Assembly: GCA_017676145.1 (NCBI GenBank)
Contig: GCA_017676145.1_3628.1
Reading direction: 5' to 3' (one strand)
Origin: a phage
DNA length: 64,000 bases
In this document: positions 1 to 64,000 of the stretch, in pieces
How positions within the stretch are numbered: position 1 is the first letter of the stretch
How the letters are laid out: each line of letters begins with the position of its first letter
The notes under the pieces: model-generated
Databases searched by the model: none
What the model was told of the DNA's origin: nothing
The model's input: only the letters and a program-made list of their open reading frames with translations
Made by a program: the position numbers and the translations under genes

Positions 1-195
1 CAAGCCGGGGCAGTAGGGGCCGGGAGACAATCACCGGGGGTGCCCGTTATTCTGCAAACGAGAATGATTATCATTCAAAATTCTAAATGAGAACTTTTCG
101 CATTTCATAAATTTAGTTAGCATGCTAATTACCTACCGTGACAATTCTATATAAAATAATAACTCCTAAAATATTCCCATATAGAAATTTTAAAA

Positions 196-376
196 ATCCA
201 TTTCTGAAAACGAAAAATCGATTTAGTCCCCAAAAATTTCAGGTCGAGCGCCGGAACGATTTCCAGAAAATCTGATTCAGAAAACGAAAAACAGATCGAG
301 TACTGAGAGATTTATCGAGAAAAATTTTCAGAAAATCCAATCTTTGAAACGAAAAACAGATCGAGTACTGGGAAAG
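196..376. repeat. Tandem direct repeats, ~65-bp unit (two full copies plus one degenerate copy); perfect 24-bp core aaacgaaaaacagatcgagtactg at 282-305 and 347-370
   Basis: Identical 24-mer occurs twice 65 bp apart; cagaaaatc also repeated at 264-272 and 329-337; degenerate copy ctgaaaacgaaaaatcga near 203-220; sits in a 696-bp AT-rich region with no ORF. Confidence 0.7.
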
Positions 377-621
377 ATGTATCAAAACCTATTGATAATA
401 ATTAACTTATTGTTATAAAAGGTCAGAAGTAAGTTGGGAAAGTTCTGGTAGAAGGGTGAGAGTGTGTGCGGAAAATCTGGAACGGTGATTTGAAGTACGG
501 TGCGAACGATAGGATGATCAGCACAGCTTATCGTGCCTGTCTTGAAAAATCCATTTTAGTTTTCGATCCATTTTCTGATTTTCTAAGGATTTCCAAATAT
601 CTGCAAATATCTGATAAATAA

Positions 622-646
622 GGGAAAATCCATTACATATTTTCCC
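622..646. repeat. Inverted repeat / hairpin gggaaaat-N9-attttccc
   Basis: 8-bp perfect arms at 622-629 and 639-646 in the non-coding leader; neighbouring short direct repeats (atccatttt x2, aaatatctg x2). Confidence 0.5.
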
Positions 647-696
647 TCATCGCCTAAAATTTTTATAATTTTAAAATAAATACTACCATAAATATC

Positions 697-1392
697 TTAA
701 ATAAATTTCACCAATGTTATAGTCTCCTTATTATTTTTCAAATCATTCTCAAGGATAGTTATTGCACGTTTAATGGCGAACAGCCAAATCTCATCTTTGT
801 TTTTAATAGCCTGAAGTTTCATCTCCTCAAGTTTCATTTCTTGCCACACCTTGTGTGCTGTCTGTGGATCATCGAAATGACCGCCATGAACAATTTTTCC
901 ATCTCGATGACAATGCACGAGATACTTGTTTACATCTTTTCTAAGTGTCACACCCAAAGGTAAATCCCCTCGTGCTGCCTGTCTTATGCCAAATAGGGTG
1001 TTTATTTGTGGTGGAACAAACATGCATGTTTCTGGGGAGTATATTCTGTTTCCAGGGATTTTCAGATCTTTGTCAAGAGTGAACTTCTTAGCGTCTCTTT
1101 TCCACTCTTGTGTATCCATCCATTTCCAGAATTCTGAGAACAACCACCAATCTTCTACAACTTCACAACCTGTATGGTACTTTGAGTTATCGCCGTAGCA
1201 CCTCTGGAATAATGCTTTCCATGTAGCATAGTGGGGTTCTGGTACTCTCTTACCATTAACAGATTGGTACATTGGGACTTTGTCTTTTAAATCGTTTACT
1301 CCACGACCACATACTTTTCTGTCTTTAACAGGTATTCCCATCAATCCCACCTTTTCCTTTGTACATGCGTAGAGGTATAGTCTTTGTAACAT
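697..1392 (-). CDS. Putative homing-endonuclease-like DNA-binding protein with AP2-like motif
   Basis: 231-aa ORF; C-terminal GVTLRKDVNKYLVHCHRDGKIVHGGHFDDPQTAHKVWQE resembles the AP2-type domain found in phage HNH-AP2 homing endonucleases; Trp/Cys-rich N-terminal half; true start may be an internal Met (e.g. 1272). Confidence 0.35.
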   Translation of the reverse strand: MLQRLYLYACTKEKVGLMGIPVKDRKVCGRGVNDLKDKVPMYQSVNGKRVPEPHYATWKALFQRCYGDNSKYHTGCEVVEDWWLFSEFWKWMDTQEWKRDAKKFTLDKDLKIPGNRIYSPETCMFVPPQINTLFGIRQAARGDLPLGVTLRKDVNKYLVHCHRDGKIVHGGHFDDPQTAHKVWQEMKLEEMKLQAIKNKDEIWLFAIKRAITILENDLKNNKETITLVKFI

Positions 1393-1666
1393 TCCATCTC
1401 CCCAACCCTTCCCAGTTCCAATTGTGGGCGTGGTACCCAGTTATGCATGCACTGCTGGAGTGATCATAGGCATAGGAGAACGCTATGCGTAACAGATGAG
1501 GCCAGTCTTTCCACGGCTGTGGTCCGTAAGCCTTTCTCCAACACCGACACAAACTAAATGTCTCAAGAATAGGCAGGATAACAAATCCATACACCACCAC
1601 CAAGATGATCAGCGCAATGATTGTCAGGAATACATACCCTGCAGTTGAAATGATGATCTCTGTCAT
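1325..1666 (-). CDS. Hypothetical membrane protein
   Basis: 113-aa ORF; hydrophobic N-terminus TAGYVFLTIIALIILVVVYGFVILPIL predicted by eye as a transmembrane helix. Confidence 0.4.
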   Translation of the reverse strand: MTEIIISTAGYVFLTIIALIILVVVYGFVILPILETFSLCRCWRKAYGPQPWKDWPHLLRIAFSYAYDHSSSACITGYHAHNWNWEGLGRWNVTKTIPLRMYKGKGGIDGNTC

Positions 1667-1863
1667 TTGTCATCCCCTTTACGAATATAGATGTGTGAGC
1701 CTGCCTGTATATAAATTTCTCGACCATCTTCTGCAAAAATATGGAATACACGGTCACCTTCGTATTCAATACGGGATATCTTCATAACGGTCTTCCCACC
1801 CGGAATGCGGATCTCATCGCCTACAGCAATGTTCCATGCAGATTTAAGCTTAAACATCAGCAC
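1663..1863 (-). CDS. Hypothetical protein
   Basis: 66-aa ORF co-oriented and tightly packed with neighbours. Confidence 0.35.
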   Translation of the reverse strand: MLMFKLKSAWNIAVGDEIRIPGGKTVMKISRIEYEGDRVFHIFAEDGREIYIQAGSHIYIRKGDDK

Positions 1864-2095
1864 CCTCCTTTGGTAGCTTGAACTCTGGCATAGCCATATA
1901 CGCTACAACAGGGTTGTGATCAAAGTAGAACTGACCGTTAATTATCCCGGTTTTACTCACATAGTTACCAGATCCTGCAAGAACAACCTCGCAAGCTCCG
2001 AAATCTACATTGCCATCCTCATCAGTCATGGCTACGATATACTTTCCTAGAGGCATGTTTTTAACTCCGTCTACAAATGTCCACCCTTTGTTCAT
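1850..2095 (-). CDS. Hypothetical protein
   Basis: 81-aa ORF in co-directional early-gene array. Confidence 0.4.
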   Translation of the reverse strand: MNKGWTFVDGVKNMPLGKYIVAMTDEDGNVDFGACEVVLAGSGNYVSKTGIINGQFYFDHNPVVAYMAMPEFKLPKEGADV

Positions 2096-2115
2096 ACTTT
2101 ATCTCCTGCACTTTC

Positions 2116-2448
2116 TTAAGGTAACCAGTAAACAATCTCGCCTTTCAGCCTCATGTCGTTTCCAACATAAATTTCCCAGCCATCCATCTTAGCAACTGTA
2201 GGCCCAAAGTCATCCGCACCCCTTACCTCTTTCCAGGCTCCGTAGTCAGGTTGCCAGATATAGAATCCACCTTCTTTGTCCCATGCTCCGTACACTACGT
2301 TTAACAGGTTTCCCATTGCAACAATGGTGGGCCGTGGGAATAATACATCTACAGATGCGCCACAATTTCGGGTATCTTTTAAGTTGCAATCCCAAAAGAT
2401 GTCTGCCAGTGTGGCGGCGATAGCTTTACGTCTTTCCAATGTTACCAT
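2116..2448 (-). CDS. Hypothetical protein
   Basis: 110-aa ORF in co-directional array. Confidence 0.45.
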   Translation of the reverse strand: MVTLERRKAIAATLADIFWDCNLKDTRNCGASVDVLFPRPTIVAMGNLLNVVYGAWDKEGGFYIWQPDYGAWKEVRGADDFGPTVAKMDGWEIYVGNDMRLKGEIVYWLP

Positions 2449-2458
2449 GGCACGATAC

Positions 2459-2650
2459 TCACTTGTTGTTAATAAGTTCTAAAACTTTCTGTCTTACTTT
2501 GTCAAGGTCTGTTGATTCAAAAACTGTGCGATATCCCCAACTTTGCCCATAGGAGTGACTGCAATCTCCGTAGCACCATTGCTCAATTTGATAGTATTCA
2601 AGGAAGGGGTGCTGTCTAACTATGATGCCATCCCGGTTAAAAATTACCAT
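2459..2650 (-). CDS. Hypothetical protein
   Basis: 63-aa ORF in co-directional array. Confidence 0.35.
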   Translation of the reverse strand: MVIFNRDGIIVRQHPFLEYYQIEQWCYGDCSHSYGQSWGYRTVFESTDLDKVRQKVLELINNK

Positions 2651-2713
2651 AATACGTCGCTCTCTGTTAGTCTGTGCGTATATTATACACTGTAGTTTTC
2701 AGATGTCAATCTT

Positions 2714-2965
2714 TTACAGGTTACTCCAGTATACTCGGCATTTACATTTCGGGCAATGAGGCTCTTTTATGTAATAACCATCAGTCTTTGGAACACTTTT
2801 TGGTGCAGTTTTAAGATTGTACCGAGTAAAACACCGGAAGCAGGTTACCTCTCCAACCTGTTGATCGTTTATCCACGCGCCAGAGTAAAGCTCTCTCTTG
2901 TTTCTCATAATTCTCTCCCAAATCCTCTGCAATCTTATACCAAAATCTCCAGCCAGAAAGCACAC
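2714..2965 (-). CDS. Hypothetical zinc-ribbon protein
   Basis: 83-aa ORF with CxxC...CxxC spacing (CFRCF ... CPKCKC). Confidence 0.35.
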   Translation of the reverse strand: MCFLAGDFGIRLQRIWERIMRNKRELYSGAWINDQQVGEVTCFRCFTRYNLKTAPKSVPKTDGYYIKEPHCPKCKCRVYWSNL

Positions 2966-3159
2966 GGGAACACTTTGATGATTGAATCTTTACCTGGTTC
3001 AGAAGTTCTTTTTCCGTAGGGTAGGTAGAAATGCCCTCCTGCAGATTCGAATATAGCTCCTTCGGTTGTATCTATCACAGCCAGAATTAAGATTTTAGTC
3101 TCCATAGTGTTCCCCTGTTTTAGTCGTTGTGGTGACTATACCACCTCAGAAGATGGTCG

Positions 3160-3618
3160 TCAACACTTTTTGTACTCCACCACAATCACATCAATGTCTG
3201 TGGTGGCAAGATTAATAACGTCTTCCACGTGTTCCCACTTTAGACCACCAATACCGCATCCGATTTTAGGAATGTAGAACGGTAATGACATACCTTTGAA
3301 TACCTCGTTGACTCGCTCAAAGCCTTTCATGATTGAGAAGTATTCAGCATTGGGCCCTGGGTAGAACTGGGTATACAGGTTGATTCCATATACGACCCTG
3401 TTCTTGGCAAAATGCTCCCAACAAGAAAACATGCCCAGCTTGTCTAGATTACCATAAGCAGTTTCTTTGTCGGCTGCCAGTGCTTGAGGGAACTCACGGG
3501 CAATATCTTTCGCTATACCTGCACCCATTGTGTGAAAGCAGTTACAACCGTGGATCATGTGGCCTGACCCTTTCTTGAAAATGGAGATTAGATCTCCACC
3601 TATAGTATCAATAATCAC
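3160..3618 (-). CDS. Macro-domain protein (ADP-ribose binding / ADP-ribosyl hydrolase family)
   Basis: Motifs GGDL...HMIHGCNCFHTMGAGIAKDI match the macro-domain phosphate-binding loops; GTG start at 3618 preceded by GAGGAG chosen over the track start at 3717, which overlaps the upstream gene by 110 bp; ATG at 3699 is an alternative. Confidence 0.65.
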   Translation of the reverse strand: MIIDTIGGDLISIFKKGSGHMIHGCNCFHTMGAGIAKDIAREFPQALAADKETAYGNLDKLGMFSCWEHFAKNRVVYGINLYTQFYPGPNAEYFSIMKGFERVNEVFKGMSLPFYIPKIGCGIGGLKWEHVEDVINLATTDIDVIVVEYKKC

Positions 3619-4033
3619 GGTATGCCAGCTCCTCTTCCGCAATTTCAAAAAACTCAGTCCAGCACTGTGGCATATTGGAGTTACCGAAGTGGCTTTCATA
3701 GTAAAGGTTCTCACCACTCGGAAGATAGAAATCTGTTACCTCGTAGAATCCACAATCGTCGCACTCACCTTCTTCAAACTTGGCCTCAACCTTGATACCG
3801 AGGAAGGTGAAAAGTTTATGGATATCTTCAGTTTCGAACTCCCAGTGAATGTTGTTTTCCGCATCGGTGTAGAACTGGATCAGCAGACCATTGTCCAGTT
3901 TACCAAAATACTCTGTGAAGTAACTTCCTTCCCAGAAATCTTTATGACAAATAATATCCATGCGTTTGCCCATAATAATGGTGTGAGCGTTTTGGGCATC
4001 ATCACGAATCAGTTTTGGCATTTCATAGGTCAT
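3608..4033 (-). CDS. Hypothetical protein
   Basis: 141-aa ORF in co-directional array. Confidence 0.5.
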   Translation of the reverse strand: MTYEMPKLIRDDAQNAHTIIMGKRMDIICHKDFWEGSYFTEYFGKLDNGLLIQFYTDAENNIHWEFETEDIHKLFTFLGIKVEAKFEEGECDDCGFYEVTDFYLPSGENLYYESHFGNSNMPQCWTEFFEIAEEELAYRDY

Positions 4034-4101
4034 CTTAGTTCTCCGGGTTCAACAGGTGGTGGCGCTATAGGAAGATCATAAAACATGGCTATCACATCCT
4101 C

Positions 4102-4299
4102 TTACACAGGAATTGCTTCAAATAGACCGTTATCTATACCGTCCTTCAGATAGAGATTATATTCTATGTCTGTATCTGTATAAAGGGCAGCATCCAGCAT
4201 TCTATCTGTGAGTCCATCCATCGGGTGGAGAAACCACCACCCACGCCAGTCAAAGTAACAGCCTGGTGCATCTTCTCTTACACGGATTCGATAAATCAT
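4102..4299 (-). CDS. Hypothetical protein
   Basis: 65-aa ORF in co-directional array. Confidence 0.35.
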   Translation of the reverse strand: MIYRIRVREDAPGCYFDWRGWWFLHPMDGLTDRMLDAALYTDTDIEYNLYLKDGIDNGLFEAIPV

Positions 4300-4395
4300 G
4301 GGCAGTGGCCTCCTGTTAGTTATACATCCCAGTTTTCTTCGTTCATCACGTCCTCCCGTTCTATGAAGTTATAATTGCACACCTTTCAATCTGTG

Positions 4396-4812
4396 TCAAC
4401 AGAAAACTTCAACAAATTCTTCCACAGTTTTAATGTCGTGGGAAAAAGGTTTACGGCTATAACGGGCAATAGCACTATCAACCATCGCCCGGTACTCCAA
4501 ATCTTCAGAATATTTCATGAAGCATTGTAGCGTCTCTGGACAGATAGCTAAATAGCTCCACCACCCCTCTTCAGATTGGTAGTCGAATCCCATACTCTCC
4601 AACCACGAAGCATATACGCCTGCACCCTCAAGCCAGTGAGTATTTTCATCCAGAAACTTGTTAATAGACATGTGAGCTTCTAAGCATTTATCCAGCTCTT
4701 TTCCGTTAACCAGCCACGCACTGACAGTGGCGCATCCAAGGTCCACAGATTGAGTTGATAGATTGTATTGGTCATAGTTCTCAGGTTTAACAATGATATC
4801 TTCTAATGTCAT
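4396..4812 (-). CDS. Hypothetical protein
   Basis: 138-aa ORF in co-directional array. Confidence 0.5.
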   Translation of the reverse strand: MTLEDIIVKPENYDQYNLSTQSVDLGCATVSAWLVNGKELDKCLEAHMSINKFLDENTHWLEGAGVYASWLESMGFDYQSEEGWWSYLAICPETLQCFMKYSEDLEYRAMVDSAIARYSRKPFSHDIKTVEEFVEVFC

Positions 4813-4829
4813 TTTTCAGATCTCCTTAT

Positions 4830-4860
4830 ACAAAAATGCCCCACCCTTTCGGGCAGGGCT
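4830..4860 (-). terminator. Rho-independent terminator (minus strand)
   Basis: Hairpin gccccaccctttcgggcagggc (4838-4859) with an A-run on plus (U-run on the minus transcript); directly downstream of the CDS ending at 4875; identical hairpin recurs at 16641-16662. Confidence 0.6.
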
Positions 4861-4874
4861 ATGTCAGTTAGGTG

Positions 4875-5498
4875 CTAAAAGTATTCATAGAGGTATCCAT
4901 CGGGAGCTGGAATTTTTTCATGAATGTAGTAATCAACACATATTCCTGTTTCTCTTCTACAAGAATTGTGGGATACCCATTCTTTAAGAACGTTGCCATT
5001 CATGTCCAACCTCCTTACATTTTTACACCGTCTACCGCTGGTGCTTCTATGCAACAGAATATCCTCCGTCTGCTTGTCTTTATTTTCTCCCCAGGTCGTT
5101 AAACGGATATTATCAAAAGAGTACCCTTTGAAATCATCTATCCTGTCACAAGAGGGCTTTTTCCTTTTGTCGTATCCGCTGGCTACCCACTGGTCATACA
5201 ACTCTTTGTAACCGTTCAGGTATAGCCACTCCTTAAACTCTTTTTTGGTGTAAGTCGGAGGAGGGTGACCTCTTTGCTTGCTGTTGCACTTTTGAGCCTT
5301 GTACAACACGCGTATTACACCTTTTTCTGAAGAGTCGTGGGAAAACTGGTCAGCCTCCCTACTGGCCTTCTTACAACACTCTTTGCACTTATTAAGATGA
5401 CCGTCAGACATCTTTGGGTGTTTGTAGAACTCGGAGAGGTTTTTCACCTCTCCGCACTTGATGCACCTCTTACAATGCGTGGATTCTACTTTTGCCAT
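4875..5498 (-). CDS. Zinc-finger protein with degenerate HNH-like motif
   Basis: CKRCIKCG...CKECC zinc finger; [19 protein letters not shown] resembles an HNH core with His replaced; ATG at 5498 preferred over the track start at 5585. Confidence 0.45.
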
Positions 5499-6741
5499 AT
5501 TGCAAACCCACCGGAGCGAAAGGTATGTCATCACAGAAGTCATACTGTGCTGGATTCTGATCCATTGGGTCATCTTCCGCATCATCTACAGGAGGGGCGT
5601 CTACAGTGTTTTGCTGTGGAGTGGCTTCCTGTTTGGCAGCTTGAGGTTCTTGATGCTCAGTAGTCCCCGCACCATTCTTGATCCAATCGTACAACGGTTC
5701 AGCAAGATTAGTCAAGACATCTTTTGCCTCTGCAGTAATTGCTGCTGCAAAATCATCAACTTTCGTTTTCTTGTCAATACGGCGACAAGCGTTCAATACC
5801 GCGTTACCAACACTGGCACCTACTTCATCTTCAGTCCGGTTGGTGGCTTGAGCGTACTCTTTCTTAAGCTCGATGGTGACCACGTGCAATGTTTTAGCCA
5901 CATCTAAAGGGCTGTCAATCTTAAACCCGCGATCCAGAATGATCTGCAACGCATTGATACTGTGCCCTGTCTCTACACCAATGGGGTCGTAAGAGGATTT
6001 ACGCTTACCACCAGAACCTTGTGTACCGTTCTCTGCTTTAGGCGGGTAGGCCTTGAAGCCGCTGATAATATTCCCGGTGTCTTTGTCAACAATAGCTGCA
6101 ACACGACCGCCAACCACCAGATCTTTAAGCTGCTCATCAGTGACAACCATGGCACCTTCGCCAATCTTGTGGTCATTAACAGTAACCACGTTGCCAACAA
6201 TCTGAGTCACATCGCCATAGATGCGTAAAACGTCCTGATTGGCATTCTGCTGAGGTTTCTGCTTCTGACCTTGTGATTGTGCACCTTGTTGCTGTTTTTG
6301 TTGCTGTGGAGCTGCTGGAGCCTCTCCTGCACCCAGTTTGACCATCTTAGCCAGTGAGCCTTTGTAATAGGTCTTACCGTTATGCTCATTTGCCTTTAAA
6401 GGGATATTTACGATCCATCCTGGCGTTACTGTTTCCCACTTGTCATCAATTTTAACAGAGACGGAATCTTGATGACCAGGTTTGAGCAATTTATCACCCA
6501 TGCTGATCCAAACTTCTTCACCACCTTGAAGTAGGTTATCAGAAGAATCCAGTTCAGAAATCAGTAAAGAGATGGTATGGCTGGACTCGATTTTCTTACC
6601 TTGCCACACAGTGGTTTTAATACCTGTTGTAGGATCGGCACCTTTGATAGGCTTGATGCTGACACGTTTAATCATGCCGTGAGCCAGTAAAACAGTTTCA
6701 CGCGGATTCATCGGGTTAGCGAATTGTTGAATAACGCTCAT
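5470..6741 (-). CDS. Putative single-stranded DNA-binding protein
   Basis: 423-aa ORF; Q-rich linker [25 protein letters not shown]; acidic C-terminal region [23 protein letters not shown] containing the SSB-type DDIPF tip motif, followed by 15 further residues. Confidence 0.45.
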
Positions 6742-7151
6742 TATTTATCTCCTTGTTCTTCGTTAGTGTTTGCCGTGTGTGCAAACCCTGCTTGAATTAA
6801 TTTGTCCTGAACTTGAGCCAACAGGCCCATTGCAAAACTTGTGGTCCCAGAGAGGGCCATCAGCATATCTCGTTGTTGAGCTACCCAACCTAAGGCATAG
6901 TCCAAACGACGATATTTTTCTTCTTCACGCAGAGCCTGGAATAATTGTTCAGCCTCTGGCTGTTGTGTAAGCTCCTGAAGTCTTCCCATGAAAGAAGAAA
7001 GCACTAGCAGAAGAGACACTTGATCTTTACTTAACCCTAAGAAAAATTCTTGAGGTTGTTCTTGCTCGTTCATCGCAACCGACGCTTGATCGTTCATTTG
7101 TTCCATTGTGGAATCTCCGATTTTATTTGAACAACATAAAGGAGACACCAT
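6741..7151 (-). CDS. Hypothetical protein
   Basis: 136-aa ORF, Q/E-rich; in co-directional array. Confidence 0.4.
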   Translation of the reverse strand: MVSPLCCSNKIGDSTMEQMNDQASVAMNEQEQPQEFFLGLSKDQVSLLLVLSSFMGRLQELTQQPEAEQLFQALREEEKYRRLDYALGWVAQQRDMLMALSGTTSFAMGLLAQVQDKLIQAGFAHTANTNEEQGDK

Positions 7152-7188
7152 TTTAGCATCTCCTTCTGTAAATTACAACAGGTATTTG

Positions 7189-7434
7189 TTAGCCAATTAC
7201 TTCGAAAGTACCCCAACTCCCGTTCAGCAGGCAGGTGATCGGATCACCATCATCGTCAATTATTTCAAAGTTTTCAACATCCAGAATATGGTCATCGAAC
7301 ACAATACTTTCGTCACCACCGCCAGAAACAACAGTGTATTCCTTACCTTGAGTCAAGTTTTGACACCCTTTGCCACCAAAACCCACTTCAACACAACGCA
7401 CTTTCTGTCCTGCACGAGCAACTACTTCAGCCAT
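7189..7434 (-). CDS. Hypothetical protein
   Basis: 81-aa ORF in co-directional array. Confidence 0.4.
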   Translation of the reverse strand: MAEVVARAGQKVRCVEVGFGGKGCQNLTQGKEYTVVSGGGDESIVFDDHILDVENFEIIDDDGDPITCLLNGSWGTFEVIG

Positions 7435-7451
7435 CTTAAGGTCTCCTGATA

Positions 7452-7772
7452 TTAATCGTCAAGTTCAAAATAGATTTTAACAGCTTCATCAAAGATTGGA
7501 ATCCCGATGTTGTTGATAAGCTGCCAAACTACCATATCTTTTCCTGGATCTGGGAGAATGTCAACCTTTCTCCATGCGCTGTATACCCAGTTCGGACCAC
7601 CTTCTGCGCTAATTGGAAGATTTTCACCAGCTTCCTGCAGATACTTATACAGCAAAAGATATTCTGGGTACTCTAAAACACTATCCTCTGTGGTATACAA
7701 TAGTTCACGGTATACTTTCAGAAATCCTTCTGGGGTAATGTTTTCAGTCTTCATTTGCTGCTTCTCCTGCAT
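7452..7772 (-). CDS. Hypothetical protein
   Basis: 106-aa ORF in co-directional array. Confidence 0.4.
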   Translation of the reverse strand: MQEKQQMKTENITPEGFLKVYRELLYTTEDSVLEYPEYLLLYKYLQEAGENLPISAEGGPNWVYSAWRKVDILPDPGKDMVVWQLINNIGIPIFDEAVKIYFELDD

Positions 7773-8148
7773 TCATCAGATCTGCCATAGCGTCACCCAC
7801 GAAGAGGACAACCACGTCGTTGACAGCGTCAGCATCATCTTTATTAATGTTGCTGAATTTGGGGCACACTGCAATGACCATATATACCCCGTTGCCCAAC
7901 TGAACAGTGCGTGTAGTGCACATCAGTGTGGTGTTTGTGCCTTCTTTAAAGGCAAATCCTTGCAGACGTTCTTCCAGAGAGTCGCCTGTTGATTTCAACA
8001 AGGCAAGATCGCCCAATGAGTAGGTAGTGTCCTCATAGGTCAGTCCAGAGGTCAGTGTTGCCTTTCCATCAGAAACTATAATAACCCCATCGGCACCGTC
8101 AAGCTCAGAGGCTTCAAAGATATTGATATCCCAAATGTTTTTCATCAC
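7744..8148 (-). CDS. Hypothetical protein
   Basis: 134-aa ORF in co-directional array. Confidence 0.4.
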   Translation of the reverse strand: MMKNIWDINIFEASELDGADGVIIVSDGKATLTSGLTYEDTTYSLGDLALLKSTGDSLEERLQGFAFKEGTNTTLMCTTRTVQLGNGVYMVIAVCPKFSNINKDDADAVNDVVVLFVGDAMADLMNAGEAANED

Positions 8149-8477
8149 TCTGCCTCATCATCTAAGTAATCATCAAGAGAGGTGAAGATTTCACCGAAGT
8201 ATTCTAAGATCTCTAGCTCGCGTGTGGTGCAGCAAACATAATCTCCCTGGTCGTCCTTGATAGTAGCCTCTTTACCCAGAACATCTACTTCAAATTCATC
8301 GTTCAACAGGACGGCCCCTGTGTAAACTTTGTCAGCTGTGCAGTCCCGAAAAGCAGAGTCCTTTTCCAGATAGTCTGGCTTAACCTTGGCTTTAATTCGT
8401 TGATATTGTTTGGTCATTGCTGTGGTCCCCTTTCGTTTTGATAGGGCCATTATATTAGGCCCCATCACTGTTGTCAA
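8145..8477 (-). CDS. Hypothetical protein (paralog family A, copy 1)
   Basis: 110-aa ORF; shares AFRDCT...KDDQGDYVCCT pattern with the adjacent 8481-8735 product. Confidence 0.45.
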   Translation of the reverse strand: MTTVMGPNIMALSKRKGTTAMTKQYQRIKAKVKPDYLEKDSAFRDCTADKVYTGAVLLNDEFEVDVLGKEATIKDDQGDYVCCTTRELEILEYFGEIFTSLDDYLDDEAE

Positions 8478-8480
8478 GTA

Positions 8481-8735
8481 TTAATGTTCAGGTTTTACAA
8501 AAACTACTTCATTAACAGTGCACCAGACAGAGTCTCCTTCATCATCTTTAAAGGTAAGGCACTGGGCTGAGTTTTCCAGCTCATCAATCTCTTCTTGTGA
8601 TAAAGGGGCCCCTTCTTCCAGAAGGGCTTTTACCAGAGGGTTCTCACAAAACTCTGCTTCATAAATTGCACCGACTGTGCAATCCTTAAAAGCCCGGTCA
8701 TTTGCAACACATTCTGGCTTCAAAGTAATTTTCAT
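8481..8735 (-). CDS. Hypothetical protein (paralog family A, copy 2)
   Basis: 84-aa ORF; AFKDCT...KDDEGDSVWCT shared with the 8145-8477 product. Confidence 0.45.
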   Translation of the reverse strand: MKITLKPECVANDRAFKDCTVGAIYEAEFCENPLVKALLEEGAPLSQEEIDELENSAQCLTFKDDEGDSVWCTVNEVVFVKPEH

Positions 8736-8786
8736 CTTGGCAGTCTCCTTAGTTATTTAAAAATCAACGCTCTGTTTGTGTGAAGC

Positions 8787-8815
8787 ATCTTATACCTAAT
8801 CTTACTTCTTGTCAA
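8787..8815 (-). promoter_or_regulatory. Sigma70-like promoter (minus strand) TTGACA-N17-TAAGAT
   Basis: Reverse complement reads TTGACA, 17-bp spacer, TAAGAT, just upstream of the gene starting at 8735; same -10 variant as the plus-strand promoter at 27526. Confidence 0.35.
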
Positions 8816-9210
8816 TGACTATTTTCAATCATCCACACAGGGTCTAGGTAAATCTGTTGGCGTTTTGCCCAATGACAAACTTCATTGTACATCTGAATCT
8901 CTTTGTCCGTCAGTTCACGAATAGGCTCATCTATACCCTCATTTTTGTGGTAATCCCATTCGGCATCGATTTCCCACAACCATGACTTACGATCTTCACG
9001 TTTACGCACACAGAAGTCCCCAGGACGGCCTGCCAGTGCATTTAAGAACTCGTTCTCCGCTCGCTCCTGGAGAATACTGAGGAGCAAAACGTTGGAGCAC
9101 GACCGTAAGATATGCTTCAGCTCACAATCATCAATCTCAACTTCAATACGTTGCTTGACTGTGTGGGTACCTTTTACTAACATTCTGCCTCCTCTAGACA
9201 AACTCTGCAA
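8812..9210 (-). CDS. Hypothetical protein
   Basis: 132-aa ORF in co-directional array. Confidence 0.4.
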   Translation of the reverse strand: MQSLSRGGRMLVKGTHTVKQRIEVEIDDCELKHILRSCSNVLLLSILQERAENEFLNALAGRPGDFCVRKREDRKSWLWEIDAEWDYHKNEGIDEPIRELTDKEIQMYNEVCHWAKRQQIYLDPVWMIENSH

Positions 9211-9388
9211 GGGTTGTGTTGTTCACTGCACCGCAGTAGATGGAATACCCCAACCCATTATGGTGCAGAAACCACGGCACACCTTGGTCATCCTTCACGT
9301 ATACATCTCCATTTTCCGTAAAGGGCCAATACTCCTCTCCGATGGTAAAATACCTACTCATACCTTCAGCCAGATACTTTACTTTCAT
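9194..9388 (-). CDS. Hypothetical protein (paralog family B, copy 1)
   Basis: 64 aa; YVKDDQGVPWFLHHNGLGYSIY pattern shared with the next two ORFs. Confidence 0.4.
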   Translation of the reverse strand: MKVKYLAEGMSRYFTIGEEYWPFTENGDVYVKDDQGVPWFLHHNGLGYSIYCGAVNNTTLAEFV

Positions 9389-9612
9389 AGATCCTCTTCA
9401 ACAGCTACAAACTTGGCAAGTAGGGTGGTTCCATAGATATGATACTCACCATTTGCCAGATGGGAGATAAACCAGGCAACACCTTCCTCGTCTTCGATCA
9501 TATTGTTCCTGCGATCCTTATCGTAGTAAACCTTGTAGACCTTACCTTCTTCAAAGAATGACAGGTCTGTCATCTTTTCTTCTACAAACGTCGCTTTAAC
9601 CAAAGTTGTCAT
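9385..9612 (-). CDS. Hypothetical protein (paralog family B, copy 2)
   Basis: 75 aa; KVYKVYYDKDRR...EDEEGVAWFISHLANGEYHIY. Confidence 0.4.
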   Translation of the reverse strand: MTTLVKATFVEEKMTDLSFFEEGKVYKVYYDKDRRNNMIEDEEGVAWFISHLANGEYHIYGTTLLAKFVAVEEDL

Positions 9613-9920
9613 TGATCTGCCTCCTTCTTGTTGAGCCGGAACACTGCAATAATAGCATTTCCAAGATGCAGTGTCAAATCATTTCCCAGATACCATAACA
9701 TTCCACGGTCATCTTTAATGAAAGGGTAACAATCCGGTGCCTTCCAGACATTATACACTTTGCCGACCTGAAAGAAATCAGGCCCTGTTGGAATTTTAGT
9801 ACCTGGCCACACTTGAGACACCTGAACGCACTCTACCTGCATAATAACAGGAATAGTCATGGAGGTAAATGTTTTTGTCGGTTCTACTACCATAAAAGTC
9901 TCCTCTCTATCTAACAACAC
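9609..9920 (-). CDS. Hypothetical protein (paralog family B, copy 3)
   Basis: 103 aa; KVYNVWKAPDCYPFIKDDRGMLWYLGNDLTLHLG. Confidence 0.4.
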   Translation of the reverse strand: MLLDREETFMVVEPTKTFTSMTIPVIMQVECVQVSQVWPGTKIPTGPDFFQVGKVYNVWKAPDCYPFIKDDRGMLWYLGNDLTLHLGNAIIAVFRLNKKEADQ

Positions 9921-9952
9921 TTCCGTGTGTTGATAGTTTACATTAGTGACAA

Positions 9953-10609
9953 TCAGCTTACCGAGAAATTCTGCTCGGACATACTCTTCGGGGACCTCTT
10001 CCCTTTGTTTTTACACCTTGCGGTTTTAGGTATCCCAGTGTACCATGCCCAACTCCTCCCAGTCAAGATATTGGAAATGGTTATTTGATTAACACCGAAA
10101 AGATCTGCTATAGCTTGCTGTGACATACCTGTTTTGGAAAGCTTTAATATTTCGTCAACATCTCTCTCTTTAAGTTTTGCACAGTATGATCTTTCCCCTC
10201 TTGTTTTACAGTAATCGTAGTCCACATCTTGGGCATTTTTTGAAGGCGAGGCCCATTCAAGGTTATCAGCAGCATTGTTTAGACGATTATGGTCTTTATG
10301 ATTAATCGGCACATAATCCAGCCCTGCTGCCTTACACTCTTCTACAAGCTCTTTTGAGGGAGGCTCTAGAAAGGTCTCGGCAATTAACCTGTGAAGCAAT
10401 TCCGATCTTCCATCCACATTTACTTGAATGTAACCGCTACTGTCTACGCTACCTTTTAAAATCCTGTCAGGGACAGCTTTGAAAGTAACTTTACCTGTTT
10501 GGTTACTGTACTTTCTCAGGTAAGACAGCCTTTTAATCCTTCCTTTGCTGCTAACTTCATAGTCGGCCTCCTTGCCAACCAGTTTTCTCCATTCCTCCAT
10601 AGCAAACAT
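9953..10609 (-). CDS. HNH homing endonuclease with C-terminal helix-turn-helix
   Basis: EWRKL...YEVSSKGRIKRL...GYIQVNVDGRSELLHRLIAETF...HKDHNRLNNAADNLEWASPSKN is the classic HNH_3 homing-endonuclease signature; C-terminal MSQQAIADLFGVNQITISNI is HTH-like; free-standing, near the DNA polymerase gene. Confidence 0.8.
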   Translation of the reverse strand: MFAMEEWRKLVGKEADYEVSSKGRIKRLSYLRKYSNQTGKVTFKAVPDRILKGSVDSSGYIQVNVDGRSELLHRLIAETFLEPPSKELVEECKAAGLDYVPINHKDHNRLNNAADNLEWASPSKNAQDVDYDYCKTRGERSYCAKLKERDVDEILKLSKTGMSQQAIADLFGVNQITISNILTGRSWAWYTGIPKTARCKNKGKRSPKSMSEQNFSVS

Positions 10610-10620
10610 CTCTTATCAGA

Positions 10621-10977
10621 TCAATGGCAACTACCCCAATTAGCCCCACACAAGTATTCACCTGTGATCTGGAACGGAACGCCCATCATTTTAGAAGCTT
10701 GCCAGAAGCAATGTACCACCATTTCGCCCACAGGGCTCCAGATAAGTTCAAGCTTTCCGTCCTCGTTCAAGATAGGATCGTATACCGTATTTCCATCCTT
10801 GTCAACCACTTCGTTTCCGTCCTCATCCTTGCGTGCCTTTTTGTACTTATGACCGTCGAACACATGAAGTTTAGCCTCTTGCTGGGCTTTAAATGTTTCC
10901 AGCTCTTCAATTGTGTCGAAGGTGTATACAGTTTTATACTTAGGTGTGTCAGGTACTTGAAGTTGGTACTCATCCAA
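10621..10977 (-). CDS. Hypothetical protein
   Basis: 118-aa ORF in co-directional array. Confidence 0.45.
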   Translation of the reverse strand: MDEYQLQVPDTPKYKTVYTFDTIEELETFKAQQEAKLHVFDGHKYKKARKDEDGNEVVDKDGNTVYDPILNEDGKLELIWSPVGEMVVHCFWQASKMMGVPFQITGEYLCGANWGSCH

Positions 10978-11296
10978 TAGTTCAGGTAGGTCGTTAAGCT
11001 ACCCCGCACCATTACGTGCATAGCCATACAGTTTCCCGTATGGATCGGACTATCTCACTGCCTTGTCACCAAGGCACCTCTCATTTCGACCGCACTTGCT
11101 GGCCTACTCTACTCGCTTCTTCACCCCAAACTGTGTTGGAGCTATGCTTTCGATAGTCTCTGAACGTTCATCCTCTCGGATGCTTCGCTGCGGATTAGCA
11201 TATTGAGCTTTTACCATGGTTAGGTGTAAAAGTCAACTTAGCCTTCCCGTCAATTAAAGAGGTTTTCGACGTGCATCACTGCACGAAGCCACAATG

Positions 11297-13726
11297 TTAT
11301 TTATGGTAATAAATAATCCGACGAACACCCTCATCATACCATCCACGCTTCACCAGCTGGTGGTGCATGAGGATTCCCACCAAGTCGCACAACGAGGCAC
11401 CGCCATTTTGCTGATATGCATTAAGCAAAGAGTGTTTAGAGCGGGTCCAAATGGCATGACCGTCAAAAGAGTAGATGAATTTCTTACCTGTTGCTTCCCA
11501 GAATTTCTCCAGATCCTCTTTACGCCCCTTAAGACCTGGGTTGGCATCCCAGAGAGCATCGATTACTCTCTGCCCCAGCTCTGGAGAGATATCCAGCATA
11601 TCTGCAACTTTATCTTTTTGTGCCCCGTACATAACCCCATACGTGACAGGCTTACCATCGTTACGAGACACCTCCCTGCCTGCTACTTTTGTATATGCCT
11701 CAGCATTGTTTTGGTGCGCATCTCCGTTACTTACAACATCATAGTACAGACCGTTGTCGAACTCAAAGGCACCCCAAGCCCCGATAAGCTGCTCTAAGTT
11801 GGACCCGTCAATACCGATCTCAAAGTATCCGGGAGGAACACCCCACAGACTACGCATCTCTTTACCCATAACCACTTTAGGAGATGGTTTAGGCATGTTT
11901 GCACAAATGCTGTGTTTCTGTCTGGAAGTGTTTGTTAATCCAGAACTTTTAGCAGGAAGCTTATGGTCAATCTTCAAACGTGGATGATTAAGAAGACCAG
12001 TATCAACCTTATCCTCCTTGATTGGATCAAGGACCGATCTACGGTTTCGCAAGGATAACCACAAGACGATATCTTTAGCCATCTCTCCGTTCAACTTTTC
12101 AAGATTCGGACATAGGTGTCCAAACGTATCTTTCAGTTGCGGAGAAGTAATAAGCGCTCTGGCTTTTCTACGTATCTTCCCAAACACTTCCTTTTTAATC
12201 CTTTCTGAGTTAGGGAAGCTTCGGAACTTGTGCACGGTTGTCTGAAACTTAGCATCAGTTTTGTTCCAGAAGTTTATAATTAGGTCACAATACTCTGACT
12301 CTAAAAGCTCGTCCATATATGCATATACTCGTGCATCAACATCAGCATCAGGCAGAGCTTTCTTCTTGCTGTCTTTAGTTACATCCTTAGTTCTCCACAT
12401 TGTTGGGAGCCAACCAGCACTAATCAGGTATCGCTTAATGTCGTCCTGATTGCTGATTTTCATAGGTATCTTGCAGTCAGGCATTCGCTTCTGCTGTAGG
12501 TCACTTATTGCCTGATCCATTAGCTCTTTAGGTAAAGGGTGTGGTGTAGAAGTTCCTTTGATATACCCCCTCAAGAAATCAGCCATCTTATCTGGGTCTT
12601 TACAGCCCATCTCTTCACACCATTTTATCCCCATTTTGCTGACATCCCCTGCAGAGGTAAATGCTCGCTTAGGAGGGGCTTTGAACTCTAAAGCGCTCAT
12701 GTCCACAGGATAGCCAAGCTTGTCTTTTAACCATTTCCAACCATTATTGGAGATTGTCCCATCCTGGTTAAACGGCTTTTCAGGGAACTTAGGCCGCTGA
12801 GACATTGATAACTCTTTTAAAGGAAGTTGTGGTTCAACACGATCAGCGATCTCTTTCATCCACGCATCGCAGCGGTCACGTAAAGCAATAGCCCCATCTA
12901 TGTCGAAATACACACCCTGTCGAGCCTGCAGCTCCATCAGGAAATGCTGCAGCATGCCTCGGCGTAATGCATTCTTCCAGGTAATCTTCTTGAATCCTTT
13001 AGGCTTCTCTTTGGCAGGGTCATACATAAAGTTCTGCATGTCAGATTTGCCGTAGAATACACCTTTTGATTCCGCTACCAACTCTTTCCAGAGCAACTCC
13101 TGGATGATAACGTCCTCGAACACACGATCCACATATTTCCACAGTGGAAGCTCACGCCAGTCATCGATTTGAACTTTCTGGTTACCAAGGGCATAGCCCC
13201 ATGCCATAAGGCCATGAGGCCCAACAGGTTGCATTTTCTTGGTAACTGGATTGAATACTGCGTCCGGACAACCTTTTGGCAAAGGGCGGTCAGGCCACAA
13301 GATTCGGCTCATAGCTAACGTATCAAACAGATTAACCTGGTGGTCGTTGATAGTTCCCATGCATTTAGGGTCACGGAACATATCAAAATGAATACCAGAT
13401 AATCTCTCCATCAGCATAAAGTCATAACTGTAGCAGTTATGGCAGTTCAAAGCTGTTGGTGACCAGTCGGAATTGCCTGTAAGCCAACCTTCCAACTCCG
13501 AAAAATCTGCTATGCGGACTTCAAAATCTTTATAAAGAGTTTTCTTTGCTAGAATAAAGTTCTTAGCCTTCTCTACATCCTCTTCAGAGTAGTGTGTGCG
13601 GTCATTTAGAGGAAGGAACAGCATAAAACGGTTCTTATTCAGCTCTTTAAACAAACCGCAGTGATAATAAAGATCTGGATCTTCCAGCAAGCCCGAGGCC
13701 TCCAGATCGAAAGACCACATACTCAT
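11297..13726 (-). CDS. DNA polymerase, family A (T7/Pol I-like) with 3'-5' exonuclease domain
   Basis: 809 aa; N-terminal exo motif FDLEASGL; motif A IGIDGSNLEQ; motif B RNDGKPVTYGVMYGAQ; ATG at 13726 preceded by AAGGAG. Confidence 0.9.
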   Translation of the reverse strand: MSMWSFDLEASGLLEDPDLYYHCGLFKELNKNRFMLFLPLNDRTHYSEEDVEKAKNFILAKKTLYKDFEVRIADFSELEGWLTGNSDWSPTALNCHNCYSYDFMLMERLSGIHFDMFRDPKCMGTINDHQVNLFDTLAMSRILWPDRPLPKGCPDAVFNPVTKKMQPVGPHGLMAWGYALGNQKVQIDDWRELPLWKYVDRVFEDVIIQELLWKELVAESKGVFYGKSDMQNFMYDPAKEKPKGFKKITWKNALRRGMLQHFLMELQARQGVYFDIDGAIALRDRCDAWMKEIADRVEPQLPLKELSMSQRPKFPEKPFNQDGTISNNGWKWLKDKLGYPVDMSALEFKAPPKRAFTSAGDVSKMGIKWCEEMGCKDPDKMADFLRGYIKGTSTPHPLPKELMDQAISDLQQKRMPDCKIPMKISNQDDIKRYLISAGWLPTMWRTKDVTKDSKKKALPDADVDARVYAYMDELLESEYCDLIINFWNKTDAKFQTTVHKFRSFPNSERIKKEVFGKIRRKARALITSPQLKDTFGHLCPNLEKLNGEMAKDIVLWLSLRNRRSVLDPIKEDKVDTGLLNHPRLKIDHKLPAKSSGLTNTSRQKHSICANMPKPSPKVVMGKEMRSLWGVPPGYFEIGIDGSNLEQLIGAWGAFEFDNGLYYDVVSNGDAHQNNAEAYTKVAGREVSRNDGKPVTYGVMYGAQKDKVADMLDISPELGQRVIDALWDANPGLKGRKEDLEKFWEATGKKFIYSFDGHAIWTRSKHSLLNAYQQNGGASLCDLVGILMHHQLVKRGWYDEGVRRIIYYHK

Positions 13727-13784
13727 ATACAGTTCTCCTTAAAGGGGAGGCGGTTGTACTACCCCTCCCACTCTTGGTTAAACA

Positions 13785-15863
13785 TTAAAAAGGTGTTTCG
13801 TCGTCTTCAAAACCAGGAACGTGGTTAGAGGACGGATCATCATACTGAAGGTCTTCCTGTGTGTCAACAGGGTTAACAGTAGGAGTTATAACCTTATCAG
13901 CCACAACCTTGCCAACAGGTGTTTCTACAACTGCATGCTCCTGATCCTCAAACATAGCTTGAGGTCTCCAAACAACCTCTCCACCTTCCCCGTCTGTAAA
14001 CATCTGCATTTCTTTATCCCAATACCAATTGCTGGCATCGTGGAACTTGCCTGTGTGAGGATCCATAACTAAAGTGTCCGCAATACCTAACGTTTTTGCT
14101 GGGCGGTTTTTAAGACCTACTAGACGGACACGTCCACGGGAACGATCCACCATCTCTTCTGCCTCTACCCCAACAACTACCCAGCTAAGTTGCTCCAATC
14201 CGGCACTACCACGAAGGTTCTCTTTTCGTACAGGGTACCAGAAAGGCAACGGATTCCCATCCTTATCCTTAGGAGGTACAATCTCTGTGCGTTTCAGGTG
14301 GGCGATCACCAGGATAAACACATTAAACTGCTTACAGAACGCAGCTAGTTGAGTCATAGCCATGTCAAGCTCTTTGCGCTCATCCTTAACATTAAGCCCT
14401 GAAATCACCATAGACAAGTGATCCAGCACAATGTAACGGCAGTGATACAGGCACACCATTTGTTTAAGCTTAGTGATCAGCTCATCCACAGGGATGGAGC
14501 CGAAATGCTTGAACACTTTAATTTTTCCTGCCTTGGCCCAAGATTGATGAATCTCAGCGTGCTCCTGATCGGTCAGGAACTGACTGGGGTCTTCAACAAA
14601 CTCTTTAACATCAAATCCCAGCTGGTTAGCGTATAGAGAGTTGATTGCTTCCTCAGGATCCTCTTCAAGGTGAATCAGGCACAGGCGATCATCCTCTTCA
14701 TAGTCATCAGCTTTAGGGCATGTTGGATCCATCAAGTATCTTGCAATACAGTGTTCCAGCTTCTTGGCTACAGTTGTTTTACCACCGCCAGATGGGCCTG
14801 TCAGCATCATCAAGGTGCCTTTGTGGAGCCCTTTCAGCATCTTCTGCAATTTAGGGAACTCCGCACTGATATCTACGCCATTGGAAGTCTTCTTACGAAG
14901 AGACTCAATGGAGAAGTCTTCTAAATCAGATACAGCATCAGGCACATATTTGACTGGGTGACGGAACATGTTGACAATATCTTCCAGCTTTTTAGCCTTC
15001 AGCATGTCACGAATATCTTTTACACCATCAGGGTCGTTTACCTCACCTGGATATTCCACGTGGTAAACGTTATCAGCCATCAAAAATGCTGCGATATTAT
15101 GTGTGGCCTCAACACCTTTGATAACGTGTTTTTGCTTCTCTACCTCGTTAGCTGCATCGTTGTCCATTGCAAGGACCACTGTTCCGTAGCTACGGATAAA
15201 TTTCTCATTGTTCGCAAAAGTGTCTACGGCGTTTGCACACCCGCAGTTAATTCCAACAAAAGGCAGGCAGGGTTTTCCTGCCAGATCACCACCATTGATA
15301 ACTGCATCGATCCCATCCTGAACTTCTTTAGCCCACTGCTTCACCTTTGCTGGGGCTTTAGCATTGGTGAGAATCCCTTTTACTTGTATCTGATATGCAG
15401 CTTGCCATGCTGCAATAACATCACCCTCCCCCTCGCAAACGTTAATCTGTTTACGGTTGTTGGAGGATGCACACAGCTTTTGACCAAACATCTGAGAGTT
15501 GGCCTTTACTATGCCAACAACTGAGAAATGGCCCCTTTGCTCTTTAGGGATTGTCCAGTCGCGCTTTTTAAAGCCAGATAGATTACCGTAGCGGTCGTAA
15601 TATGGGAAATATGTTGCAGTGACCGTTACCCCATCTTCTTGAGACAATGCTGATCGCACACCGAAGTATTGTGCAGCCATCAGTCCGATATTTTGTTGTG
15701 GAACAGGGACAATTTTAGTATTTTCTAAAACAGTCTCTACAGTTTCGACCTCTTTTTCATCACGATAGTCTCGTTTCACACTCCCCCCACTTTTATATTT
15801 GGTTGCTTTCGGGTTTGGCTCACCGAAACGGTTGTATGCAGATGCCATGAATTTACTGCCCAT
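13785..15863 (-). CDS. Bifunctional primase-helicase (T7 gp4-like; TOPRIM primase + DnaB-type helicase)
   Basis: 692 aa; TOPRIM-like VVLAMDNDAAN; Walker A MLTGPSGGGKTT; Walker B IVLDHLS; ILVIAHLKR; acidic C-terminus ending EDDETPF; AAGGAG RBS. Confidence 0.85.
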   Translation of the reverse strand: MGSKFMASAYNRFGEPNPKATKYKSGGSVKRDYRDEKEVETVETVLENTKIVPVPQQNIGLMAAQYFGVRSALSQEDGVTVTATYFPYYDRYGNLSGFKKRDWTIPKEQRGHFSVVGIVKANSQMFGQKLCASSNNRKQINVCEGEGDVIAAWQAAYQIQVKGILTNAKAPAKVKQWAKEVQDGIDAVINGGDLAGKPCLPFVGINCGCANAVDTFANNEKFIRSYGTVVLAMDNDAANEVEKQKHVIKGVEATHNIAAFLMADNVYHVEYPGEVNDPDGVKDIRDMLKAKKLEDIVNMFRHPVKYVPDAVSDLEDFSIESLRKKTSNGVDISAEFPKLQKMLKGLHKGTLMMLTGPSGGGKTTVAKKLEHCIARYLMDPTCPKADDYEEDDRLCLIHLEEDPEEAINSLYANQLGFDVKEFVEDPSQFLTDQEHAEIHQSWAKAGKIKVFKHFGSIPVDELITKLKQMVCLYHCRYIVLDHLSMVISGLNVKDERKELDMAMTQLAAFCKQFNVFILVIAHLKRTEIVPPKDKDGNPLPFWYPVRKENLRGSAGLEQLSWVVVGVEAEEMVDRSRGRVRLVGLKNRPAKTLGIADTLVMDPHTGKFHDASNWYWDKEMQMFTDGEGGEVVWRPQAMFEDQEHAVVETPVGKVVADKVITPTVNPVDTQEDLQYDDPSSNHVPGFEDDETPF

Positions 15864-16617
15864 TAATTCTGCTCCTTACTGCAGGCTCGTTTGCTAAGAA
15901 TACAGCTTTAGCCCAGCCACGTGGTGTAAGGCTTCGAATCATCTTCGTCCTTGCACTCTTTCCACCTAGCTTAGCGTGTTGCATAGAATAACCACTAACC
16001 GCATCCACTATCTGCGGGACAGGTTTTGTGGCTGGGATTATAAATCCATTACCTATCCAACCGCAAGTTATTTTTGGGTAGGCATCACGTGGAGCTATAA
16101 ATTCAGGAAACCACGGGTTTACATCATCATCAGGTAAATACCCGCCATAATCTGAAGGATGAAAACGATAATCAGGTTTACGCCACAGTGTTGACATAAC
16201 CCCTACAGGGTTCTCTACATGCCACGGGCAATCATAAATCTCTCCCAACTCTTCTGCAACCCGAGCATCTTTTACAGCATTAATTTGGATCAGAGGGTCC
16301 TTAGCCAGCTTTTTCTTAAAATGTGCAGCACCTGATACTGCTAAATGCGTGCACGGAGGAAATGCAAGAATAAAGTCTGGAGCTGGGTACATGCAAAAAG
16401 TTTCTTGAGGGAACCACGGGTCAATCCAATAATCCACGTAGTGAATGTTGGGATGATCGGTTATCACCTCTGCATAGCTACCATGGTCAGCACCTTCTGC
16501 ATTAAAGCACAGGCACAGATACCCAGCTTTTGCCCAGTCAATGACTGCACCACCAGACCCATCAAATAGACTCCACACAACACCTTTGTGGTGGTGTTCT
16601 TTGTAGATAAATTTCAA
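15853..16617 (-). CDS. Putative compact DNA cytosine-C5 methyltransferase-like protein
   Basis: Motif I SLFDGSGGAVIDWAKAG (FxGxGG); motif IV-like AFPPCTHLAVSGA (Pro-Cys nucleophile); motif VI-like WHVENPVG (ENV); only about 255 aa with no obvious target-recognition domain; TTG start at 16617 with AGGAG RBS preferred over the track start at 16647, which lies inside the terminator hairpin. Confidence 0.5.
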   Translation of the reverse strand: MKFIYKEHHHKGVVWSLFDGSGGAVIDWAKAGYLCLCFNAEGADHGSYAEVITDHPNIHYVDYWIDPWFPQETFCMYPAPDFILAFPPCTHLAVSGAAHFKKKLAKDPLIQINAVKDARVAEELGEIYDCPWHVENPVGVMSTLWRKPDYRFHPSDYGGYLPDDDVNPWFPEFIAPRDAYPKITCGWIGNGFIIPATKPVPQIVDAVSGYSMQHAKLGGKSARTKMIRSLTPRGWAKAVFLANEPAVRSRINGQ

Positions 16618-16633
16618 TTTGCTGTCTCCTAAT

Positions 16634-16662
16634 GCAAAAAGCCCCACCCTTTCGGGCAGGGC
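16634..16662 (-). terminator. Rho-independent terminator (minus strand)
   Basis: Hairpin gccccaccctttcgggcagggc (16641-16662) preceded on plus by aaaaa; identical to the hairpin at 4838-4859; downstream of the CDS ending at 16669. Confidence 0.6.
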
Positions 16663-16668
16663 CTAGTG

Positions 16669-17151
16669 TTAAACCCGGATACCTATTGTATACTCGGTGG
16701 ATACCAATGTCAAATCTAAATTTAAAATTTCTTGCATCTCATAGTATGCGTCCAGGGTGAGATACATTTCCCCATCCTTTTCTACATACTTGTCAAGGTG
16801 TTTGAGGCACTTTGGATAACTATCAAGAGCCGCCTTTAAGCACTCAAACTCTGTGCTGTTGATAAATCCTTCCATCTTGGCTACCCGTTCTGGGGTAACG
16901 ATAGCACTGTAGTGAGATTTAGCTTCCTGAATGCAATGGGTCCAAGCATCGACTTTCTCTTCGAAAAGTCCGAAGAACTTCTTCTTGGTGAGCTTCAGAT
17001 TCTTTAAGTGCTTAAGCACTCGGTTGCCGATCACAGACACATCACGAAACTTAAGGATCACTTTGTCAATATCCTCGCGGCCTATTTTCACAAAGCAAGC
17101 CTCACACATTTCAGGAGAGGCATAGCCTACCTTCCACATAAAATCTGACAT
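16669..17151 (-). CDS. Hypothetical protein
   Basis: 160-aa ORF. Confidence 0.5.
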   Translation of the reverse strand: MSDFMWKVGYASPEMCEACFVKIGREDIDKVILKFRDVSVIGNRVLKHLKNLKLTKKKFFGLFEEKVDAWTHCIQEAKSHYSAIVTPERVAKMEGFINSTEFECLKAALDSYPKCLKHLDKYVEKDGEMYLTLDAYYEMQEILNLDLTLVSTEYTIGIRV

Positions 17152-17163
17152 AGCACTCTCCTC

Positions 17164-17559
17164 TTATTCCTGAAAAGCAACGATATCATATGAACTTGCA
17201 GACGAGCCTGGTGAAGAGTGACTCCAGTCTAGGTCATCAGAGTAGTCAGCATACTGTGCACCACTCCTCAGTTTGTATTTTACCCACTTACCTGGTGCAG
17301 GGTTTTCACCACCTTCCCATGCTTCCCAGCCTTCTGGCAGGCCATCCTGAGAGTAATCGTCCACCTCGCTAATAATCTTAGGGTTTGGCACCAAGACCCA
17401 TGCAGGCTCTTCCTTCTTAGCAAGTGTCCACACAATGTATGTGTCTGAGCAGGAGCATGTCAGTAAAGTATACCCACTGTTCAGAACTTCTGCAAGCTCT
17501 TTTTCAGCATCTTCTAATTTGGTTAGGTGGTATTGGATAATCTTCACATCTGTAATCAT
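17164..17559 (-). CDS. Hypothetical protein
   Basis: 131-aa ORF. Confidence 0.45.
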   Translation of the reverse strand: MITDVKIIQYHLTKLEDAEKELAEVLNSGYTLLTCSCSDTYIVWTLAKKEEPAWVLVPNPKIISEVDDYSQDGLPEGWEAWEGGENPAPGKWVKYKLRSGAQYADYSDDLDWSHSSPGSSASSYDIVAFQE

Positions 17560-17864
17560 TAGAAGCCTCCTACTTCTTCAGCAAATGCTGCTGCTGTTGT
17601 TGCTGCATCCAGATAGGACTCTAGTTCACGTGCTGCACGTTTATAAATCGAGTGGCGCAGATCGTTTGGCAGCTGGTGAAAATCCACCTCTTCTCCGTTG
17701 TGGTAAACATGCACATCCGTAATCTGTCTAAATCCATAATAATCAACATCAGAATCACGGCACTCTGGATCTGGCAACTGGACAACTGCCTGAGCCTCTA
17801 CAGTGAGCATATCGTCAAGTTCGAAATCTATTTCAAAAGTGTATGGTTTATAACGCTTCATCAT
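17559..17864 (-). CDS. Hypothetical protein
   Basis: 101-aa ORF. Confidence 0.45.
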   Translation of the reverse strand: MMKRYKPYTFEIDFELDDMLTVEAQAVVQLPDPECRDSDVDYYGFRQITDVHVYHNGEEVDFHQLPNDLRHSIYKRAARELESYLDAATTAAAFAEEVGGF

Positions 17865-17921
17865 TCGGTGTTCTCTTCGGTTTTGTGGGGAGGAGTTCCT
17901 CCCCTATATACTCACATCTTA

Positions 17922-18260
17922 CTACTGAAGGTCTTCAGAGTCAAGCTCAAAAAGAATCAAACTATGCATGTTTGCAGAGAGCTCAACACACTCTGCAACG
18001 ATAAGGGTCTGATAGTAAGGTTCAGCACCCTCGATGTCTTCGTTAAAATCCACAACAAGGTAGTCACCTTTGTTAAAGGTGTATTTGTCAGATGTAAACG
18101 CAAACCCTGCCCAGTCCCCTACAGGGTCTTTATCGATCACCTTTGTTAGCAGGAGGTCTTTTTCACGAGATCTTTTAGTAAAATCGTGAATCACAACAGC
18201 CTTCTCTTCAGGATTTGGATTTCCACACACGTAGTTAACTATATTTCTCCACAAACTCAT
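17922..18260 (-). CDS. Hypothetical protein
   Basis: 112-aa ORF. Confidence 0.45.
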   Translation of the reverse strand: MSLWRNIVNYVCGNPNPEEKAVVIHDFTKRSREKDLLLTKVIDKDPVGDWAGFAFTSDKYTFNKGDYLVVDFNEDIEGAEPYYQTLIVAECVELSANMHSLILFELDSEDLQ

Positions 18261-19627
18261 ACGTCCCCCTTTTCTGCTCTAGTTTCAAAATCTTTCCTGA
18301 CTTTCTCGTCTAAGCCAGGGAAAGTTGTATTATAAAACTCTACGACTCTCGGGTCAACAATAATATCCACCTCTCTTAATGGACGCAACAAGTTTATTCC
18401 TTGTATCGTCTTAACCCGACTCAAGGCAACATACGTCATTCCGGGAGAGAAAGCTCCGCTCTTTCCGAGGTCTAGGTTGTAACAATCTAACGTAAGTCCT
18501 TGACTTTTATGAGATGTTACTGCGTACCCCGATTTCAAAGGGAGTTGCTCATAAGACCCGATCACAACCCTCTCTATGAACTTCTCCATCTTCCTTTCGG
18601 CAATATTGTACCTCTGGGAAGGTTTGTACTCGTTATTCTCCCACAATCTCGGCTCAATTTCAACCTGTGTCCCATCTTCTAGCTCAACTACCACGGATTT
18701 GGTCTTGAATTTTACCACTGTGGCACGTGTCCCGTTGACATAATACGGAACTTTGTGAGTAGGGTCAACATCGTTTGAGGTTATCATAACCTTCATCCCT
18801 ATCTTCAGCCTCATTTCCTGCTCCACAGGCAGTGTGGAAGGGAACTTACCCTTCATTTTACCAATGTAGGTCTTCTCTGGGGCCTTGATGGCATCATAGA
18901 AACGTCTGTTCACCTCCTCTGCTTGCTTATTGGTGGCACAGATGGTCAAGGCATCTGTTGGGACACCGCCATGATAGCAACGAGTGTTAAGCTCTGCTAC
19001 AACCTCTTTTATGCGACGACCTTCACGAACACAGTTCAACATTGTGGCGAAGCGAACAGATTCCTGACGGAACTGGTCTACTAAGGCTATATTGTGAAGA
19101 TTAAGATCCTCCCAAGATTCTGTATAGCAACACAGATCTGTGTGGTAGAAGTTGAAGTAGGCTTCTTTCTCCATGGAAGAGACAACTGGAGGTGCTTGGT
19201 AGAAATCTCCAAACAATAACACCTGAATGCCTCCGAAAGGTTTGTCATTTTTCCGAAGAAAGCGGAGTTTTCTGTCCATCTCTATGAACTTGTCAGCACG
19301 GATCATAGAGATTTCATCGATAATTAGGATGGTAAATGCCTTGCTTTTCAGAGGCTTTGCTGTTTTTGCCCTTATTGCTGTCCAGTCTGACTCCATGCTC
19401 ACACCTGCGGCAAGATCGAAAGTTCGGTGCGCTGTTGCTCCATTAACGTTTAAAGCGGCTACCCCTGTCGGGGCAACCGTTATGCAAGAGTCTCCATACA
19501 TGGACTGGATCATGTTGATAAGATATGTCTTCCCGGTTCCACCCGGTCCACTTACGAAGACATTCTCACCACTCATAATTGCAACAAGGGCAGCATCTGT
19601 GCCTACATCGTACTGCCCTTTTTCCAT
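18257..19627 (-). CDS. dda: SF1B DNA helicase, Dda/RecD-like
   Basis: 456 aa; Walker A VSGPGGTGKTY; Walker B IIDEISM; YAVTSHKSQGLT and TYVALSRV motifs typical of Dda/RecD/Pif1 helicases; GAGGAGG RBS. Confidence 0.85.
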   Translation of the reverse strand: MEKGQYDVGTDAALVAIMSGENVFVSGPGGTGKTYLINMIQSMYGDSCITVAPTGVAALNVNGATAHRTFDLAAGVSMESDWTAIRAKTAKPLKSKAFTILIIDEISMIRADKFIEMDRKLRFLRKNDKPFGGIQVLLFGDFYQAPPVVSSMEKEAYFNFYHTDLCCYTESWEDLNLHNIALVDQFRQESVRFATMLNCVREGRRIKEVVAELNTRCYHGGVPTDALTICATNKQAEEVNRRFYDAIKAPEKTYIGKMKGKFPSTLPVEQEMRLKIGMKVMITSNDVDPTHKVPYYVNGTRATVVKFKTKSVVVELEDGTQVEIEPRLWENNEYKPSQRYNIAERKMEKFIERVVIGSYEQLPLKSGYAVTSHKSQGLTLDCYNLDLGKSGAFSPGMTYVALSRVKTIQGINLLRPLREVDIIVDPRVVEFYNTTFPGLDEKVRKDFETRAEKGDV

Positions 19628-20832
19628 TACGCCTCCTCGTAGATAATGTCGATAGTGTTACCGTCGCGGTCAACCACGTACTCGATTGGGTCTCCATCTT
19701 TGCGCGATTCTGGAGCTACTACGATTTCGTAGCGGCATGCACGGCACTTAGCGCTGTTGTGTTGGTAAGGTACACTGACTACATCAGCAGGGTCAACCAT
19801 AACCGTCATCACAGTGCCGTAGCTCTTTGCATACTCTTTGCTGGCACAGTGCAGGCCATAAGAGCATGCAGCTTCCGGATCATCCTCTACAAAGTTACGA
19901 GGCATGGATACAAAAGCGCCCTGGTATTGTGGGACTTTACCACTGTGCCAATCCACCCACTTGTCGCCGTTAAACTGAACCCCTTTGTAGCAAATGATTC
20001 GACCATCTTCTGCAATCTGAATGTCGTTTGCCTGCATAAAATCGTAGAGCATGTTTACAGATTTTGCAGACGGATTGCGTAACAGGCGAACTAGGAATTT
20101 CACATAGCGGTCATCCAGTGTTCCATCTGCATAATCTTTCTCAATTTTCTTTGCAATGGTAGATCGCATCTCTACACCGTAGTAGTAGAGCTTACCATCT
20201 TTCATAATCAGGTTGTCTGCCAGTGTAGTGAACTCATTCTTACGTTCCAGCCAGATAAGGATTTCACCAATTGCCTCGTCATATTCCTGAACAGAGATAT
20301 GGTCGAAGACTTTCTGGTAAACTTCCTCACTTTCGCTACGGCGAATTTCAAAAATACCTTCGTTGCAGGTGATCTGGAGAAGTTCTCCGCAAATAACTAC
20401 CAAAGGCTCGATGCTTCGAGTCTGTTGCTGAGACACACTGCTCACCACCTCCAGCACCGGGTCTTTGACTTCTACCGAAGGTTCTTCTGACTTAACTGCT
20501 ACCCCAGTGAACCCCACACCGTGAACAACACACAGTGGGTATACCACGCTCCAACGTTTAACGGAACCTTCGCCTAAGTCTAGGATCATGGCGTACTTAC
20601 CGTTATCTTCCAACCCATATCGAAATAAACGGGCCTCTTCACGGGTTTCAAAATCCTCACGGGTGTAGCAGACGCTGTCACGGTCAGGATCGAACACCTC
20701 TGGGGCACCAACTGCCAGTGTCCAGGTTGTGTCACCTTTCTCAATAGCGCATGTGAAACCTTTCTTCTCAAGTTCTGCACGGCGGTCTCGTGCTTCTTTA
20801 CGGGTTTTGAAATGTTCGTAGATGAAAATCAT
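19627..20832 (-). CDS. rIIB: rIIB-like protein (by synteny with the rIIA-like gene)
   Basis: 401-aa ORF immediately downstream of the rIIA-like gene on the same strand; no diagnostic motif recognised. Confidence 0.3.
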   Translation of the reverse strand: MIFIYEHFKTRKEARDRRAELEKKGFTCAIEKGDTTWTLAVGAPEVFDPDRDSVCYTREDFETREEARLFRYGLEDNGKYAMILDLGEGSVKRWSVVYPLCVVHGVGFTGVAVKSEEPSVEVKDPVLEVVSSVSQQQTRSIEPLVVICGELLQITCNEGIFEIRRSESEEVYQKVFDHISVQEYDEAIGEILIWLERKNEFTTLADNLIMKDGKLYYYGVEMRSTIAKKIEKDYADGTLDDRYVKFLVRLLRNPSAKSVNMLYDFMQANDIQIAEDGRIICYKGVQFNGDKWVDWHSGKVPQYQGAFVSMPRNFVEDDPEAACSYGLHCASKEYAKSYGTVMTVMVDPADVVSVPYQHNSAKCRACRYEIVVAPESRKDGDPIEYVVDRDGNTIDIIYEEA

Positions 20833-20842
20833 CTTGGTCTCC

Positions 20843-22825
20843 TTATTTGATGTTATTCTTTGTATCGATCAGTTCACGGTATTCAATCATAGCAGGGGTG
20901 TCCCAATATTTCAAGCCTACATGCTTTAAAAGTGGATATTTCTTTTCCAATCTTGCAATATAGGCCTTCCCGCACTTAACTCGGTTGGCGATTAAGACTT
21001 TGGCACGATGATTCAGCTCACCATACTTCCACGTGGTGCTACCTTCCCACTTGTGGAAATGTGGCTGATAATTTCCAAAATCCTGCATGGGTATAATTTT
21101 ACCTAACTGTCTGTACAGGCTGTCATATGAAGTTTCATTTGCTGCGCGAGTCAGTAAGAATTTCCAAGCATCCTCTTTCAGCAAATGTTCCACATTCTTC
21201 TCTGTAACATATTGGCAATTAGGATCAGTCCAAAGCAGACGAGATTCTGATACCAGGTACAGATCTTCACCTTCAGGGATCTGGAGTGCCGCACGCACAC
21301 GGTCATAATTTTGCTGGTAGATGTTACTCATCTGCCCTAGCCAACAACTTCCGCGTTGGATATCCCCCTCATACGGTATGCAGTGCTTAATCTTCCTGAA
21401 CTCTGCCTTAGTAATACGCTCACGCCGGAAGTAACCATCCTTCTCAAGTTTTTTAACCCAATAACCTGGTTCGTAACGGGTTTTGGTTTCACCTTTCTTC
21501 GTAGGTCGGCGTGGAAGCTCCGATAACAATTTGACCGTATCTGCAAAAAACGGATGGTGTGCCGCCTCTTTAAACTCTTTCACCAGATCCGTGTTACGGC
21601 AATAGAAAACGTTGCGTCCGGTGATCTCGCTTAAGTAGTTACACTTATTTCGGTTATATTTACCGTCTCCGTCGTTAAATACTAAATAAACTCCCCGTAA
21701 GAATTCTACCTTTCCGTAGCAGGCGTAACCTATGCGGCCTTTATTTAAGCCGCCAGCGAAGATCTCGCAGTCCCCCAAATTCCCTAGCCCTGTTTCTTCC
21801 CAGCGGTCATACATAAAATTCTTACCGAAGATGTGCCCGAACACTCCACTGTTCTTCATCATCTCGCGTGCTTCTGAGGATGTTTTTGCTGTCTTCAGTT
21901 CTGCAACAACTTCTGCTCCACGAAGGCGAATGCCTTCTTTGACAAAAGCTTCCAAACGCTCTTGGAATCCACCATCATCGTGACCTTCTATGGTCCATTC
22001 ACGCCCTGGGTTAATATTGCAATCTCCGATAGGGATCTCTACACAAATTGCAGGATAATCTGTTAGTGTTTCCAGGAACTTAGAACGGTAAGGTTGGTGA
22101 CCCATTACCACACGACTCTCGTCAGAACTGGTATAGCCCTTCAGGATGGTCATCTTCCAACCATCTTTTTCATAATAATACTGCGCCTCTACTTTGTCTC
22201 CCTCCAGCATCTTGCTCGTCATCGGATCGGTGACAGTGAACGGAAATTTTGCATAGCGCAAACATGATGCAATAGCAGTGCGATATTTCAGAACATGCTC
22301 TTTCTTAACATGAAACTGAACTTTTACCCCGTTGTGCTCTTCAGTCTTCCGCTCACGGATCTTGGTGACATTTGGGATGCCCTGATCCAAGAACAATAGA
22401 TATGTGCTTTCCACACCATTGTGCACACTGATTACATCGAAAGTGTCTACCATGCTGAACGGGGCCTTTGAACCAACACCCTTATTACCAACCAGAGCGT
22501 TGCTATTGCGCTTGGTTGACTCACCGAGGTTCATGAAGGTGTTGCGGACCATCTCTTCTGACATGCCTAGGCCAACGTCCTGCACAAAGAAGTAGGGTTC
22601 AAGATCTGTAGGAGAGTGAATAATGATCGGTACATCACCCCGTCCAGACTCAACATGGGAGTCTACAGCATTGAAGATTGGTTCACGGCAGCTTGCCAGC
22701 ACCTTATCTTCATAAATCCCTTTAATGATTAACCCAAAAGTCTCTTTATTCAGAGAAATTGATCCCCTTGTGACCTCCATATTCCCAGTTAGCACTGCTT
22801 TAGTTTCATTACTGTTTACAATCAT
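20843..22825 (-). CDS. rIIA: rIIA-like protein with N-terminal GHKL-type ATPase domain
   Basis: 660 aa; GHKL boxes EPIFNAVDS (N box), FFVQDVGLGMSEEM (G1), GNKGVGSKAPF (G2) near the N-terminus; size and the adjacent second large ORF fit rIIA/rIIB organisation. Confidence 0.5.
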   Translation of the reverse strand: MIVNSNETKAVLTGNMEVTRGSISLNKETFGLIIKGIYEDKVLASCREPIFNAVDSHVESGRGDVPIIIHSPTDLEPYFFVQDVGLGMSEEMVRNTFMNLGESTKRNSNALVGNKGVGSKAPFSMVDTFDVISVHNGVESTYLLFLDQGIPNVTKIRERKTEEHNGVKVQFHVKKEHVLKYRTAIASCLRYAKFPFTVTDPMTSKMLEGDKVEAQYYYEKDGWKMTILKGYTSSDESRVVMGHQPYRSKFLETLTDYPAICVEIPIGDCNINPGREWTIEGHDDGGFQERLEAFVKEGIRLRGAEVVAELKTAKTSSEAREMMKNSGVFGHIFGKNFMYDRWEETGLGNLGDCEIFAGGLNKGRIGYACYGKVEFLRGVYLVFNDGDGKYNRNKCNYLSEITGRNVFYCRNTDLVKEFKEAAHHPFFADTVKLLSELPRRPTKKGETKTRYEPGYWVKKLEKDGYFRRERITKAEFRKIKHCIPYEGDIQRGSCWLGQMSNIYQQNYDRVRAALQIPEGEDLYLVSESRLLWTDPNCQYVTEKNVEHLLKEDAWKFLLTRAANETSYDSLYRQLGKIIPMQDFGNYQPHFHKWEGSTTWKYGELNHRAKVLIANRVKCGKAYIARLEKKYPLLKHVGLKYWDTPAMIEYRELIDTKNNIK

Positions 22826-23322
22826 TTATTGCGCTCCTTGTAGTAGATATGACTCCCGAATTGAGCTGTCCTCTGCATCTTTTTTGCCCATTCCGGTCGT
22901 ACTTTTGTTGTATGATAGTGTGTTGCTCCACCTGTTATATCCATAGCCATGTATGCAACATGGTTGTTATTATAGACCTTTAGAAGCATCTTTGCAAGAC
23001 TTTTAGCGTGATCCCATGAATCTTTTTCTGTCACCTTAAAAGTTTTGCCGTGGTTTGTCCACGAAAACTGGTTAGGTTGGTAGACAATCTTTCTTATAGT
23101 GTCTGGGTATTTAGGGTGAGATTTCCTGTTTAGTGTGGCAAACCCAGATGCCAACATACCCATCGTGCCATCTCCTCTGGCTTCCCTGTAGATATTGCAT
23201 GCCAGAATGTTCTCCTTAGTATCCGATGGCTTGCAGGTGTGATATACTTTTTGTTTTGGTGCTGCAACAACAGGCAGCGATAAAAGTGCGCTCAAAATAA
23301 TAGCAAAGATCTTAATTTTCAC
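22822..23322 (-). CDS. Secreted cell-wall hydrolase, SleB/Hydrolase_2 family
   Basis: N-terminal signal peptide MKIKIFAIILSALLSLPVVAAP; IYREARGDGTMGMLASGFATLNRKSHPKYPDTIRKIVYQPNQFSW matches the SleB-type hydrolase core; GTG start. Confidence 0.55.
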   Translation of the reverse strand: MKIKIFAIILSALLSLPVVAAPKQKVYHTCKPSDTKENILACNIYREARGDGTMGMLASGFATLNRKSHPKYPDTIRKIVYQPNQFSWTNHGKTFKVTEKDSWDHAKSLAKMLLKVYNNNHVAYMAMDITGGATHYHTTKVRPEWAKKMQRTAQFGSHIYYKERNK

Positions 23323-23330
23323 AATAACTC

Positions 23331-23359
23331 CAAATAGAAAATCCCCGCCGAAGCGGGGG
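23331..23359 (-). terminator. Rho-independent terminator (minus strand), TTCG-loop hairpin
   Basis: ccccgc-cgaa-gcgggg hairpin with a plus-strand A-rich tract; downstream of the CDS ending at 23372. Confidence 0.55.
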
Positions 23360-23371
23360 TGGTCTTAGAAA

Positions 23372-23752
23372 TTAGTCGTAGTGTGCCAAAATCTCTCCAT
23401 CGTTGCAAGTTCCCTCTACGAAGTTGTGAAGATTCATGCACTCGTCTTGGTAGAAGAATTTACCGCTTTTCAGCCGTAGACCAAACAACTCCGCATCTCC
23501 ACGATGGCAAGCCTCTACAAGTTCATAGATTTCATACGGTAACTCTCCATCGTCATGGAAGAACCCCGCTTTATCGTTGACATAGATGAAGAAATAGTCA
23601 CTGCTGTCGCAAGCGTCTAATATTTTAAACCAGATTTCATCTACATCTTTTTCTCTGATATCGATCACGCAAGTGGAGCTGCATTCGTACTCCTTCTCCG
23701 GCTCCTCGGTCAATACCACCAGGTAGTTTCCCCGCTTACCTACTTTAGCCAT
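23372..23752 (-). CDS. Hypothetical protein
   Basis: 126-aa ORF downstream of the AAA+ ATPase gene. Confidence 0.5.
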   Translation of the reverse strand: MAKVGKRGNYLVVLTEEPEKEYECSSTCVIDIREKDVDEIWFKILDACDSSDYFFIYVNDKAGFFHDDGELPYEIYELVEACHRGDAELFGLRLKSGKFFYQDECMNLHNFVEGTCNDGEILAHYD

Positions 23753-23761
23753 ACAACCTCC

Positions 23762-24946
23762 TCAAGCTTTAGCTAAAATGGCGCTAAACTCTTCACCAAA
23801 CTCTTTTACAATCTTCATCAGGTTTGGGTATGCTTTGATCAGCTGAGCAACGATCTTGTCCCGGCCTTTACCAATAAGTAAGGCATTTCCTAGGGCGTTG
23901 GGTTTCATCATCGCCATAAAGACTGAGAATACAAAGTCTCGGTTCTCATCCTTGAAATTTTCCCAAAGGAAATCAAGGAAGTTTGCCACGCAGCTAACAA
24001 GATCTTCGTCTGAGACACTTGCATTTTCCATCATATTCCGAATAGCAATACAACCTTCAGACCCAAGAATCCACAAAATATCTGGCTGCTTAGGACCTAC
24101 ATACTCTTTGCAACCCCCTGCCATAATCCGACCGATTTCTGGCAAGTTTCGTTTCTTGGTGTGGTAGGTCCAGATTTCTACCGCTGCAGTGTGACCAATA
24201 GCACCTTGCAGAAGAACACGAGCCATAGCGTCAGAAATAATACCGCTGTCAAAATCGTGCAGGATGTCAGATGCAGCAACCCAAGATCGCGGTGTAGCAA
24301 AAGATGGACAATTAATCTCAGCCATAGCCTCATAATTATCGATAGCTGATGGAACTCTTTTCAGATATCCAATTACAGAGGAATGCACACCATTAAGGAA
24401 TGCGTAGTCCTCAATAAATACCTCTGCACTGCTTGTAACTTCTACAATGATAAAGCGGTTAGCCAGAGGGGCTTCGAGCGCTGAAAGAACAGCACCATCC
24501 GTAGCACGGTTACCTGCAGCTACAAAAACAGAGCCCTTAGGAAATGCATAGGTGCCGCACTTGTGGTCGAGCATAATTTGCATTGCAACCTTCTGCAGGT
24601 AGTTATCTGCATGAGTAAGCTCATCCAGAAAGATAATTCCGCTCCAGTCCGAGTCTGCAGGCCAAAATTCTGGAATTGCAAACACTGTGCGTGTAGTTCC
24701 ATCTGCCTCTACAGGGATAGGTAGTCCAGACAAGTCAGCAGGATCTTTATCTGACAGCCGCACGTCAACCAGGTTGTCATCTCGCTCACCGAACATATTA
24801 TCAGCAATCTGCTTCATCACCTGGCTCTTCCCCACACCCATCGGTCCTAAAATCAGGACAGATCGGTTATGACGCTGGGCAAATTGAATAATAGCTGGCA
24901 ACTCGCGGACAGTGATTTGACCACTTTCGAATACGTTTCTTGACAT
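23762..24946 (-). CDS. MoxR-family AAA+ ATPase (CbbQ/NorQ/CobS-like)
   Basis: 394 aa; Walker A LILGPMGVGKSQ; Walker B IIFLDELTHAD; sensor AAGNR; single AAA module of MoxR size. Confidence 0.8.
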   Translation of the reverse strand: MSRNVFESGQITVRELPAIIQFAQRHNRSVLILGPMGVGKSQVMKQIADNMFGERDDNLVDVRLSDKDPADLSGLPIPVEADGTTRTVFAIPEFWPADSDWSGIIFLDELTHADNYLQKVAMQIMLDHKCGTYAFPKGSVFVAAGNRATDGAVLSALEAPLANRFIIVEVTSSAEVFIEDYAFLNGVHSSVIGYLKRVPSAIDNYEAMAEINCPSFATPRSWVAASDILHDFDSGIISDAMARVLLQGAIGHTAAVEIWTYHTKKRNLPEIGRIMAGGCKEYVGPKQPDILWILGSEGCIAIRNMMENASVSDEDLVSCVANFLDFLWENFKDENRDFVFSVFMAMMKPNALGNALLIGKGRDKIVAQLIKAYPNLMKIVKEFGEEFSAILAKA

Positions 24947-25215
24947 TAGTAAAAGTCCTCTACTTGTGTGTAAGTGTTTTCAAAGTTTTCCAAAACAGAC
25001 ATCACATCGGATCTGTCAATATCATACGCAACTCTCCAGCCATATGCAACCCTTTCTGCTGTTGCCTCTTCTGGAGCTAGTCGTCTGCTGGCATGAAAGA
25101 GTGTTGGAGTACACTTTCTTGCTTGCCCTCTAACTTTCCCATAATAATATCTGTGAATATCTTTGTCAAAATTTAATTCTTTTTCTGCACGAAGTTCGTA
25201 CTGCTGGTATAACAT
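24946..25215 (-). CDS. Hypothetical protein
   Basis: 89-aa ORF. Confidence 0.4.
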   Translation of the reverse strand: MLYQQYELRAEKELNFDKDIHRYYYGKVRGQARKCTPTLFHASRRLAPEEATAERVAYGWRVAYDIDRSDVMSVLENFENTYTQVEDFY

Positions 25216-25259
25216 CTCTACTGCTCCTTAAGCAGCATCCTTGCCGCCATCCCTACCCA

Positions 25260-25640
25260 CTAAAATGCAGTCCGAATCCAGACAAGGTTCTTATCTGCCC
25301 AATCATAAAGGCAAGTCATTGCACTATTGAATTGCTCACACGGAGGGTAATCTTCTTCCATCCGGCGCATAGCGGATCCTTGTGGGTATAACTCCAGTGC
25401 TGCAAACCACGCATCGTAGTCATCCACGGTGTCGAAGTAGTATACAACATCCTCCAACTCAGGATCGAACTTTGAACTATCAGGATCCAGTTGTTCAGGG
25501 AACTTGGAGCGTAACTTGCCAGCCACAATACTTGCCAACTCGCTAACATGCTTGTTGTCCCACTCTACCAGTTTCCCGTCTTCAGCTATGCGTCCTAACC
25601 ACTGATCATGAAGGTCAACTGTTGTCTTCCACTGGGCCAT
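25260..25640 (-). CDS. Hypothetical protein
   Basis: 126-aa ORF. Confidence 0.45.
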   Translation of the reverse strand: MAQWKTTVDLHDQWLGRIAEDGKLVEWDNKHVSELASIVAGKLRSKFPEQLDPDSSKFDPELEDVVYYFDTVDDYDAWFAALELYPQGSAMRRMEEDYPPCEQFNSAMTCLYDWADKNLVWIRTAF

Positions 25641-25642
25641 TA

Positions 25643-25900
25643 TCAGTTCACCTCTTCTTCTCGTTGCAGTTCAAGATACCCGTAGGTCTGGATATCTTCA
25701 AGGGTGTGGAACTCCCCATCTGCCGCTAAGGCACGGACAACCTGGCATAGGGTTTTATAAGGTACTTTCTCCAAACCTAGATTCAGCGCAGGAAAAACCT
25801 TATCTAAGTCAACAAAATATACAAACTGTAGCTCACCAGTTTCAAAAGGCGTATCTTCGATAAACATCTTCTCGGCATTGGTTAAGATTTGCACTTTCAT
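25643..25900 (-). CDS. Hypothetical protein
   Basis: 85-aa ORF. Confidence 0.4.
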   Translation of the reverse strand: MKVQILTNAEKMFIEDTPFETGELQFVYFVDLDKVFPALNLGLEKVPYKTLCQVVRALAADGEFHTLEDIQTYGYLELQREEEVN

Positions 25901-26256
25901 TATTCTACCTCCTCTTCTTTTTCTTCAGTATTAGTTTCAGTGCTACCCCACTCTGGAGTTTCCACCTCGATAGTAAACTCACGCACTACACGGTAATTGC
26001 CCATGAAGCGCTCCACTTCTTCAAGGCTTATGGAGAGGCCATTGGCAACCAAGTCTGCAGCACCCTTCTCTACCAGGTAGTCCAGATTGGCTTCCAAGGC
26101 TTCAGGCTCAAACCCTGTCAATGCAATCATATAACCTTCCCCTTCATCAAGGAGGGCAATACAGCCCAACTGATTTTCTTTAAAAAAGCAGTGACCATCA
26201 CTATTGATTGGGTGTTCATTACAGTAAATAGCTGCACGATAAGTAACTTTAGACAT
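25900..26256 (-). CDS. Hypothetical protein
   Basis: 118-aa ORF with acidic C-terminus. Confidence 0.45.
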   Translation of the reverse strand: MSKVTYRAAIYCNEHPINSDGHCFFKENQLGCIALLDEGEGYMIALTGFEPEALEANLDYLVEKGAADLVANGLSISLEEVERFMGNYRVVREFTIEVETPEWGSTETNTEEKEEEVE

Positions 26257-26268
26257 TGGTAGGCCTCC

Positions 26269-26547
26269 TTAGGCAACTGTCATTTTACATTCTTGAAATT
26301 TTAACACAAGACGGTGATTGTGTCTAGTGTCTAAAAAGATTTTTTCAACCATCAGGCACACGGTATAACCGTCCGTCTTGTTGACAACAAAATCCCCAGG
26401 GTGAGGGAGAATGTCTCCGGGATTGGGGAAACATAACCCGCTCAAGAAGGCATCATCGGTGGTGGACTTAATGGATTTCCACACACTATCTGCCTGAACA
26501 TTCTCACCCACATAGTATACACTACCACATGCCTTCATCATAGTCAA
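26269..26547 (-). CDS. Hypothetical protein
   Basis: 92-aa ORF. Confidence 0.4.
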   Translation of the reverse strand: MTMMKACGSVYYVGENVQADSVWKSIKSTTDDAFLSGLCFPNPGDILPHPGDFVVNKTDGYTVCLMVEKIFLDTRHNHRLVLKFQECKMTVA

Positions 26548-27443
26548 ATCTCCGCGTAAATTAAACTGGAATCAGTATACTTCTTTAACGGGTAAATATC
26601 CTGTCCATAGATGCCGTCATTAAACACCTCATCTACCCAAAGGCTACACTTATATCCCATCATTTCTAAAACGCCCATCTCTTCTTCGGTAAACTTATCA
26701 CCACTCTTGCAAGATGTCAATACCTCATTCTGCACTCTTGCTACCTCGAAGCGGTTATTGGCAATATCACTATTGGCAATCAAATACTCACCTAAAGGGT
26801 GTGCAGCATTAAAGATGCACAGTGGACGGTTGACGTAATAGTCTCCCGGTGTATAAAAATTGTTGAGATCCTTCACCAGAACATTCTTATCAGTCACTTC
26901 ATTTATAACATCATGCATATCACACATCTTTATATGTTTGAGGATTCCATCCCCCATCACAAAATAAAAACTTGCTGAGACACTCTCGGCATAGATCTTA
27001 CTAGATCCGTTGTAGTTGTATTTTACGCGAATGCTCACAGGGGTTTTGCCTGTCGCGTTAGCCATCATCCAAAGGAACGGAAGTTCAAACTTCTCCTCTG
27101 AGGAAACAAAAGGTGAAGTTGCCAGAGATCGGAAACCACCAGAGAAGTTGAAAGTTACAGAGCCGCTCCGGCGATATGATACCGCATATTCTACTTTTAT
27201 ATCGACATAGCCGTTGGAGTAAGTGTGGCCTCCATTATCCAGATATGTCCACTTATCAGATCCGGATACCAGCCTACGCTCAATAACCTTCATTACTATA
27301 GGAATTAGCGGGTTGGTACAAACCGATTTTGAAGTAGCTTTATCATCCAAAGCCTCGTAAATTGCAGAAAGGATATCGCCTGCTGAGAGATTAGTTGTGA
27401 TATCTTGTTTCCATCGAGTGCTAAAGCTGTTAAGATTTGCCAT
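26544..27443 (-). CDS. Hypothetical protein
   Basis: ATG at 27443 (MANLNSF...) preceded by GGAG; first gene of the minus-strand block next to the divergent promoters. Confidence 0.55.
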   Translation of the reverse strand: MANLNSFSTRWKQDITTNLSAGDILSAIYEALDDKATSKSVCTNPLIPIVMKVIERRLVSGSDKWTYLDNGGHTYSNGYVDIKVEYAVSYRRSGSVTFNFSGGFRSLATSPFVSSEEKFELPFLWMMANATGKTPVSIRVKYNYNGSSKIYAESVSASFYFVMGDGILKHIKMCDMHDVINEVTDKNVLVKDLNNFYTPGDYYVNRPLCIFNAAHPLGEYLIANSDIANNRFEVARVQNEVLTSCKSGDKFTEEEMGVLEMMGYKCSLWVDEVFNDGIYGQDIYPLKKYTDSSLIYAEI

Positions 27444-27483
27444 GATTAAGTACTCCTGTGTTCGTTTTCTTTCGAATGGGTGC

Positions 27484-27512
27484 ACTATATCGTGGATTTA
27501 GAGTAAAGTCAA
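27484..27512 (-). promoter_or_regulatory. Sigma70-like promoter (minus strand) TTGACT-N17-TATAGT
   Basis: Reverse complement of 27484-27512 reads TTGACT, 17-bp spacer, TATAGT; about 40 bp upstream of the ATG at 27443. Confidence 0.5.
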
Positions 27513-27525
27513 CACGTTTTTGAGG

Positions 27526-27554
27526 TTGACATATTCCCAGGCACTTGATAAGAT
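27526..27554 (+). promoter_or_regulatory. Sigma70-like promoter (plus strand) TTGACA-N17-TAAGAT
   Basis: TTGACA at 27526-27531, 17-bp spacer, TAAGAT at 27549-27554; about 30 bp upstream of the ATG at 27586; back-to-back with the minus-strand promoter. Confidence 0.5.
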
Positions 27555-27585
27555 TTCTCCACCTACAGAGCACAAGAGACAACTC

Positions 27586-28575
27586 ATGAATCTTGAAAAA
27601 TATTATACACCAGAAGAGTTAGAGCGCCTGCTCAAAAAATACAGACGCAAACAAAATAATGCACGGAAACGAGATATAGAGTTCAACCTGTCGTGGGAAG
27701 AATACCTCCTATTTGGTAAAAAACTTTTAGGAGAGGGGGTATGCGACTATACCCTTATACCTTTCGACATGCACACAGATGAAAACGGGCTGGGGAATCC
27801 TTTCTACCCATCTCTGGAGCGGATAGATGATGAAGGTCCTTACGCAATTGATAACTGTTGTGTGGTAGGATTGAGGTGTAACTCTCTGAAAGACTGCCTG
27901 GTAGATAAAAAGACCGCAATCTTGATTAAAGACAAAACTGATCGAAAAATTGTCCAGCAGATGATGCTCCACCTGAGCGAAGAGCGCATGGAGAAATTGA
28001 AAGGTGATTACACTTTTGAAGATTTCATCTTGCAATATGGGACGGAAGAGGATAAACTGGCACTCTTTGACGAAGAATGGGAGGAAGATATGTCACCAAT
28101 GCAGGATTTTAAAAACTTCATGGCTAACCGTGGAGCCAACAAGCACATTTCTGACATTGTAAACGAGCCTGCAGCAGAGGAGATTGAAGAAGTGGAGCAA
28201 CAGGCTTACGAAGAGGAAAAAGAGCCTCAAGGGGACGAAGAAGAGCTTACAGAAGAGGTTCCTGCACTGCCTGACGATGTTGAGATTGCCAAAGCTTACA
28301 CTTTCTATTGTCAGACGTTCTACGATGCAGGTATGAAAGTTGATCTGTCATTCAGTCAATTTAAGAGCACGTACATTCGAAAATGTTGTGCTTTAACTGG
28401 TGAGCGTCTCGGGGTCGGACTTAAACCACTATTAGTGACCGACTGGAATAAAGGTTTCACCAAGGGCAACTTTATGGTAGTATCTCCAATTATGGAGAAG
28501 GCTATGACAGACCTTATGAAGACCACTCGCATGACAATGACCGAGTTGGCTGGTATTTTCAAGCACGTTAAATAA
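27586..28575 (+). CDS. Protein with duplicated degenerate HNH-like module and acidic linker
   Basis: Two related segments (CDYTLIPFD...PSLERIDDEGPYAIDNCCVV and CALTGERLG...LLVTDWNKGFTKGNFMVV) flank an E/D-rich linker; the PSLERIDD...Y..DN motif echoes the 4875-5498 product; ATG at 27586 preferred over the TTG at 27520. Confidence 0.45.
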   Translation: MNLEKYYTPEELERLLKKYRRKQNNARKRDIEFNLSWEEYLLFGKKLLGEGVCDYTLIPFDMHTDENGLGNPFYPSLERIDDEGPYAIDNCCVVGLRCNSLKDCLVDKKTAILIKDKTDRKIVQQMMLHLSEERMEKLKGDYTFEDFILQYGTEEDKLALFDEEWEEDMSPMQDFKNFMANRGANKHISDIVNEPAAEEIEEVEQQAYEEEKEPQGDEEELTEEVPALPDDVEIAKAYTFYCQTFYDAGMKVDLSFSQFKSTYIRKCCALTGERLGVGLKPLLVTDWNKGFTKGNFMVVSPIMEKAMTDLMKTTRMTMTELAGIFKHVK

Positions 28576-28608
28576 TGACAGGGGCCAATGGCCCCTTCTG
28601 GAGTTTTA

Positions 28609-30069
28609 ATGGATAGCAGAAGTTCAGAAATCATTGCCGCACAAAAAGATGACGCCTTGCGAATGCTGCAGGCAGCACGCATGTATCTTCTTGAAAAGCT
28701 GCCGTTTTATGGCACACTGTTGTCAGGGTTGCAGTTCGTAGAAAACCACACATGGTGCTCCACTATGGCAACAGACCATAAACGCATTTATTACAGCCCT
28801 GAGTTCATTATGGGGTTGGCGGATGAGCGCAAAACCATTCTTAAAGCATCTTTGACTGACAAGCAGTTTGAGATGGCTGAGGTTTTCTATTCCCCAAAAT
28901 CTGTGAAAGAGGTGGCATTTCTTCTATCGCATGAGGTGGGGCATATTATCTGTGATCATCTGGTCCGTGGCAAAAGTTTTGAGCCGGAGCTGTTCAATAT
29001 TGCCTGTGATCATGTTATCAACACAGGTCTTGTGGTTGACTTTAGCAAGCCTCCTTGTGTTTTCTTCCCGAAGGGGAAAAGCACTACGTTTGTAAAAGGT
29101 AAGCCTTTTGGCTTCTTAGCTAGTTGCTACTGTGACATGAGGTTCCATGGATGGATTGCTGAGAACGTCTATGCGGTTCTTGATAAGCAAAGAGATCAGA
29201 ATAGCGGTAAAAGTAAGAACGGTAAAGGCGAGAGCTCTCAAGGAGATAAACGACAAACCGATGATCACATGAGTGGTAACGGTGGCACTAGCGATGATCT
29301 TGGAAAGGCGATGGGGTATGATCAGCCACAACCAGTGATCAGTCAATCTGATAAAGATCAAGCCATGCAGGACTCTGGTGACATGTTGGAAGCAGCAATG
29401 CAGGCTTCCGGAGGTCGTTGCCCTGAGGCTGTGCGTGAGTTTGTCAAGAACAGAGGTAAGCCTGTAATCAATTATATAGACATCATTAAGCAACGTATGC
29501 TGTCTAAACGAAAGGCTGAACTAACCTATAGAAAACCCGGTCGCCGATCTGGGTCTTTGACCAGCACAATGCGAAAAGTTGGGGCTATAAACAAGAATCA
29601 GCACGTTGTTGTTCCAGGTCGTAATCCGGAAAACACTATAGATATTGTGGTGGCTCTAGACGTTTCTGGATCGATCTCCCAAAGAACTTTAAAGAAAATG
29701 TTCAATGAGATCACTGGGTTGTGCAATCTGTATAAAGAGTTCAAGGTTACGATGTTCTGCTGGTCAACCGAGGTTGGAGAGGTTAAAGTATACACTCGTG
29801 GGAACATCGACGAGATGATCAACTATGAGGTCCACTCAACATGGGGAACAACAGCCGCTTGCGTGTTCGAGTATCTGGACGCTAACATACCAAATGCAAA
29901 AGATGTCATCGTCCTGACCGACCTATACTTTGAGCATAACTTTGAACAAAAGGCTGTTGACAACAAGTGGAAAAAGTACGATACTCTATGGGTCCTCACT
30001 GAAGGGTATAATAAAAATTATATCCCGAGCTTTGGGAAAACTGTGGAATTAATCGAGTACGCTAAGTAA
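28609..30069 (+). CDS. vWA-domain protein with N-terminal HExxH metallopeptidase-like domain
   Basis: HExxH zinc-binding motif LSHEVGHIICDH; C-terminal vWA MIDAS motif VVALDVSGSIS; ATG at 28609 with GGAG RBS preferred over the track start at 28588. Confidence 0.7.
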   Translation: MDSRSSEIIAAQKDDALRMLQAARMYLLEKLPFYGTLLSGLQFVENHTWCSTMATDHKRIYYSPEFIMGLADERKTILKASLTDKQFEMAEVFYSPKSVKEVAFLLSHEVGHIICDHLVRGKSFEPELFNIACDHVINTGLVVDFSKPPCVFFPKGKSTTFVKGKPFGFLASCYCDMRFHGWIAENVYAVLDKQRDQNSGKSKNGKGESSQGDKRQTDDHMSGNGGTSDDLGKAMGYDQPQPVISQSDKDQAMQDSGDMLEAAMQASGGRCPEAVREFVKNRGKPVINYIDIIKQRMLSKRKAELTYRKPGRRSGSLTSTMRKVGAINKNQHVVVPGRNPENTIDIVVALDVSGSISQRTLKKMFNEITGLCNLYKEFKVTMFCWSTEVGEVKVYTRGNIDEMINYEVHSTWGTTAACVFEYLDANIPNAKDVIVLTDLYFEHNFEQKAVDNKWKKYDTLWVLTEGYNKNYIPSFGKTVELIEYAK

Positions 30070-30084
30070 GAGAGGGGGTTATTT

Positions 30085-30348
30085 ATGGCAACAGAGTTAA
30101 AATTTGCATCAAACCGTAAAACTAAGAAATATCTGTCCTCAGTGGCTCCAGGCACTGTGGTGATGTTTGTTGATGAACTTGGGGATGTGAATACAGCACT
30201 TGTTGTAAAATCACATCCTGCAAACATATATGTTGGGGTATTTGACCTGTTCAGAAAAGTGTTTGTAGAACTACCCCACAGTTTAGTTGTTACAGAAATG
30301 GATGCCTGCATAGAAATTCTTGGCGAAGTTATGGTGGAGGAACAATAA
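30085..30348 (+). CDS. Hypothetical protein, tandem paralog 1 of 4
   Basis: 87 aa; GAGGGGG RBS; same length and K-rich N-terminus as the next two copies. Confidence 0.6.
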   Translation: MATELKFASNRKTKKYLSSVAPGTVVMFVDELGDVNTALVVKSHPANIYVGVFDLFRKVFVELPHSLVVTEMDACIEILGEVMVEEQ

Positions 30349-30611
30349 TGGCTACTAGCATTGTATTCAATTCTAAGGTGAAGAACAAAAAGCGTGCAGA
30401 CAGCTTTCCGTGTGGGACCGTGGTAAGTTGCGACGGAGACGGCATTCAAAACATAGTTATGATTGTCAAAACAGGAGAACATTGTGTGTGGGGGTTCGAT
30501 TTAGAAAATAATGAGTTGTACGATCTGCCACCAAACATGAAAGTTACAGAGCTTGACACCAAAATTACCATCCTTGGAGAGACAAGCTATTCAAAAGAAG
30601 GAGGAGAATAA
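30348..30611 (+). CDS. Hypothetical protein, tandem paralog 2 of 4
   Basis: 87 aa; ATG overlaps the upstream stop (translational coupling). Confidence 0.6.
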   Translation: MATSIVFNSKVKNKKRADSFPCGTVVSCDGDGIQNIVMIVKTGEHCVWGFDLENNELYDLPPNMKVTELDTKITILGETSYSKEGGE

Positions 30612-30874
30612 TGACCACAAAAATCACTATCGCAGAACCGAAAGCTAACACTCAACCTATCGAAAAGTTTAAATGCGGGGAGGTGGTAACATTTACACCA
30701 GATAATGAAGATGCTAAGATTTTCGCCATGGTCACAGCTGAGTGGATGTGTGACAATACCACACAGGTTCTGCGTTTTGACACCTATCTTACAGATGAAA
30801 TCAGGAACGATAAGATCGTGACTGGTGTGGATACTGAGATTATTTTCTACAAGAGCTTTTTAGAGGGTTTCTGA
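30611..30874 (+). CDS. Hypothetical protein, tandem paralog 3 of 4
   Basis: 87 aa; ATG overlaps the upstream stop. Confidence 0.6.
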   Translation: MTTKITIAEPKANTQPIEKFKCGEVVTFTPDNEDAKIFAMVTAEWMCDNTTQVLRFDTYLTDEIRNDKIVTGVDTEIIFYKSFLEGF

Positions 30875-30875
30875 T

Positions 30876-31109
30876 ATGGCAAAAATTCGTAAATTATCCA
30901 GCAATCAAGTTGTGAAAGACTTTGAATCTGGAGAGATTCTGTATGTTCGTGATGCAGATGACGAAGGTGAAGATCTTGTTATGCTAGTAGGACACGCTGA
31001 AGACGGATGCATACAGGCTGTTTTTCTTGAAACAGCTATGGTGCACTGGATAGAGCTGGACCTGAAAGCACGAAAACCTAAAGCAGAGATCCTGATTTAC
31101 GAAGATTAA
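30876..31109 (+). CDS. Hypothetical protein, tandem paralog 4 of 4
   Basis: 77 aa; similar layout, acidic core DADDEGEDLVMLVGHAEDG. Confidence 0.55.
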   Translation: MAKIRKLSSNQVVKDFESGEILYVRDADDEGEDLVMLVGHAEDGCIQAVFLETAMVHWIELDLKARKPKAEILIYED

Positions 31110-31124
31110 CAAAAGGAGAGAGCC

Positions 31125-31574
31125 GTGTTGAGCAAACGTGAATGCGACAGCATCAGCCTGAATTCTTATAAAAAACAATGGTTTGGGGTAGAAGTTTGCC
31201 GACTGCGGCTAGGCTCCTACCTGAACTTCGTTTATTACGAGAGCGACAGTCGTATAGTTTCTTATGAAGTGTTCTACACTAAGAATACATTCGAACTACG
31301 CCGTAAAGTGGACGGAGGGAGAACTACCACCCAGAATAATTGGGAAACTATTCTGCCCCCGGATGTTATAGGTAGTCCCCTGAATGTATCTGAAGATGAA
31401 AATCTTATGGTTCATGCTATGATGGGACTTGACAGCTTAGAGCTGGCGATCTATGATATGTCCATCGAAGCAGTTAAGCTGGACTACATCGAAAACACTT
31501 TAGAGGAAGGTATCAAGAAGTTTCTCGGTGAGAAATTGAAAGCCCACTTTCATAAGGAGCTATATCTGTTATGA
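31125..31574 (+). CDS. Hypothetical protein
   Basis: 149 aa; GTG start preceded by AAGGAG. Confidence 0.5.
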   Translation: MLSKRECDSISLNSYKKQWFGVEVCRLRLGSYLNFVYYESDSRIVSYEVFYTKNTFELRRKVDGGRTTTQNNWETILPPDVIGSPLNVSEDENLMVHAMMGLDSLELAIYDMSIEAVKLDYIENTLEEGIKKFLGEKLKAHFHKELYLL

Positions 31575-31816
31575 AGACCCGTAAAGAACGTAACAAGATT
31601 TTACCTGGCGCTCTCGAACACATGATGAAGTGCAGATCTATCTGGCACTCTGCCAAGGAGGGGCAGCATGTGGTCGTGGTTAGTGATAATGCCAACCCAT
31701 TCGGTGATTATGTCACCATGATGACTCCATACATCCGCGACGGTGTTGTGGAAGTGGTTCCTTATAGCGGTCTGCATGAGAGGCATTTTGAGAGCACTTT
31801 GCTAGTGGAGCTATAA
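31571..31816 (+). CDS. Hypothetical protein
   Basis: 81-aa ORF; start overlaps the upstream stop. Confidence 0.45.
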   Translation: MKTRKERNKILPGALEHMMKCRSIWHSAKEGQHVVVVSDNANPFGDYVTMMTPYIRDGVVEVVPYSGLHERHFESTLLVEL

Positions 31817-31818
31817 TT

Positions 31819-32385
31819 ATGGCGGTCAATGTGTCTTACAACACAGGAAAGCTTGACAGGGACATTGGGTGTCTTGTCCTTTCAGATACAGAGGAGTATT
31901 GGGGTTATGGGTTGCTGTCAGACCCACACCCGAGCAATCTTGTATCAACAGTGCTATATCGCTACGACCCTGTGCCAACGGTACACGACAAAGATATTCA
32001 CGACCTTCGGATCAAGTGCCTGGAAGATCTTCTGAACAATGGCTGCAACGATCTGCAGGTAGCCAAGGAGAAGCTTACAAACATCCACAAGGAGGAGGTG
32101 ATGAGCACCCTCAGTAAGAGGTCAGTGCACAAAAAGATGATGCTGAACTTTGCAATGGGTATCTACATGGATGGGTATAAGGGTGGGGATCCGATCCTCA
32201 AGCTTCGCTGCCCAACACTGTGGGAAAGAGTGGTTGACAGTAAGGACGGTACTGCTCTTCTTGAGCTCCACACTTCGGGTTGGATATGGAAGTATGTGGA
32301 CGGATACCCTCTGTGGGCATGTGGAGCTGGCGAGTTTGTTGACAGACCTAGCGCGGTGGTGGACTTGCTATTGCAGTTTGAATAA
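31819..32385 (+). CDS. Hypothetical protein
   Basis: 188 aa; GGAG RBS. Confidence 0.5.
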   Translation: MAVNVSYNTGKLDRDIGCLVLSDTEEYWGYGLLSDPHPSNLVSTVLYRYDPVPTVHDKDIHDLRIKCLEDLLNNGCNDLQVAKEKLTNIHKEEVMSTLSKRSVHKKMMLNFAMGIYMDGYKGGDPILKLRCPTLWERVVDSKDGTALLELHTSGWIWKYVDGYPLWACGAGEFVDRPSAVVDLLLQFE

Positions 32386-32441
32386 AAGGTGAGTTATAAG
32401 GCATTTATACACTTATCAACAATACAACAGGAGAGACTGAG

Positions 32442-32717
32442 ATGACGAAAGAAGAGGCAGATGTATTAGACTTTGCATTAGAAGCTACGCAGGAGGCTTT
32501 GGTGTTGGCTTGGAAAATGAACCAGCGTGCTGCAGAATGCAACCGCCGCATCAATGAGATTCTAGGCATGTCTATGTATGATTTCACTATGCATGCTGGA
32601 GAGATTCCTGAATTAACTGCTGAGATGAATGATCTTGACAATAAAATTAATATCATTCTGAAGACAGCAGAAACAACTCACCAAACCGCCCGTAAATTTA
32701 TCAACGAGAAGGTGTGA
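32442..32717 (+). CDS. Hypothetical protein
   Basis: 91 aa; GGAGAG RBS; looks helical (judged by eye). Confidence 0.45.
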   Translation: MTKEEADVLDFALEATQEALVLAWKMNQRAAECNRRINEILGMSMYDFTMHAGEIPELTAEMNDLDNKINIILKTAETTHQTARKFINEKV

Positions 32718-33193
32718 ATATGGACTACAGCTACTGCGGAGAAGAAGTACCTTTTAACTACAGCAATCTCACCACGAGCAATCCATATGAGACTCGTCAC
32801 GGCACACACATCATTGCTATTGACTTTGATGGAACGTTTAATGCGAGCCCTTTCATCTTCTCCCGCCTTATTAAGGACCTGAAGAAGGAAGGGTGGACAG
32901 TCTATCTTGTGACTTTCCGATTCATAACTCAAGACAATGTGGACATCGAATACTGGCGCAAGGAGCTAGATGTTGGAGTGTTTTATACTGGAGGTGTTCA
33001 GAAGGCTGCTTATCTGGCTCAGTTTGATATCTACCCGGACATCTGGGTTGATGATTCTCCAGCTTGCATTCCAGCCAAGAATCAGCTAGAGTTTGCAATG
33101 AAGGAGATCAAGTATAAGTCTGACGCTAAACGTAACGGATGGCCCTTTATTATTGAAGATTACCCAGATCCTGAACCGGAGAAAGAGCCATGA
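32714..33193 (+). CDS. HAD-superfamily phosphatase (possibly a 5'(3')-deoxyribonucleotidase-like enzyme)
   Basis: HAD motif I IIAIDFDGTF (DxDGT); motif IV-like IWVDDSP; 159 aa. Confidence 0.55.
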   Translation: MNMDYSYCGEEVPFNYSNLTTSNPYETRHGTHIIAIDFDGTFNASPFIFSRLIKDLKKEGWTVYLVTFRFITQDNVDIEYWRKELDVGVFYTGGVQKAAYLAQFDIYPDIWVDDSPACIPAKNQLEFAMKEIKYKSDAKRNGWPFIIEDYPDPEPEKEP

Positions 33194-33360
33194 AACGAAG
33201 ATACCATTACTTGATGTGGAAGTTATATCAGGGTGCTGCTAAAACTTATCGCACCGTGTTTGGTAATGACAATCACTATATTGTGTTACACCTTGCCGCC
33301 ATTAAGCATCACAATGAGTGGATTCGTGCAATCGTAATAGGTGACAAAGACTTTAAGTAA
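33190..33360 (+). CDS. Small hypothetical protein (56 aa)
   Basis: ATGA overlap with the HAD gene stop (translational coupling); MKRRYHYLMWKLYQG...; not in the 60-aa ORF track. Confidence 0.3.
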   Translation: MKRRYHYLMWKLYQGAAKTYRTVFGNDNHYIVLHLAAIKHHNEWIRAIVIGDKDFK

Positions 33361-33411
33361 GGTATGCCTCAAAAACGTAATAGTGTGGATTTCTAAATGG
33401 AGACTGATTAA

Positions 33412-33792
33412 ATGTGCAAGTGTAAATCCTATAATTGGAAAGTGAAAGGTGCCAAGCATCAAAATGTTATCGTTGATGTGCCTAAAAAGCTCCGTGACGG
33501 CAAAAAACGTGTGTGCCTTGGTAAGTGCATGGCTAAACCTATCATGAGCTTGTGGGCAGCAGGATTGAAGACTCTAAACTGCTGCTGTGGTCATAACAAA
33601 GATGCTCCAAGCATCATTATCCCAGAGGATGCAGACCCTAAAGCTTATGCCAAAATACTGACTCGCTACCCCAGCACCTTTCTGATCGGAAAATGGTGTC
33701 ACGATGAACTTCAATGGTGGATAGCATACGGCAGCATAGGTACTGCTGTTGGCTTTCCAGCTTTGTCAGAGCGCTACGTCAAAGTGTCATAA
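33412..33792 (+). CDS. Cysteine-rich hypothetical protein
   Basis: 126 aa; MCKCK...CLGKC...NCCCGHN, likely metal-binding. Confidence 0.45.
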   Translation: MCKCKSYNWKVKGAKHQNVIVDVPKKLRDGKKRVCLGKCMAKPIMSLWAAGLKTLNCCCGHNKDAPSIIIPEDADPKAYAKILTRYPSTFLIGKWCHDELQWWIAYGSIGTAVGFPALSERYVKVS

Positions 33793-33894
33793 TCGATTTT
33801 AAGGCCTCAAACGAGGCCTGTGCCTTCATAAACTTCCTACCTATGTGCGATTACCCTTCTGAATAAAATACCCTCTCAAATTGCTTAAAATTAA

Positions 33895-33923
33895 GCTTGA
33901 CACTAACACCAGATTTATATATG
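33895..33923 (+). promoter_or_regulatory. Sigma70-like promoter (plus strand) TTGACA-N17-TATGAT
   Basis: TTGACA at 33895-33900, 17-bp spacer, TATGAT; follows the hairpin aggcctc-aaac-gaggcct (33802-33819); precedes GAGGAG RBS and the ATG at 33956. Confidence 0.4.
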
Positions 33924-33955
33924 ATTATCTCACCAACCCAACAGAGGAGATTGTC

Positions 33956-34363
33956 ATGGATAATCTTGCAAGTGTAAACGTAGAAATTGTTAAACTAAAG
34001 TTCTTGGGCTTTCGAGACCCTAATTCTCTAACAGCTATACTGATGGATACCCACTTCACACCGGGGAAAGAGTACACTGCCTTCCGTTATACTCACGGAG
34101 ATCACGAATCGGCCTATAGTGTGAATACAAACCTCGGTGAGGGATATTTCATCAGAGATATCACAGATCACTTGTGGGGTATGTGGGAATTGGTGGGAGA
34201 AGAGAATAAATCCCTTCCCAAAGAGATTTGGGTGCACACCTTCCACACAGGGAAGTTTGGTGGAACGGAGCATAAATCTATCCACTATGATGAAGGAAGT
34301 GCCATCAAGCAACAAGCTGTGCTTGGCGGATCTGTAGAAAAATTTGTTAAATGCGAGGACTGA
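33956..34363 (+). CDS. Hypothetical protein
   Basis: ATG at 33956 (MDNLASV...) with GAGGAG RBS, preferred over the track start at 33881. Confidence 0.5.
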   Translation: MDNLASVNVEIVKLKFLGFRDPNSLTAILMDTHFTPGKEYTAFRYTHGDHESAYSVNTNLGEGYFIRDITDHLWGMWELVGEENKSLPKEIWVHTFHTGKFGGTEHKSIHYDEGSAIKQQAVLGGSVEKFVKCED

Positions 34364-34366
34364 GAA

Positions 34367-34567
34367 ATGGCTGATTTTTGTAAAGATTGCTCTGAAGAGT
34401 TGTTTGGCTTTGACTGCAAAGATTTGGAAGGTCTGATCACTGAGGATCAGTGGAAGGAAGGCTATGCAGCACCTGTTATTTGTGAAGGTTGTGGCTATAC
34501 CTATGTTGACCATAAAGGTAAGCGCGTCAAGCCGTCTGAAGATGGGGCATGTTGGGAGTATTACTAA
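34367..34567 (+). CDS. Small zinc-ribbon protein
   Basis: 66 aa; CKDC...CEGCG. Confidence 0.45.
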   Translation: MADFCKDCSEELFGFDCKDLEGLITEDQWKEGYAAPVICEGCGYTYVDHKGKRVKPSEDGACWEYY

Positions 34568-34571
34568 CTAT

Positions 34572-34606
34572 AAAAAGAAAGGGGCCGTTTGGCCCCTTTT
34601 TTATTT
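34572..34606. terminator. Bidirectional rho-independent terminator between convergent plus and minus blocks
   Basis: Hairpin ggggcc-gttt-ggcccc (34581-34596) flanked by aaaaagaaa upstream and tttttt downstream; lies between the plus-strand stop (34567) and the minus-strand stop (34616). Confidence 0.8.
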
Positions 34607-34615
34607 ACCCCCTTG

Positions 34616-37600
34616 TTAACGAGAAAAGGTTGCGTAGGCTTCTAGACGATACTGCTGGTCACCAGGGAACATAACACCTATAGAGGCTGTCCCTAGAATC
34701 CTGCCTTCCTTTCCAGACTCCATTCTGAACCCTACCCATCCTGAACTCCTTGCAGCATCGATGTTGTCTCTATACCCGAAAGTGGCAAGATCGTCAACAC
34801 CAGCCCCAAACAGCAACTGAAGCTGACTTCTCGGAAGCCCTATAATTTCAGGAATATACGCACCAAAGTACACCATCTGCCCTACCTTAGGACCGCTGCC
34901 GTACTCCATCGGCTTGCTTGTAGAGAAAGTCTTCATACCAGAAGTCCCTGCCGGATTAGGATATGCCCCGTTTGTTGCTGTACCTATCCACATTCTCCAC
35001 TGTGGTGCCATCTGTTTGACAGTAAAAGATGTTGAAGACGTTTTGCGCCCTGCATCATCTGTAACTACAAACTTTATAGTGACATTCCCAGTAGCTTTAA
35101 ATGTTACCAGCCCTGTGGTAGCATCCACTGTTGCAATGTTGGTATTACTACTTTCCCAAGTCTTTCTGATTCCTGGCACATTGGAAGGGGTAATAGAAGG
35201 TTCCTGCATCTGCAGTTTACCACCTACAATCCCTATCCCGTTTCCTGGATTATACAACGCACCAACCTCGTCTACAATGTTACCTGCCTTGAGGCTGTAC
35301 TTTTTAGAGAAGTTGTAAGTGCCGTTATATGTGTGTGTCCCTGAGAAGGTTACATCTGCTTTTCCGTAAGAGATGCAAACCAAAGCATACTTCCTGTCAG
35401 GCAACGGTGCCCCAGTTTCTGGGTGAGTTTTACCCACCTGAAACACACTCGGGTCAGTGGAGTCTTGGCTATCACTAACGGAGTTTGGACCCCCCATCAG
35501 TTGTGACAGGCAATTCCTTACCCATGTCCAGTTATTATCGCTGGAGAAGTCCACAGTTAAATCAAACACAACCCACTCATTTGGCTTCCACACAGGTGTT
35601 GCAATGGACTTGCCTACACCGCCTCCTTGGAGTGTTGCCGACTGTTCAGTGATCAGGGCCGCGTAGGCCAGAGTTCCTAAACTCAGAGTTTGGCTTGCTG
35701 TCCTCACTACCTTAGAATCAGCATCTGTGAAGTTGTTGATGATCTGGAATGTGCCATAAGTGTTTTTACAGGTAATTCTGGCGTTCAGCGTGTCAATCTT
35801 CCTCACATCTGCCATAGCAGTGTTAGACACAGAGAAGTCAGAAGCTTTAGCTGAGTTTGCCGCAACAGCAGGATCAACGTTAAGAGTTGCGTTGAACTGA
35901 CAAGCTGGGGTAACCAGCAGCTTGTTATCACCTATTTGCTTCCATGAAACACTTTGAACAGGGAGATTCCATTTAATACCTGAGAAAACTTTAGCAACCC
36001 TTGGCCCCAGAGCTCCAGTCCTGGTGTCTTTACAGCACATGGACATGGTGATCGTTGACGGAGTGGCCTGACCAAACAATTGCTGTGCTTTTGCAGAGGA
36101 CATGGTGTAGAAATTGTCCTTAACAAACTCATCAGCCGCCAATGATCCGTCAGATCTCCACCATTGCACCTGGTACCCTGTCTTATCCCAGCCACCGACC
36201 TGCTTCAGGTCCTCCCAGGAGATTTCCAGATCCCCAGTGGTAGGGTTGATTGCAGCAGTTCCTGGTGTTCCAGAGGACCATAATGGGATATCGAACCATG
36301 CTGGTTTAACAGATTGTACTGCGTTCGGTCCTATTGCAGCAGCAAGTTGCTGACCCATCAACACACGAGAATCTTTTACCAAGCCCCATTCAATCATGGA
36401 CCCAGAGTAGCCTTCTTTCTTATAGGCCGAAGATCCGTTCAAATGGATAAGCCTGCTGCAGTCGAAACCATACGCCCCGCCACCGTTAGGATCTGCAAAG
36501 TTAGTTATGATTCTATCCCTTATATTTTTCCATGCCCTGCCTCCAATCTCGTAGTCATGGTCATAACATCTCTGCAGCGTTGTCCAGCAAATGATTGCCA
36601 TTCTTCTGCCACCAGTAAACCCGAAAGCGCCGTCATTCAACTCTTTCCACAGATAGCAGTTAGTTGCCCACATAGCTCTGTGGATATTGAACCAGTTTAT
36701 AGACTTAGCAGAATTGTCCCACTGAGTTCCCGGTAATTCAGGCCACACTGCATTAACCAACATGTCTTCTGTTCCTGCATCAACTAAGAACCCTCTCACC
36801 TTTTTACCCATACCTGCCCTGTCTTTAGCAATCCAATTGCCAAACAGTCTCAGTTTTGGACCATAAACGACATCCTCTGGGTGCTCAAAAGAAACATACT
36901 TTAAGTAGATTGTTGGGTCACCGTAGGTGCCATCACAAACACTTTTGTGCATGTTTTCGCCAAGATCTAGACGAAGCCCTGTCACCACTTTAGACGTGTC
37001 GGTGAATTTGTCTGTTAAATCAAATTCATACCACCACCATCCACCACCAAGCATAAATTTCTTGCATCGAGCATTGTCTGTATCAGATATTCTCTTATCC
37101 CCTGCAAAAGGTGAATCAGCAAACTGATAATGCAGAGCAGTCTCGAATAAATGTGTTGAGGTTCCGTTTTCTGCAAGAACTTGCTTACCTATTAAGTCGC
37201 ACTTAATGATCATCACAACACGTTTGTACCCGTTTGTTACTGGAACTTGCATAGACATGGATGTCCCATCCATGTTTGATCTCAGCACGGTCATGACGAT
37301 ATAAGGGTCAACGGCATTGCCCAGAGTTTCAGGACCAGGGATTATCTTGTACTTCTTAACCTGCCCCATAAACCTGTCACTGGCGTAAGTTGCAGCCTCG
37401 AAGCAAGATCCTCCATTAGGTAGTTCGCCAGGACCCCAGAAAAATGCGCCATAACAGTTATAAAACCACTTGTTAGGATCGTATTTGTTCTTGAAGGTCT
37501 GAACCTCGTTAGCCTGTTTTGTCAAGAAAACCTGAGTATCTGTGAAGATTGCAGGATTCACTCTTGCCTGTCGATCAGCATATCCAGGTTGGTTAAACCA

Positions 37601-40252
37601 CTGATTGCAAGAATAGTCCCGCATATAGTCATAATCAGAGTATTTGTTGTTTGCATCCTCGTTCCAACACATATTAAGGTTGGTGCCGCCCATGCACACA
37701 ATATATTCTTCAACATATTTATCACTTCTGGTGGGAATACCTGTGAACCATCTGTTAACAGGTTCGTTCCAAGCGGTACGCTCATCTTTAACGCAGATCG
37801 CAATCCAGTCATGTGTTCCTGTTTTCTTGCACACATCTCGCTTCATACCATAGTAGAATTCTTTAGTATTCGGCTCAGGTGCGCTTATCAGGTAGCTCCA
37901 CGCTTGGTCTGCATAGGTTCCGTCGGTGCGTGGGTCATGATCAAAAGCGTACATAATGATCCTTTCCCCGCCAAGATGTTCACCAAGAGTAACTTTGATG
38001 TTCACATCCCCGTAACCATTGCGAACAACATCCATATTGTCAATAGAGATGCCTCTGGGTGTGTAGGCAATTTTCAGCGAGTTATCCTCACTGGTGCCGC
38101 CAAGAGTAATCCCAATATTGTTTGTCGTCCCGTCGGCATATCTTACCGTGGCTTCCCAGCGTATTCCGAAATATCCTACGTCATGGCTGACAATTTTTAG
38201 TGTACGAGCACCTGGGTTCGGTTTCCCAGGATCAGGCCAAGGGTTTGGGTGTTCGTGAACAGTCAACGATGTCCCGTTTTGTTCGTTGACCTGCAACATT
38301 TTACCACCTCTGCCGTTTGGGTTGAACTCCCATAAGGCCTGTGTCTGCACCAAGTTATCATAGGTATTTCGTCGCTGATTATAAATCTCTTGGGTAACAT
38401 CAGAAGTTACTGATCCAGCATCCATTCTATGGAGTCTGATCATATACGATGTATCCCCTTCTACTGCAGGCTGAGCCGCATTCAGTCCAAAGTATACGGT
38501 GTCATTAACATGGAACTGTTTGTTTCTACCGGCAGTATGCCATTTACCATCAGACGGGTACGCTGGGACGATAGTGTTCCAGTTCAAATTCCTTGTTGTG
38601 TGGGTCCTGCCTGTGCCATGTTTGTCATGATAGGTTATTTTTACAGAGTACAGGCCACGTCTATTAACATTCCTGTTATACTGGGTAACAATAACTTCGT
38701 TGGCCCCACCGTGGTTCCAGTTGGTAGAGAATTGGTAATTTGCATCTGTAACAACCGTGCCTGCAGCATTTACCAGTTCAATCTTATCAATAATGAACGT
38801 GGCCCCTTCTGGTTGAGGCTTCAATTTCATCTTGACCGTATCACCAATGTAAATATTGCTAACACTGCTAACACCGTTAACGTCGAAAATATCTTCAACA
38901 CCCCAACTATCTACTGGGACATTTTTATACCAATTCTCAGGTACCTCCGTGAACCCTTGGCTATTAAGTCTGCCGCCAAACAGGTTATTAGAGCCTGCAA
39001 AACTTCCCCTTGGGATACCTGACCACCAAAGTTTACCATTAACAACAGTAAAGGTTCCTAAAAAACCCTCCCTGTGAATGCCTTGGAAATAAACACTCTC
39101 TGTCCAGCTAACTGGGAGGCGTTGCTCAACGTATTTGGCTGTGGCAAGAGCTTGGTAGTGGATAAAATTGGCCCTAGGGCTATTGTTTGCAGATTGTGCA
39201 CCAATATCATTACATAAGTTGCGAGAGAATCCACGATACTGCTTAGTGCCATTATTGAAGAAAATACCGCTTGTTCCGTACCCACGAGCCATTATTACTT
39301 CATGGGTGTAGGTAATATTTAAGGAACGCCATGTATCATCTCCCCAGACATTTTGCCCGTAGAATACGTTAACAAGCTGCTGGTCATCAGGTCTGTGCAT
39401 TCTTTGTGTTACAACCACTGCCCCGTTCGGACCGCACATGAACCCTTTCCACTCCTCATCTGCAGGAATACCTCTCAAATCGTCACGGGTAATCTGAGCA
39501 GGAGGCCAAACAAGGTCGTTTCTACTGTTGTTTCTCAGAAAATCGTACCCAGCAATCCAGAAACCTCTAGGACCACCGAAAATAACAGAGTTATCATGCA
39601 CCTCACAGTTGATGCTTGGGTTTTTCCAAGGACCTGTTTCAGGATTTTCCGATGTTTCACCAATCTTTACAGGGGTTGCATGCTGGTTTTTATCCACATG
39701 TAAAGATCCGTAGGTGTTGTTACCAGATCCGTACAGGTGTAAAATGCCAGTGCCTTCTGCCTCTGCAATAACCCAAACAGTGTTGTTAATACCGCCCATC
39801 ACCTCAACAAGACGCTCTGGGTGGGTGTCAAGGTGCAACCCTTTAACAATCTGTTCAGGAAGAGGTGTCCACTCGCTTACGTAAACATCATTACCACCTG
39901 CCGCAGTGGATCCGATAAGACCTGCAGTGCAGCCGATGTAGAAAAACTGGTTATCAAAAGTCCGAATCACAAACGCACGGTCTGCTCTCCACACATGATC
40001 AACATTCCAGGCTGTTTCGCTAGGGTAGTTTATAGGGTTACGATCCCCAGTGCGACACTCCCCGAACTTGTTATAGCCAGTGATATTAAGTTGACCGTCG
40101 TCAAAAAGTATAGCTAAGCTATTTACATAGGCTACTGCAGTGCTTGTACCGTCACTGTTGTCTATTGGGTATGACAGAACAGCAAGTTCCTTAACTCCAC
40201 CCCTCTTATCGAGGAAATGACGACCAAGTTTTAGCAAAGGGATTGGAAGCAT
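34616..40252 (-). CDS. Giant tail fibre / adhesin-like structural protein (1878 aa)
   Basis: Longest ORF in the window; C-terminal Big_2-like Ig segment (ATVDATTGLVTFKATGNVTIKFVVTDDAGRK); Gly/Trp-rich repeats consistent with beta-rich domains; last gene of the late block; GGAG RBS. Confidence 0.6.
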   Translation of the reverse strand: MLPIPLLKLGRHFLDKRGGVKELAVLSYPIDNSDGTSTAVAYVNSLAILFDDGQLNITGYNKFGECRTGDRNPINYPSETAWNVDHVWRADRAFVIRTFDNQFFYIGCTAGLIGSTAAGGNDVYVSEWTPLPEQIVKGLHLDTHPERLVEVMGGINNTVWVIAEAEGTGILHLYGSGNNTYGSLHVDKNQHATPVKIGETSENPETGPWKNPSINCEVHDNSVIFGGPRGFWIAGYDFLRNNSRNDLVWPPAQITRDDLRGIPADEEWKGFMCGPNGAVVVTQRMHRPDDQQLVNVFYGQNVWGDDTWRSLNITYTHEVIMARGYGTSGIFFNNGTKQYRGFSRNLCNDIGAQSANNSPRANFIHYQALATAKYVEQRLPVSWTESVYFQGIHREGFLGTFTVVNGKLWWSGIPRGSFAGSNNLFGGRLNSQGFTEVPENWYKNVPVDSWGVEDIFDVNGVSSVSNIYIGDTVKMKLKPQPEGATFIIDKIELVNAAGTVVTDANYQFSTNWNHGGANEVIVTQYNRNVNRRGLYSVKITYHDKHGTGRTHTTRNLNWNTIVPAYPSDGKWHTAGRNKQFHVNDTVYFGLNAAQPAVEGDTSYMIRLHRMDAGSVTSDVTQEIYNQRRNTYDNLVQTQALWEFNPNGRGGKMLQVNEQNGTSLTVHEHPNPWPDPGKPNPGARTLKIVSHDVGYFGIRWEATVRYADGTTNNIGITLGGTSEDNSLKIAYTPRGISIDNMDVVRNGYGDVNIKVTLGEHLGGERIIMYAFDHDPRTDGTYADQAWSYLISAPEPNTKEFYYGMKRDVCKKTGTHDWIAICVKDERTAWNEPVNRWFTGIPTRSDKYVEEYIVCMGGTNLNMCWNEDANNKYSDYDYMRDYSCNQWFNQPGYADRQARVNPAIFTDTQVFLTKQANEVQTFKNKYDPNKWFYNCYGAFFWGPGELPNGGSCFEAATYASDRFMGQVKKYKIIPGPETLGNAVDPYIVMTVLRSNMDGTSMSMQVPVTNGYKRVVMIIKCDLIGKQVLAENGTSTHLFETALHYQFADSPFAGDKRISDTDNARCKKFMLGGGWWWYEFDLTDKFTDTSKVVTGLRLDLGENMHKSVCDGTYGDPTIYLKYVSFEHPEDVVYGPKLRLFGNWIAKDRAGMGKKVRGFLVDAGTEDMLVNAVWPELPGTQWDNSAKSINWFNIHRAMWATNCYLWKELNDGAFGFTGGRRMAIICWTTLQRCYDHDYEIGGRAWKNIRDRIITNFADPNGGGAYGFDCSRLIHLNGSSAYKKEGYSGSMIEWGLVKDSRVLMGQQLAAAIGPNAVQSVKPAWFDIPLWSSGTPGTAAINPTTGDLEISWEDLKQVGGWDKTGYQVQWWRSDGSLAADEFVKDNFYTMSSAKAQQLFGQATPSTITMSMCCKDTRTGALGPRVAKVFSGIKWNLPVQSVSWKQIGDNKLLVTPACQFNATLNVDPAVAANSAKASDFSVSNTAMADVRKIDTLNARITCKNTYGTFQIINNFTDADSKVVRTASQTLSLGTLAYAALITEQSATLQGGGVGKSIATPVWKPNEWVVFDLTVDFSSDNNWTWVRNCLSQLMGGPNSVSDSQDSTDPSVFQVGKTHPETGAPLPDRKYALVCISYGKADVTFSGTHTYNGTYNFSKKYSLKAGNIVDEVGALYNPGNGIGIVGGKLQMQEPSITPSNVPGIRKTWESSNTNIATVDATTGLVTFKATGNVTIKFVVTDDAGRKTSSTSFTVKQMAPQWRMWIGTATNGAYPNPAGTSGMKTFSTSKPMEYGSGPKVGQMVYFGAYIPEIIGLPRSQLQLLFGAGVDDLATFGYRDNIDAARSSGWVGFRMESGKEGRILGTASIGVMFPGDQQYRLEAYATFSR

Positions 40253-40265
40253 TGTGTTCTCCAGA

Positions 40266-40292
40266 TAAGAAAACCGCCCCGTCAGGAGCGGT
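40266..40292 (-). terminator. Possible terminator / stem-loop
   Basis: Minus strand reads accgc-loop-gcggt followed by TTTTCTT, then the RBS of the 1878-aa gene. Confidence 0.4.
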
Positions 40293-40300
40293 CAGATATA

Positions 40301-42046
40301 TTAACGTTGTGCAATAACCACATCCACAATATCACCAACACCACAATATGTCAATTGTAGCAAGGTAACGCTGTTGGCTTTGTTGTTAATGACAGGGGTA
40401 GCCGACAGTATGGCATATTTATCGTGCAAAGTCACGTTGTGGCCTACAGCATCTTGAATGACATAGATGATTGCAGTAAACGGGTAAGGTTTATCTTCAG
40501 CCGATGTTCCAGGCCATTGGCCTATTGTAAAATCCCCTTTCGCGTGGACAACATACATGCTGGCCTGCCCGTTAGGTGTCCATGTCCCACTAGATGCGTC
40601 AACCTCCTCTAAATCAAAATCTACCTTCCCTGCGTGGAAAGTAGGGGCAGTAATAGTTTTACCAGCCTCAATTTCTTGAGAGGTGGTTATCTTACCACTG
40701 GAGTTAATGCCGTTGCAGACAAAGTTAACATTAGAGAAGTCTGGCAGCCACCCAGTCACCGTGCCGGATATTTCAAGGTTGTGAAGATAAGTGGTTCCCG
40801 TACCTGCTGCGTTTAAACTAACATCTCCATTTACCTGCAAGTTGCGGGTAACGTTGCAGTTTTCAGAGTTTGCAGTTGTTGCAGTTAGAGTAGTGGTTGT
40901 CAGCTCGGTAATTGCACCTTTGTTGGCTGTAAGCCCTTCTCCTTCAAAAGTGGCACGCTCATTCACCCTCAGAGTATTTAAAGATATGTTCTGGACGGAT
41001 GCTGTGCCACGAATGACTATAGATCCGCCAACCTCTAAATCTCCATTGATCAGTGCATCTCCCGTGCTTTCAATATAGCTAGGGTAGATCATGGTGCCAT
41101 CTACAGAGTAGGTTATCCCTGTAACGGTACCTGTCACCTCAAGGTTCTTAACCCTGGTGGTCCCATCAACCTGCAATGTCGGTTCGGTTGCTGCCTTCAT
41201 GGCATTACCACGAATGTACACGTAGTCAAAAAAGTTATTACCTAGACCATCAAAATGCACATCGTTGTTATTAGCCACTGGTTTCCCAGAAGTTATAGTG
41301 TCAGCTATAACTCTGTGGGTGGCTACTTCATGAGGTTGCAGCTCTGTGCTTCTCCAGTCTGCATGCTTAGGATCGCTCCACGCAAAAGTCAGTGTAGAAG
41401 TATTTGCAGTAAGGATTAGGTTCCTGAAGCGTGCAGTAGAATCCGCTCCATTAACAGGCCCGTGTAAGGTAAGGGTGCCACCAACTATGGTGTTAGCAAG
41501 TTCTGTAAGACCTTTTACCACCAAAGACCCTACAGTAACTTTCATCCCCTCCATGGCTTTAAATATGCTATCCACATAGTCCACAACAAACTCTGTGTTT
41601 GCTATAGACTCGGACTTATCGTCCATTGGAGGTGTAGGTACTCGCGGGTCACCTTCGAATCTTGGGCTGTTAAGTTTTGCGTAGTATTTTGCCATTACTG
41701 CAGAATCGGTATATAATCTCCAGTTCGGAGATTGTGAAGGATCTGCTGGCATCCTAACCGGGTTAGATTTTGATGCTGCTGGGGCGTACCACCACTGAGG
41801 GCCTGTATCCCCTTTAAACTCATACAACTGGTTAAAAACTGTTGTGGATGCACCATACGCCCAAGGGATTGGTGGCGTTTTAAAATAAAGGGTGTCAAGC
41901 ATGGCTTTTCGTACCGTAGGGATGGTGGTCCCATCCTCTACGACAACTTCATCCACAGCGTTACCGTTGACAATCAGGTGCAAACGTTCAGAATCAACAA
42001 TTACTTGATCTACCGCCTGCTCAAAGCTTGTCATGTCTTGCGCCAT
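40301..42046 (-). CDS. Tail fibre protein
   Basis: 581 aa; Thr/Gly/Asn-rich beta-type repeats (LEVTGTVTGITYSVDGT, NLQVNGDVSLNAAGTGTTY) typical of fibre shafts. Confidence 0.6.
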   Translation of the reverse strand: MAQDMTSFEQAVDQVIVDSERLHLIVNGNAVDEVVVEDGTTIPTVRKAMLDTLYFKTPPIPWAYGASTTVFNQLYEFKGDTGPQWWYAPAASKSNPVRMPADPSQSPNWRLYTDSAVMAKYYAKLNSPRFEGDPRVPTPPMDDKSESIANTEFVVDYVDSIFKAMEGMKVTVGSLVVKGLTELANTIVGGTLTLHGPVNGADSTARFRNLILTANTSTLTFAWSDPKHADWRSTELQPHEVATHRVIADTITSGKPVANNNDVHFDGLGNNFFDYVYIRGNAMKAATEPTLQVDGTTRVKNLEVTGTVTGITYSVDGTMIYPSYIESTGDALINGDLEVGGSIVIRGTASVQNISLNTLRVNERATFEGEGLTANKGAITELTTTTLTATTANSENCNVTRNLQVNGDVSLNAAGTGTTYLHNLEISGTVTGWLPDFSNVNFVCNGINSSGKITTSQEIEAGKTITAPTFHAGKVDFDLEEVDASSGTWTPNGQASMYVVHAKGDFTIGQWPGTSAEDKPYPFTAIIYVIQDAVGHNVTLHDKYAILSATPVINNKANSVTLLQLTYCGVGDIVDVVIAQR

Positions 42047-42055
42047 GATTTCTCC

Positions 42056-42322
42056 TTAAGCTTTTTGCTCTTCGTTTTTAACGTGGTCAGGGTGCTGGCA
42101 ACCCCACCGGAGCGAGATGAATTTGCTAATAAGCTGGGGGCAAGCTACTGAAGGTGCGTATATCCACGCATACCATTCAGGAAGCGTATCATTGTACCCC
42201 ATATGAATAAACACCCCAGTCATCACTGCCATGCCTATGTTTGACCATAGCTTAGATTGGGACACTTTTGTAGGGTCATCAGATGCTGCAACCAGTCCCC
42301 ATAAAAACTGAGTTAATTTCAT
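42056..42322 (-). CDS. Small hypothetical membrane protein
   Basis: 88 aa; hydrophobic segment IGMAVMTGVFIHMGY. Confidence 0.4.
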   Translation of the reverse strand: MKLTQFLWGLVAASDDPTKVSQSKLWSNIGMAVMTGVFIHMGYNDTLPEWYAWIYAPSVACPQLISKFISLRWGCQHPDHVKNEEQKA

Positions 42323-42331
42323 TTACCCTCT

Positions 42332-43378
42332 TTAAGCATAAGATATGGTGATCCATTGACCGTTTACAAATTTTTGAATGGCTCCAGTCCAATAGTCGCC
42401 CTGATACGGGTGTTTATATGCGTAATTGCCGGAGCACATTACATGCCCAGGGTATACTCTTGATTCTCTGTAGGTGGTTCTGAAACGGTTTGCTATCCTT
42501 ACATCTTCAACACCTCTACTAGGCATAGGAATAGTAAGGTTACCACTACTGTCTGCGCTACTACCATTTACCCTGCGGACCACGTTTCTTCCACCAACTG
42601 TTGCATATTGACCCCTGGCGGTTTTATCGTTACAATCTACTCTTCCACCTATTTGAGCGCTGCCGCAGGATTGTTGCCCATTAACAGTGGATCTAGGTAT
42701 CGTTACCGCATTAGCATTTGCAGAGGAGCTTTTTGCATCATTGCATTCAAGATTTCCTTGGATAGCCAGTCTTGCACGGTTGGCAGTTATAGCATTGAGC
42801 TTCATAGCCGAAAACACAGGCTGCCCACCAGAAGGTTGAAATCTCCAACGGAAACCGTCTATTTGGTGAGAGGGATCATCAAGGTCTGTGCCGTCAGCAC
42901 CACCGATGTTGTCCATAATCCAGAAATCCATCATCGTCTTGTCTGGAGTTATGGTGGTGTATATCGCCGCACTATCTGTTGACGCGGATGCAAACTCGAT
43001 TCTTTGAAGACCTAAAGTTTGAGTCTGGATCATTGTGTCTCCAGCCTTGTCAACATAAAGGTCATCCATTTCTTCAGGCGAGTATACATTGAGAACTTGA
43101 CGTGCAGCAGCTTTGTCTGGAACGTCTGCCAGATTATTAGTGACCCTTAAGAATCTATTATCCCATCCTGGGACAACATCTTCTGTTAAATGCTTTAGCC
43201 ACGCAGAGAGCATGTGGAGTTCAAAGTTAACAACTTCACATGCTATCCTTTGTGTCATATCCCAACCTTTCAATCTCTCTTCTTTGTTCGGTTGAGATTT
43301 GTTCAACTCTCCTGTATTTTCAAGCACAACATCCTGATTGGCCCAAATATCAAGAGGGATAACTGGTTTAGTCATCAC
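42332..43378 (-). CDS. Tail fibre protein (paralog of 44391-45431)
   Basis: 348 aa; N-terminus PLDIWANQDVVL...KGWD and C-terminus QKFVNGQWITISYA shared with the 44391-45431 product; divergent central region. Confidence 0.65.
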   Translation of the reverse strand: MMTKPVIPLDIWANQDVVLENTGELNKSQPNKEERLKGWDMTQRIACEVVNFELHMLSAWLKHLTEDVVPGWDNRFLRVTNNLADVPDKAAARQVLNVYSPEEMDDLYVDKAGDTMIQTQTLGLQRIEFASASTDSAAIYTTITPDKTMMDFWIMDNIGGADGTDLDDPSHQIDGFRWRFQPSGGQPVFSAMKLNAITANRARLAIQGNLECNDAKSSSANANAVTIPRSTVNGQQSCGSAQIGGRVDCNDKTARGQYATVGGRNVVRRVNGSSADSSGNLTIPMPSRGVEDVRIANRFRTTYRESRVYPGHVMCSGNYAYKHPYQGDYWTGAIQKFVNGQWITISYA

Positions 43379-43435
43379 GTTCTCCTGAGAAAATTCCTTA
43401 AGGACTATTTTAACACTTTAGAGAACAAAATGCAA

Positions 43436-43455
43436 GAACGGCATCCTTGCCGTTC
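43436..43455 (-). terminator. Stem-loop / probable terminator
   Basis: gaacggca-tcct-tgccgttc perfect 8-bp stem; T-rich tract follows on the minus strand. Confidence 0.45.
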
Positions 43456-43465
43456 TGACCTTTGT

Positions 43466-43780
43466 TTACCTTTTACTATGCTCTACAAGCATGTGTAAAA
43501 TCTTTTGCACATCGGCTCTGATACCGGAGACATCTGTCCTGACATCTTGCTTAAGGTCGTTAATATCGGCCTCTAGCTTACTTAACCGGGTCTCAATAAT
43601 GGAATCAAGTCTATCTTTTGTAACCATGCTATTTTTCACTAAAATGAGGTCTTTCTCCAGCTCATCCAACCTCTTGGAAATGCCTTTCCATTTGGTGTGC
43701 CACTGGTTGAAAGCCCATACACAGATCGGGACAACGGTACCCATGCAGATACCGTACAATGCCGCCAAATCCAACTCCAC
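43466..43780 (-). CDS. Small membrane-anchored coiled-coil protein
   Basis: 104 aa; hydrophobic N-terminus LYGICMGTVVPICVWAF then a heptad-like LDELEKDLILVK...LSKLEADINDLKQDV segment. Confidence 0.45.
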   Translation of the reverse strand: MELDLAALYGICMGTVVPICVWAFNQWHTKWKGISKRLDELEKDLILVKNSMVTKDRLDSIIETRLSKLEADINDLKQDVRTDVSGIRADVQKILHMLVEHSKR

Positions 43781-43791
43781 AACACCTCCTC

Positions 43792-44376
43792 TTAGAGGGT
43801 AGGTCGTTCCGGGAAGAAAATGTCAGGGGCTTTAGATGTATCTATTTCAAGAAGTTTTACCCTGTACATTTTCAAATCTCTGATGTTGCGTTTTTGGTCA
43901 TCAGTGAGATCGTATTCAAGGTCAATCATGTCTTGATAGGCACCAATTCTAGCAGTAGCCCAAGCAAGTTCTGTCTCTATGACACCCTCTGCCTGTTGAA
44001 CAAAGAATTCATTGTCTGTGACAAATTCATCACCAACTAAACGCAAAGCGTCGTGGTGGAGCATAATGTTTTCTGGTACCTCTTCTTTTTTGGCGATAAC
44101 CACACGAAGACCTGGAGCAGGCCACAAGGCATCAGGTTCTTCTGTAGATGTCTTAAGAATACCCTTCTCGTCAACAAGTAGGAAGATACAGCCTGGATTT
44201 TCTTGTCGTAGTGTTCGTGATTGCACATACCAATCGCCATCATCATTACGTAAAAAATATCCAGTGTATGCCGTATAATCCTCAACCTCCTGAGGAGTCA
44301 GCTCCTTGGTACCTTTGTTGGTGTGGTATTCGCCAGATCCCGGTTGGTAAAGCTTAAACTCTTGAAGTATTTTCAT
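43792..44376 (-). CDS. Tail fibre assembly chaperone (Tfa family)
   Basis: C-terminus DLKMYRVKLLEIDTSKAPDIFFPERP matches the conserved Tfa motif (lambda Tfa [28 protein letters not shown]); located directly downstream of a fibre gene. Confidence 0.8.
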   Translation of the reverse strand: MKILQEFKLYQPGSGEYHTNKGTKELTPQEVEDYTAYTGYFLRNDDGDWYVQSRTLRQENPGCIFLLVDEKGILKTSTEEPDALWPAPGLRVVIAKKEEVPENIMLHHDALRLVGDEFVTDNEFFVQQAEGVIETELAWATARIGAYQDMIDLEYDLTDDQKRNIRDLKMYRVKLLEIDTSKAPDIFFPERPTL

Positions 44377-44390
44377 GCTAGTCCTCCGAT

Positions 44391-45431
44391 CTACGCATAA
44401 TTAACAGTGATCCATTGACCATTTACAAGTTTCTGTAAAGGCCCTGCCCAGTAGGTTGAACCACGCATCTCTTTTTTATCACCAAAATGCCAACCTGTGA
44501 CAACGTAGCCGTTGCGAACTGGAGATTCAGAAACACCATCAACAAGTCTTGCGCCGATTCTGATATCCTGTACACCTGTCTGCGGGATGGTGATCGTTAC
44601 ATCCCCGTTGCCGTTAGCCGTCACTCCATTCACAGAGCGCACCACATTTCTGTTACCGACAACACAATGCTGGCTTCTTACAACCATACTGTCACAACTT
44701 GCACCGCCATTGACATATACTGACCCAGCCGTCAACTGACTAGCTACATTGCAGTTGGTGAATGTTGCTGTGCTGCTAATGGTGAGGTTATTACATCGCA
44801 TGTTATCAACAACTTCAACATTGCCCACCACTTTCAACAACGCACGATTAGCCGTGATTGCGTTCAGATACATCAAAGTGAACTCTGGGTTAATGTCAGG
44901 CTGAGTTGGCTGAAATCTCCAACGGAACGCATCTACTGTAGAGGTGCCACCATCATCAAACGCCCCAATATTATCACTTAACCCAAAGTCGAGAGTTGTC
45001 TTATCTGGGCCAATAGTTGTCTCTATCCAAGCCTTATCTGTCTCGGCAGCTTTAAAGTTGATACGTTGCAAACCCAATGGGCCTGTCATTGTATCACCTG
45101 TAACTTTCACATACCTGGCGTCTGCCTCTTCCTTAGTAATAATACCAAGGTTTCTACGGGCAACAGGGATGTTCAAAAGATCACTCAAGTTATTATCACG
45201 TACCAGATAACGGCCTTCTTGAGCGGGGATCTGCTCGTCAGCAATGTATTTTGCCCAAGTCCCGAGCATATTGAAAATATAGTTAAGTTCTTCACAGGAT
45301 GGCTTTTGACCAAGATCCCAACCTTTTCTCCACAAATCATCAATCGGGCGTAGCCTGTTCTGTCTGTGGGTGTTAGGCAGAACCTGATCCTCCTCTGCCC
45401 AAATCTCTAATGGAAAACTAGGTTTTGACAT
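44391..45431 (-). CDS. Tail fibre protein (paralog of 42332-43378)
   Basis: 346 aa; shares N- and C-terminal modules (FPLEIWAEEDQVL...; ...QKLVNGQWITVNYA) with the 42332-43378 product. Confidence 0.65.
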   Translation of the reverse strand: MSKPSFPLEIWAEEDQVLPNTHRQNRLRPIDDLWRKGWDLGQKPSCEELNYIFNMLGTWAKYIADEQIPAQEGRYLVRDNNLSDLLNIPVARRNLGIITKEEADARYVKVTGDTMTGPLGLQRINFKAAETDKAWIETTIGPDKTTLDFGLSDNIGAFDDGGTSTVDAFRWRFQPTQPDINPEFTLMYLNAITANRALLKVVGNVEVVDNMRCNNLTISSTATFTNCNVASQLTAGSVYVNGGASCDSMVVRSQHCVVGNRNVVRSVNGVTANGNGDVTITIPQTGVQDIRIGARLVDGVSESPVRNGYVVTGWHFGDKKEMRGSTYWAGPLQKLVNGQWITVNYA

Positions 45432-45443
45432 TTTATCTCCTGA

Positions 45444-47516
45444 TTATGAGAAGTCTGGCGGGACAACATCTTCTACATACCCTTTCAGAGCAACCTGCCC
45501 CATATGGAGCACGGTAGAATCCCTAGCGGTAACAGTGATGCTGTCAGACATTACTTGCGGGTATGCCCACACATACTGTTTTACCTCAGGGTATCTATAC
45601 TCTATGGTTGCCATGTTCCCGCAGATACATCTCCATAAAAATTCTTGGTAATTCCTGGTTGGGTCGTAGCCATATACCGGAGCAAGCTCTTTGCTAGGAA
45701 CGAACCCTGCAAGGTATTGTATTTCAGACGGTTGCCAACCTAACTTAACGATAGGTATGTTTACAGACTCTTTTGCCTTTTCAATACCACCCTGCATCAC
45801 CCAATCGTAGCACTCAGTGCAGAAGAAATCAAGAGCACCTGCTTCCTTTTTATATTGGTCAGCAAGGTTCAGCTTTTGCGTAAGCTCGGTTTCCATAATG
45901 GTCGGGAAAAACAGCAAAGCTGTCATCTGAGCCGATGCAGCGTGTGCTTTTATTGCCTTTGAAATAGCTGCAATACGAGCGCCAAGCTTACCACGACAAA
46001 ATGCTACATACTTGTCATAAACACCGCCAGTTTTAGGATCGTCAATAGTCCCAATGTCTAGTGCATATTCACCAGTCTCATCATAAAACGCCTGTTTTGT
46101 AGGGTAGTCATAAATACAAGGCTTACGAGTATCGGTATTGAACCACCACCACGGTTCACCAATCTGCATAATTACTGGCAGGTTGTTTCTCATAGCGGCT
46201 GATGCAAAATTCTTAAATACTGCAGTAAGGAAATTCATACCCTCTTCAATGGTTGGAGACAAGAGGTAACTACAAGGCGTATAGCCTGTTTTAGCATAGT
46301 TATCGTTCCAATCTCTCTGGGTCCATTCCAACGGACAGGCATCGCTATAAAGCTCAAAGCTTACAGACTGCATAACGTCGAAGTCATGTCGCTTGGCATT
46401 ATACATAAAGTCATCGTGCCATTTATAAGCTGCAGCGTTTAGAGCCCCTGTCCTGTTTATAGACCATTGGGTTCCGGACCATGTGTAATCATAATAATGG
46501 CTCATACCAACATAATGGTTTATGGTTCCGGTATAGCCCAGACGCTTGATATTGCTCACCACCCTTAAAGGAGATACGTTCCACATATCGTCATATGCTG
46601 TGCAGATCCCAACGTCGTGCTCTTTCACCTGGATATTGTTAAGTTGCATCATTTTCCAGCCTGTGTCTGGCTGAAGCAGATCTAGACGCAACTCACACTC
46701 TACATTTTCCGTTCTTGGGTCTGTACTATTACTTACCCAATCTTTAGGCATAAGTGGTATTAGAATCCTTCTCACCTGTCGAGGATCAACACCCATCATG
46801 TTGTTGTTCTGGTCCATCCCGACGCAGTCCTCGAAATCAATATGAATTTCTGCAACATTCTTATCCTCTGAGATGCTGACAGCATATTGAGCTAAAGGAA
46901 CATAGATGATTGTGCCATCAACAAGGTCTACAGTCATAATCATCTTTTCAGGGGTGGAGAAGTTGCTGGCATTGGTTATTGACATTCTGAACCAAAGCTT
47001 GGTGTTTCTCATCTCGTAGTGATCATCAAATCCAATGCCGAAATGGTCATACTTGTCAACTGTTTCCCAAATGCACCCAGCCATGCCTCCATATGTTCTT
47101 GACACTAAACGGTTAATACAGCAGTTATTATCTGCAACAATACAGGTGCTTTCAGTCTGCTGGGTAGTTGTAACCCAATATCTTGGGTGAAACATTCTCT
47201 CCTCAACAGTATCCCAAGATATTCTGTCAAGATTCTCATCTGAAACTATTGTGCATTTCGCTCTTTGTGTTCCAATCATAACCCCTTGAGAGTTTGATGA
47301 AAACTCCATAAAGAAGCTTCTTGGCAACCTGTTTGGCAATTTGTCAACAATTTCTACAGGGATCTCAATACTGGTTGCCCCAACCGGGATAGTTACATCG
47401 CCCTCAACATGATCATAATCTCTACCTGGAACTGCAGTATCCTGAACTGTGCGGTAATGAAACCGTGCAGCCATCGTAGAGTAATCACGGTAAGGTTTAA
47501 AAACAGCTGTTGCCAT
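45444..47516 (-). CDS. Baseplate- or fibre-associated structural protein
   Basis: 690-aa ORF in the late structural block, adjacent to baseplate genes; no diagnostic motif. Confidence 0.5.
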   Translation of the reverse strand: MATAVFKPYRDYSTMAARFHYRTVQDTAVPGRDYDHVEGDVTIPVGATSIEIPVEIVDKLPNRLPRSFFMEFSSNSQGVMIGTQRAKCTIVSDENLDRISWDTVEERMFHPRYWVTTTQQTESTCIVADNNCCINRLVSRTYGGMAGCIWETVDKYDHFGIGFDDHYEMRNTKLWFRMSITNASNFSTPEKMIMTVDLVDGTIIYVPLAQYAVSISEDKNVAEIHIDFEDCVGMDQNNNMMGVDPRQVRRILIPLMPKDWVSNSTDPRTENVECELRLDLLQPDTGWKMMQLNNIQVKEHDVGICTAYDDMWNVSPLRVVSNIKRLGYTGTINHYVGMSHYYDYTWSGTQWSINRTGALNAAAYKWHDDFMYNAKRHDFDVMQSVSFELYSDACPLEWTQRDWNDNYAKTGYTPCSYLLSPTIEEGMNFLTAVFKNFASAAMRNNLPVIMQIGEPWWWFNTDTRKPCIYDYPTKQAFYDETGEYALDIGTIDDPKTGGVYDKYVAFCRGKLGARIAAISKAIKAHAASAQMTALLFFPTIMETELTQKLNLADQYKKEAGALDFFCTECYDWVMQGGIEKAKESVNIPIVKLGWQPSEIQYLAGFVPSKELAPVYGYDPTRNYQEFLWRCICGNMATIEYRYPEVKQYVWAYPQVMSDSITVTARDSTVLHMGQVALKGYVEDVVPPDFS

Positions 47517-48202
47517 TAACCCTCCTGTCTAGTTGCGTTTACTGTAATACTTTCACAATAAATAGTTGTGGTGTCCCAATCAGGTCTTACGTCAGGAACA
47601 TATAGCAAAGTAGCCAACCCACCAACTCCGAACTGGTTTTCTTCCCACACCGATCCGAAGCCGAGAGCTGTAGAATCGCCTTCAAAACCAAAAGCTTGTC
47701 CTTGCGATTCTGTAAGACGCAAATGACAAGGCAGTGGTAGCATATCTAAGATCTGATCTATGGACTGTAATATGTCAAAGCAAGTTTTTCTAATGTTTAT
47801 GTCAAATCTAAAGTTGTCACCTTTCCACGTATCGAAATTGTCTCTTCCGAACAATTGTCGCAAGGTTGAGATGACATCTTCACGAGTCCCGCCCCTCGAT
47901 GCTGCTGCCTGCTGAATAATCAGGGTAGCACGAAAATCAGCATCTGAAAGCCCATTCCGAAGAATACCGAGTTGATTACCAACTTCGTCAAGGTATCTTC
48001 CACTGGCATTGTTAAGCAATCTTCCTTCAGCCAAACCTACCAGCATCTTATCAACATTCTCCAACCTTTTAAGGTACACGGTTAAGAATGTGACTAAATT
48101 AACCTTCTCAGCCAGAAAATCTCCAGGCAGGTAGTCAAGACCCCCCTGAACAAAATCTGGCAGAGTGTGGATGTGGTTAACATCCGACTTAATCTCTGCC
48201 AT
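47516..48202 (-). CDS. Putative baseplate protein
   Basis: 228 aa immediately downstream of the Baseplate_J-like gene, the position a P2 gpI-type protein would occupy. Confidence 0.45.
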   Translation of the reverse strand: MAEIKSDVNHIHTLPDFVQGGLDYLPGDFLAEKVNLVTFLTVYLKRLENVDKMLVGLAEGRLLNNASGRYLDEVGNQLGILRNGLSDADFRATLIIQQAAASRGGTREDVISTLRQLFGRDNFDTWKGDNFRFDINIRKTCFDILQSIDQILDMLPLPCHLRLTESQGQAFGFEGDSTALGFGSVWEENQFGVGGLATLLYVPDVRPDWDTTTIYCESITVNATRQEG

Positions 48203-48214
48203 ATCCCCGCCGCC

Positions 48215-49705
48215 TTAAATAGTTTGTTGGAAAGTTATATTGCTTTCATCGAGGTCAAACACCTCGGTCATGTTCGCAACAACATCGTTTGTAGTGTAAG
48301 CTTCGTCAGAGGCTCCTACAGGTTTAACTTGAATTACCAATCTGTTAAATCTGCCTATCGACACAGCAGCCGATGCAGCACCTACCAATTGGATATTATA
48401 CAACGTATCGGCAACATCTAAGCCGTTAACAACTTGCAAAAGAGCCTCTGTAATGGCATCTTTTTCGGTAGTAGAAAGCGCAGCACCTGAGTAGGTAATT
48501 CTCATATCCAGGCGGTAAGTGTTTGCCTTAGAATAATAAATCCTTTCAGTCTGACCGTCTGATGTGGTAATATCGTAGAAGATATTCCCATAAGTTCTAT
48601 TTGTGCAAGCTATGGTTTGATACAGCGCCTGACAGATATCCTCTGTTGCACCACCGAACACCACCACTTGAAACTTATAAGGTGGTATACCTTTCGCATC
48701 CGTTTTATCGGTGTTGTTAGAGAACACTCTTACTTTCTCAACACCCTTCACCTCGCTTACAGCGCTAAGGATTGCAGGACGGGTAGCTTTAGATGTTAAC
48801 TGTTTAGTGCTGGAAGCTCTTAAGCGATACTCTGAGTCCTTCTCAACATCCCTGCCCTCATTGAATCTTTCTCGGTTGGTAAGCTTGATAAATCCGCTGG
48901 GAGTAGGCGACATTGTTGTCACGGTTTCTGCCTCTCTTGACAGCTCACCAGCCTCGTTAGCTATAACATCTAAGGTGATAGTTCTTTCACCTACAATCGG
49001 GGATACTCTGAAATCTACTCTGCTATTAAGACCAACTTGATCAAGATTCGAATTGTATCCTATCCACAACGTTCCTGTCAACATATCGATCTGAATCAAA
49101 TCGTCGTTCAACAGGGTTGTATTATCTACAATGAATTGCTTAATCTCGCCGTAAAAGCTTGGTAAATCAGAAGAGTCCAGAGACTTATCGGTTAAAACCA
49201 GACTTTTTGTTTTGATACTTCCATCTGTCTGGTTGGTAATTTGAAAGTTGTATTTACCAATCCTTAGGTCTGGAGCATTTATTCTGTGAGCAATAAGATT
49301 CCCTGCTACTTGCACATCGTTGCTAAGAACAAAGTTGCCACTGTCCAGCGTATAAGTTTTGGAATCATAAATCATATTGTACGGCACAGTTGTGTTGATT
49401 GTCAACTGGCAAGTACCCGATGATTTAGAACGGCCTCTTCGGTAAATACCCTGTCTTCCAAGAAGCTCATCCAGGTAAATACCTTCTGCCCCATACAGCG
49501 TCTGTGATGCGTATACAGATGCTGCCATAAGAATAAGTTGATACTCTCGCTCGTTGAAGATAGTGGTCAGCTTATCTGCAACGGAGTTACTCTGTACGTT
49601 GAAGTTTTCGCCAAAAGCACGGATCAGGCTTTGCTTAGTTTCAACGATTAGGTCATTTAGGGTTGGTATAACGAAACCAGCCTCTGTCAATCCATACTTA
49701 GCCAC
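48215..49705 (-). CDS. Baseplate J-like protein (P2 gpJ / T4 gp6 family)
   Basis: 496 aa; N-terminal GLTEAGFVIPTLNDLIVETKQSLIRAFGENFN resembles the Baseplate_J N-terminus; flanked by baseplate and fibre genes. Confidence 0.6.
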   Translation of the reverse strand: MAKYGLTEAGFVIPTLNDLIVETKQSLIRAFGENFNVQSNSVADKLTTIFNEREYQLILMAASVYASQTLYGAEGIYLDELLGRQGIYRRGRSKSSGTCQLTINTTVPYNMIYDSKTYTLDSGNFVLSNDVQVAGNLIAHRINAPDLRIGKYNFQITNQTDGSIKTKSLVLTDKSLDSSDLPSFYGEIKQFIVDNTTLLNDDLIQIDMLTGTLWIGYNSNLDQVGLNSRVDFRVSPIVGERTITLDVIANEAGELSREAETVTTMSPTPSGFIKLTNRERFNEGRDVEKDSEYRLRASSTKQLTSKATRPAILSAVSEVKGVEKVRVFSNNTDKTDAKGIPPYKFQVVVFGGATEDICQALYQTIACTNRTYGNIFYDITTSDGQTERIYYSKANTYRLDMRITYSGAALSTTEKDAITEALLQVVNGLDVADTLYNIQLVGAASAAVSIGRFNRLVIQVKPVGASDEAYTTNDVVANMTEVFDLDESNITFQQTI

Positions 49706-49774
49706 GTCACTCCTCCGGTATGAAAATCTCTACAAGGTATTTTACCAAATTTTGTAACAATAGTCAATCTGAGC

Positions 49775-49802
49775 ATAAAAATAAACCCCGCCGAAGCGGG
49801 GC
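49775..49802 (-). terminator. Rho-independent terminator (minus strand), TTCG-loop hairpin
   Basis: Minus strand reads CCCCGC-ttcg-GCGGGG followed by TTTATTTTTAT; directly after the stop of the 1279-aa gene. Confidence 0.65.
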
Positions 49803-49810
49803 TTTAAAGG

Positions 49811-52800
49811 TTAGTCGTGAGACTCGTTCCAAGGTCCCTGGAAGCTTGAGTTAGAACGACTAACGATCACAGTGGGACAGGAGATTGTGACACCTGTCAC
49901 GCTAGACGTTGACCACGGTGTGTAAATCTCGATAACAATGTCTATAGTTTGTTCACCCAGACCTGTTATCCCTACCGCACACATGCCGTTGTTGTCGTTA
50001 AAATACTTCTTGCCAGCAAGGATCTGATGACCAGCTATCCATGCATTCAGTTGGGAGCTGGCAAGAGTACCATTCAGTTTAAAGAAGAATGTTACGTTCT
50101 TACCCTGACCTGAAACGTTATCTACGTATCTCCACCTCCAACGGCAAACCCTTTGCTGGGAGTTATATACTGGAGCACAATCCCCGTAAGTCCTGTGTGC
50201 AACAATTGCACCTTCGAACTGGTTAGCGCGGATAACAGAAGCTTCTACACGACCACGGAAGGTACCTCCGGTTGCATCTATGGTGCCTCTAAAGCTACCA
50301 TTATTGGCATAAACATCCCCACGGAAGGTACCACTGGTGGCGTTAACTGCCCCTGTGAAGTTACCTGCACTAGCGTTGATGTTACCTTTCACCCACACAT
50401 CCATAAACTGGGCGTGCCCGTTCTTGTTAATATACCAACCGTATTTGTGGTACCCGTTGCCATCGTAGTTGTTAGACGAAATTTCTTGTGCAATCTTGGC
50501 AGAAGAGATCGTCCCGTTCTCTATAAAGGCATCTTTCAAGAACGCTTGGTTGTTCTTAATTGCGAAAGCAAGGGTTGCTGTTCCATTCCCAGGGTTGTAT
50601 ACCGCAAAGTTGTTTGCACTAACCATGAAGTATGATTGAACTTGGCCTCCAGAACCTTCCATGCCCAATTGGATACCTGCCACATACTTATTCCCTGCGG
50701 AGTCTACCTGTATTTTTGTGCCCCATTGAGCATTTACTTTGCCCTCTAAGTCGGTCACAGCCTTAGATGTTGTAGCCACTGCAGCTCTTAGCTCTGATAC
50801 ATCCCCAACATCATCAATGATCTCCTGCTTAGCAACAGCAAGTTCTTGACGAATAGCTGACGCTGTGCCGTTAATAAGATCCACAGTTGCTTTGTTGGTA
50901 TCGGAGATTGTAGCGTCCAGTGCTGTTTTTGTGGAGGTCAGCTTACCATCCAAATCCGCAATCGCCTGTTTGTTGGTAGAAATCTCCCCACGTGCAGAAG
51001 TTATCTGCTCAGACAGTGCGGAGGTTTTCTGATTCAACAAATCTGTGGTGGCCTTGTTGGTATTGGCAATCAAGGTATTGAGATCAGTTTTTGCGGTAGT
51101 TATCTTACCATCAAGGGTGGCATAGTTCTTAGATACCGTCGCGTTTGTCTGACTGATCTTTTGATCCAGAGTTTCAGAGGTCCTGTTAAGAAGATCCACT
51201 GTCGCCTTATTGGTGCTCAAGATGCTTGCGTCAAGTTCTGTTCTCTGGGTATTGATCTTGCCATCCAGAGTTTTATCTCCGGCAAGGTATCCGCTCTCCA
51301 CTCCACCTATTTGTTCTACCAACTCCCCTTTGGCTGCAACCAATTTCTCGTCTAAAGCCTCTGTCTTTTTGTTCAGAAGATCAGTGGTTGCTTTATTGGT
51401 TGTCTCAATCAGGGATGCCAGTCTTCCACTTTCAGTGTTCAGATCGTTGGTGAACTTGTTCTGTGCAGCAACAAGTTTCTTATCCAGCGCTGTGATATTG
51501 CCATTGACATCCTCAAACTTCTGAGTTGTCTCTGTAACTACAGCACCTATCCTATCCCCAAGTTGTTGGAATGCCTCATCTACCCTTCCGTCCATGTACT
51601 TGTTAAGTTCTGTGACACGATTTTCAACCTCTTCAATAGAGGAATCTAAAGTGCTCATCAACTCTTTATAAGTTTCTGTCTTTTTAAATTCAGCATCTAT
51701 CTGAGGCATCAAATCTTCAATGGAGGTATAGCAGCGTGCAGCACACTCTACAAACTGAGAACTACCAAAAGCATTTGTGGTTCGAATATACCAATAATAA
51801 ATCTTATCGTTCTGCAGACCTTCAGATGTCCAAGTTGAACCAACACCCATGCGGGTGGCTTTTGAAGTAACGGTTGCATCACTTGTGTCCGGCAACCTTG
51901 TCATACCAGATGTCCAAAAGTCATACTGGGTGCTTACACTTGCCAAGTCCCTACTGTGTGGAATCAGGGTGATAGCAAAGTACCCCTGCTTAACTTCTAC
52001 AGAAACCGGAGCTTCAGGTGCCTGAATGTTAAACTCGCAGTACGCTTCTGGAGATACACCGCCTTTATAAGATGTTGCAACCACGGTTGCTGTGTATGAC
52101 CCTTTGGTCAATCCTTCTACGCGGACAAACTGCTCGACTGTTTGTGCTGTCCAAATAATCTCTCCGTTCTTTCTTACCTGCACAATATTTTGAGCGTAAG
52201 TCCCAACGTTGTCCCAAGCTAAAACACCGTGAGTTACTTCTCCAGCTTGGAGAACGGAATATCTGAAGTTTTGCGGTTGAGCTACACCAGATGGGGATAT
52301 CGGAATATCTACATCGCCAGAATCCGGAAGTTGCCCTGTGGCATCATTCCACTCTTTAGCATCTTGACGAAGTTTTACCTTGACACCGCCCTTTTTGGTG
52401 AACTCCCATTCAAGAACCCTCATTTCTTGGCCCACTATACCAATACTTGGGAGGTCCATTGTAACATAACGGCCAGGCTTAAATTTAAAACCTCGCATAT
52501 TGCAGGTGACTTCAATAATCCTGCCAGCTCTAGCACGTCTTAAGAAGATTGCAGAAACACGTTGAGCTTGATAAGGACTGGTAACAAAGCGATAGTCTAT
52601 ATCGATTATCTTTCTTTCTCCATCCTTCTCTATCCACTCTGGTACAAACACTGATGGGAAATCTGTTTCAGAATACCCTTTGGTCGGACTAGTGAATCTG
52701 CCAGTTATCGTGTTAGATCTTTTGTCAAATGAGGCTTCCGGATAGATCTTAACCTCACCACAGACACAGTCCTCACTCAATGTCATTGTTGCCGGACCAT

Positions 52801-53650
52801 AGTATGCACCAACCAGCAAACCATACTTACCAGCAACATAACTAAGGTCTGCACCGCAAGCTTTCAGCATTTCTGCCATAATACTTGCTGGGGCCTCATC
52901 CATGTCAAACTCACCGTTAATGGTGTAACGTCGCTCACTGGTGCCGTCAGCGTTTTTTACCGCCTCGTCGCATATGTTGGCAGCCTCCTTGAAGGACTCC
53001 CAGTTGATGGTTTCGTCAGGACATTTAAGGTACGTTCTTAAATAGTCTAGGATCACCAAGGCCGCGTTATTGGTATACACCTCTTTACTGGTGCGAGGAT
53101 CATAACATTTTTTACCAACCTTGATGAGTGTAACGTTTGGCAACCCAAAAGGAAACTTGTTAGGGTCAAACCTGAAGCTAACACGTAGCCAGCTGATCCC
53201 TCTACCTATCATGTCCGGTGACCACGATGGGCAGTGTGTGCCCATGAAAGGATCAGAGGTTTTTCTGTCGTTATGTAGCTCCCACGATACCAAATCTCCA
53301 TACGAAGAAATAGGATTACCGTCGATAAGTATATCTTCTATACCTTCTAGCGGGTGATTGGCAAGAACAATGGCACAATGGAGGGTTCTGTCTCTATCCT
53401 GCTCCAAAAACGCAAGCAATCCAGATGTGCGTGTCTTCCCATACACTACAGAGCAAGGTGCAGCAGAAGATCTGAGAAGCTTTTGTCTATCTTGCTGACT
53501 TCTGTAAGATTTGTTACCCTCGAAAATCTTATCCAGAGTTCTGGTGGTAACAGTGTTCAGACTGTCAGCCAGAGCTGCCTTGGATGCGTTCCAGTCATAG
53601 CTTGAAGATCTTGCAGAAGCAACGATGTTATCAATCATTGCAATTGGCAT
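49811..53650 (-). CDS. Large tail/baseplate-attached fibre protein with internal coiled-coil repeats
   Basis: 1279 aa; four ~35-aa repeats each containing TNKAT(T/V)DL(L/I)N; Gly-rich C-terminal segment (NFTGAVNATSGTFRGDVYANNGSFRGTIDATGGTFRG) typical of fibre tips. Confidence 0.6.
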   Translation of the reverse strand: MPIAMIDNIVASARSSSYDWNASKAALADSLNTVTTRTLDKIFEGNKSYRSQQDRQKLLRSSAAPCSVVYGKTRTSGLLAFLEQDRDRTLHCAIVLANHPLEGIEDILIDGNPISSYGDLVSWELHNDRKTSDPFMGTHCPSWSPDMIGRGISWLRVSFRFDPNKFPFGLPNVTLIKVGKKCYDPRTSKEVYTNNAALVILDYLRTYLKCPDETINWESFKEAANICDEAVKNADGTSERRYTINGEFDMDEAPASIMAEMLKACGADLSYVAGKYGLLVGAYYGPATMTLSEDCVCGEVKIYPEASFDKRSNTITGRFTSPTKGYSETDFPSVFVPEWIEKDGERKIIDIDYRFVTSPYQAQRVSAIFLRRARAGRIIEVTCNMRGFKFKPGRYVTMDLPSIGIVGQEMRVLEWEFTKKGGVKVKLRQDAKEWNDATGQLPDSGDVDIPISPSGVAQPQNFRYSVLQAGEVTHGVLAWDNVGTYAQNIVQVRKNGEIIWTAQTVEQFVRVEGLTKGSYTATVVATSYKGGVSPEAYCEFNIQAPEAPVSVEVKQGYFAITLIPHSRDLASVSTQYDFWTSGMTRLPDTSDATVTSKATRMGVGSTWTSEGLQNDKIYYWYIRTTNAFGSSQFVECAARCYTSIEDLMPQIDAEFKKTETYKELMSTLDSSIEEVENRVTELNKYMDGRVDEAFQQLGDRIGAVVTETTQKFEDVNGNITALDKKLVAAQNKFTNDLNTESGRLASLIETTNKATTDLLNKKTEALDEKLVAAKGELVEQIGGVESGYLAGDKTLDGKINTQRTELDASILSTNKATVDLLNRTSETLDQKISQTNATVSKNYATLDGKITTAKTDLNTLIANTNKATTDLLNQKTSALSEQITSARGEISTNKQAIADLDGKLTSTKTALDATISDTNKATVDLINGTASAIRQELAVAKQEIIDDVGDVSELRAAVATTSKAVTDLEGKVNAQWGTKIQVDSAGNKYVAGIQLGMEGSGGQVQSYFMVSANNFAVYNPGNGTATLAFAIKNNQAFLKDAFIENGTISSAKIAQEISSNNYDGNGYHKYGWYINKNGHAQFMDVWVKGNINASAGNFTGAVNATSGTFRGDVYANNGSFRGTIDATGGTFRGRVEASVIRANQFEGAIVAHRTYGDCAPVYNSQQRVCRWRWRYVDNVSGQGKNVTFFFKLNGTLASSQLNAWIAGHQILAGKKYFNDNNGMCAVGITGLGEQTIDIVIEIYTPWSTSSVTGVTISCPTVIVSRSNSSFQGPWNESHD

Positions 53651-54087
53651 TAATACCTCCAGACATCAACAACGATAGAATCTTTCATATCGAACGTAAA
53701 GATCCCTTTATCACCTTTCGCCCAAATCTGGTTGTTCCAGAACACACCAGCGGTGAGGCCGTTCAGACCTTCGAAAATAACAATATCGCCACGCTGAACC
53801 TGTTTAGGAGTATCCAGTCTAGTCAAAAAGAGATCAAAAATAGTAGGCAGGTGTGTGGTTTTGAAACGGAGCATGCACCATCTCTTGCTTTCCAACTCTG
53901 TTTTATACGTTCCTTCAAAGTTAGAAAGAAAATCTGTTCCGTATTGGGCATCAACACACTTAGCCGCAAAAGTGCAACAATCGTGGAATCCCCATTCAAA
54001 CGGGACGGTGGCTTCTTCGTCAAATACTTTCCACAATTTTTCTTGCCAGTCTACTAAACGAGGGTGTGTGCTCATTAAACCTCCCAA
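53650..54087 (-). CDS. Tail-associated protein, possible NlpC/P60-like cysteine peptidase fold
   Basis: 145 aa; FHDCCTFAAKC near the N-terminus is compatible with an NlpC/P60 catalytic Cys; weak call. Confidence 0.35.
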   Translation of the reverse strand: MGGLMSTHPRLVDWQEKLWKVFDEEATVPFEWGFHDCCTFAAKCVDAQYGTDFLSNFEGTYKTELESKRWCMLRFKTTHLPTIFDLFLTRLDTPKQVQRGDIVIFEGLNGLTAGVFWNNQIWAKGDKGIFTFDMKDSIVVDVWRY

Positions 54088-54641
54088 ATGATCGGGCGGC
54101 TCGCCACCTGATCCACATATTTAAAAAATCTGTCATTATCGTTTCTTGAGCTATGGCTTTCCTCTGTGTATCGGTAAGGAAAACCTCTTAACCAGCTGTT
54201 GAAGATGGAAGAGATGGATATGGACAAAGCACTATTCTCCCCTGTCTGAATAGCCATGTCCGTTATAAGGCCGTCAAACAAGCCATTAGTTGTAACAGGC
54301 AAACCATTCTCCATAGCGGTGATATACAACGTGGCACGGCAACCGGAATACTCAGTCTTCAGAAGATCACCTACATACTTGGGATCAAACCCGTTCAATG
54401 TTGCTACCACAGATCCGAAGTTGGTGGCATCTTTCTCAGACACAGCAGTCAATGTTGCTGATCCACCTATCCCTATAAAATGTTGCCCCTCAATAACCAC
54501 AACACCAGTTCCTGAGCACACCCTGACAGTCCCTGTTGGCAGCTCTAGCTTTGCAGCAATTAAGATCTCAACACCATCAAGCTCTAGCTTTTCAAGAAAT
54601 AAATTATCTAATGGCGCTCTTATCATCTTAGAAATCCTCAA
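54075..54641 (-). CDS. Tail/baseplate-associated hypothetical protein
   Basis: 188-aa ORF in the late block. Confidence 0.45.
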   Translation of the reverse strand: MRISKMIRAPLDNLFLEKLELDGVEILIAAKLELPTGTVRVCSGTGVVVIEGQHFIGIGGSATLTAVSEKDATNFGSVVATLNGFDPKYVGDLLKTEYSGCRATLYITAMENGLPVTTNGLFDGLITDMAIQTGENSALSISISSIFNSWLRGFPYRYTEESHSSRNDNDRFFKYVDQVASRPIIWEV

Positions 54642-55218
54642 AGAAGTTGATAACTATATTGTCACCTTTCTGCATAGCATCAACCTTTTGCTTAATTTTA
54701 TAAAGATCTCGGATATGAAATCTACCCTTCGGAGATTGAGTTATTATTTTCATGGTATCCCCTGCGGCAATGGGTTTCCTAAGTCTTGGGGATATGTTTA
54801 TAACAGCGGCCCCAACACCATCACTTCGTACTGAGGCTGTCACCACTTTCAACTCATCATTGACAGATATTTTATCTCCAGCTCTGGCTATATCCCTGTT
54901 AGGCTCCCAACCAACCGTCTTCAAAAAATCGTCGTTACCAGTCGGTCCTAGAGCGATTGGCTCATTGGAGGTCACTGAATGCCCATAAGCCTTGATAAGA
55001 AAAATGTTTCCATCTTTGTAAACCTGATCAACAAAACTTTTAAGCTCTAACAACTGAGACTCGCTGATATTGGAAACCGTCAAAGTGCCTTTCCAATTAG
55101 GTGTGGCATAGGTTACTTTTTGCGTTTTACCTGTAAACGGGCTTTTAAACGTAACAATATCTGCCAACAACTCCAATCTAATGTCTGGAAGGTATCTAGG
55201 CCTTTCCCATAAAAACAT
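54628..55218 (-). CDS. Tail/baseplate-associated hypothetical protein
   Basis: 196-aa ORF in the late block. Confidence 0.45.
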   Translation of the reverse strand: MFLWERPRYLPDIRLELLADIVTFKSPFTGKTQKVTYATPNWKGTLTVSNISESQLLELKSFVDQVYKDGNIFLIKAYGHSVTSNEPIALGPTGNDDFLKTVGWEPNRDIARAGDKISVNDELKVVTASVRSDGVGAAVINISPRLRKPIAAGDTMKIITQSPKGRFHIRDLYKIKQKVDAMQKGDNIVINFFEDF

Positions 55219-55283
55219 TGTGCCTCCAGGTTAAACAATCATGATAATTATTTTACCAGATTTTAAGTTAATACGCAATATAA

Positions 55284-55310
55284 ACAAAAAGCCCCCGCCG
55301 AAGCGAGGGC
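55284..55310 (-). terminator. Rho-independent terminator (minus strand), TTCG-loop hairpin
   Basis: Minus strand reads gccctcgc-ttcg-gcgggggc followed by TTTTTG; directly after the stop of the 1268-aa fibre gene. Confidence 0.6.
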
Positions 55311-55317
55311 AAAACAG

Positions 55318-58300
55318 TTACTTCAATTTTCCTTGTAACTCGGTGACAACCTCTGTCAATTTTTTAACCTGTTCCTCAAGGGAGGTTATTCTATCATCTT
55401 GTTCTCTGCAAACCTGAACAAGCAATCCTGTTACAGCAGCATAGTCAACATTATAGAATCTTTCCTCGGTCATCAGAGGAATACCATCTTGAGTAGGACC
55501 AGGAACCTCTTTCCTTTTCACGAAAGAACCAACCGCTTCAGGTAATGCTTCCATAACCTCTTGAGCAATTACCCCCGCGTGAGGCATACCATTCTCTTTT
55601 AGAGTGTAGGTATAGCCTTTCATCTTACGGATAGCTTCCAGCGCGTTAGGAATAACCTCTATGTTATCCTTCAGGTCACGGTCAGAGCTCTGGCTGACAG
55701 CAGTGCACTCTACTACGCCGTTAACAGCAAGGTACCTTGACTTGGCCTCATCTGTCTTAGCACCACAATGCCATACCCAACTGGCAGATGTAGCGTTGTC
55801 GTTTATCTGGAACTCAAGCACGTTCTTCCTGTCTGCGCCATTACCCCAGTAGTACATTCTGCCTGTATTAGAAGGCATGTTGGAAGTGTTGGTAACATCA
55901 GTCCCACCACCTGTATGTATCATGAACTCCGGGTCAAGATTGGAGCCTGCGGTTTTAAGAGTAATTCCCTTACCACCAAGCTGCTGCCAAGGTCCCCATG
56001 TGAAAACACTACCTATTGTTGTTCCATAACGCAGGAATTTTTCCCCAAGATATGATATATACTCCTGTACGCAACTCTCTGGAACATTGGCGTAGTTCCT
56101 GTACACTATAAGCGTACCTGCTCGGGAGCATGGGTAGTTTCTATCAGGTGTGGCTTGAGCATTGGCCTCCTGATGATAAAAACCTTCCCTATCCCCTTTA
56201 TAGTCGTTAAGGTCATTAACCCCCAGACCTTGCCCTCTGTGTTGTATGACCTTGTTCCACGCTCTATGGTTACCACCCTCGATAGACCTGGTGTATAACT
56301 GATCAAGGCGACCAGCCATTTGGAAAGCATAGTTCCCAGAAAAAGCCACAGACAGTCCACCAACAACCATCGAACCTTCTGGTCCGTTGACGTTGCCAGC
56401 CATTATTTTGGACGGGTTATTAGGCCCAAACTGGTTGTTCCAGTCTGCACCAGTGTGGCATACAAAACCACCAGGAGCTGAGAAAGTGCCATCTTTGTTG
56501 AAGTTGTAGAATCTGTGAGCAGAACCTACAACATCACGAACAATAACTTGACCAGCCTCTGGAGTAGATCTGAACTCTGCCTGTCCTTGCAGTCTTGCGC
56601 CATTACCGCATTTAGAGGTAAAGGTATTGTTGATCAGATCCTCTGTTCCTTCCGATGCAGCTTGGAACCCTGCGTTAGAGAACAGTGCTTTTCTAGTGGT
56701 TTGGCTACCCGGGCAAATGTAGTTAAGACCGTTGTACCACATCTCTACAGGGGGCATTTCTGTCTTACTCATCAGAACCATTCGGTCAGGTGTGCCTATA
56801 TAGTGCCGATCTGTACTACCGCCTGTATAGAACCCAGGTGTTCCCTTGAACTCCGCAAGAGTCCTAGTGTTTGTTACATCATCACCTTTAATTGCAAGGC
56901 TTAAATTATCCGACGCAAGAGGGGCGCAAAACTTGACACCATCTTGGTTATTAGTAACATTTCCTACCTGCCAGTCATTTTCTCTGGTAAATACCTCAAG
57001 AACGTTTCTGCTTGTGTAGACACTGACAGGGAAAGCACGCGACTCAACATAGAATGCAACATACTCCTGCTTTCCTCTGGTTGGGGATACACATCCAAGA
57101 ATTGCTTTCTCGTTTTGGTAGAAATTAATAACCCCTTGGAAAGAATCCCCTCTGTCTGTCCACCCACCGGTTCTATAGTGACACTGTAAGGTCGCACAGT
57201 TCATAGGGTCACTGCCAGATGACGATCTGGTAACTATAGTAATATCAGTACCAGTTGTGGGCGCATAGTATGGATCTGTTCTAACGATGATTGGGTAGTA
57301 TTTCCCATCTTCCATTCCTGCAGTTCTTGGCAGTGTTAAGAAATCTTTTACGCCTGCCGCTACAGGAACTTTGAACAGATTCTGAGCATCTGCTAAAGTT
57401 GTAGCTCCAGTGCCACCTGCGGCCTGAGGTAAAGGTTCCCACTTGGCCTTCCGGTTGTTATAAACACCCCATTCCAGAGTACCATTACCGGACTCATCCA
57501 TCCCTCCATCCCAGACGACCATCTTGGCGGCTTTCTTGGAACCCCAGAATCCTCTTTCTGCCCCTGAACTACGAATCCATTCTCCAAGTCCCCAGTTTGT
57601 CAGCTGACCAGTGAGATCCCCGACCTGCATGTACTTAGGACAATCTAATACACCATCTTCACGGAATCCTAAATACCGATGAGTTTCAGATCCTTTTGCG
57701 CCTTTGTGCAGGTGGACTGTTAACCAAGTCTTATTGTCGTTTCTTACCTCGGAGTAGATCCTATACCCATGCTCAAGGACACCGTCAGCACTGTATTTGT
57801 CCCCGTTAACAATACCTGATGCCGACTTAACATCAGCAGAGCTTTGAGACAGGTAAAGGTGCCCGAAGGTAGGGGAATTTCTAGACCCAAGACCGATGTG
57901 CGATCTAAAAGTATCATCGTTACGAGGTCTGACCATTGGCTGCCATGCAGTCCACTGGTTTGTGTTGGCCTGATAGGTTCTTAAATACCAAACATCTACG
58001 TTAGAGAATGGATAGTATTCCTGACGACAGCCAGTGCCACCGTTAGCATTGTTCTGCCAAACAATCAAGTGACCAGCACCAGAACCTGCAGGATAACCAT
58101 TTGCCTCAGTTGCATTAGCTGTCATCGGCTGGTAGTATATGCCGTCCTGATTACCAGTCAAGTTATTGATATTGAAATTTGCCTCAAGGGCTGCACGTTG
58201 CTTATAGAAAGCACCGATATTGATACGGACTCCAGCGGCATCTCTGGCTCCTGTACCGCCTTGCTCTATAGCAAGAGGTTGCCACGAGGCTGTTTGCTGG

Positions 58301-59124
58301 TTCCACATACCCCAACGGCCTGTTGCATCAAGCTGCAAGTACCCTGCCGTGTTTAAATCATCTCCAGCACGGATAACTGTTCTTGTTGGGTTGTTTGCCT
58401 CCAGGCGTTTAAATTCATCACGAAGTGCTATTCTTTTTGTTGTTGCTACACCGTTGGTTACTGCAATGGTATACATGGCTCCAGAGGTAGCGCCACGGAA
58501 AATACCATCAACAGTCGTAGTATCACGACGAGATACCACACCGTTCAAAAATTTTTCACCAGCTGCTTCAGAGGGGTAGTTAGTAGTTCTTCCCTCTTCA
58601 ATAACTGCAGGACCAACAAAGTTGACAAGGTGAATAACATCGCCTACAGTATGCACTGTACCAAAATCTACCCGCTGTGCAAGTGCTTTAGCATCGTTGG
58701 CTGTCTGAACCGTAACATCCATTACATCCTGGACAGACTGCCCTTCGGCTGTCATGATCATAGATGCGCCAATGGTAGACTCCAACTCCTCCCTTAAGGA
58801 CGGGTCTGTATATACCATCCATGCAGCATCAGTAATCCCACCATCAGAGTACGGTGAAGACAGTGCAGGCACAGTGTGTGGAAATTCGCCTTTCCAACGC
58901 AGGTAGAGGTCTTCCTCTTCGAAGTAGGCAAAATCCATTGGGCCGTTTAACTTACCACCTTCCTTAAAGGAGATTACATGAGAAACAGTCCCATCCACAT
59001 GGACAACATCGCCAATTTTTACACGACGGGTCAGGTCTGGTTGTTGAACAACCAGGTAATCATCCTCTGTCACTGCGGTAGTGGCAGGAAGAGATTCAAT
59101 TCTGACAACTTTAATATCAGCCAT
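55318..59124 (-). CDS. L-shaped-tail-fibre-like protein with C-terminal intramolecular chaperone (peptidase S74) domain
   Basis: 1268 aa; C-terminus SQSSDRDLKDNIEVIPNALEAIRKMKGYTYTLKENG...LEEQVKKLTEVVTELQGKLK matches the self-cleaving chaperone domain (Ser...Lys dyad, SDxxLK) of T5 pb1 and endosialidases; N-terminal domain paralogous to the 61759-62427 product. Confidence 0.7.
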   Translation of the reverse strand: MADIKVVRIESLPATTAVTEDDYLVVQQPDLTRRVKIGDVVHVDGTVSHVISFKEGGKLNGPMDFAYFEEEDLYLRWKGEFPHTVPALSSPYSDGGITDAAWMVYTDPSLREELESTIGASMIMTAEGQSVQDVMDVTVQTANDAKALAQRVDFGTVHTVGDVIHLVNFVGPAVIEEGRTTNYPSEAAGEKFLNGVVSRRDTTTVDGIFRGATSGAMYTIAVTNGVATTKRIALRDEFKRLEANNPTRTVIRAGDDLNTAGYLQLDATGRWGMWNQQTASWQPLAIEQGGTGARDAAGVRINIGAFYKQRAALEANFNINNLTGNQDGIYYQPMTANATEANGYPAGSGAGHLIVWQNNANGGTGCRQEYYPFSNVDVWYLRTYQANTNQWTAWQPMVRPRNDDTFRSHIGLGSRNSPTFGHLYLSQSSADVKSASGIVNGDKYSADGVLEHGYRIYSEVRNDNKTWLTVHLHKGAKGSETHRYLGFREDGVLDCPKYMQVGDLTGQLTNWGLGEWIRSSGAERGFWGSKKAAKMVVWDGGMDESGNGTLEWGVYNNRKAKWEPLPQAAGGTGATTLADAQNLFKVPVAAGVKDFLTLPRTAGMEDGKYYPIIVRTDPYYAPTTGTDITIVTRSSSGSDPMNCATLQCHYRTGGWTDRGDSFQGVINFYQNEKAILGCVSPTRGKQEYVAFYVESRAFPVSVYTSRNVLEVFTRENDWQVGNVTNNQDGVKFCAPLASDNLSLAIKGDDVTNTRTLAEFKGTPGFYTGGSTDRHYIGTPDRMVLMSKTEMPPVEMWYNGLNYICPGSQTTRKALFSNAGFQAASEGTEDLINNTFTSKCGNGARLQGQAEFRSTPEAGQVIVRDVVGSAHRFYNFNKDGTFSAPGGFVCHTGADWNNQFGPNNPSKIMAGNVNGPEGSMVVGGLSVAFSGNYAFQMAGRLDQLYTRSIEGGNHRAWNKVIQHRGQGLGVNDLNDYKGDREGFYHQEANAQATPDRNYPCSRAGTLIVYRNYANVPESCVQEYISYLGEKFLRYGTTIGSVFTWGPWQQLGGKGITLKTAGSNLDPEFMIHTGGGTDVTNTSNMPSNTGRMYYWGNGADRKNVLEFQINDNATSASWVWHCGAKTDEAKSRYLAVNGVVECTAVSQSSDRDLKDNIEVIPNALEAIRKMKGYTYTLKENGMPHAGVIAQEVMEALPEAVGSFVKRKEVPGPTQDGIPLMTEERFYNVDYAAVTGLLVQVCREQDDRITSLEEQVKKLTEVVTELQGKLK

Positions 59125-59136
59125 TCTTTCTCCTGA

Positions 59137-59155
59137 AAGGGGGCAAACAGCCCCC
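59137..59155 (-). terminator. Stem-loop between tailspike and fibre genes
   Basis: ggggg-caaacag-ccccc hairpin; on the minus strand followed by TTT and the AGGAGA RBS of the fibre gene. Confidence 0.35.
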
Positions 59156-59159
59156 TATG

Positions 59160-61757
59160 TTAAAGGTACAATCCACGGTATTGAGCATAAAGTCCCAGAC
59201 CGCGAAGGATTTCGCCAGAGTGATAGCCTACCGGATCAGAAACTGCCCAGCAGCCGTTTAAAACATTATCCCCGTTAATGAAGTGGTGCTTTTGCAGTAA
59301 CTTCACACAGGCTTCTACAACAATATCTATTTGAGGTATTGTCTCTGAATACCCGCAAAGACCTAGCCAGCAGCAACCTGCAAGCCATTCACCTACCACC
59401 CACATCCTGTCACCTCTGTCTTGATAAGAATATCCTCCTGAGGTGTTAAAGTCTGTAGGGAGATTTCCGGAATGAGATGACTGGAATCTGTTGAGGAACC
59501 ATGCCCATTTCTGGCAGAACAGGAACAGTCTTTCGTCAACAGGTTCTTTATGTTTCTTAAGCTCATATAGTGTGCGGCACGCAGCAACAAAGGCTCTTGA
59601 TTGGAGTTTAGAGTTATCTACCATCTCCCACCAACCAGTCAACCCTTCATTACCCCTCTGCCATACGTAGCGGGATGCAACTGGTCCTTCTGTTTTAAAT
59701 GTGTTATTATACCAAACTTGGGAGTCGTACATAAATCCAATTGTATTTGCCAATCTTTGACGATCTATGTTTTCCGCACCCATACAGTAGACTACCGGAT
59801 ATTGCATTCCGGGATAGGGCCAATTTGGCCTTTCCTCTAGAAGATAATTTTCCTTATCTATCACCTTTCCGGCAGGGAACACACCTGGAGTGTGTCTGTA
59901 TGCGCCTTGCTTGTAGTTTCTGACATAGCAATCACCAACCTTGGCGGTTGATTCTGTCTTGCTTGCCATCCATACACTAAACCAGATCAGATAAGCATCC
60001 CTATCTGCAACATAAAATTGCGGCAGCGTGTTGACGCAATACAGATCGAACAAGCCATTACCTATCTGCCTGTCGCTCAGACTGAAATCTACAGAGGTAA
60101 TTCCTTTAGGGTTGGCAAAGAAAGGTTTAATCTCATCTTCTGTGTGATGAGGTTGTGTTGGATCTAGTTTAAAATCACCTAGGGTAAGAGTTTCTGTTAT
60201 CCATTGTCCGTTAGTGGCATATAGATCAGCATACCATAACCAACGGTCTTTGTCAAGAAATTTGACCCTTACCATCTCATCATCTGATCGATAAGTTACT
60301 GAATTTAAAGAAATCTCTCTTCCAAAATTGAAAGTTACTTTGCCTCTTACTATGTTGCAACGGGTGAAGTTGTCGGAGTGGTTGTAAATGTCGGTATCAT
60401 ACTGCATACTAACACTAGCGCCACCGCTTACGGCAATGTTTTCCTCTTTTGGCAAGAGATACGGGTTACCGTCTTTACCAACCACCTCTACGAAATCAGT
60501 AACTTTGGCAACTGTCTCTGTTACTTCTGACCCTCCAAAAGGGACCCCTATCCTATACTGTTTTTTGTTATTGTTGCCATCATTAAGGATGAAATGTGGC
60601 TGGAACAGAACCCCCTCTCCTCCGAAATTCATAACAATTTCAGCATCTCTGCCTATCTTGTATGTAGTCCCTTTTTGGATTATTTCGCAAGGCTGGCGTG
60701 CGTTCATTCTAAAATTGATATACCCGTCGCTGTCCCTACTCATGACAGGAACTGTTCCTGCAACGAGACAAGTACCATCTGTGAACGGTGCCTTAATCAA
60801 CGTGGTCTTTCTAAACAACTTGTCGTAGGCATTTATATCACTGAAATTAAGCAACTTGTTGTAAGACTGTTTAAACGCGGTGTAATACTTTTCCTCGCCT
60901 GTCAAAGTGTAGAGTTGATAACAAGCGTCACACCACATTTCTTCCCCGTCCAACTCTGGGGCTTGATTGTCTGCAACCACATTTATAGGGTTTACAATTA
61001 CAGGGGATCCAGCAGGTATCACCGATCCACCCTGCTCTTGTGGCAATCTCACACAGTAGGTTACCTTGTGGCTGCCTGTAACACCCTTATCCTGCAGTTG
61101 GATTGTGCCGAACTCTGCAGACGTATGACCACTGTCGGCTATGCTACCGTTGGCCCAATAGCGGTTACCATCCCATGCTATATACCACTCAACCCACCAA
61201 CTTAATCCAGATGTTGTCCAATTTGGGTTAGCATCCGTGCCGCCGTAAACATCAGAGTCTACAGTGTTTCTTCCTAGCACACCGTTATACGCTTGAAATG
61301 CCTTGTCTAGGTATTCACCCCATGTCGGAGATCCAGCTGGGATTTTTCCTCTACCATTGGTAAAAGACACCACTACATCTTTAAACCCACCATGTGATGG
61401 GACCCCGTCTGTAGATAATGGGTAGTGGGACAATCTTTGCATTTTACTTTCTACTGCATATGCACCCAGAAGATGACTGTTGTAGGCTTCCCAGGCTTCT
61501 TTGGCCCTATCTAGATAAAAATCGCTTTTCGATGCCCTGTATGCTTCAATGTATCCCAGAATCAACACAGCCTGAGCTTCATGCATTGCCCAATCATTAT
61601 TTATCTTACTCCCTGACCAACCTGACGCTATAAGTCCATCCTGGTTTACCAGCTTGTTCTGCGTGGAGAGATTGGTAATGCCTGTGTTATTATCGAGGCA
61701 CTTCCTGTGCCCCTCAATCATCTGAAATACGTTATCAATGTTGTGTTGAATACGCAT
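59160..61757 (-). CDS. Tailspike-like protein with putative glycan depolymerase domain
   Basis: 865 aa; Trp/Tyr-rich (HEAQAVLILGYIEAYRASKSDFYLDRAKEAWEAY, WWVEWYIAWDGNRYW) consistent with a carbohydrate-active fold; starts 1 nt after the stop of the anchor-domain gene, with its own GGAG RBS. Confidence 0.5.
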   Translation of the reverse strand: MRIQHNIDNVFQMIEGHRKCLDNNTGITNLSTQNKLVNQDGLIASGWSGSKINNDWAMHEAQAVLILGYIEAYRASKSDFYLDRAKEAWEAYNSHLLGAYAVESKMQRLSHYPLSTDGVPSHGGFKDVVVSFTNGRGKIPAGSPTWGEYLDKAFQAYNGVLGRNTVDSDVYGGTDANPNWTTSGLSWWVEWYIAWDGNRYWANGSIADSGHTSAEFGTIQLQDKGVTGSHKVTYCVRLPQEQGGSVIPAGSPVIVNPINVVADNQAPELDGEEMWCDACYQLYTLTGEEKYYTAFKQSYNKLLNFSDINAYDKLFRKTTLIKAPFTDGTCLVAGTVPVMSRDSDGYINFRMNARQPCEIIQKGTTYKIGRDAEIVMNFGGEGVLFQPHFILNDGNNNKKQYRIGVPFGGSEVTETVAKVTDFVEVVGKDGNPYLLPKEENIAVSGGASVSMQYDTDIYNHSDNFTRCNIVRGKVTFNFGREISLNSVTYRSDDEMVRVKFLDKDRWLWYADLYATNGQWITETLTLGDFKLDPTQPHHTEDEIKPFFANPKGITSVDFSLSDRQIGNGLFDLYCVNTLPQFYVADRDAYLIWFSVWMASKTESTAKVGDCYVRNYKQGAYRHTPGVFPAGKVIDKENYLLEERPNWPYPGMQYPVVYCMGAENIDRQRLANTIGFMYDSQVWYNNTFKTEGPVASRYVWQRGNEGLTGWWEMVDNSKLQSRAFVAACRTLYELKKHKEPVDERLFLFCQKWAWFLNRFQSSHSGNLPTDFNTSGGYSYQDRGDRMWVVGEWLAGCCWLGLCGYSETIPQIDIVVEACVKLLQKHHFINGDNVLNGCWAVSDPVGYHSGEILRGLGLYAQYRGLYL

Positions 61758-61758
61758 C

Positions 61759-62427
61759 TTAGATAGCTCCTGCTATAATCAGTGCCCCGTACCAAGTTAA
61801 CCCGTTGTCGTAGGTTTCTAACTTGAAAATATCTGTTGCACCAGCTGTAAATGTTAGGATAGGATCTCTTCCGTATGCCCATTTAACATTATCAGGCCAA
61901 TAGACTTTGTTACCGCCAGAGGTCTGAGTAATGCATACGGTTATAGTTCTCGCTACCCCTTCAAGACCTTCTGTCTGATTTTCAAAAGAGATTGTGGTAT
62001 TTGAAGTTAGTCGAACTTTAAAAGTGTCCGCAACTTCAAGATCCATATCAAGCTGACCACCAATAGATCCGTAATCAACTATTCTGCCAGAAGAAGTTGC
62101 AGCAAGCTCCCCAAAAACAGACCAGGCTTTTGCAGACACACCCCCAGCACCCTCTACAGTAGAGTCTGGGAGGATTATTTTAGGATAATCCCCGTTCCAC
62201 GTGTAGTAGCGCTTAGTTTCTGGATCATAAGCAAAGTCCTTCTTGCTCTTAAGATAACCACCCTCTGTGAAATAGACTATCTTAGTAATGCTAAGATCGT
62301 TGACAACATCGTCAATCTTAGCCTTTCTTGTCCCATCAGTCTGGTTGACAACCAAGAAGTCATCACTCAGGACTGTTTCTGCATCTTCAAGATCTGGAAT
62401 TGGTATTGTAGGATAAGCTACAGCCAT
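61759..62427 (-). CDS. Tail fibre/tailspike N-terminal anchor (adaptor) domain protein
   Basis: 222 aa; N-terminus DFLVVNQTDGTRKAKIDDVV...YFTEGGYLKSKKDFAY parallels DYLVVQQPDLTRRVKIGDVV...SFKEGGKLNGPMDFAY of the 55318-59124 product. Confidence 0.55.
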   Translation of the reverse strand: MAVAYPTIPIPDLEDAETVLSDDFLVVNQTDGTRKAKIDDVVNDLSITKIVYFTEGGYLKSKKDFAYDPETKRYYTWNGDYPKIILPDSTVEGAGGVSAKAWSVFGELAATSSGRIVDYGSIGGQLDMDLEVADTFKVRLTSNTTISFENQTEGLEGVARTITVCITQTSGGNKVYWPDNVKWAYGRDPILTFTAGATDIFKLETYDNGLTWYGALIIAGAI

Positions 62428-62436
62428 GATTTCTCC

Positions 62437-63153
62437 TTAGTTAACATCAATAGCACGACCAGACTGGTTGGCAATAGCCTCATCATTAGAGGTAGCAATA
62501 ACACCAGAGTATTCGCGCTCATCTGGAGCAAGCGTCCAGGTATTGCGGTTAATGGTTTGTTCTGCCTCGGTCATCAGTAGATCTTTATCCTGAGTCAACA
62601 GAGAGCCTACAGGGATTGGGTTTTCCATCTCAGGACCAGCATACTGGTTCCACCATGTGGCATCCCCGGTTCTAGGCAACCTGAAGTTGATCAGGTAGTA
62701 CAGCTTATTAGCCCACTTAATCCAGCCTTCATCATCACAGAGAGAAGTTGTCCCAGCATCAGGTTGTGGATAGGTAAACTGATCAAGACCTACGAAAGCA
62801 AGTCTTACAATCTCGTTCTCCTTGGTAACAACCTCGAAGAACGCTTGATATGTTCTCGATCTTCGATCCATGGTAGATTGGAAGTTTATGATGTTTAGCA
62901 CATCCGGCTCTTGTCTTGCCACTTCCATAATCTTGTTATCAAGAACAGTCTTCATGACCTTCTTGCTAAGAAAGTCCATATAAGGGAAGCCAAACAATTC
63001 GTCAAAGTACCAGCTCCCTTTCCAGGTATTAAACCTCATCCACAGGCGCTGGCGCAGACTTACCTGGTTTGAGTCTATCAACTCAAGACCTTTGTCTATC
63101 GCCAAATCGCCTGTCTGTGGGTCCATCAATATATCACTATAAAGCGTAGCCAT
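62437..63153 (-). CDS. Putative baseplate wedge protein
   Basis: 238 aa; N-terminus MATLYSDILMDPQTGDLAIDKGLELIDSNQVSLRQRLWMRF resembles gp25/W-like baseplate proteins; position between spike and fibre genes. Confidence 0.4.
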   Translation of the reverse strand: MATLYSDILMDPQTGDLAIDKGLELIDSNQVSLRQRLWMRFNTWKGSWYFDELFGFPYMDFLSKKVMKTVLDNKIMEVARQEPDVLNIINFQSTMDRRSRTYQAFFEVVTKENEIVRLAFVGLDQFTYPQPDAGTTSLCDDEGWIKWANKLYYLINFRLPRTGDATWWNQYAGPEMENPIPVGSLLTQDKDLLMTEAEQTINRNTWTLAPDEREYSGVIATSNDEAIANQSGRAIDVN

Positions 63154-63165
63154 GCAAGCCCTCTA

Positions 63166-63843
63166 TTAGTGCGGTCCACTTGTCTCACCATCAGGGCAAG
63201 AGTGGGTATGACCTTTATATTCTGCATAGAATGAGTCCAAATCCACACCAGCAGCAGTTATGATTCTACCCGATGGGTCTATTGTGGCACCATTCATTCT
63301 AATATTTCCATCCACAGCAGCTCGTAAATTGGCAGCTCCGTTGGTGAAAGAAAACTCCCCGCTACTGTCGCACCGTAATGTCCCACCAGGTGTTTGAAGC
63401 TCAAAATCACCAGAAGGTGTCAGCTTAAAATAAACCCTATCATTCCATAACTCTACATTATCAGGATCGATCTGCAGAGCATTAGAGTCTGAATGAACAG
63501 AGGTTATTGCCCACCCCGGAAACAGGCCGTGAGTTTGTTGATCATCGTTATTGTTTTCATTTCTCTCTGAAAACTGCAACCCTACAACATCTCCAGCCTT
63601 AATAGGGAGTGTTAACCTTGCCTTCCCACTGTTTGCAGACATCACCTGGATTGGCACATCATAGATAAGAGGGTATCTCTCAACATCTCCGTCATCAAAC
63701 GTGGTTTCAGCTATTGGCTGCACGGCTGCGGAAGGGATACTGTAATCTACGCTGACAACTCTAGCCCTGATACTGGTGTGGTAGTCCCTCATTATTTTTT
63801 CTATAAAGGATCTTACGGCAGCATCTTTCCTATTTATTGCCAT
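63166..63843 (-). CDS. Putative baseplate central spike protein (gpV / gp138-like)
   Basis: 225 aa; C-terminal YKGHTHSCPDGETSGPH contains an HxH motif like the metal-binding apex of spike proteins; upstream of the baseplate wedge gene. Confidence 0.45.
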   Translation of the reverse strand: MAINRKDAAVRSFIEKIMRDYHTSIRARVVSVDYSIPSAAVQPIAETTFDDGDVERYPLIYDVPIQVMSANSGKARLTLPIKAGDVVGLQFSERNENNNDDQQTHGLFPGWAITSVHSDSNALQIDPDNVELWNDRVYFKLTPSGDFELQTPGGTLRCDSSGEFSFTNGAANLRAAVDGNIRMNGATIDPSGRIITAAGVDLDSFYAEYKGHTHSCPDGETSGPH

Positions 63844-64000
63844 TATACCTCCTCAGTTTTGTCAACAACTCCACCTATTGTTTCCCCAAGGCCAAGCTCT
63901 GTAGTGTAATCACCGCCCTCTATGGTGCCCTTATGGTGCACCGTGATCACCTTATAGAAGCCTGTGTATTGCCTGCTTTTAAGATAAATGGTGGACTCTG
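63843..64000 (-). CDS. Structural protein, 5'-truncated by the window edge (C-terminal ~52 aa only)
   Basis: Open frame on the minus strand ending in TAA that overlaps the next ATG (TAATG); C-terminus ...HHKGTIEGGDYTTELGLGETIGGVVDKTEEV. Confidence 0.4.
   Translation of the reverse strand, partial: ESTIYLKSRQYTGFYKVITVHHKGTIEGGDYTTELGLGETIGGVVDKTEEV

Follow-up and report, generated by a model that had tools for sequence, protein, structure and literature searches.

Origins of replication of the iteron or transcription-activated type, such as lambda ori, P1 oriR, T4 oriE and oriF and the T7 primary origin, are the described systems closest to the phage locus analyzed here. The locus shares with them a unique non-coding position, several dyad-bearing direct repeats, neighboring A/T-rich tracts, a promoter directed into the site and possible sites for host factors, and its clustering of GATC recalls P1 oriR and oriC. 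In contrast to those origins, its units are compound and lie 63–78 bp apart, rather than being 17–22-bp iterons at helical pitch; it has no DnaA box and, in Vequintavirus, no adjacent initiator gene, and its candidate host factor is Fur instead of DnaA, IHF or Fis. As in ryhB of E. coli and prrF1-prrF2 of Pseudomonas, a short structured RNA element lies beside a 19-bp Fur-type palindrome and, as in prrF1/F2, the promoter-hairpin-box unit of Vequintavirus is in tandem. Unlike ryhB and prrF, the locus belongs to a virulent phage, is not similar to host DNA and has no evident Hfq-type terminator, and its box follows the best-conserved promoter instead of overlapping it. Clustered GATC-bearing elements on either side of a spacer are shared with P1 pac, from which the locus differs in being far from the terminase genes, in its longer units and in that no fixed end is reported for Vequintavirus. 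Centromeres of the F-plasmid sopC type are likewise built of direct repeats tens of bp long, each with an internal inverted repeat to which one protein binds, but a virulent phage has no known partition need, and no ParA or ParB genes were seen in the annotated flanks. Within the same subfamily, the Certrevirus phage phiTE carries another non-coding repeat locus, pseudo-ToxI, which differs in adjoining tRNA and terminase genes and in its 36-nt units arranged head to tail (PMC3475682). A type III antitoxin or pseudo-ToxI mimic (34–45-nt repeats) was rejected for the present locus, which has a period of 65–74 bp, is not syntenic and gave only 9-nt chance matches (E about 0.2–0.4).

The window, a 64,000-nucleotide stretch, belongs to a Vequintavirus, an rV5-like E. 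coli myophage with 98% identity to YP-6. Positions 1–696 are covered by no ORF of at least 60 aa in any frame and form the longest ORF-free stretch of the window, the runner-up measuring 266 bp (11028–11293), in agreement with the first-pass annotation, which had singled out this gap as the largest non-coding stretch. The same annotation had it bordering the early region, which is wrong: the gap lies within a 33.5-kb block of leftward genes, with minus-strand genes on both sides. Gene-free DNA extends at least 290 bp leftward past position 1, and may reach −470, because a small ORF annotated at −467 to −290 has frameshifting indels in relatives. The gap is half of a module of about 1–1.2 kb, devoid of genes, whose layout many rV5-like phages (Vequintavirinae) keep inside a block of leftward early genes; 180–650 makes up the right-hand two-thirds of this module. 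Across ~20 relatives' records, ORF annotation of the gap is inconsistent; among 21 genomes, 1–2-nt indels at 376–546 leave no conserved frame. ORF183 (FV3 ORF183, rV5 ORF199) is cut to 16 codons in the window, while ORF182 (phrog_14993) shows diversities of 0.029, 0.038 and 0.048 at codon positions 1, 2 and 3 and a frameshift in one genome. The indels, the inconsistent annotation and this flat codon-position diversity rule out a protein-coding gene for either ORF, and the "hypothetical proteins" phrog_14993, FV3 ORF183 and rV5 ORF197/199 are likely mis-annotated and better read as regulatory DNA or RNA. A search of 5,426 E. coli genomes returned zero matches to the sequence of the region, which excludes host-derived DNA; no true plasmid matched, the sole E. 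coli "plasmid" match being an rV5-like phage genome itself. Known RNA families and tRNAs were also rejected: Rfam covariance models gave nothing at E≤1 over window positions 1–3000 and only a chance snoRNA (E=1.1) over 5000–7000 of L001, and a tRNA search of the region found none. The elements of the gap and its right border are as follows.

1–54, plus strand: hairpin element, the 3′ four-fifths of a GC-rich unit of ~55–60 nt, with the same fold in 11 aligned genomes.
57–75: box 1, a Fur-box-like 19-bp palindrome, AACGAGAATGATTATCATT, with 2 mismatches to AATGATAATnATTATCATT.
86–104: box 2, weaker, AATGAGAACTTTTCGCATT, 29 bp after box 1, with 3 mismatches to the phage box.
180–234, plus strand: repeat A, a degenerate copy with AAAAATCCATTTCTGAAAACGAAAAATCGAT, 62% identity, 74 bp upstream of repeat B.
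254–308, plus strand: repeat B, core GAAAACGAAAAACAGATCGAGTAC, GATC at 294, homologous to the GATCGAG-cored repeats of other genera.
319–373, plus strand: repeat C, with the same 24-nt core at 347–370, 65 bp after repeat B.
376–545: fast-evolving spacer of fixed length (~170 bp), AT-rich at 381–420, then with a strong excess of G over C on the plus strand.
546–601: island 3, AAAAATCCATTTTAGTTTTCGATCCATTTTCTGATTTTCTAAGGATTTCC, a partial copy of the repeat unit, inverted in part, with a diversity of 0.005 at 555–574.
618–650, minus strand: terminator hairpin with perfect 9-bp arms (621–629/639–647), or 12 nt at 92% over 618–650.
602–1358, minus strand: HNH-type insertion, found in only 4 relatives and absent from FV3 and most relatives.

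We tentatively read this locus as a cis-acting array of protein-binding DNA that may represent a replication origin or its control region. Read along the plus strand, a sigma-70-type promoter is followed by the GC-rich hairpin of ~55 nt and by one to four Fur-box-like palindromes at a 29-bp pitch, and then by three long repeats 63–78 bp apart, the fast-evolving spacer, the partial copy (island 3) and, in Vequintavirus, the terminator. Under the origin reading, repeats A–C would act as iteron-like initiator sites beside A/T tracts that melt easily, and transcriptional activation or priming would come from the rightward promoter and hairpin. A host protein would be recruited through the Fur-like boxes, and the terminator would shield the origin from incoming early transcription.

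The direct repeat of about 65 bp with perfect 24-bp cores reported in the first-pass annotation corresponds to repeats B and C, which are 80% identical at a 65-bp spacing and to which a third, degenerate copy can be added. Their exact 24-nt core, AAACGAAAAACAGATCGAGTACTG (282–305 and 347–370), occurs at no other site in the window and was matched in 0/100 shuffles. The shorter reiterated motifs that had also been reported are real: AAAATCCATT is found exactly at 193, 546 and 625, and GAAAATC at 266, 331, 471 and 624, ~60 times its density elsewhere in 70 kb. Over the same 70 kb, the core and the GAAAATC cluster are confined to the module locus, and the same repeats do not recur at many unrelated sites, a finding that had been named as grounds for discarding the earlier reading. 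A genome-wide middle or late promoter motif was discarded given this restriction, and a CRISPR-like mini-array was rejected since B/C similarity covers 55 of 65 nt, with homologous "spacers," none of them unique. The repeats are present in all of the ~117 Vequintavirus records. Each unit combines an A5T6 tract, ATACG, 17–18 variable A/T-rich bases with shifting dyads and YCGATCGAGWAC, and because the conserved blocks keep fixed distances in every unit, we infer that the repeats function as DNA, repeatedly bound by a putative sequence-specific protein.

Strong purifying selection acts on the repeat islands. Across 21 genomes, diversity is 0.005–0.06 in the islands at 184–220, 264–336 and 546–600; 184–220, within repeat A, is near-invariant (0.005–0.017), as is 264–299 of repeat B, and in repeat C 309–336 and 357–369 are invariant while 337–356 varies within the genus. 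The islands are 5–50 times less variable than the neighboring spacer and vary less than codon positions 1 and 2 of neighboring genes. Diversity in the spacer reaches 0.26, versus 0.08–0.19 at third codon positions of neighboring genes. A GC skew of +0.33 to +0.51 is nevertheless kept in 21/21 genomes (+0.65 for window positions 401–500). GC content falls to 24% at 101–200 and to 30–31% at 301–450, which contains the AT-rich patch. The plus strand has a purine fraction of 0.5–0.64 over most of −150 to +525, dipping to 0.46–0.47 near +100 to +150, and of ~0.43 outside these limits, with weaker excesses in other genera. Island 3 is kept even in genomes with a truncated annotated ORF183, and its arms can pair with repeats B (265–275 with 574–584) and C (322–337 with 577–592).

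Certrevirus, Seunavirus, Avunavirus and KP12-like phages have the module in the same order, and the sequence comparison establishes that its layout from promoter to partial copy is conserved between genera. Tracing of the locus through the protein of the flanking ORF184, present only in the 117 Vequintavirus records, failed for this reason, and the hairpin/box DNA segment was used instead; pattern scans of IMG/VR added two further loci only. The segment (~20–95) matches 267 phage records from many genera at 78–90% identity, is annotated in none and, in 9/9 non-Vequintavirus genomes examined, lies in a 0.8–1.3-kb gap inside a leftward block. Three GATCGAG-cored repeats are spaced 63/78 bp in CR8 and KaOmega, 67/75 bp in SSE121 and Av-05 and 67/74 bp in KP12, compared with 74/65 bp in the window, and a fourth partial copy lies 224–294 bp past the third repeat in SSE121 and KP12. 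A5T6 tracts are present in every repeat unit of the other genera, and AAATCCATTTC of repeat A is also found in the KP12 module. In other genera, GATC sites are concentrated in the repeat block (5–6 in 140–210 bp); in the window this enrichment is weak (4 in 450 bp). Nepoznato, Hena1, Shewanella phage 1/4 and PhAER-3 lack the three repeats. Since these four phages retain both hairpin and box, the module halves may be functionally separable. Small plus-strand ORFs without clear mutual similarity adjoin the module in nepoznato, KP12, Shewanella 1/4, Av-05 and PhAER-3, and no intact plus-strand ORF lies beside it in Vequintavirus. The module is conserved across genera while the tested flanking gene, ORF184, is not, and it would therefore appear to work autonomously in cis.

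The left half of the module begins outside the window, with plus-strand promoters at −176 to −148 and at −32 to −5 (TTGCTT-16-TGtgaTACTAT). The former, invariant in 20 relatives, is the sole strong plus-strand promoter in the 33.5-kb leftward block, where the minus strand has 25. Early promoters had been proposed to cluster in the repeat-rich segment, but 196–646 contains no strong sigma-70 promoter (no site above about 8 bits), and the promoters sit leftward, outside the window; one candidate, TTGATA-16-TGtTATAAA at 392–419, was dropped as not conserved in relatives. The promoter-hairpin-box unit is tandemly duplicated in Vequintavirus, about 135 bp apart, and a candidate hairpin for the second unit, ACGAT...ATCGT, was discarded on inspection for want of compensatory changes. 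The GC-rich hairpin, whose first bases lie just to the left of the window, consists of an outer helix AAUAAC/GUUAUU, a helix GGGCA (8–12)/UGCCC (41–45), the loop GAGACAAUCACC and the tail GUUAUUCUG. Its outer helix is 89% paired, versus 20–57% with slid partners, and 6/6 one-sided changes yield G-U pairs, fitting the plus strand; covariation in this helix was not significant in the shuffle control (145/500). The folding z-score is −1.36 for the hairpin region, and global RNA structure was not significant on either strand (z = −0.72 on the plus, −0.34 on the minus).

Box 1 departs by 2 mismatches from the phage consensus AATGAGAATnATTCTCATT, and its surroundings (41–90) are invariant in 21 relatives. 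It is also found in nine other phages with hosts ranging from E. coli to Shewanella and Aeromonas, with 0–1 mismatch to the phage consensus in eight and 3 in PhAER-3, and the 29-bp pitch between boxes recurs in CR8 and nepoznato, with four boxes each. In the AATGATAATnATTATCATT register, 57–75 matches the 19-bp palindromic Fur-box consensus; in the GATAATGATWATCATTATC register it has 4 mismatches, beyond the reporting limit of ≤3, and 5924–5942 of L001 has 2, any match being found in 2/200 shuffles.

At the right end, the inverted repeat with 8-bp arms described in the first-pass annotation has in fact perfect arms of 9 bp. On the minus strand of relatives it reads AAGGAGGA-loop-TCCTCCTT followed by TTGATATTTT, a U-rich tail; in the window the tail, TATTTATC, is weak, and a simple terminator scan missed the hairpin. 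In 12 distinct sequences 7/7 pairs are formed (100% paired), 3/7 have changed on both sides in a compensatory manner, and 0/500 shuffles match the score. This helix covariation supports 618–650 as an intrinsic terminator for leftward genes arriving from the right.

Among the kinds of autonomous cis-acting element, an origin would be the best-fitting one. The earlier proposal of an iteron-like origin holds as far as non-coding sequence and iteron-like, strongly conserved repeats restricted to this locus are concerned, but not as regards a position bordering the early region or a cluster of early promoters. At least three direct repeats at one locus, the number looked for in an iteron origin, are present (A–C, 180–373), with three copies in five genera. 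Against an origin, Vequintavirus has no initiator gene beside the module, the replication genes lie ~10–20 kb away on the rV5 map (PMC3606486), the 65–75-bp unit is three times the length of classical iterons, and the rightward promoter, strand bias and G-U pattern of the hairpin would fit an RNA-level function too. The DnaA box TTWTNCACA does not occur in 1–700 and is found 4 times in the whole window, below chance. GC-skew analysis of rV5 detected only skew switches linked to the direction of transcription and did not locate the origin (PMC3606486), and our literature search returned no mapped origin or pac site for rV5-like phages.

The features that fit an RNA-level function could belong to a rightward non-coding RNA gene, a reading that we consider doubtful, in which transcripts from −176 to −148 and −32 to −5 would start with the hairpin and run ~0.7–0.8 kb to 618–650. 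The repeats and island 3 would then act in RNA, for instance by offering an RNA-binding protein multivalent sites or by long-range B/C-island 3 pairing, and the scarcity of C would shield the untranslated RNA against Rho. This would account for a single invariant plus-strand promoter amid 25 on the minus strand, for a purine-rich plus strand that starts at the −176 to −148 promoter and stops near 550, for a G-over-C skew kept in 21 genomes though the sequence changes, for a hairpin kept across genera with one-sided changes that are all G-U, and for the complementarity of island 3 to B and C. It would not explain the lack of a global fold signal, with the hairpin region itself at only −1.36, nor an outer-helix covariation no higher than in shuffles, a 618–650 hairpin without a U-tract on the plus strand and the lack of an Rfam match; furthermore, dyads that shift register between flanking blocks at fixed distance are the pattern of protein-DNA contacts, not of an RNA helix. 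An iron-responsive switch, which we regard as similarly unlikely, would instead have host Fur bind the boxes, within the spacer of a leftward promoter-like TTGAAT-18-CAGAAT (78 to 49) and downstream of the rightward promoters, so that the hairpin RNA(s) and leftward genes are set by host iron status, with the three repeats as operator or enhancer for a second regulator. The boxes are 1–2 mismatches from the 19-bp enterobacterial Fur consensus, promoter-like hexamers lie beside the box on both strands, and a near-identical box in phages of E. coli, Klebsiella, Salmonella, Cronobacter, Erwinia and Shewanella is what would be expected of a conserved host binder, not of a co-evolving phage protein. 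However, the leftward promoter-like sites score 8–11 bits, compared with 13–17 for early promoters, and are poorly conserved between genera; apart from the hairpin itself no regulated target is conserved, because the tested flanking gene is restricted to one genus, and a few small genes cannot explain three near-invariant islands of 40–75 bp.

The pac sites of well-studied headful phages lie within or beside the small-terminase gene. A pac site at this locus, at which the repeats would bind the small terminase and GATC would link cutting to Dam methylation in the manner of P1, is very improbable: every core of the unique array contains GATC, and three GenBank records terminate 80–270 bp left of the window start, but these ends may be assembly breaks at a poly-T tract or GC hairpins, the terminase genes are ~60 kb off on the rV5 map (PMC3606486), and PhageTerm reports show no fixed end for the genus. 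Headful packaging itself agrees with what is reported for Vequintavirus genomes, and because these are reported to be circularly permuted, a site at fixed genome termini is unlikely (PMC8407724, PMC13211470). There is likewise little to recommend a mere transcription boundary, formed by the terminator, by Rho-loading C-rich, G-poor RNA at 545–420 and by U-rich pauses in the repeats. The terminator helix covaries and has a U-rich minus-strand tail, and in every genome the leftward spacer RNA contains ~31% C but 12% G, yet Rho and pause sites need neither 40–75 nt of invariant sequence nor three copies with conserved spacing in five genera. The terminator component of such a boundary is accepted within the origin reading. 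Lastly, a decayed gene remnant or neutral tandem duplication has a negligible chance of being correct: FV3 and rV5 annotate small ORFs in the gap and tandem duplications arise easily, but this reading is already refuted by the conservation data, with islands 5–50 times less variable than the spacer and below codon positions 1 and 2 of neighboring genes, and by an architecture kept across genera.

The origin and iron readings can also be joined, if only as a rather remote prospect, in a previously undescribed module, common to rV5-like phages and related myophages of diverse Gammaproteobacteria, through which the iron status of the host would control a replication origin or a master early/middle switch. 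Its parts, in the same improbable scenario, would be a new phage RNA hairpin of ~55 nt, an array of host-Fur sites and three compound iteron-like repeats. If this were true, a virulent phage would sense the Fur state of the cell to set the timing or strength of its replication. No description of the module is known. For the subfamily, literature on transcriptomes, termini, Fur boxes and origins yielded only PhageTerm statements and rV5 promoter and terminator tables in which the gap is not covered. rV5-like phages find wide use against E. coli O157 in biocontrol and as components of therapy cocktails, and the hairpin/box part, at least, is present in over 250 sequenced genomes. A conserved, gene-free and recognizable locus offers a concrete place to study origin function, to engineer replicons or reporter phages and to examine the action of a host iron regulator on a virulent phage.

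In this genome, the right border of the module is set by an insertion of the homing-endonuclease type that itself lies outside the module. Its ORF (697–1392, 231 aa) matches phrog_953, "HNH endonuclease," with E=5e-65, and its left junction carries a 10-bp tandem duplication, formed by two copies of CAAATATCTG at 594–613.

The repeat array lies in a region devoid of annotated genes in the close relative YP-6. Over window 1-3000, identity is 98% to Escherichia phage YP-6 and 92-97% to FV3, JES2013 and more than 100 other Vequintavirus genomes. No annotation separates genes 70 and 71 of YP-6, an interval equivalent to -290 to 696 (negative positions lie left of the window start), so the gene-free stretch reaches 290 bp or more to the left of position 1. 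Within the window, 1-696 is the longest stretch without an ORF of at least 60 aa, followed by one of 266 bp (11028-11293), in agreement with the first-pass annotation. Annotated genes within several kb on both sides of the gap are all on the minus strand, so that small early genes of a leftward block surround the locus, which is not at the edge of the early region as had been proposed. The small ORFs annotated at the locus differ by record (other ORFs, other strands, or none), and the FV3 ORF183/rV5 ORF199 frame retains only 16 codons in the window, where island 3, a partial repeat copy at 546-601, is nonetheless identical. Frameshifting indels are seen among relatives in this frame (382-636) and in YP6_00070/rV5 ORF197 (-467 to -290; 5534-5710 in L001, the longer phage sequence around the window); if neither is a real gene, some 1.2 kb may be free of genes. 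Judged from sequence comparison, the region is non-coding and its islands function as nucleic acid.

Features of the region (window coordinates)
74 to about -205 (L001 5793-6074), minus strand: frame of a 92-aa 'hypothetical protein'
-32 to -5, plus strand: the window phage's version of a conserved promoter, TTGCTT-16-TGtgaTACTAT
57-75, and a weaker one at 86-104: Fur-box-like palindromes
180-234: repeat A, a 62% copy 74 bp upstream of repeat B
254-308: repeat B, 65 bp from repeat C and 80% identical to it
319-373: repeat C, 65 bp from repeat B and 80% identical to it
282-305 and 347-370: exact 24-nt core common to B and C
193, 546 and 625: exact copies of AAAATCCATT
621-629 and 639-647: inverted repeat with perfect 9-bp arms
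697-1392, minus strand: inserted ORF, PHROG 'HNH endonuclease' phrog_953 (E=5e-65)

The direct repeat of about 65 bp with perfect 24-bp cores, the reiterated short motifs and the inverted repeat described in the first-pass annotation were all recovered, the last with arms of 9 bp instead of 8. The core has no other match in 64 kb (shuffles with a match, 0/100), and the repeats are hence not scattered over unrelated sites. The interval 150-660 holds four copies of GAAAATC, where the rest of the 70 kb predicts 0.07, and is the densest such cluster in the examined sequence. On the aligned region of 21 distinct Vequintavirus genomes, diversity is 0.005-0.017 at 181-220, 0.005 at 281-300, 0.04-0.05 over the remainder of 261-340 and 0.005-0.06 at 555-594; four neighbouring genes of these genomes yield 0.01-0.07, 0.003-0.03 and 0.08-0.19 at first, second and third codon positions. 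The repeat islands are therefore under tighter constraint than amino-acid-determining positions. The spacer at 376-545 (0.17-0.31, mean 0.26) changes no more slowly than silent sites, with indels of 1 nt and 2 nt and a poly-A run at 544 that varies in half of the genomes. Despite this drift, spacer GC skew is +0.33 to +0.51 in 21/21 genomes, and +0.65 at 401-500 of the window.

Scanning with a simple position-weight model that was calibrated on published rV5 promoters (13-16 bits; sequences from Table S4 of PMC3606486) yields 25 minus-strand sites of at least 13 bits from -6000 to 27500 and exactly one on the plus strand, TTGACA-17-TGgCACAAT at -176 to -148 (L001 5824-5852). This strong early-type promoter, found independently by a consensus scanner and invariant in 20 relatives, points against the surrounding genes and is the only such plus-strand site in the 33.5-kb leftward block. 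From it to about +525 the plus-strand purine fraction is mostly 0.5-0.64, down to 0.46-0.47 near +100 to +150, and outside this interval it is about 0.43. The lone promoter, the purine bias and the spacer skew therefore give the module the polarity of a rightward unit within a leftward block. The interval 196-646 has no site above about 8 bits on either strand, so the earlier suggestion of clustered early promoters misdescribes it. Elsewhere in the window, strong promoters stand back to back on opposite strands at 27484-27554, at the point where genes and GC skew both change direction; they are apparently the counterparts of the divergent promoters described between genes 10 and 11 of rV5.

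The sequence from -148 to +95 is almost invariant, and the DNA of this left-hand part is made up of two similar promoter-hairpin-box units at a pitch of about 135 bp. A 92-aa protein is annotated there in most records (FV3 ORF182, rV5 ORF198, phrog_14993), but the gene is probably not a real one: diversity hardly differs between its codon positions (0.029/0.038/0.048), it is frameshifted in one genome (rV5_ev156), and a 43-codon plus-strand frame overlapping it shows the same flat profile. At the other end of the module, relatives without the insertion carry on the minus strand AAGGAGGA-(14-nt loop)-TCCTCCTT and then TTGATATTTT, directly after the upstream gene's stop. The stem of this hairpin (618-650) exists in three versions (AGGAGGA/TCCTCCT, CAGGAGAA/TTCTCCTG and AGGGAAAAT/ATTTTCCCT), and all seven tested pairs form in 12 distinct sequences, three having changed on both sides; no shuffle attains the observed score, and slid partners are paired in only 71-91% of cells. 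The plus-strand tail is not U-rich, and we read the hairpin as an intrinsic terminator for leftward genes coming from the right.

The insertion, which sets the right edge of the module in the window phage, is confined to four records of about 117 relatives. Window 1-601 and 1359-3000 align to FV3 at about 95%, and FV3 has some 100 unrelated bases in place of 602-1358; a 10-bp tandem duplication (CAAATATCTG twice, 594-613) lies exactly at the left junction. The inserted ORF matches the C-terminal half of the phrog_953 profile only, and had no match in a Pfam search. Its 5' end overlaps the neighbouring gene at that gene's 3' end, and the C-terminus encoded there is unlike the one in FV3. HNH genes also adjoin the module's right edge in the non-Vequintavirus phages SSE121 and Hena1, a pattern suggestive of repeated homing to this site.

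Comparison across genera was the decisive step of the analysis. A 300-bp segment spanning the window start has matches in 267 phage records, which outside Vequintavirus comprise a never-annotated piece of 55-75 nt (window ~20-95, 78-90% identity) in Certrevirus, Seunavirus, Henunavirus, Avunavirus, KP12-like Klebsiella phages, Phapecoctavirus, and Shewanella and Aeromonas phages. In 9/9 inspected genomes the piece lies within a 0.8-1.3-kb gene-free gap of a leftward gene block, five having a small rightward ORF at the left end of the gap. Such plus-strand ORFs in other genera are L025 1010-1276, L026 1146-1379, L027 1068-1277, L030 739-1002 and L031 1008-1202; the KP12 and SSE121 products have a common loose ALxxLxxxGFxxxxVxxxNG pattern and could be winged-helix DNA binders. 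The conserved rightward promoter (CGCTTGCAA-N17-TATATT and variants) keeps its hexamers around a spacer of variable sequence and 16-17 nt, and a hairpin with GAGACAAWCACC in its loop follows at the expected start point. Its outer helix reads AUAGC/GCUAU in CR8, AUAGC/GUUAU in KP12 and AUAAC/GUUAU in the window phage, and is 89% paired in seven non-Vequintavirus genomes, where slid partners reach 20-57%; each of the six one-sided changes leaves a G-U pair, which fits the plus strand only. A shuffle control was not significant (145/500), so we regard the RNA helix as suggestive only. After the hairpin come one to four 19-bp palindromes per genome, AATGAGAATgATT(C/A)TCATT, at a 29-bp pitch where there are several, which differ from the enterobacterial Fur consensus at 1-2 positions; the box of the left-hand unit, GAGAACGATTATCATTATC, has two mismatches to GATAATGATWATCATTATC (shuffles giving any match, 2/200). 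Since the box is nearly unchanged among phages of distant hosts, a conserved host protein would fit as its binder.

Three repeats lie right of the boxes in five of these phages:
CR8 and KaOmega: spacing 63 and 78 bp
SSE121 and Av-05: spacing 67 and 75 bp
KP12: spacing 67 and 74 bp

All five have the core YCGATCGAG(A/T)MC, and the aligned unit consists, in order, of an A5T6 tract, a purine-rich stretch to ATACG, 17-18 variable A/T-rich bases in which short dyads change register between copies, and the core. GAAAACGAAAAAC-AGATCGAGTAC is common to B, C and the third copies of CR8 and KP12, and AAATCCATTTC, present in repeat A and island 3, is seen again in a fourth KP12 copy; such partial fourth copies, 224-294 bp beyond in SSE121 and KP12, are comparable to island 3. 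The repeat block of other genera has 5-6 GATC sites per 140-210 bp. In nepoznato, Hena1, Shewanella phage 1/4 and PhAER-3 the hairpin and box are kept and GATCGAG repeats were not found. The array is thus unique, strongly constrained and non-coding, with order and spacing kept in at least five genera, and the flanking gene ORF184 is found only in 117 Vequintavirus records; in Vequintavirus, rightward promoters open the module on the left and the terminator closes it on the right. Because the module is conserved independently of the neighbouring gene, its function would be an autonomous one in cis, and because conserved blocks keep a fixed distance while the middle varies freely, repeated protein-DNA recognition probably fits the repeat units better than a conserved RNA fold.

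Our best guess, and a tentative one, is that the module is a replication origin or origin-control region, a reading with which most features agree. Among these are GATC clustering, A/T tracts and iteron-like repeats that contain dyads, together with the layout, in which a promoter would fire rightward into the site, the Fur-like boxes would serve as host-factor sites, and the terminator would insulate it from incoming transcription. The lack of a DnaA box, the lack of an adjacent initiator gene in Vequintavirus, and units much longer than classical iterons count against it. Of the first-pass proposal, a cis-acting element that is possibly an origin hence stands, and the leader, the edge position and the promoter cluster do not. 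A rightward RNA, to which the lone plus-strand promoter, strand bias and hairpin would point, appears rather unlikely, and a Fur switch, as the boxes would suggest, is unlikely to the same degree. A terminator zone alone would account for hairpin and skew and leave the invariant repeats unexplained, which makes it very improbable; a pac site, compatible with the headful packaging of Vequintavirus (PMC8407724; PMC13211470), fits poorly with the distance to the terminase genes and is slightly less probable still.

Among known systems, the module comes closest in kind to iteron or transcription-activated origins and to Fur-controlled small-RNA loci, sharing part of the features that define each. 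The pseudo-ToxI repeat locus of phiTE, a phage of the same subfamily (PMC3475682), was a natural lead and was rejected: it adjoins tRNA and terminase genes, its 36-nt units run head-to-tail, and it has only chance 9-mer matches to the module. Rfam gave no match. Of the 33 promoters and 20 terminators listed in the rV5 genome paper, none falls within the module's gap, and its authors could not locate an origin by skew (PMC3606486). We found no description of the module, hairpin or Fur-like boxes in the searchable literature. The repeat pair by itself would be ordinary. What would surprise a specialist is that virulent phages carry, across a subfamily, a module with host-Fur-like boxes, and this module tells precisely where to look when the origin of the rV5-like group is mapped.

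Three deposited genomes (MG065682.1, MG065655.1 and LC739538.1) start or end at about -266, -136 and -80, that is, 80-270 bp left of the window, which could reflect assembly breaks at a poly-T tract or GC-rich hairpins, or hint at a preferred DNA end. Also outside the window, at L001 ~5640-5850 (-360 to -150), CCWGG (Dcm/EcoRII) sites form the densest 250-bp cluster in 70 kb, with five in 250 bp in YP-6, eight in about 300 bp at the corresponding place in bov10K2 and JES2013, and one inside the rightward-promoter spacer. Lastly, 16 or 17 records labelled 'Campylobacter phage' (MG0656xx) are 93% identical over 3 kb to this E. coli phage, and are probably mislabelled or derived from contaminated lysates.

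Follow-up and report, generated by a model that had tools for sequence, protein, structure and literature searches.

Within a 64,000-nucleotide stretch of phage DNA, referred to here as the window, a short minus-strand gene encodes a protein that an earlier note took to be a macro domain and a candidate counter-defence factor. The question that this locus raises is whether the product is indeed a macro domain and, if so, from what it would remove ADP-ribose. The window comes from a Vequintavirus, that is, an rV5-like E. coli myovirus, and its positions 2000-6000 share 93-96% DNA identity with about a hundred Vequintavirus phages. The macro protein is 99.3% identical to its counterpart in phage FV3 and 97% identical to that of the BASEL phage Bas59. 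Its orthologue in rV5 is gp204, which bears the RefSeq label “tk.4, phosphatase”, and other phage records label the gene ‘macro domain protein’. The gene is thus already annotated, its family was functionally characterised in 2025-2026, and it is not a new kind of system.

The macro-domain gene occupies positions 3160..3618 on the minus strand, where an open frame of 152 codons plus a stop runs without interruption from a GTG start (3618-3616) to a TGA stop (3162-3160). Its translation contains the motifs to which the earlier note had drawn attention, namely GGDL at residues 7-10, HGCNC at residues 23-27 and MGAGIA at residues 31-36. The GTG at 3618-3616 is taken as the start codon because four kinds of evidence converge on it. 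A Shine-Dalgarno-like sequence, AAGAGGAG, can be read from the minus strand at 3629..3636, 10 nucleotides 5′ of the GTG. Residue 1 of the resulting protein pairs with residue 1 of T4 Tk.4 upon alignment, the RefSeq CDS in rV5 has the same length as the gene (459 nucleotides), and the GTG is kept in both rV5 and phage WM. The same evidence means that the longer frame 3160-3717, which appears in a mechanical list of open reading frames, is not the gene; it was rejected, and its added N-terminus falls within the upstream gene.

The assignment to the macro domains is borne out by both profile search and structure prediction, and the resemblance is much stronger than chance would give. The protein matches the Pfam Macro family (PF01661) with an E value of 9.7e-6 and 26 bits, where the gathering score is 22, and the match spans profile positions 1-117 of 118. 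The earlier note had allowed that its reading would fall with a different predicted fold or with missing ADP-ribose-binding residues. An AlphaFold2 model, built with 85 relatives, gives a macro domain with a mean pLDDT of 96.4 and a pTM of 0.91, in which the three-layer α/β/α macro fold is present. The ADP-ribose-binding residues, which comprise N26, MGAGIA and IGCGIGG, are likewise present in the alignment. The viral structure in BFVD that the model resembles most is a macro domain from a Marseillevirus ‘SNF2 subfamily protein’ (39% identity, TM 0.93). Its ALC1-like combination of SNF2 and macro parts, here in a giant virus, is close to the phage Tk.4 type.

At the level of phage protein families, the macro protein matches PHROG 335 with an E value of 4e-59. 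T4 Tk.4 and the window protein match this profile over the same positions, and PhiKZ gp104 also belongs to PHROG 335. In the PADLOC library, DarG is the only model matched, and only its macro part (positions 9-143 of 329), with 45 bits for the window protein and 36 bits for T4 Tk.4. The NCBIfam model of DarG, NF048014, is matched at positions 9-143 of 338 with 44 bits, compared to an equivalog cut-off of 250. The window protein stands alone at 152 amino acids, without an extra domain or a linked toxin gene, and no DarT-like Pfam match was found among the flanking small phage ORFs. Its identity as a DarG antitoxin was rejected, since the score is far under the equivalog cut-off and the C-terminal domain, the catalytic lysine and a darT neighbour are all missing. 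As judged from sequence, the protein appears to fall into the ALC1-like subclass of TARG1, DarG and SCO6735, as the Vequintavirus counterpart of T4 Tk.4/AdfM. Comparison with rV5 and phage WM gives dN/dS values of 0.06-0.14 for the macro gene, which is therefore under purifying selection.

The residues that line the presumptive active site can be followed across characterised macro domains. Correspondences were derived from the family profile aligned to PDB chains and from a MAFFT alignment with reference proteins, and the two agree. Asn26, whose codon lies at 3541..3543 on the minus strand (as do all of the following), aligns with DarG N22, SCO6735 N27 and PhiKZ AdfM N23, and is invariant in the 85 relatives. 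The preceding H23, kept in at least 90% of these 85 sequences, aligns with SCO6735 H24. Of the Gly-rich loops, the first, which binds ADP-ribose and reads MGAGIA (residues 31-36, 3511..3528), was placed from the alignments; across the 85 relatives its M31, G34 and A36 are invariant, and G32, A33 and I35 are each kept in 90% or more. The second Gly-rich loop, the phosphate-binding IGCGIGG (residues 119-125, 3244..3264), was located in the same way and contains G120 and G122, both invariant in the 85 relatives and corresponding to SCO6735 G126 and G128; like the first loop, it consists of positions that are either invariant or kept in 90% or more of these relatives. Gln84 (codon 3367..3369) stands where DarG (K80) and TARG1 (K84) have their catalytic Lys, and is equivalent to SCO6735 Gln85. 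It is invariant in the 85 relatives, and T4 Tk.4 likewise has Gln at this position. Finally, Gly124 sits where TARG1 has Asp125.

A guide to the chemistry of such a site is SCO6735. Hloušek-Kasun et al. reported that this enzyme removes ADP-ribose linked to thymidine in DNA and that it rescues cells from DarT (PMC9411070). In the same work the Q85A mutant is inactive, N27S is nearly inactive and G128E has reduced activity, while the loss in H24Y was put down to misfolding (PMC9411070). In the mechanism that the authors proposed, water mediates the reaction and the Gln holds the distal ribose in position (PMC9411070). In PhiKZ, the mutant of the conserved catalytic-site Asn, given as gp104 N23A in the Methods, also has reduced activity (PMC13309987). 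Gln in place of the DarG/TARG1 Lys, as in SCO6735, argues for a chemistry that is SCO6735-like rather than DarG-like, and hydrolysis by the window protein is probably that proposed for SCO6735.

Of the two routes to counter-defence that the earlier note had put forward, ADP-ribosylation and NAD+-derived signals, the former has gained ground, as the homologues T4 Tk.4 and PhiKZ gp104 act against DarTG2; nothing was found in support of the latter. A transposon screen for genes that T4 needs when its host carries DarTG2 gave tk.4 as its single match, and T4 becomes DarTG2-sensitive once tk.4 is cleanly knocked out; the gene has been renamed adfM (bioRxiv 10.1101/2025.11.20.689424). This evidence is genetic in kind and comes from a preprint. 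On plain K-12, T4 tk.4 is dispensable. In vitro, PhiKZ gp104, a chimallivirus DarG2-like antitoxin also termed AdfM, strips DarT2-made ADP-ribose off a DNA oligonucleotide; it also neutralises the toxicity of DarT2 and is required for growth on DarTG2 strains (PMC13309987). For Vequintaviruses, the HIDEN-SEQ screen of Bas54 reported other anti-defence genes and included no DarTG2 test among them, and a ‘macro’ entry is absent from its supplements. A literature search on Vequintavirinae and DarTG found no plating data.

The most likely function of the window protein, to which we assign a probability of about 65%, would be the removal of DarT2-type ADP-ribose from phage DNA by SCO6735-like chemistry. 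It appears considerably more certain that the protein has ADP-ribosyl hydrolase activity of one kind or another. Its likely target would be ADP-ribosylated DNA, as arises through DarTG2. Hydrolysis of thymidine-linked ADP-ribose and protection from DarTG2 are described in the literature for homologues, and from these we infer the same role here.

The proposed mechanism begins with a stand-alone, catalytically active macro-domain ADP-ribosyl glycohydrolase, which would be made from the replication-gene arm of the phage. This protein would bind the ADP-ribose that the host toxin DarT2 puts on thymidine in single-stranded phage DNA. It would then cleave the base-ribose bond to give free ADP-ribose and replicable DNA, and the restoration of replicable DNA would cancel the DarTG2 defence. 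In the active site, Asn26 would hold Gln84, and Gln84 would in turn position the distal ribose, with water doing the work and without a catalytic lysine.

The distance to the characterised homologues leaves room for other substrates. Identity is 39% to T4 Tk.4 and 22% to PhiKZ AdfM, so substrate preference could differ. Both the catalytic Lys of DarG/TARG1 and the lysine-bearing ‘mobile loop’ that helps SCO6735 to act on DNA are missing, which likewise weighs against the main reading. Moreover, SCO6735 acts on protein-linked ADP-ribose (PMC9411070) and also on uracil-linked ADP-ribose in RNA, and DNA may therefore not be the only or the main substrate. A protein that erases ADP-ribose from proteins or RNA and not from DNA, with DarTG2 protection secondary or absent in this phage, is nonetheless unlikely. 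In that case it might act on RNA bearing uracil-linked ADP-ribose, or on proteins of either host or phage that a bacterial ADP-ribosyltransferase, be it a toxin or a defence enzyme, has modified. However, T4 Tk.4, the nearest homologue with a characterised role, shows a phenotype specific to DarTG2, and there is no known defence by reversible protein ADP-ribosylation that restricts these phages. Reversal of the phage's own modifications would be without a partner, because no ADP-ribosyltransferase is annotated over the span of the window in phage WM, nor in the examined part of rV5. A NADAR partner was sought over the same regions along with the transferase, and none is annotated there either. 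It is quite improbable that the protein processes small ADP-ribose derivatives, such as ADP-ribose-1''-phosphate, on which the ‘phosphatase’ label is based, O-acetyl-ADP-ribose, and immune signals or toxic metabolites that derive from NAD+, even though Iyer et al. hold that phage macro domains mostly target such derivatives (PMC9503650) and the yeast enzyme Poa1p is an equally good structural match. The ‘phosphatase’ label goes back to an ‘A1pp’ motif and not to an assay, the sole functional data for PHROG 335 concern DNA-linked ADP-ribose, and no RNA-repair enzyme that makes such a substrate is annotated beside the macro gene.

The protein might also have a non-catalytic role, in which it would bind DarT2 and block it, or would serve as a sponge for molecules that contain ADP-ribose. 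Such an effect has a precedent in the catalytically dead SCO6735 Q85A, which still inhibits DarT in vitro via interaction (PMC9411070). In the phage family, however, the residues required for SCO6735 catalysis are invariant or nearly so, and an enzyme is therefore favoured over pure binding. The window protein also lacks the C-terminal DarT-binding domain of DarG, having 152 residues compared to 329-338 in the DarG models, and purely non-catalytic action is very hard to credit. The preferred reading remains the enzymatic removal of DarT2-made ADP-ribose from phage DNA.

The macro gene differs sharply from its flanks in how far it has diverged from phage WM. Its DNA identity to the WM gene (21160-21618 of L003) is 75-81% compared to 97-100% in both flanks, and its identity to rV5 is 91-97%. 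Against WM, dS is near 1 and dN/dS is 0.14, which points to the exchange of an old allele through recombination; positive selection as the source of the local divergence was rejected on these values. Bands of tblastn matches suggest that there are two protein-identity groups among relatives, at about 97% and about 80%. It looks as if Vequintaviruses carry two deeply diverged macro alleles that are swapped by recombination, the rV5 type and the WM type having about 80% protein identity. One possibility, doubtful for the present, is that Gln-type phage macro domains are broad erasers that, like SCO6735, take ADP-ribose off protein side chains as well as off DNA thymidine and RNA uracil, which would disarm more than one ADP-ribosylating defence, with the two alleles tuned to different toxins or substrates.

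Homologues of the macro protein were found by tblastn in 2,812 of 50,697 phage records, and ADP-ribose erasure is therefore a very common phage investment. The hosts are mostly enterobacteria, Pseudomonas, Vibrio, Acinetobacter and Aeromonas, and the phages are mostly large myoviruses. This distribution agrees with a survey in which 41% of myoviruses carry a macro domain (PMC9503650). A cellular origin as an orphan antitoxin was also considered. The one bacterial homologue examined, from Pelagimonas (P0057), stands by itself, without a nearby DarT and among unrelated genes that do not look like defence genes, and this sole case is uninformative.

The gene lies in a long minus-strand arm with rIIA/rIIB, helicases, primase and DNA polymerase, and many small unassigned ORFs surround it. 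Immediately upstream, at 3608..4033 on the minus strand, the ORF list contains a gene for a strongly acidic protein of 141 amino acids, which matches PHROG 8157 and has no Pfam match. The stop codon of this gene falls 11 nucleotides inside the macro gene, and this overlap makes co-transcription and translational coupling of the two genes probable. In the rV5 record, the counterpart of the upstream gene resembles a protein of phage RB49. The neighbours of the macro gene are without Pfam matches, with the exception of a protein of 64 amino acids encoded two genes downstream (2717-2908, minus strand), which contains the phage zinc-binding domain PF23903 (E value 8e-23). According to the rV5 annotation, the RB49 homologue of this zinc-binding protein has an accession consecutive with that of RB49 Tk.4 (NP_891661/NP_891662). 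PF23903 was nevertheless rejected as a conserved partner gene: T4 tk.1-tk.3 and vs are in other families or in none, and no conserved linkage emerged.

As to the timing of expression, a pattern scan of the region found 39 sigma-70-like promoter sites compared to 23 expected, mostly on the minus strand. Among them, the sites at 8477-8449 and 2709-2682 match the consensus perfectly; those at 4399-4371 and 4184-4156 are weaker. The site at 4371..4399 on the minus strand, TTGACA-17-AATTAT with an extended-10 TG, is a candidate sigma-70-type promoter by its match to the consensus, and it could drive a unit made up of 4299..4102, 4033..3608 and 3618..3160. Further upstream of this gene group, the scan also picked out a strong terminator-like hairpin at 4838..4859 on the minus strand, with a 9-bp stem containing 7 G-C pairs and a T-run, which may set the endonuclease VII gene apart from the group. 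In rV5, sigma-70-type promoters are annotated in the corresponding arm. These promoter annotations and the sigma-70-like sites make early or middle expression of the macro gene plausible.

Three other genes in the window are of separate interest. A 231-aa HNH endonuclease (697-1392, minus strand; PHROG 953, E value 5e-65) is encoded within about 750 bp that both rV5 and phage WM lack at this position, and the gene is therefore probably a homing-endonuclease insertion. A MoxR-type ATPase (23765-24946, minus strand) shares 100% protein identity with the MoxR ATPase annotated in phage WM. In the related phage Bas54, a MoxR ATPase (bas54_0063) is reported to be needed against the predicted defence system DS-28 (HIDEN-SEQ preprint). 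The DNA polymerase (11300-13726, minus strand) has 809 amino acids compared to 1132 in phage WM. Residues 1-671 and 996-1132 of the WM polymerase match contiguously, and its residues 672-995 are without a counterpart in the window. This means that the WM polymerase has an insert of about 324 amino acids, an intein or similar, that is absent from this phage. In rV5, several separate CDSs in the polymerase region are annotated as DNA polymerase.

For rV5-like phages, the analysis replaces the vague label ‘phosphatase/hypothetical protein’ with a specific assignment, a predicted anti-DarTG2 DNA ADP-ribosyl glycohydrolase. These phages are widely considered for therapy and for the biocontrol of E. 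coli O157. The analysis also reveals that PHROG 335 contains two chemically different versions, a Gln type that includes T4 Tk.4 and the window protein, and a Lys type that includes PhiKZ gp104. This split bears on the mechanism by which thymidine-linked ADP-ribose is hydrolysed.

Among known systems, the window protein differs in architecture from the DarG of DarTG2, as represented by the proteins of Mtb (5M3I), T. aquaticus (5M31) and Thermosipho (7OMU). DarG has a C-terminal DarT-binding domain and an adjacent darT gene, and the window protein has neither. In both the HMM and MAFFT alignments, the catalytic Lys80 of DarG is replaced by Gln84. The Lys84/Asp125 dyad of human TARG1/OARD1 is likewise gone, with Gln84 and Gly124 at the two positions. 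Yeast Poa1p resembles the window protein in both structure and sequence, and its phosphatase activity is the origin of the ‘phosphatase’ label on the phage family.

The Gln arrangement of the window protein is found in SCO6735 of Streptomyces coelicolor (PDB 5E3B) and in BT1257 of Bacteroides (2AFC/2FG1), which, unlike it, are cellular proteins. The ‘mobile loop’ of SCO6735 is 5-6 residues longer (QHGMKTGSKGAPVRY compared to QFYPG-PNAEY in the window protein). In SCO6735, Lys89 and Lys94 of this loop aid DNA binding, whereas the loop of the window protein is as short as that of DarG and TARG1 and has no lysine. In addition, Val25 of SCO6735 corresponds to Gly24.

Among phage proteins, PhiKZ gp104 is a stand-alone macro domain like the window protein, and the two have the conserved Asn in common (N23 and N26, respectively). 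Their identity is 22%, and PhiKZ keeps the DarG-type Lys (PTK) where the window protein has Gln (YTQ). PhiKZ gp104 is also imported into the phage nucleus, while rV5-like phages are not known to have one.

The nearest known system is T4 Tk.4/AdfM, the anti-DarT factor Macrodomain. T4 is a Tequatrovirus and the window is from a Vequintavirus, 61% of Tk.4 residues differ, and the gene neighbours are unrelated, being vs and tk.3 in T4 and PHROG 8157 and 15268 in the window. Of the pair, it is T4 Tk.4 for which an anti-DarTG2 phenotype has been described. Yet the two align end to end, with 39% identity over 150 of 152 residues (E value 7e-43), and both are single-domain proteins of about 150 amino acids. 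They share the HGCNC and MG(A/S)G motifs and a Gln at the catalytic position, and in both cases the gene sits among small genes for non-structural proteins in a large myovirus of E. coli.

Follow-up and report, generated by a model that had tools for sequence, protein, structure and literature searches.

A probable compact Dcm-like DNA cytosine-C5 methyltransferase encoded beside the replication genes of an rV5/FV3-like coliphage

Our analysis indicates that the phage DNA studied here, a stretch of 64,000 nucleotides referred to as the window, contains the gene for a SAM-dependent orphan enzyme, a DNA cytosine-C5 methyltransferase (C5-MTase) belonging to phrog_757, the compact 'Dcm-like' family of phages. 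The enzyme would act on replicating phage DNA; we put the probability of this reading at about 0.88. The protein shows the fold of such an enzyme, conserves its catalytic residues and is homologous to a tested member, and from these we infer the activity of this orthologue, its target and a benefit against restriction. As a finding this is ordinary, since FV3 and many relatives already carry the gene under the annotation 'DNA (cytosine) methyltransferase', and since the compact family is large (homologues in 1,504 phage records) and includes a tested member. What makes these enzymes of 230-255 aa worth attention is how so short a recognition segment, about 24 residues long, reads a site, and the annotation gap that surrounds them, since the family is missed by Pfam, NCBIfam and PDB sequence searches and its members are therefore frequently labelled 'hypothetical'.

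The gene and its neighbourhood

The window derives from an rV5/FV3-like phage of E. coli (Vequintavirus). The following features define the gene and its surroundings:

15853..16617, minus strand: compact C5-MTase-like coding sequence with TTG start, 765 bp, 254 aa, TAA stop at 15853-15855 (open reading frame list and translation)
16626..16629, minus strand: Shine-Dalgarno sequence GGAG, 8 nt upstream of the TTG, within TTAGGAGACAGCAAATTG, read directly
15853..15863, minus strand: overlap of the MTase stop with the primase-helicase start, 11 nt, ATGGGCAGTAA; also present in the FV3 annotation
16639..16664, minus strand: GC-rich hairpin followed by a U-run, a terminator-like match with an 11 bp stem that includes the alternative GTG
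16685..16713, minus strand: sigma-70-like promoter match TTGACA-17-TACAAT, by consensus only (11/12), upstream of the hairpin

The first-pass annotation had described a reading frame of about 255-264 aa, and such a frame is present, with 254 aa from the TTG or 264 aa from a GTG (15853..16647 in the list of open reading frames). The 254-aa form is the likely product, because a GGAG precedes the TTG by 8 nt, the GTG lies within a strong hairpin, and relatives use the shorter form, among them the FV3 RefSeq entry and P0001 (the cluster representative, 98% identical). The GTG at 16647 was ruled out as a start, because it forms part of the 3' arm of that hairpin and the annotations of relatives do not use it. 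In the FV3 RefSeq record the same 765-bp coding sequence is labelled 'DNA methyltransferase'. The frame is a real gene, far beyond chance, given its homologues in 3,348 clusters (90% identity) and in the phage records counted above. It is retained in about 117 of the 122 close Vequintavirus records; across Vequintavirus the protein is 97-99% identical and the DNA 93-96%. Of the methyltransferases in the clade, the compact C5-MTase is the conserved one, whereas an adenine MTase cassette nearby is variably present.

The primase-helicase gene occupies 13785..15863 on the minus strand, and the DNA polymerase gene adjoins the MTase gene. The MTase had earlier been placed directly downstream of the primase-helicase; as both genes lie on the minus strand, the order is the reverse, and the MTase is upstream in the direction of transcription. 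Their 11-nt overlap suggests that the two genes may be co-transcribed and translationally coupled. The hairpin, with a predicted RNA fold of -22.8 kcal/mol (z=-2.6), sits between the MTase start and the next gene upstream (16669..17151). Promoter matches in the region number 7, against 5.2 +/- 2.3 expected from shuffled sequence, that is, without excess.

Family, predicted fold and conserved residues

The HMM of phrog_757, 'DNA methyltransferase', matched the protein over its full length (E=8.2e-87, 291 bits), aligning residues 10-261 of the 264-aa form with positions 3-226 of the 247 of the profile. General-purpose resources performed differently. With PF00145, the profile that had been suggested as a check, the window protein gave no match even at E<=10, and weak matches were obtained for 17 of 31 close relatives (best E=1.3e-6). 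A search of NCBIfam, dcm models included, found nothing, and phmmer with the single protein against the PDB returned no MTase except a motif I match to M.HaeIII at E=1.2. A profile of close homologues retrieved from the PDB marginal matches to the N-terminal part of DNMT3B alone (E=0.38), and with a broader profile of 83 sequences even these disappeared. When the family profile was compared with E. coli K-12 Dcm by hhalign, the result was insignificant (probability 0.4%), the PC loop alone being aligned.

Structure prediction, in turn, yielded the C5-MTase fold that had been proposed. The AlphaFold2 model (pLDDT 90.8, pTM 0.89) had the catalytic domains of DNMT3A/3B as its best Foldseek matches in the PDB, with E about 1e-7, and its structural matches in BFVD include a 'Site-specific DNA-cytosine methylase' of Vibrio phage Vc1 and a 'DNA-cytosine methylase' of Escherichia phage Henu8.

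The three C5-MTase motifs pointed out in the first-pass annotation were all found where it had placed them, in the order I, IV, VI, and three further segments can be added:

16549..16572, minus strand: motif I, SLFDGSGG, the SAM-binding loop, residues 16-23
16330..16362, minus strand: motif IV, FPPCTHLAVSG, the catalytic Pro-Cys loop with C89 as nucleophile, residues 86-96
16201..16221, minus strand: motif VI, HVENPVG, an ENPV variant with E135, residues 133-139
16057..16089, minus strand: motif VIII-like strand, RDAYPKITCGW, in which K182 replaces the canonical QxRxR arginines, residues 177-187
15970..16041, minus strand: short variable segment at the position of the target-recognition domain (TRD), IIPATKPVPQIVDAVSGYSMQHAK, residues 193-216, about 24 aa
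15913..15939, minus strand: C-terminal motif IRSLTPRGW, the motif IX/X equivalent, residues 227-235

In motif I, which resembles the 'SLFDGI' stretch of DNMT3 in the HMMER alignment, F18, G20, S21 and G22 are conserved in at least 90% of close homologues. Among 83 diverse family members, C89 and E135 are invariant and N136 and P137 at least 90% conserved, while P87 and P88 are invariant or nearly so in the family alignment; C89 aligns with C82, and E135 with E128, of the Dcm of phages K42 and KarlJaspers. Strict conservation of the catalytic Cys, of ENPV and of the SAM loop extends over roughly 2,000 clusters. At the position of the motif II acidic residue, where 90% of the wider family has Asp, this protein and its close relatives have an Asn (N39).

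The canonical QxRxR of motif VIII and GNxVP of motif X are absent as such, and RDAYPK(K/I)TC and (S/T)PRG(F/W) are present instead, which may functionally stand in for them. In the 83 members, Y180 and W187 of the first are invariant and D178, K182 and T184 at least 90% conserved, as are R228, S229, P232 and G234 of IRSLTPRGW. The counterpart of K182 in K42 Dcm is K175; K176 of that enzyme corresponds to I183 here, a position that is also L or T elsewhere. The R-x-W of IRSLTPRGW is presumably the counterpart of the 'GRSW' motif X of DNMT3. A phmmer search with just the last 45 aa gave no match, so this equivalence, like one to N304 of HhaI, is presumptive.

The protein had been said to lack an obvious TRD, and this holds for a large TRD; a short variable segment of about 24 aa does, however, occupy the TRD position. 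Nowhere does the family alignment vary more than in this segment, which separates the motif VIII-like strand from a conserved LGGKS...IRSLTPRG block. Here it is of a 'GYSxQH' type (GYSMQH) with a clade-specific 4-aa insertion, QIVD, in K42/KarlJaspers and AAS23 of an 'NPGW' type, and in KP36 of an 'FFWAW' type. Its pLDDT in the AlphaFold2 model is lower, at 76-86.

Relation to tested phage homologues and to other C5-MTases

The protein is 53% identical over its full length (E=9e-86) to the Dcm of KarlJaspers (Bas06, Drexlerviridae), with C82/E128/K175 of the latter in register with C89/E135/K182. The near-identical K42 Dcm raised 5mC in msDNA, as measured by LC-MS, and a C82A/E128A/K175A/K176A mutant abolished this rise (bioRxiv 10.1101/2023.08.16.553469, later published as Cell Rep 2024;43:114857). 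In the same study, the K42/KarlJaspers Dcm was the trigger of retron Ec86/Eco1, and phages that escaped the retron had lost the dcm-like gene. The target of K42 Dcm is assumed there from its name, with msDNA mutagenesis as sole support: when CCTGG in the msDNA was mutated, the retron no longer responded to K42. Although MG1655, the host used, is dcm+, little 5mC was present in msDNA in the absence of the phage enzyme (bioRxiv 10.1101/2023.08.16.553469).

Both proteins carry the same motif set in a similar size (236 aa in K42/KarlJaspers, 254 aa here), and both genes are orphans in early or replication blocks near helicase genes. The window protein differs in being longer by about 10 aa at the N-terminus, in having I183 for K176, and in its recognition segment, GYSMQH with the 4-aa insertion in place of 'DNPGW'. 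The carriers differ as well, K42/KarlJaspers being 50-kb siphoviruses and the window phage a 136-kb myovirus (Vequintavirus).

Two further homologues, AAS23 gp52 and KP36 gp74, are 52% and 48% identical to the window MTase. Virion DNA of both phages resists EcoRII (PMC8004638 for AAS23, PMC3620542 for KP36), a result confounded in each case by host Dcm. The KP36 study ascribed the resistance solely to the host enzyme (PMC3620542), which we attribute to the compact family being undetectable in Pfam, NCBIfam and PDB sequence searches. A search of the literature for methylome or restriction data on Vequintavirus orthologues found none.

With DNMT3A and DNMT3B, the protein shares 'SLFDG' in motif I, its distance to the PC loop, a very small target-recognition element and, probably, the C-terminal R-x-W motif. 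Unlike them, it has no ADD or PWWP domain, belongs to a bacterial virus, and gives no evidence of the DNMT3 dimer/tetramer interfaces; identity is only 12-17%, and the 83-sequence profile detects no homology between the two groups. Motifs I, IV and VI follow the same order in E. coli Dcm, M.EcoRII, M.HhaI and M.HaeIII, and the product is presumably the same 5mC as that of Dcm and M.EcoRII, possibly at CCWGG. Compared with these classical enzymes the protein is small (254 aa, against 472 aa for Dcm and about 327 aa for M.HhaI) and lacks the large TRD, the motif VIII arginines and GNxVP of motif X, and no vsr or restriction gene adjoins it. CmoX (PDB 8yf3), a phage DNA cytosine C5-carboxymethyltransferase of 333 aa with SPPC instead of FPPC, differs further in its cmoA/cmoY neighbours, which the FV3 annotation does not show.

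Proposed function, target site and alternative readings

The conserved residues predict canonical C5-MTase chemistry, in which the target cytosine would be flipped out and attacked at C6 by C89 of the FPPC loop, E135 of ENPV would protonate or hold N3/N4, the usual arginine contact would be replaced by K182 of the motif VIII-like strand, and SAM held by the SLFDGSGG loop would donate the methyl group. The target would be read by the minimal segment of about 24 residues together with the catalytic loop, as in the catalytic domain of DNMT3, the closest solved fold. The gene lies beside the DNA polymerase and is probably coupled in translation to the primase-helicase; it would thus be expressed together with the replication module, and the enzyme would methylate newly replicated phage DNA. 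As the target we consider CCWGG, or another short sequence of that kind, the most probable, and methylation there would render the DNA refractory to EcoRII-type restriction. Such protection is plausible; in the BASEL collection, phage MTase genes and restriction resistance showed no simple link (PMC8594841). At zero order the window does not avoid CCWGG, as it contains 92 sites where 85 would be expected. A maximal-order Markov model predicts 145; several other palindromes have ratios close to the resulting observed/expected value of 0.63, which is therefore uninformative on the target.

The alternative that carries the most weight, though we consider it unlikely, is an active C5-MTase whose short target differs from CCWGG or is less strictly defined. 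It is a variant of the main reading rather than its opposite, the chemistry being the same and the two not mutually exclusive. The variability of the recognition segment, whose types differ among the window protein, K42/KarlJaspers with AAS23, and KP36, speaks for it, as does the resemblance of this element of about 24 aa to that of the DNMT3 enzymes, which read only 2 bp. If the clade-specific segment gave a different target, the protective spectrum and the triggering of retrons would differ from those of the Drexlerviridae enzyme. Against this, the DNA of phages encoding homologues with three types of segment behaves as if methylated at CCWGG, and CCWGG is abundant in the window. A relaxed specificity would moreover be expected to leave RmC sites open to McrBC, which attacks such sites in K-12 plating hosts.

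Far less probable is a C5-MTase fold repurposed for non-methyl transfer, for example of carboxymethyl from carboxy-SAM as in CmoX, or for the start of a hypermodification, an option that the first-pass annotation had raised. The family-invariant R233 in the motif X-like TPRG(W/F) would fit it, because the selectivity of CmoX needs an Arg (R350) in place of the motif X Asn (N304 of HhaI), a residue to which R233 may correspond, and E. coli supplies Cx-SAM through CmoA (PMC12783734). However, the FV3 annotation, searched for cmoA, cmoY, ligase, TET/JBP, hydroxymethylase and DNA glycosyltransferase, contains no such partner, the loop here is FPPC and not SPPC, and the 53%-identical homologue makes 5mC in a cmoA+ host, which leaves the option unsupported. 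The DNMT3 enzymes, moreover, are plain methyltransferases despite an Arg at the matching 'GRSW' position. It is just as improbable that the protein is catalytically dead, or that it serves the replication module mainly by binding DNA or by regulation, its motifs being relics. The Asn in motif II, the missing canonical motifs VIII and X, the lack of a Pfam match and the tight coupling to the primase-helicase gene could be read in this way, but the N39 and K182 features also occur in the active K42/KarlJaspers enzyme, and both the strict conservation of the catalytic residues over the clusters and the excess of protein over DNA identity in Vequintavirus argue for a working enzyme. The invariant Arg in TPRGW and the clade-specific recognition segment make it conceivable, at very long odds, that the Vequintavirus clade is not a simple Dcm mimic and uses an alternative cofactor (host carboxy-SAM) or sets a non-CCWGG mark; rV5-like phages would then bear a cytosine modification undescribed in coliphages.

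A compact Dcm-like C5-MTase, the reading that we prefer, may have a side effect, as such enzymes can trigger retron Ec86/Eco1. Since family members do so, rV5-like therapeutic phages may be vulnerable on retron-bearing hosts (BL21).

Coding sequence and genomic setting of the methyltransferase

The open reading frame that the first-pass annotation had placed at 15853..16617 is genuine (ORF list and translation); it lies on the minus strand, begins with TTG and encodes 254 amino acids. The longest form of the same frame, 15853..16647 on the minus strand, begins with GTG and encodes 264 amino acids. The sequence context favours the TTG as start, since a GGAG lies 8 nt upstream of it, the GTG sits in the 3' arm of a hairpin, and the 254-aa form is used both in the RefSeq annotation of the Vequintavirus relative FV3, where the equivalent CDS is 765 bp, and in the 98%-identical cluster representative P0001. 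The signals upstream of the gene are:

16626-16629, minus strand: GGAG, spacing of 8 nt to the TTG start
16664..16639, minus strand: GC-rich, terminator-like hairpin with an 11-bp stem, then a U-run (-22.8 kcal/mol, z=-2.6)
16713..16685, minus strand: sigma-70-like promoter near consensus, TTGACA-17-TACAAT, within the 3' end of the upstream gene

A promoter match followed by a strong terminator-like hairpin just ahead of the ribosome-binding site (16639-16713) is an odd order; it might mark a site of read-through or attenuation, or the promoter match might be due to chance.

The gene had been described as downstream of the primase-helicase (13785..15863), which is wrong: every gene in the region is on the minus strand, and the methyltransferase is thus transcribed ahead of it. 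The replication block reads, in order of transcription, RIIB, helicase, small ORFs, methyltransferase, primase-helicase and DNA polymerase. An 11-nt overlap (ATGGGCAGTAA) joins the TAA stop of the methyltransferase to the helicase ATG and suggests that the two genes are co-transcribed and translationally coupled.

The window is from an rV5/FV3-like E. coli myovirus (Vequintavirus) and corresponds to FV3 116,158-136,947, followed by FV3 1-43,429. The 5-kb region around the methyltransferase is found in >100 phage records at 93-96% identity, whose annotations name the gene variously as "DNA methyltransferase", "DNA cytosine methyltransferase" or "hypothetical protein". The near-identical matches to the region include 16 "Campylobacter phage" records, and MG065669.1, from the homologue search, is a further record of this kind. 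With 80-99% identity to the E. coli rV5-like region, the records labelled as Campylobacter jejuni phages look like mislabelled or contaminant genomes, not true Campylobacter phages.

Family membership and predicted fold

The window protein was correctly spotted but is ordinary: compact phage C5 cytosine methyltransferases of its kind form a known and abundant family, one homologue has been characterised, and the annotation of close relatives already gives the gene this function. The match to the PHROG family phrog_757 ("DNA methyltransferase") is full-length (E=8e-87). Homologues were found in 1,504 phage records, chiefly of Escherichia, Klebsiella and Salmonella phages (tblastn), and in 3,348 clusters at 90% identity (protein search). 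An exhaustive profile search retrieved 2,044 50%-identity clusters at E<=1e-3, 201 of them at E<=1e-30, and almost all of the best 150 of the 2,044 are 210-260 aa long.

The HMM search against PF00145 that had been proposed as a check failed, and the protein had no match of useful significance in the NCBIfam models or PDB sequences either. Weak PF00145 matches in 17 of 31 close relatives (best 1.3e-6) tie the family only marginally to the classical C5-methyltransferases. Since the family profiles gave nothing significant against either the C5-methyltransferases of the PDB or E. coli Dcm, "Dcm-like" is a nickname by function, not a statement of orthology.

The check by structure prediction that had also been proposed was passed, with a predicted C5-methyltransferase fold. 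With 31 homologues as input, AlphaFold2 gave a confident model (mean pLDDT 90.8, pTM 0.89), the catalytic domains of DNMT3A/3B rank first in Foldseek against the PDB (E about 1e-7), and the BFVD matches include phage proteins named DNA-cytosine methylase.

The three motifs quoted earlier were found on the minus strand in the order claimed: SLFDGSGG at 16549-16572, FPPCTHLAVSG at 16330-16362 and HVENPVG at 16201-16221. Motifs I, IV and VI are canonical. RDAYPK(K/I)TCxW stands in place of motif VIII, and a C-terminal block, LGGKSxRTKxIRSLTPRG(F/W), in place of motifs IX and X; its R-x-W may parallel the "GRSW" of DNMT3. The acidic position of motif II is Asn in the window protein and its close relatives and Asp in the wider family. 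Among 83 diverse members, C89, E135, P154, Y180, W187 and P195 are invariant, and F86, P87, T90, N136, P137, D178, K182, T184, R228, S229, P232 and G234 are at least 90% conserved.

The target-recognition domain (TRD) of canonical C5-methyltransferases comprises about 80 aa. The earlier statement that no obvious TRD is present is approximately right: in place of such a domain the protein has about 24 variable residues (193-216) with somewhat lower pLDDT, which amount to a minimal recognition element like that of DNMT3.

Activity and target sequence

Experimental evidence comes from the retron-Ec86 study of phage K42 by Wang et al., a preprint reportedly published later as Cell Rep 2024;43:114857. 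The Dcm of KarlJaspers (Bas06, BASEL), a phage almost identical to K42, shares 53% identity with the window protein (E=9e-86), and its residues C82, E128, K175 and K176 align with C89, E135, K182 and I183. All K42 escapers of the retron had lost or silenced the 711-bp dcm, expression of Dcm raised 5mC in msDNA as measured by LC-MS, the C82A/E128A/K175A/K176A mutant gave no such rise, and defence was abolished when the CCTGG of the msDNA stem-loop was mutated (bioRxiv 10.1101/2023.08.16.553469). The Pantoea phage AAS23 encodes gp52, with 52% identity to the window protein, and its virion DNA responds to EcoRII as Dcm-methylated DNA does (PMC8004638). A third relative is encoded by Klebsiella phage KP36:

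47552-48244 of KP36, minus strand: gp74, 48% identity to the window methyltransferase

Its catalytic loop reads PSC where the family has PPC. KP36 DNA is uncut by EcoRII despite 155 EcoRII sites; its authors (2013) saw no cytosine methyltransferase gene and credited host Dcm (PMC3620542), a conclusion probably caused by the invisibility of the family to domain databases. Taken together, the K42/KarlJaspers, AAS23 and KP36 results give good support to methyl transfer to cytosine C5 as the activity of the family and, by analogy, as the probable one of the window orthologue.

That the fold was instead repurposed, for a CmoX-like carboxymethyl transfer or a first step of hypermodification, is unlikely. 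The motif X-like element does contain an invariant Arg, which would fit such a role, but the family has FPPC where SPPC defines the CmoX candidates, the FV3 genome annotation contains no cmoA, cmoY, TET or hydroxymethylase genes, and a homologue makes 5mC in a cmoA+ host. Nor is the protein likely to be inactive or purely regulatory, since the catalytic residues are under strict conservation and the active K42 enzyme has the same "non-canonical" features.

For the methyltransferase of the window, a CCWGG target and an anti-restriction benefit are inferences, for several reasons. The recognition sequence of K42 Dcm was assumed from the name "Dcm", not mapped, and the host of the experiments was dcm+, its own Dcm evidently leaving the msDNA site unmethylated (bioRxiv 10.1101/2023.08.16.553469); the EcoRII resistance of AAS23 and KP36 DNA is confounded by host Dcm. 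In the window protein, the segment at the TRD position belongs to a "GYSMQH" type and carries an insertion, QIVD, that is specific to the clade, whereas K42/KarlJaspers and AAS23 have an "NPGW" type and KP36 gp74 has neither. CCWGG occurs 92 times in the window, against 85 expected at zero order and 145 under a maximal-order Markov model, and such counts do not discriminate among candidate targets. In BASEL, phage methyltransferase genes showed no simple relation to restriction-modification resistance, the tested systems all being non-CCWGG cutters (PMC8594841). The gene keeps some value for the target specificity that goes with the "GYSMQH" type, for its minimal, DNMT3-like build and for its predicted interaction with retron Eco1.

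Other methyltransferases and mobile genes relative to FV3

Up to five methyltransferase-like genes are annotated in FV3-type phages (ORF062, ORF094, ORF115, ORF211 and ORF215): two "DNA methyltransferase" ORFs of ~180-190 aa, a Dam-like N6-adenine methyltransferase, the C5-methyltransferase-like gene and a variable adenine methyltransferase cassette. Only the C5-methyltransferase-like gene falls within the window. The cassette, a 1,344-bp adenine ("EcoPI Mod-like") methyltransferase gene present in FV3 and roughly half of the Vequintavirus relatives listed, is missing at 17858-17905, between the minus-strand ORFs 17559..17864 and 17922..18260. The junction matches the FV3 sequence on either side of the cassette, an intergenic repeat of about 45 nt with the hairpin GGGGAGGAGTTCCTCCCC. 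This suggests that the cassette was gained or lost through recombination between such repeats.

Homing-endonuclease flux between the window and FV3 was seen at 4875..5585 (minus), 9953..10609 (minus) and 11168-11183. Two ORFs are extra in the window, one of 236 aa without a Pfam match and one encoding a 218-aa endonuclease with NUMOD4 and HNH_3 domains, and FV3 ORF208, an HNH endonuclease gene adjoining the DNA polymerase, is missing from it.

Follow-up and report, generated by a model that had tools for sequence, protein, structure and literature searches.

A MoxR-like ATPase and its metallopeptidase-vWA partner in an rV5-like coliphage, a divergently split version of a widespread pair

Does a MoxR-like ATPase gene that faces a metallopeptidase-vWA gene across a divergent promoter represent an undescribed phage system, and what could such a pair do during infection? 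We address this question in a window of 64,000 nucleotides, the whole stretch of DNA analyzed, which derives from an rV5-like coliphage (Vequintavirus). The ATPase gene, obtained by ORF calling, occupies positions 23762-24946 on the minus strand and encodes 394 aa; the partner gene occupies 28609-30069 on the plus strand and encodes 486 aa, and the two diverge from opposite strands with 3.66 kb between them. ORF calling gives two possible starts for the partner, 28588 or 28609, with the same end at 30069 (+). We consider 28609 the better start, since it is preceded by GGAG at a distance of 5 nt, the other candidate ATG (28588) falls within a GC hairpin, and the closest protein-database homolog (99% identical) is 486 aa long, a length fitting 28609. 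Both genes therefore exist as the first-pass annotation had described them, with the partner start that it gave, and the five motifs that it quoted are all found in the translations at the expected places. These motifs are not chance occurrences, since the HExxHxxxxH site, the MIDAS residues (D-S-S...T...D), and Walker A and B are invariant in homologs down to ~21-30% identity. In comparison with phage EmilHeitz, the ATPase gene has a dN/dS of 0.016 and the partner gene one of 0.039, and thus strong purifying selection acts on both genes.

The ATPase is MoxR-like by fold, profile, and relatives rather than by Pfam thresholds. Its Walker A motif (GPMGVGKS, G34-S41; 24824-24847, minus strand) has G37, G39, K40, and S41 invariant across 42 homologs. 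Translation and homolog alignment likewise show D108 and E109 to be invariant in Walker B (IIFLDELTHAD; 24605-24637, minus strand), as are N146 and R147 in the sensor-1 region AAGNR (24506-24520, minus strand), and the invariant arginines R147, R164, and R220 are candidates for the arginine finger or sensor 2. In the AF2 model (pLDDT 85.7), DSSP strands at residues 75-81 and 84-90 form a predicted helix-2 insert beta-hairpin (residues 75-90; 24677-24724, minus strand), flanked by the invariant residues D71, G74, A90, P92, P96, and D98; in NorQD, it is this hairpin that grips the vWA finger (PMC13036017). The same DSSP assignment gives a short two-strand element at 129-134, ahead of a strand at 138-146, which we read as a putative pre-sensor-1 beta-hairpin (residues 128-137, HKCGTYAFPK; 24536-24565, minus strand). 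When the model is compared to the PDB with Foldseek, ranks 1 to 16 are all NorQ or CbbQ2 (E values, 5e-8 to 2e-7); the family profile matches midasin AAA domains at 2e-12, and the PHROG search yields phrog_1297 (4e-110). The MoxR identity proposed from motifs is thus borne out by fold, profile, and relatives, but the HMM check fell below every Pfam AAA threshold: AAA_5 reached 17.0 bits against 22 and bpMoxR 15.7 against 27, and AAA_3 was not reported in the Pfam scan. Relatives at ~35% identity carry AAA_3/AAA_5/bpMoxR, and those at 31-36% have recorded AAA_3/AAA_5 matches, mostly weak.

By its sequence, the partner is a DUF2201 protein, in which a zincin-type metallopeptidase domain is predicted to be joined to a vWA domain whose MIDAS is complete. 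The combination of an HExxH site and a vWA MIDAS noted at first pass agrees with the HMM check, which reports above cut-off, from the N to the C terminus, DUF2201_N (PF13203; 98.6 bits, 6e-28, cut-off 23.2) and DUF2201 (PF09967; 43.7 bits, 3.6e-11, cut-off 26.4); the PHROG search places the protein in phrog_1314 (4e-122), and the AF2 model has a pLDDT of 83.6. The zinc site HEVGHIICDH (HExxHxxxxH; 28930-28959, plus strand) has H115, E116, H119, H124, and D141 invariant across 43 homologs, and weak Peptidase_M48, MJ1213, and BepA matches center on it. Structure and profile searches found no solved structural relative of the peptidase domain. Judging from the invariant HExxHxxxxH and the weak M48-type matches, the partner is a putative active protease. 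The peptidase domain is followed by a disordered linker of Gly, Ser, and acidic residues (residues ~205-250 in the 493-aa numbering; 29200-29337, plus strand) with low pLDDT, below 50 across 212-235, and the alignment to N4 gp25, a shorter protein (380 aa), is poor here. Just N-terminal of the vWA domain lies a basic motif, KPGRR (family consensus, RPxRR; 29533-29547, plus strand), with R319 and R320 nearly invariant, which might conceivably be an ATPase contact or a cleavage site. The vWA domain itself (residues ~351-487; 29638-30048, plus strand) is minimal, at ~140 aa, and its MIDAS is complete, comprising DVSGS in the translation (D358-x-S360-x-S362; 29659-29673), T421 (29848-29850), and D445 (29920-29922), all on the plus strand. 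NorD VWA is among its structural matches, and the AF2 secondary-structure string of this compact domain gives no obvious finger-like insertion comparable to that of NorD.

Between the two genes, a divergent intergenic region of 142 nt (27444-27585), delimited by gene starts taken from PHROG alignment offsets and public annotation, carries back-to-back sigma70-like promoters, as seen by consensus scan and in the sequence: TTGACT-17-TATAGT leftward (27512-27484, minus strand) and TTGACA-17-TG-TAAGAT rightward (27526-27554, plus strand). Neither -35 hexamer changes, even where the partner protein of a relative has dropped to ~61-62% identity. Across the wider region, promoter-like matches are not above chance (19 found versus 16.0 +/- 4.9 expected), so the argument for these promoters rests on position and conservation. 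The divergent promoter described earlier is upheld on these grounds, and a single conserved bidirectional promoter region precedes both genes in the window phage. The leftward operon runs ATPase-...-rIIA-rIIB-helicase-...-DNA polymerase. The rightward operon begins with an Srd/"anti-sigma"-like gene (27586-28575, plus strand; phrog_3118, with weaker matches to Srd/sigma70-decoy PHROGs), and a GC-rich hairpin, AGGGGCCAATGGCCCCT (28580-28596), lies between this gene and that of the partner. The Srd/"anti-sigma"-like gene is also immediately upstream of the partner gene in three related loci (L008, L012, and L088); we treat it as context rather than as a demonstrated member of the ATPase-partner machine.

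Do the two genes belong together? Among 80 IMG/VR loci with an ATPase relative, nine are cut by a contig end, and the partner is present in all 71 that are informative (71/71). It is directly downstream and co-directional in 61/80, with a median gap of 114 nt. The split divergent layout is seen in 9/80, with the genes 3.5-4.6 kb apart, and in 1/80 the partner lies ~98 kb from the ATPase on the same contig. Adjacency is also observed in N4, CR8, 121Q, and bacterial chromosomes, and the sister genus Certrevirus, to which CR8 belongs, retains the adjacent pair. The usual and ancestral layout is an adjacent two-gene operon, ATPase and then partner; the split is a derived, lineage-specific rearrangement in the closer relatives and not a feature of the system. 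Given this co-occurrence and the ancestral adjacency, the earlier view that the ATPase and its partner form a pair holds, and they almost certainly work together.

The surroundings of the pair are those of replication and nucleotide metabolism. In five diverse adjacent loci, the neighbors include a 5'-3' exonuclease (3 loci), ThyA/ThyX, GTP cyclohydrolase I, radical SAM, MazG, and HIT, and N4-like contigs encode dCTP deaminase/dUTPase and ThyX immediately downstream of the pair. No capsid or tail families occur among 69 scanned neighbor ORFs except for one Mtd_N tropism-determinant match, and no third conserved component was found beside adjacent pairs in the neighborhoods examined. As evidence for timing and target, gene neighborhood is circumstantial.

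The pair is not the undescribed system that the first-pass annotation took it for: dozens of GenBank records carry its genes under the labels "MoxR ATPase" and "putative metallopeptidase", and the pairing has N4 orthologs, a published jumbo-phage description, and more than 15,000 family clusters (15,378 clusters at 50% identity, E<=1e-30). By sequence comparison, the two proteins are orthologs of coliphage N4 gp24 and gp25. BLASTP alignments are nearly full length for both the ATPase versus gp24 (27% identity, E 8e-29) and the partner versus gp25 (21% identity, E 2e-20), the latter with HExxH and DxSGS aligned, and the family HMMs match the N4 proteins at 1e-57 and 3e-82, respectively. N4 gp24 (an AAA+ ATPase) and gp25 (a vWFA protein) are core genes of N4-like phages (Schitoviridae) (PMC4193335, PMC7650795) and are middle transcripts (PMC4193335). 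The wider N4 order, gp24-gp25-...-rIIA-rIIB-helicase-DNA polymerase, mirrors the leftward operon of the window. However, the N4 pair is adjacent and co-directional with a 167-nt gap, whereas the window pair flanks the bidirectional promoter on opposite strands, and the rV5 partner has a linker ~100 residues longer and partly disordered. MoxR and metallopeptidase-vWA proteins have likewise been described as a chaperone-cochaperone pairing in group 2.2 jumbo phages (Iyer et al. 2021, PMC7824862), with identical domain architecture and protein families, although the jumbo copies are adjacent and sit among structural genes. Both tblastn searches recover 121Q, PBECO4, CBB-type, and related jumbo phages, and phages of roseobacter, Vibrio, and Pseudomonas retain the pair, as do coliphages. 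Bacterial AAA_5 and DUF2201 pairs (a COG0714-type ATPase with a "predicted metal-dependent peptidase") share both families and are adjacent and co-directional, as in Sulfurivermis fontis; they are chromosomal, beside Hsp15, thioredoxin, HtpG, and Lon instead of phage replication genes. In line with the earlier statement that the pair has no established role, we found no experimental role for it in the literature.

A MoxR and vWA core is also found in the vWA-MoxR-VMAP ternary conflict systems (Kaur et al. 2020), in which a metallopeptidase is occasionally fused as effector (PMC7159879). The window pair differs in having neither a VMAP third component nor an effector array, and PADLOC returns nothing significant, with only P-loop-level matches for the ATPase (E >= 5.6e-4) and none for the partner. 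Together with the sub-threshold bpMoxR score, this rules out membership in these systems, and the pair is not a defense system.

With a probability of roughly 55%, we favor a reading in which the pair is an ATP-driven, MIDAS-targeted protease/remodeler, expressed with replication genes and acting in the early/middle phase. A MoxR-type AAA+ ring and its adaptor would form a two-component machine, in which the C-terminal vWA/MIDAS of the partner docks on the ATPase ring and captures a target that the N-terminal zincin domain would cut. If the pair behaves like NorQD and CbbQO, the helix-2 inserts of the ATPase hexamer may hold the vWA domain, and the MIDAS metal may bind an acidic residue of the client protein; ATP hydrolysis could then twist or stretch the linker and in this way either activate the peptidase domain or present the client for cleavage. 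The finger-in-pore and twisting model put forward for NorQD (PMC13036017) serves as the template. In the models, the window pair differs from these remodelers: its vWA domain appears to have no evident finger insertion, and its ATPase has a predicted extra C-terminal helical domain of ~120 residues. What weighs against the favored reading is this apparent lack of a finger in a minimal vWA domain, together with the sub-threshold Pfam AAA scores, a peptidase domain for which the searches gave no solved relative, the structural annotations beside the 121Q pair, and the phAPEC6 ATPase peptides in virions. Middle-phase expression in the window phage is suggested by the sigma70-like promoters and the neighbors, N4 being the only phage for which timing is known. 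Our committed guess is that the machine would work within the infected cell in this early/middle (replication) phase, with a conserved protein of the phage or host as its target, and it disfavors a role as virion maturation protease.

Such a role in virion assembly, with a head or tail chaperone and a maturation protease that trims structural proteins, was proposed for jumbo phages by Iyer et al. 2021, who drew a parallel to the MoxR/vWA pair that Acidianus two-tailed virus carries (PMC7824862). The 121Q pair has "structural protein" annotations on one side and tail fiber genes on the other, the rightward operon of the window heads towards tail-fiber genes, and the orthologous phAPEC6 ATPase (gp265c, 49.5 kDa) is represented by 6 peptides in virion mass spectrometry. 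Carry-over is likely in that virion list, however, since thymidylate synthase is also there, and the partner protein is absent among the entries listed. The N4 genes are middle and not late transcripts, the neighbors in rV5-like, N4-like, and aquatic phages are those of replication and nucleotide metabolism, and the pair is common to podoviruses and myoviruses with unrelated tails. The contexts examined do not favor this published proposal, and we consider it unlikely for the window pair.

Somewhat more doubtful is a host-takeover or counter-defense protease that, early in infection, captures and cleaves a host protein, for instance a defense factor, a nucleoid protein, or a transcription factor, as the early/middle-region location, the position of the partner directly after the Srd/"anti-sigma"-like gene, and the nearby rIIA/rIIB might suggest; the first-pass idea is compatible with the results obtained. 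Anti-defense genes are mostly accessory and evolve fast, whereas this pair is among the core genes of N4-like phages (PMC4193335, PMC7650795), is kept from roseobacter phages to coliphages with very low dN/dS, and has homologous chromosomal counterparts beside Hsp15 and Lon; the lack of significant PADLOC matches also counts against it.

Improbable, in our estimate, is a metal- or cofactor-insertion chaperone of the NorQD, CbbQO, CobST, or CoxDE type that activates a phage or host nucleotide-metabolism metalloenzyme, with HExxH as a metal-handling site instead of a protease center. Most of the MoxR-vWA pairs known so far serve in the maturation of metalloenzymes (PMC13036017, PMC7159879), and the window pair shares with NorQ/NorD and CbbQ/CbbO the helix-2 insert, the complete MIDAS, and the division into one ATPase gene and one vWA gene; NorQ, CbbQ, and NorD VWA are its nearest solved structures, and ThyX, radical-SAM, and 2OG-Fe(II) genes are recurrently linked to it. 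Yet no one metalloenzyme is consistently adjacent across lineages, no client metalloenzyme gene (NOR, Rubisco, or CobN-type) occurs in any neighborhood examined, and the partner N terminus is predicted to be a zincin-type HExxH peptidase (DUF2201_N), unlike the NorD/CbbO N-terminal domains. That the two genes are functionally unrelated here, with the split reflecting decoupling and the motif combination coincidence, would suit their opposite strands and the one contig with distant copies, but is very improbable and already largely refuted by co-occurrence even when unlinked, adjacency in Certrevirus and N4, and strong purifying selection on both.

For the favored protease/remodeler, the split would leave the machine intact, since the ATPase and partner products would act in trans. 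Novelty is restricted to this split layout, since annotations and descriptions of the pair itself exist for many phages, and the window pair would be the rV5-lineage version of a very widespread type of two-component machine.

The minus-strand gene at 23762-24946 (394 amino acids [aa]) belongs with the MoxR/AAA_5 ATPases, as the first-pass annotation had proposed from its motifs, although single-sequence searches missed all curated Pfam thresholds (AAA_5, 17 bits versus 22; bpMoxR, 15.7 versus 27). NCBIfam and PADLOC searches gave P-loop-level matches only, and phmmer against the PDB returned only local Walker A matches to Clp proteins. These Clp, sigma54, and other subthreshold, P-loop-centered matches were discarded as unusable for classification, and the assignment was therefore made by homolog alignment, AF2 modeling, and fold search. 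The ATPase matches phrog_1297 at 4e-110, AAA_3, AAA_5, or bpMoxR matches are found in relatives that align with about 85% of its length at 31 to 36% identity, and Walker A and B, N146-R147, R164, and R220 are invariant in an alignment of 42 sequences. The AF2 model (pLDDT 85.7) contains a helix-2 beta-hairpin insert (residues 75 to 90) and a short pre-sensor-1 hairpin, and each of the top 16 Foldseek matches in the PDB is to one of two MoxR ATPases, NorQ or CbbQ2 (E values, 5e-8 to 1.5e-6). In addition, the family profile matches midasin AAA domains at 2e-12.

Its proposed partner, encoded at 28609-30069 (+), is indeed an HExxH metallopeptidase-like protein with a von Willebrand factor A (vWA) domain, matching Pfam DUF2201_N (“putative metallopeptidase,” 6e-28) and DUF2201 (“VWA-like,” 3.6e-11) above cutoff. 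The putative zinc site (H115-E116-x-x-H119-x4-H124, in the numbering of a 493-aa gene model), D141, and the full MIDAS metal site of the vWA domain (D358, S360, S362, T421, and D445) are invariant in 43 homologs down to approximately 21% identity. A disordered Gly/Ser/acidic linker (residues ~205 to 250) and a conserved basic RPxRR motif lie upstream of the vWA domain. A single-sequence search of the PDB gave no match; a profile search recovered vWA domains plus weak M48, MJ1213, and BepA similarity at the HExxH motif only, and no solved relative of the peptidase domain was found. The family is large, comprising 15,378 clusters at 50% identity (E ≤ 1e-30), of which nearly all share this architecture over their full length.

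All five motifs that had been read in the two genes translate at the expected coordinates. For the partner, the start at 28609, preceded 5 nucleotides (nt) upstream by GGAG and supported by a 99%-identical database homolog of 486 aa, is preferred over the ATG at 28588, which falls within a perfect GC-rich hairpin (AGGGGCCAATGGCCCCT, 28580-28596) between the stop of an anti-sigma-like gene and the partner start. This hairpin could be an attenuator, a terminator, or an RNA-processing site between two codirectional genes. Both genes are under strong purifying selection: in the comparison with phage EmilHeitz (dS, ~0.3), dN/dS is 0.016 for the ATPase gene and 0.039 for the partner gene.

The genes point away from a 142-nt intergenic region (27444-27585) with back-to-back sigma70-like promoters, TTGACT-17-TATAGT on the minus strand and TTGACA-17-TG-TAAGAT on the plus strand, in agreement with the divergent layout described previously. 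Promoter-like matches across the wider region were not above chance (19 found versus 16.0 ± 4.9). Neither −35 box varies, however, even among relatives with partner proteins only ~61 to 62% identical, while the spacer around them has diverged. Nearly the entire window has a negative GC skew; the sign turns positive only from ~28 to 34 kb, which matches the short operon running rightward from the divergent promoter.

Several other genes of the region were inspected. Adjoining the promoter is a 299-aa open reading frame (ORF) at 26544-27443 (−), labeled “alpha 1-3 fucosyltransferase” in relatives, for which no Pfam family reaches E ≤ 0.01 and the only match is to PHROG 12338, of unknown function. 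Directly after the partner gene, four small ORFs (87, 87, 87, and 77 aa; 30085-31109, +) all align with one another, the first two at 38% identity, and look like a tandem paralog array. They were not detected at E < 1e-4 in two relatives (loci L008 and L012) whose partner proteins are ~61 and 47% identical. A SleB-type cell wall hydrolase (22822-23322, −; Pfam Hydrolase_2, 2.7e-19) with a hydrophobic, signal peptide-like N terminus sits between the ATPase block and rIIA, in the early/middle replication operon and not in a lysis cassette.

Among 80 IMG/VR loci with an ATPase relative, scanned with HMMs of both families, 61 carry the partner immediately downstream on the same strand (median gap, 114 nt; range, 43 to 967). 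In nine loci, relatives of the present phage with 50 to 73% identical ATPases, the genes are split and divergent, 3.5 to 4.6 kb apart; nine others end directly after the ATPase. The remaining locus, a 136-kb relative (IMGVR_UViG_3300045988_163358; ATPase 58%, partner 46% identical), has no partner within 10 kb, with one lying ~98 kb off on the same contig, a distance that would shrink to ~36 kb in a circularly permuted genome. The small genes that flank the ATPase in the window are almost all unrecognizable there. Both genes are thus present in 71 of 71 informative loci, and their co-inheritance has outlasted even complete unlinking. The expectation that ATPase and partner act as a pair is supported by this strict co-inheritance, and very probably they form one machine.

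Adjacent pairs also occur in N4, jumbo phage 121Q, N4-like metagenomic contigs, bacterial chromosomes, and Certrevirus CR8 (Vequintavirinae; gp116/gp117, 67-nt gap), whereas the split is seen in relatives of our phage, including another whose partner is 62% identical. The divergent arrangement is therefore derived and specific to this lineage, a rearrangement about a bidirectional promoter that is itself conserved; it looks like an inversion-type event postdating the separation from Certrevirus-like phages.

More than 100 published rV5-like coliphages (Vequintavirus; ECP26, EmilHeitz, rV5, Murica, EdH4, and others) match the region at 93 to 96% nucleotide identity. In their records the ATPase is labeled “MoxR ATPase” or “ATPase,” and the partner “putative metallopeptidase,” “VWA-like domain containing protein,” or, wrongly, “HNH endonuclease.” We reject the last label as an error passed on between records: the domains of the protein are DUF2201_N and DUF2201, and no HNH domain is detectable in it. 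The mislabel is widespread in PHROGs and RefSeq phage records; misannotated entries include PHROG 1314, N4 gp25 (locus L007, 5165-6307), CR8 gp117 (L101, 6262-7818), and 121Q gene 564 (L096, 5980-7404), the last labeled “T4-gp25-like,” apparently by a mix-up with N4 gp25. In addition, 16 “Campylobacter phage” records (host C. jejuni; e.g., MG065677.1, MG065644.1, and MG065661.1) are 93 to 99% identical to Escherichia coli rV5-like phages across the region, which suggests contamination or mislabeling and makes their host labels doubtful.

The pair is the rV5-lineage ortholog of N4 gp24/gp25 and of the jumbo phage MoxR/metallopeptidase-vWA pair. By BLASTP, the ATPase is 27% identical to gp24 (E, 8e-29) and the partner 21% identical to gp25 (E, 2e-20), with HExxH and DxSGS aligned. 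Larger synteny is also common to both phages: N4 has the order gp24-gp25-dCTP deaminase-...-rIIA-rIIB-...-helicase-DNA polymerase, and the window's leftward operon reads ATPase-x-SleB-like hydrolase-rIIA-rIIB-helicase-methyltransferases-primase/helicase-DNA polymerase. In N4, gp24 and gp25 are middle transcripts, and both belong to the set of 14 genes that make up the core of N4-like phages (PMC4193335); the Schitoviridae pan-proteome lists gp24 as “AAA+ ATPase,” together with gp25 (PMC7650795). The suggestion of an undescribed system thus does not hold, as the pair is already annotated and not unusual for a large virulent phage. That it has no established role does hold: we found no experimental study of the phage pair in the literature, and a CRISPRi-ART paper using EdH4 and N4 contains no data on either gene. 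New here are the explicit rV5-N4 orthology with shared synteny, the quantified co-occurrence, the recognition of the split as derived, and gene context that speaks against the published proposal of a virion assembly role.

The evidence thus shows a MoxR-like ATPase paired with a zincin-vWA/MIDAS protein, neither of which has lost a catalytic residue. For the mechanism, NorQD, a known MoxR-vWA remodeling complex, offers the best model. By analogy, the ATPase ring would dock the partner's vWA domain, the MIDAS would capture an acidic residue of a client, and ATP-driven motion transmitted via the linker would activate or position the peptidase, which would then cut the client.

As to the target, an intracellular, middle-phase role is favored on circumstantial grounds, because the N4 pair are middle genes and the neighbors in rV5-like, N4-like, and aquatic phages are replication and nucleotide metabolism genes (5′-3′ exonuclease in three of five diverse loci, ThyA/ThyX, GTP cyclohydrolase I, radical SAM, MazG, HIT, and dCTP deaminase/dUTPase). 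Tentatively, with a probability of about 0.3, the pair may be a site-specific protease of phages that is coupled to an AAA+ ATPase, targeted through its MIDAS, and required during the replication phase; N4-like podoviruses, rV5-like myoviruses, and jumbo phages would all have conserved it. It might, for example, remove or process a conserved DNA-bound or nucleotide metabolism protein of host or phage. If true, this would be a widespread, essential, and uncharacterized step of lytic infection.

Iyer et al. instead drew an analogy to Acidianus two-tailed virus and proposed a role in virion assembly, accompanied by proteolytic processing (PMC7824862). This has some support from the gene context in 121Q and from ATPase peptides in phAPEC6 virions; however, thymidylate synthase was detected in those virions too, and the replication-associated neighborhoods point away from it. 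A counterdefense role is disfavored because the genes are core, have very low dN/dS values, occur in phages of a broad range of hosts, and match no defense model in PADLOC; a defense or antidefense system was rejected as the primary reading. Pure metal insertion is likewise disfavored, given that the zincin site is invariant and that no client gene recurs consistently. A cobaltochelatase CobS/CobT-type reading was rejected, with no CobN or tetrapyrrole genes nearby and a ferrochelatase near the pair in only one of the bacterial loci examined.

Outside phages, AAA_5 plus DUF2201 pairs on gammaproteobacterial chromosomes (loci L005 and L097/L098) lie in a conserved neighborhood with Hsp15, thioredoxin, and either HtpG or Lon, which hints at a proteostasis role for these pairs.

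The gene pair is therefore not a discovery in itself but one of the most widely conserved uncharacterized phage modules: it belongs to the core genes of N4-like phages and recurs in rV5-like and jumbo phages as well as on bacterial chromosomes. Its identity with N4 gp24/gp25 and its co-inheritance despite unlinking imply that the pair acts in trans, and open its function to study in two kinds of E. coli K-12 phage that lend themselves to experiment, N4 and the BASEL/EdH4 rV5-likes. In such phages the substrate question is experimentally tractable, and the substrate, once found, would supply a function for thousands of genes that are now annotated as “hypothetical,” “HNH endonuclease,” or “ATPase.”
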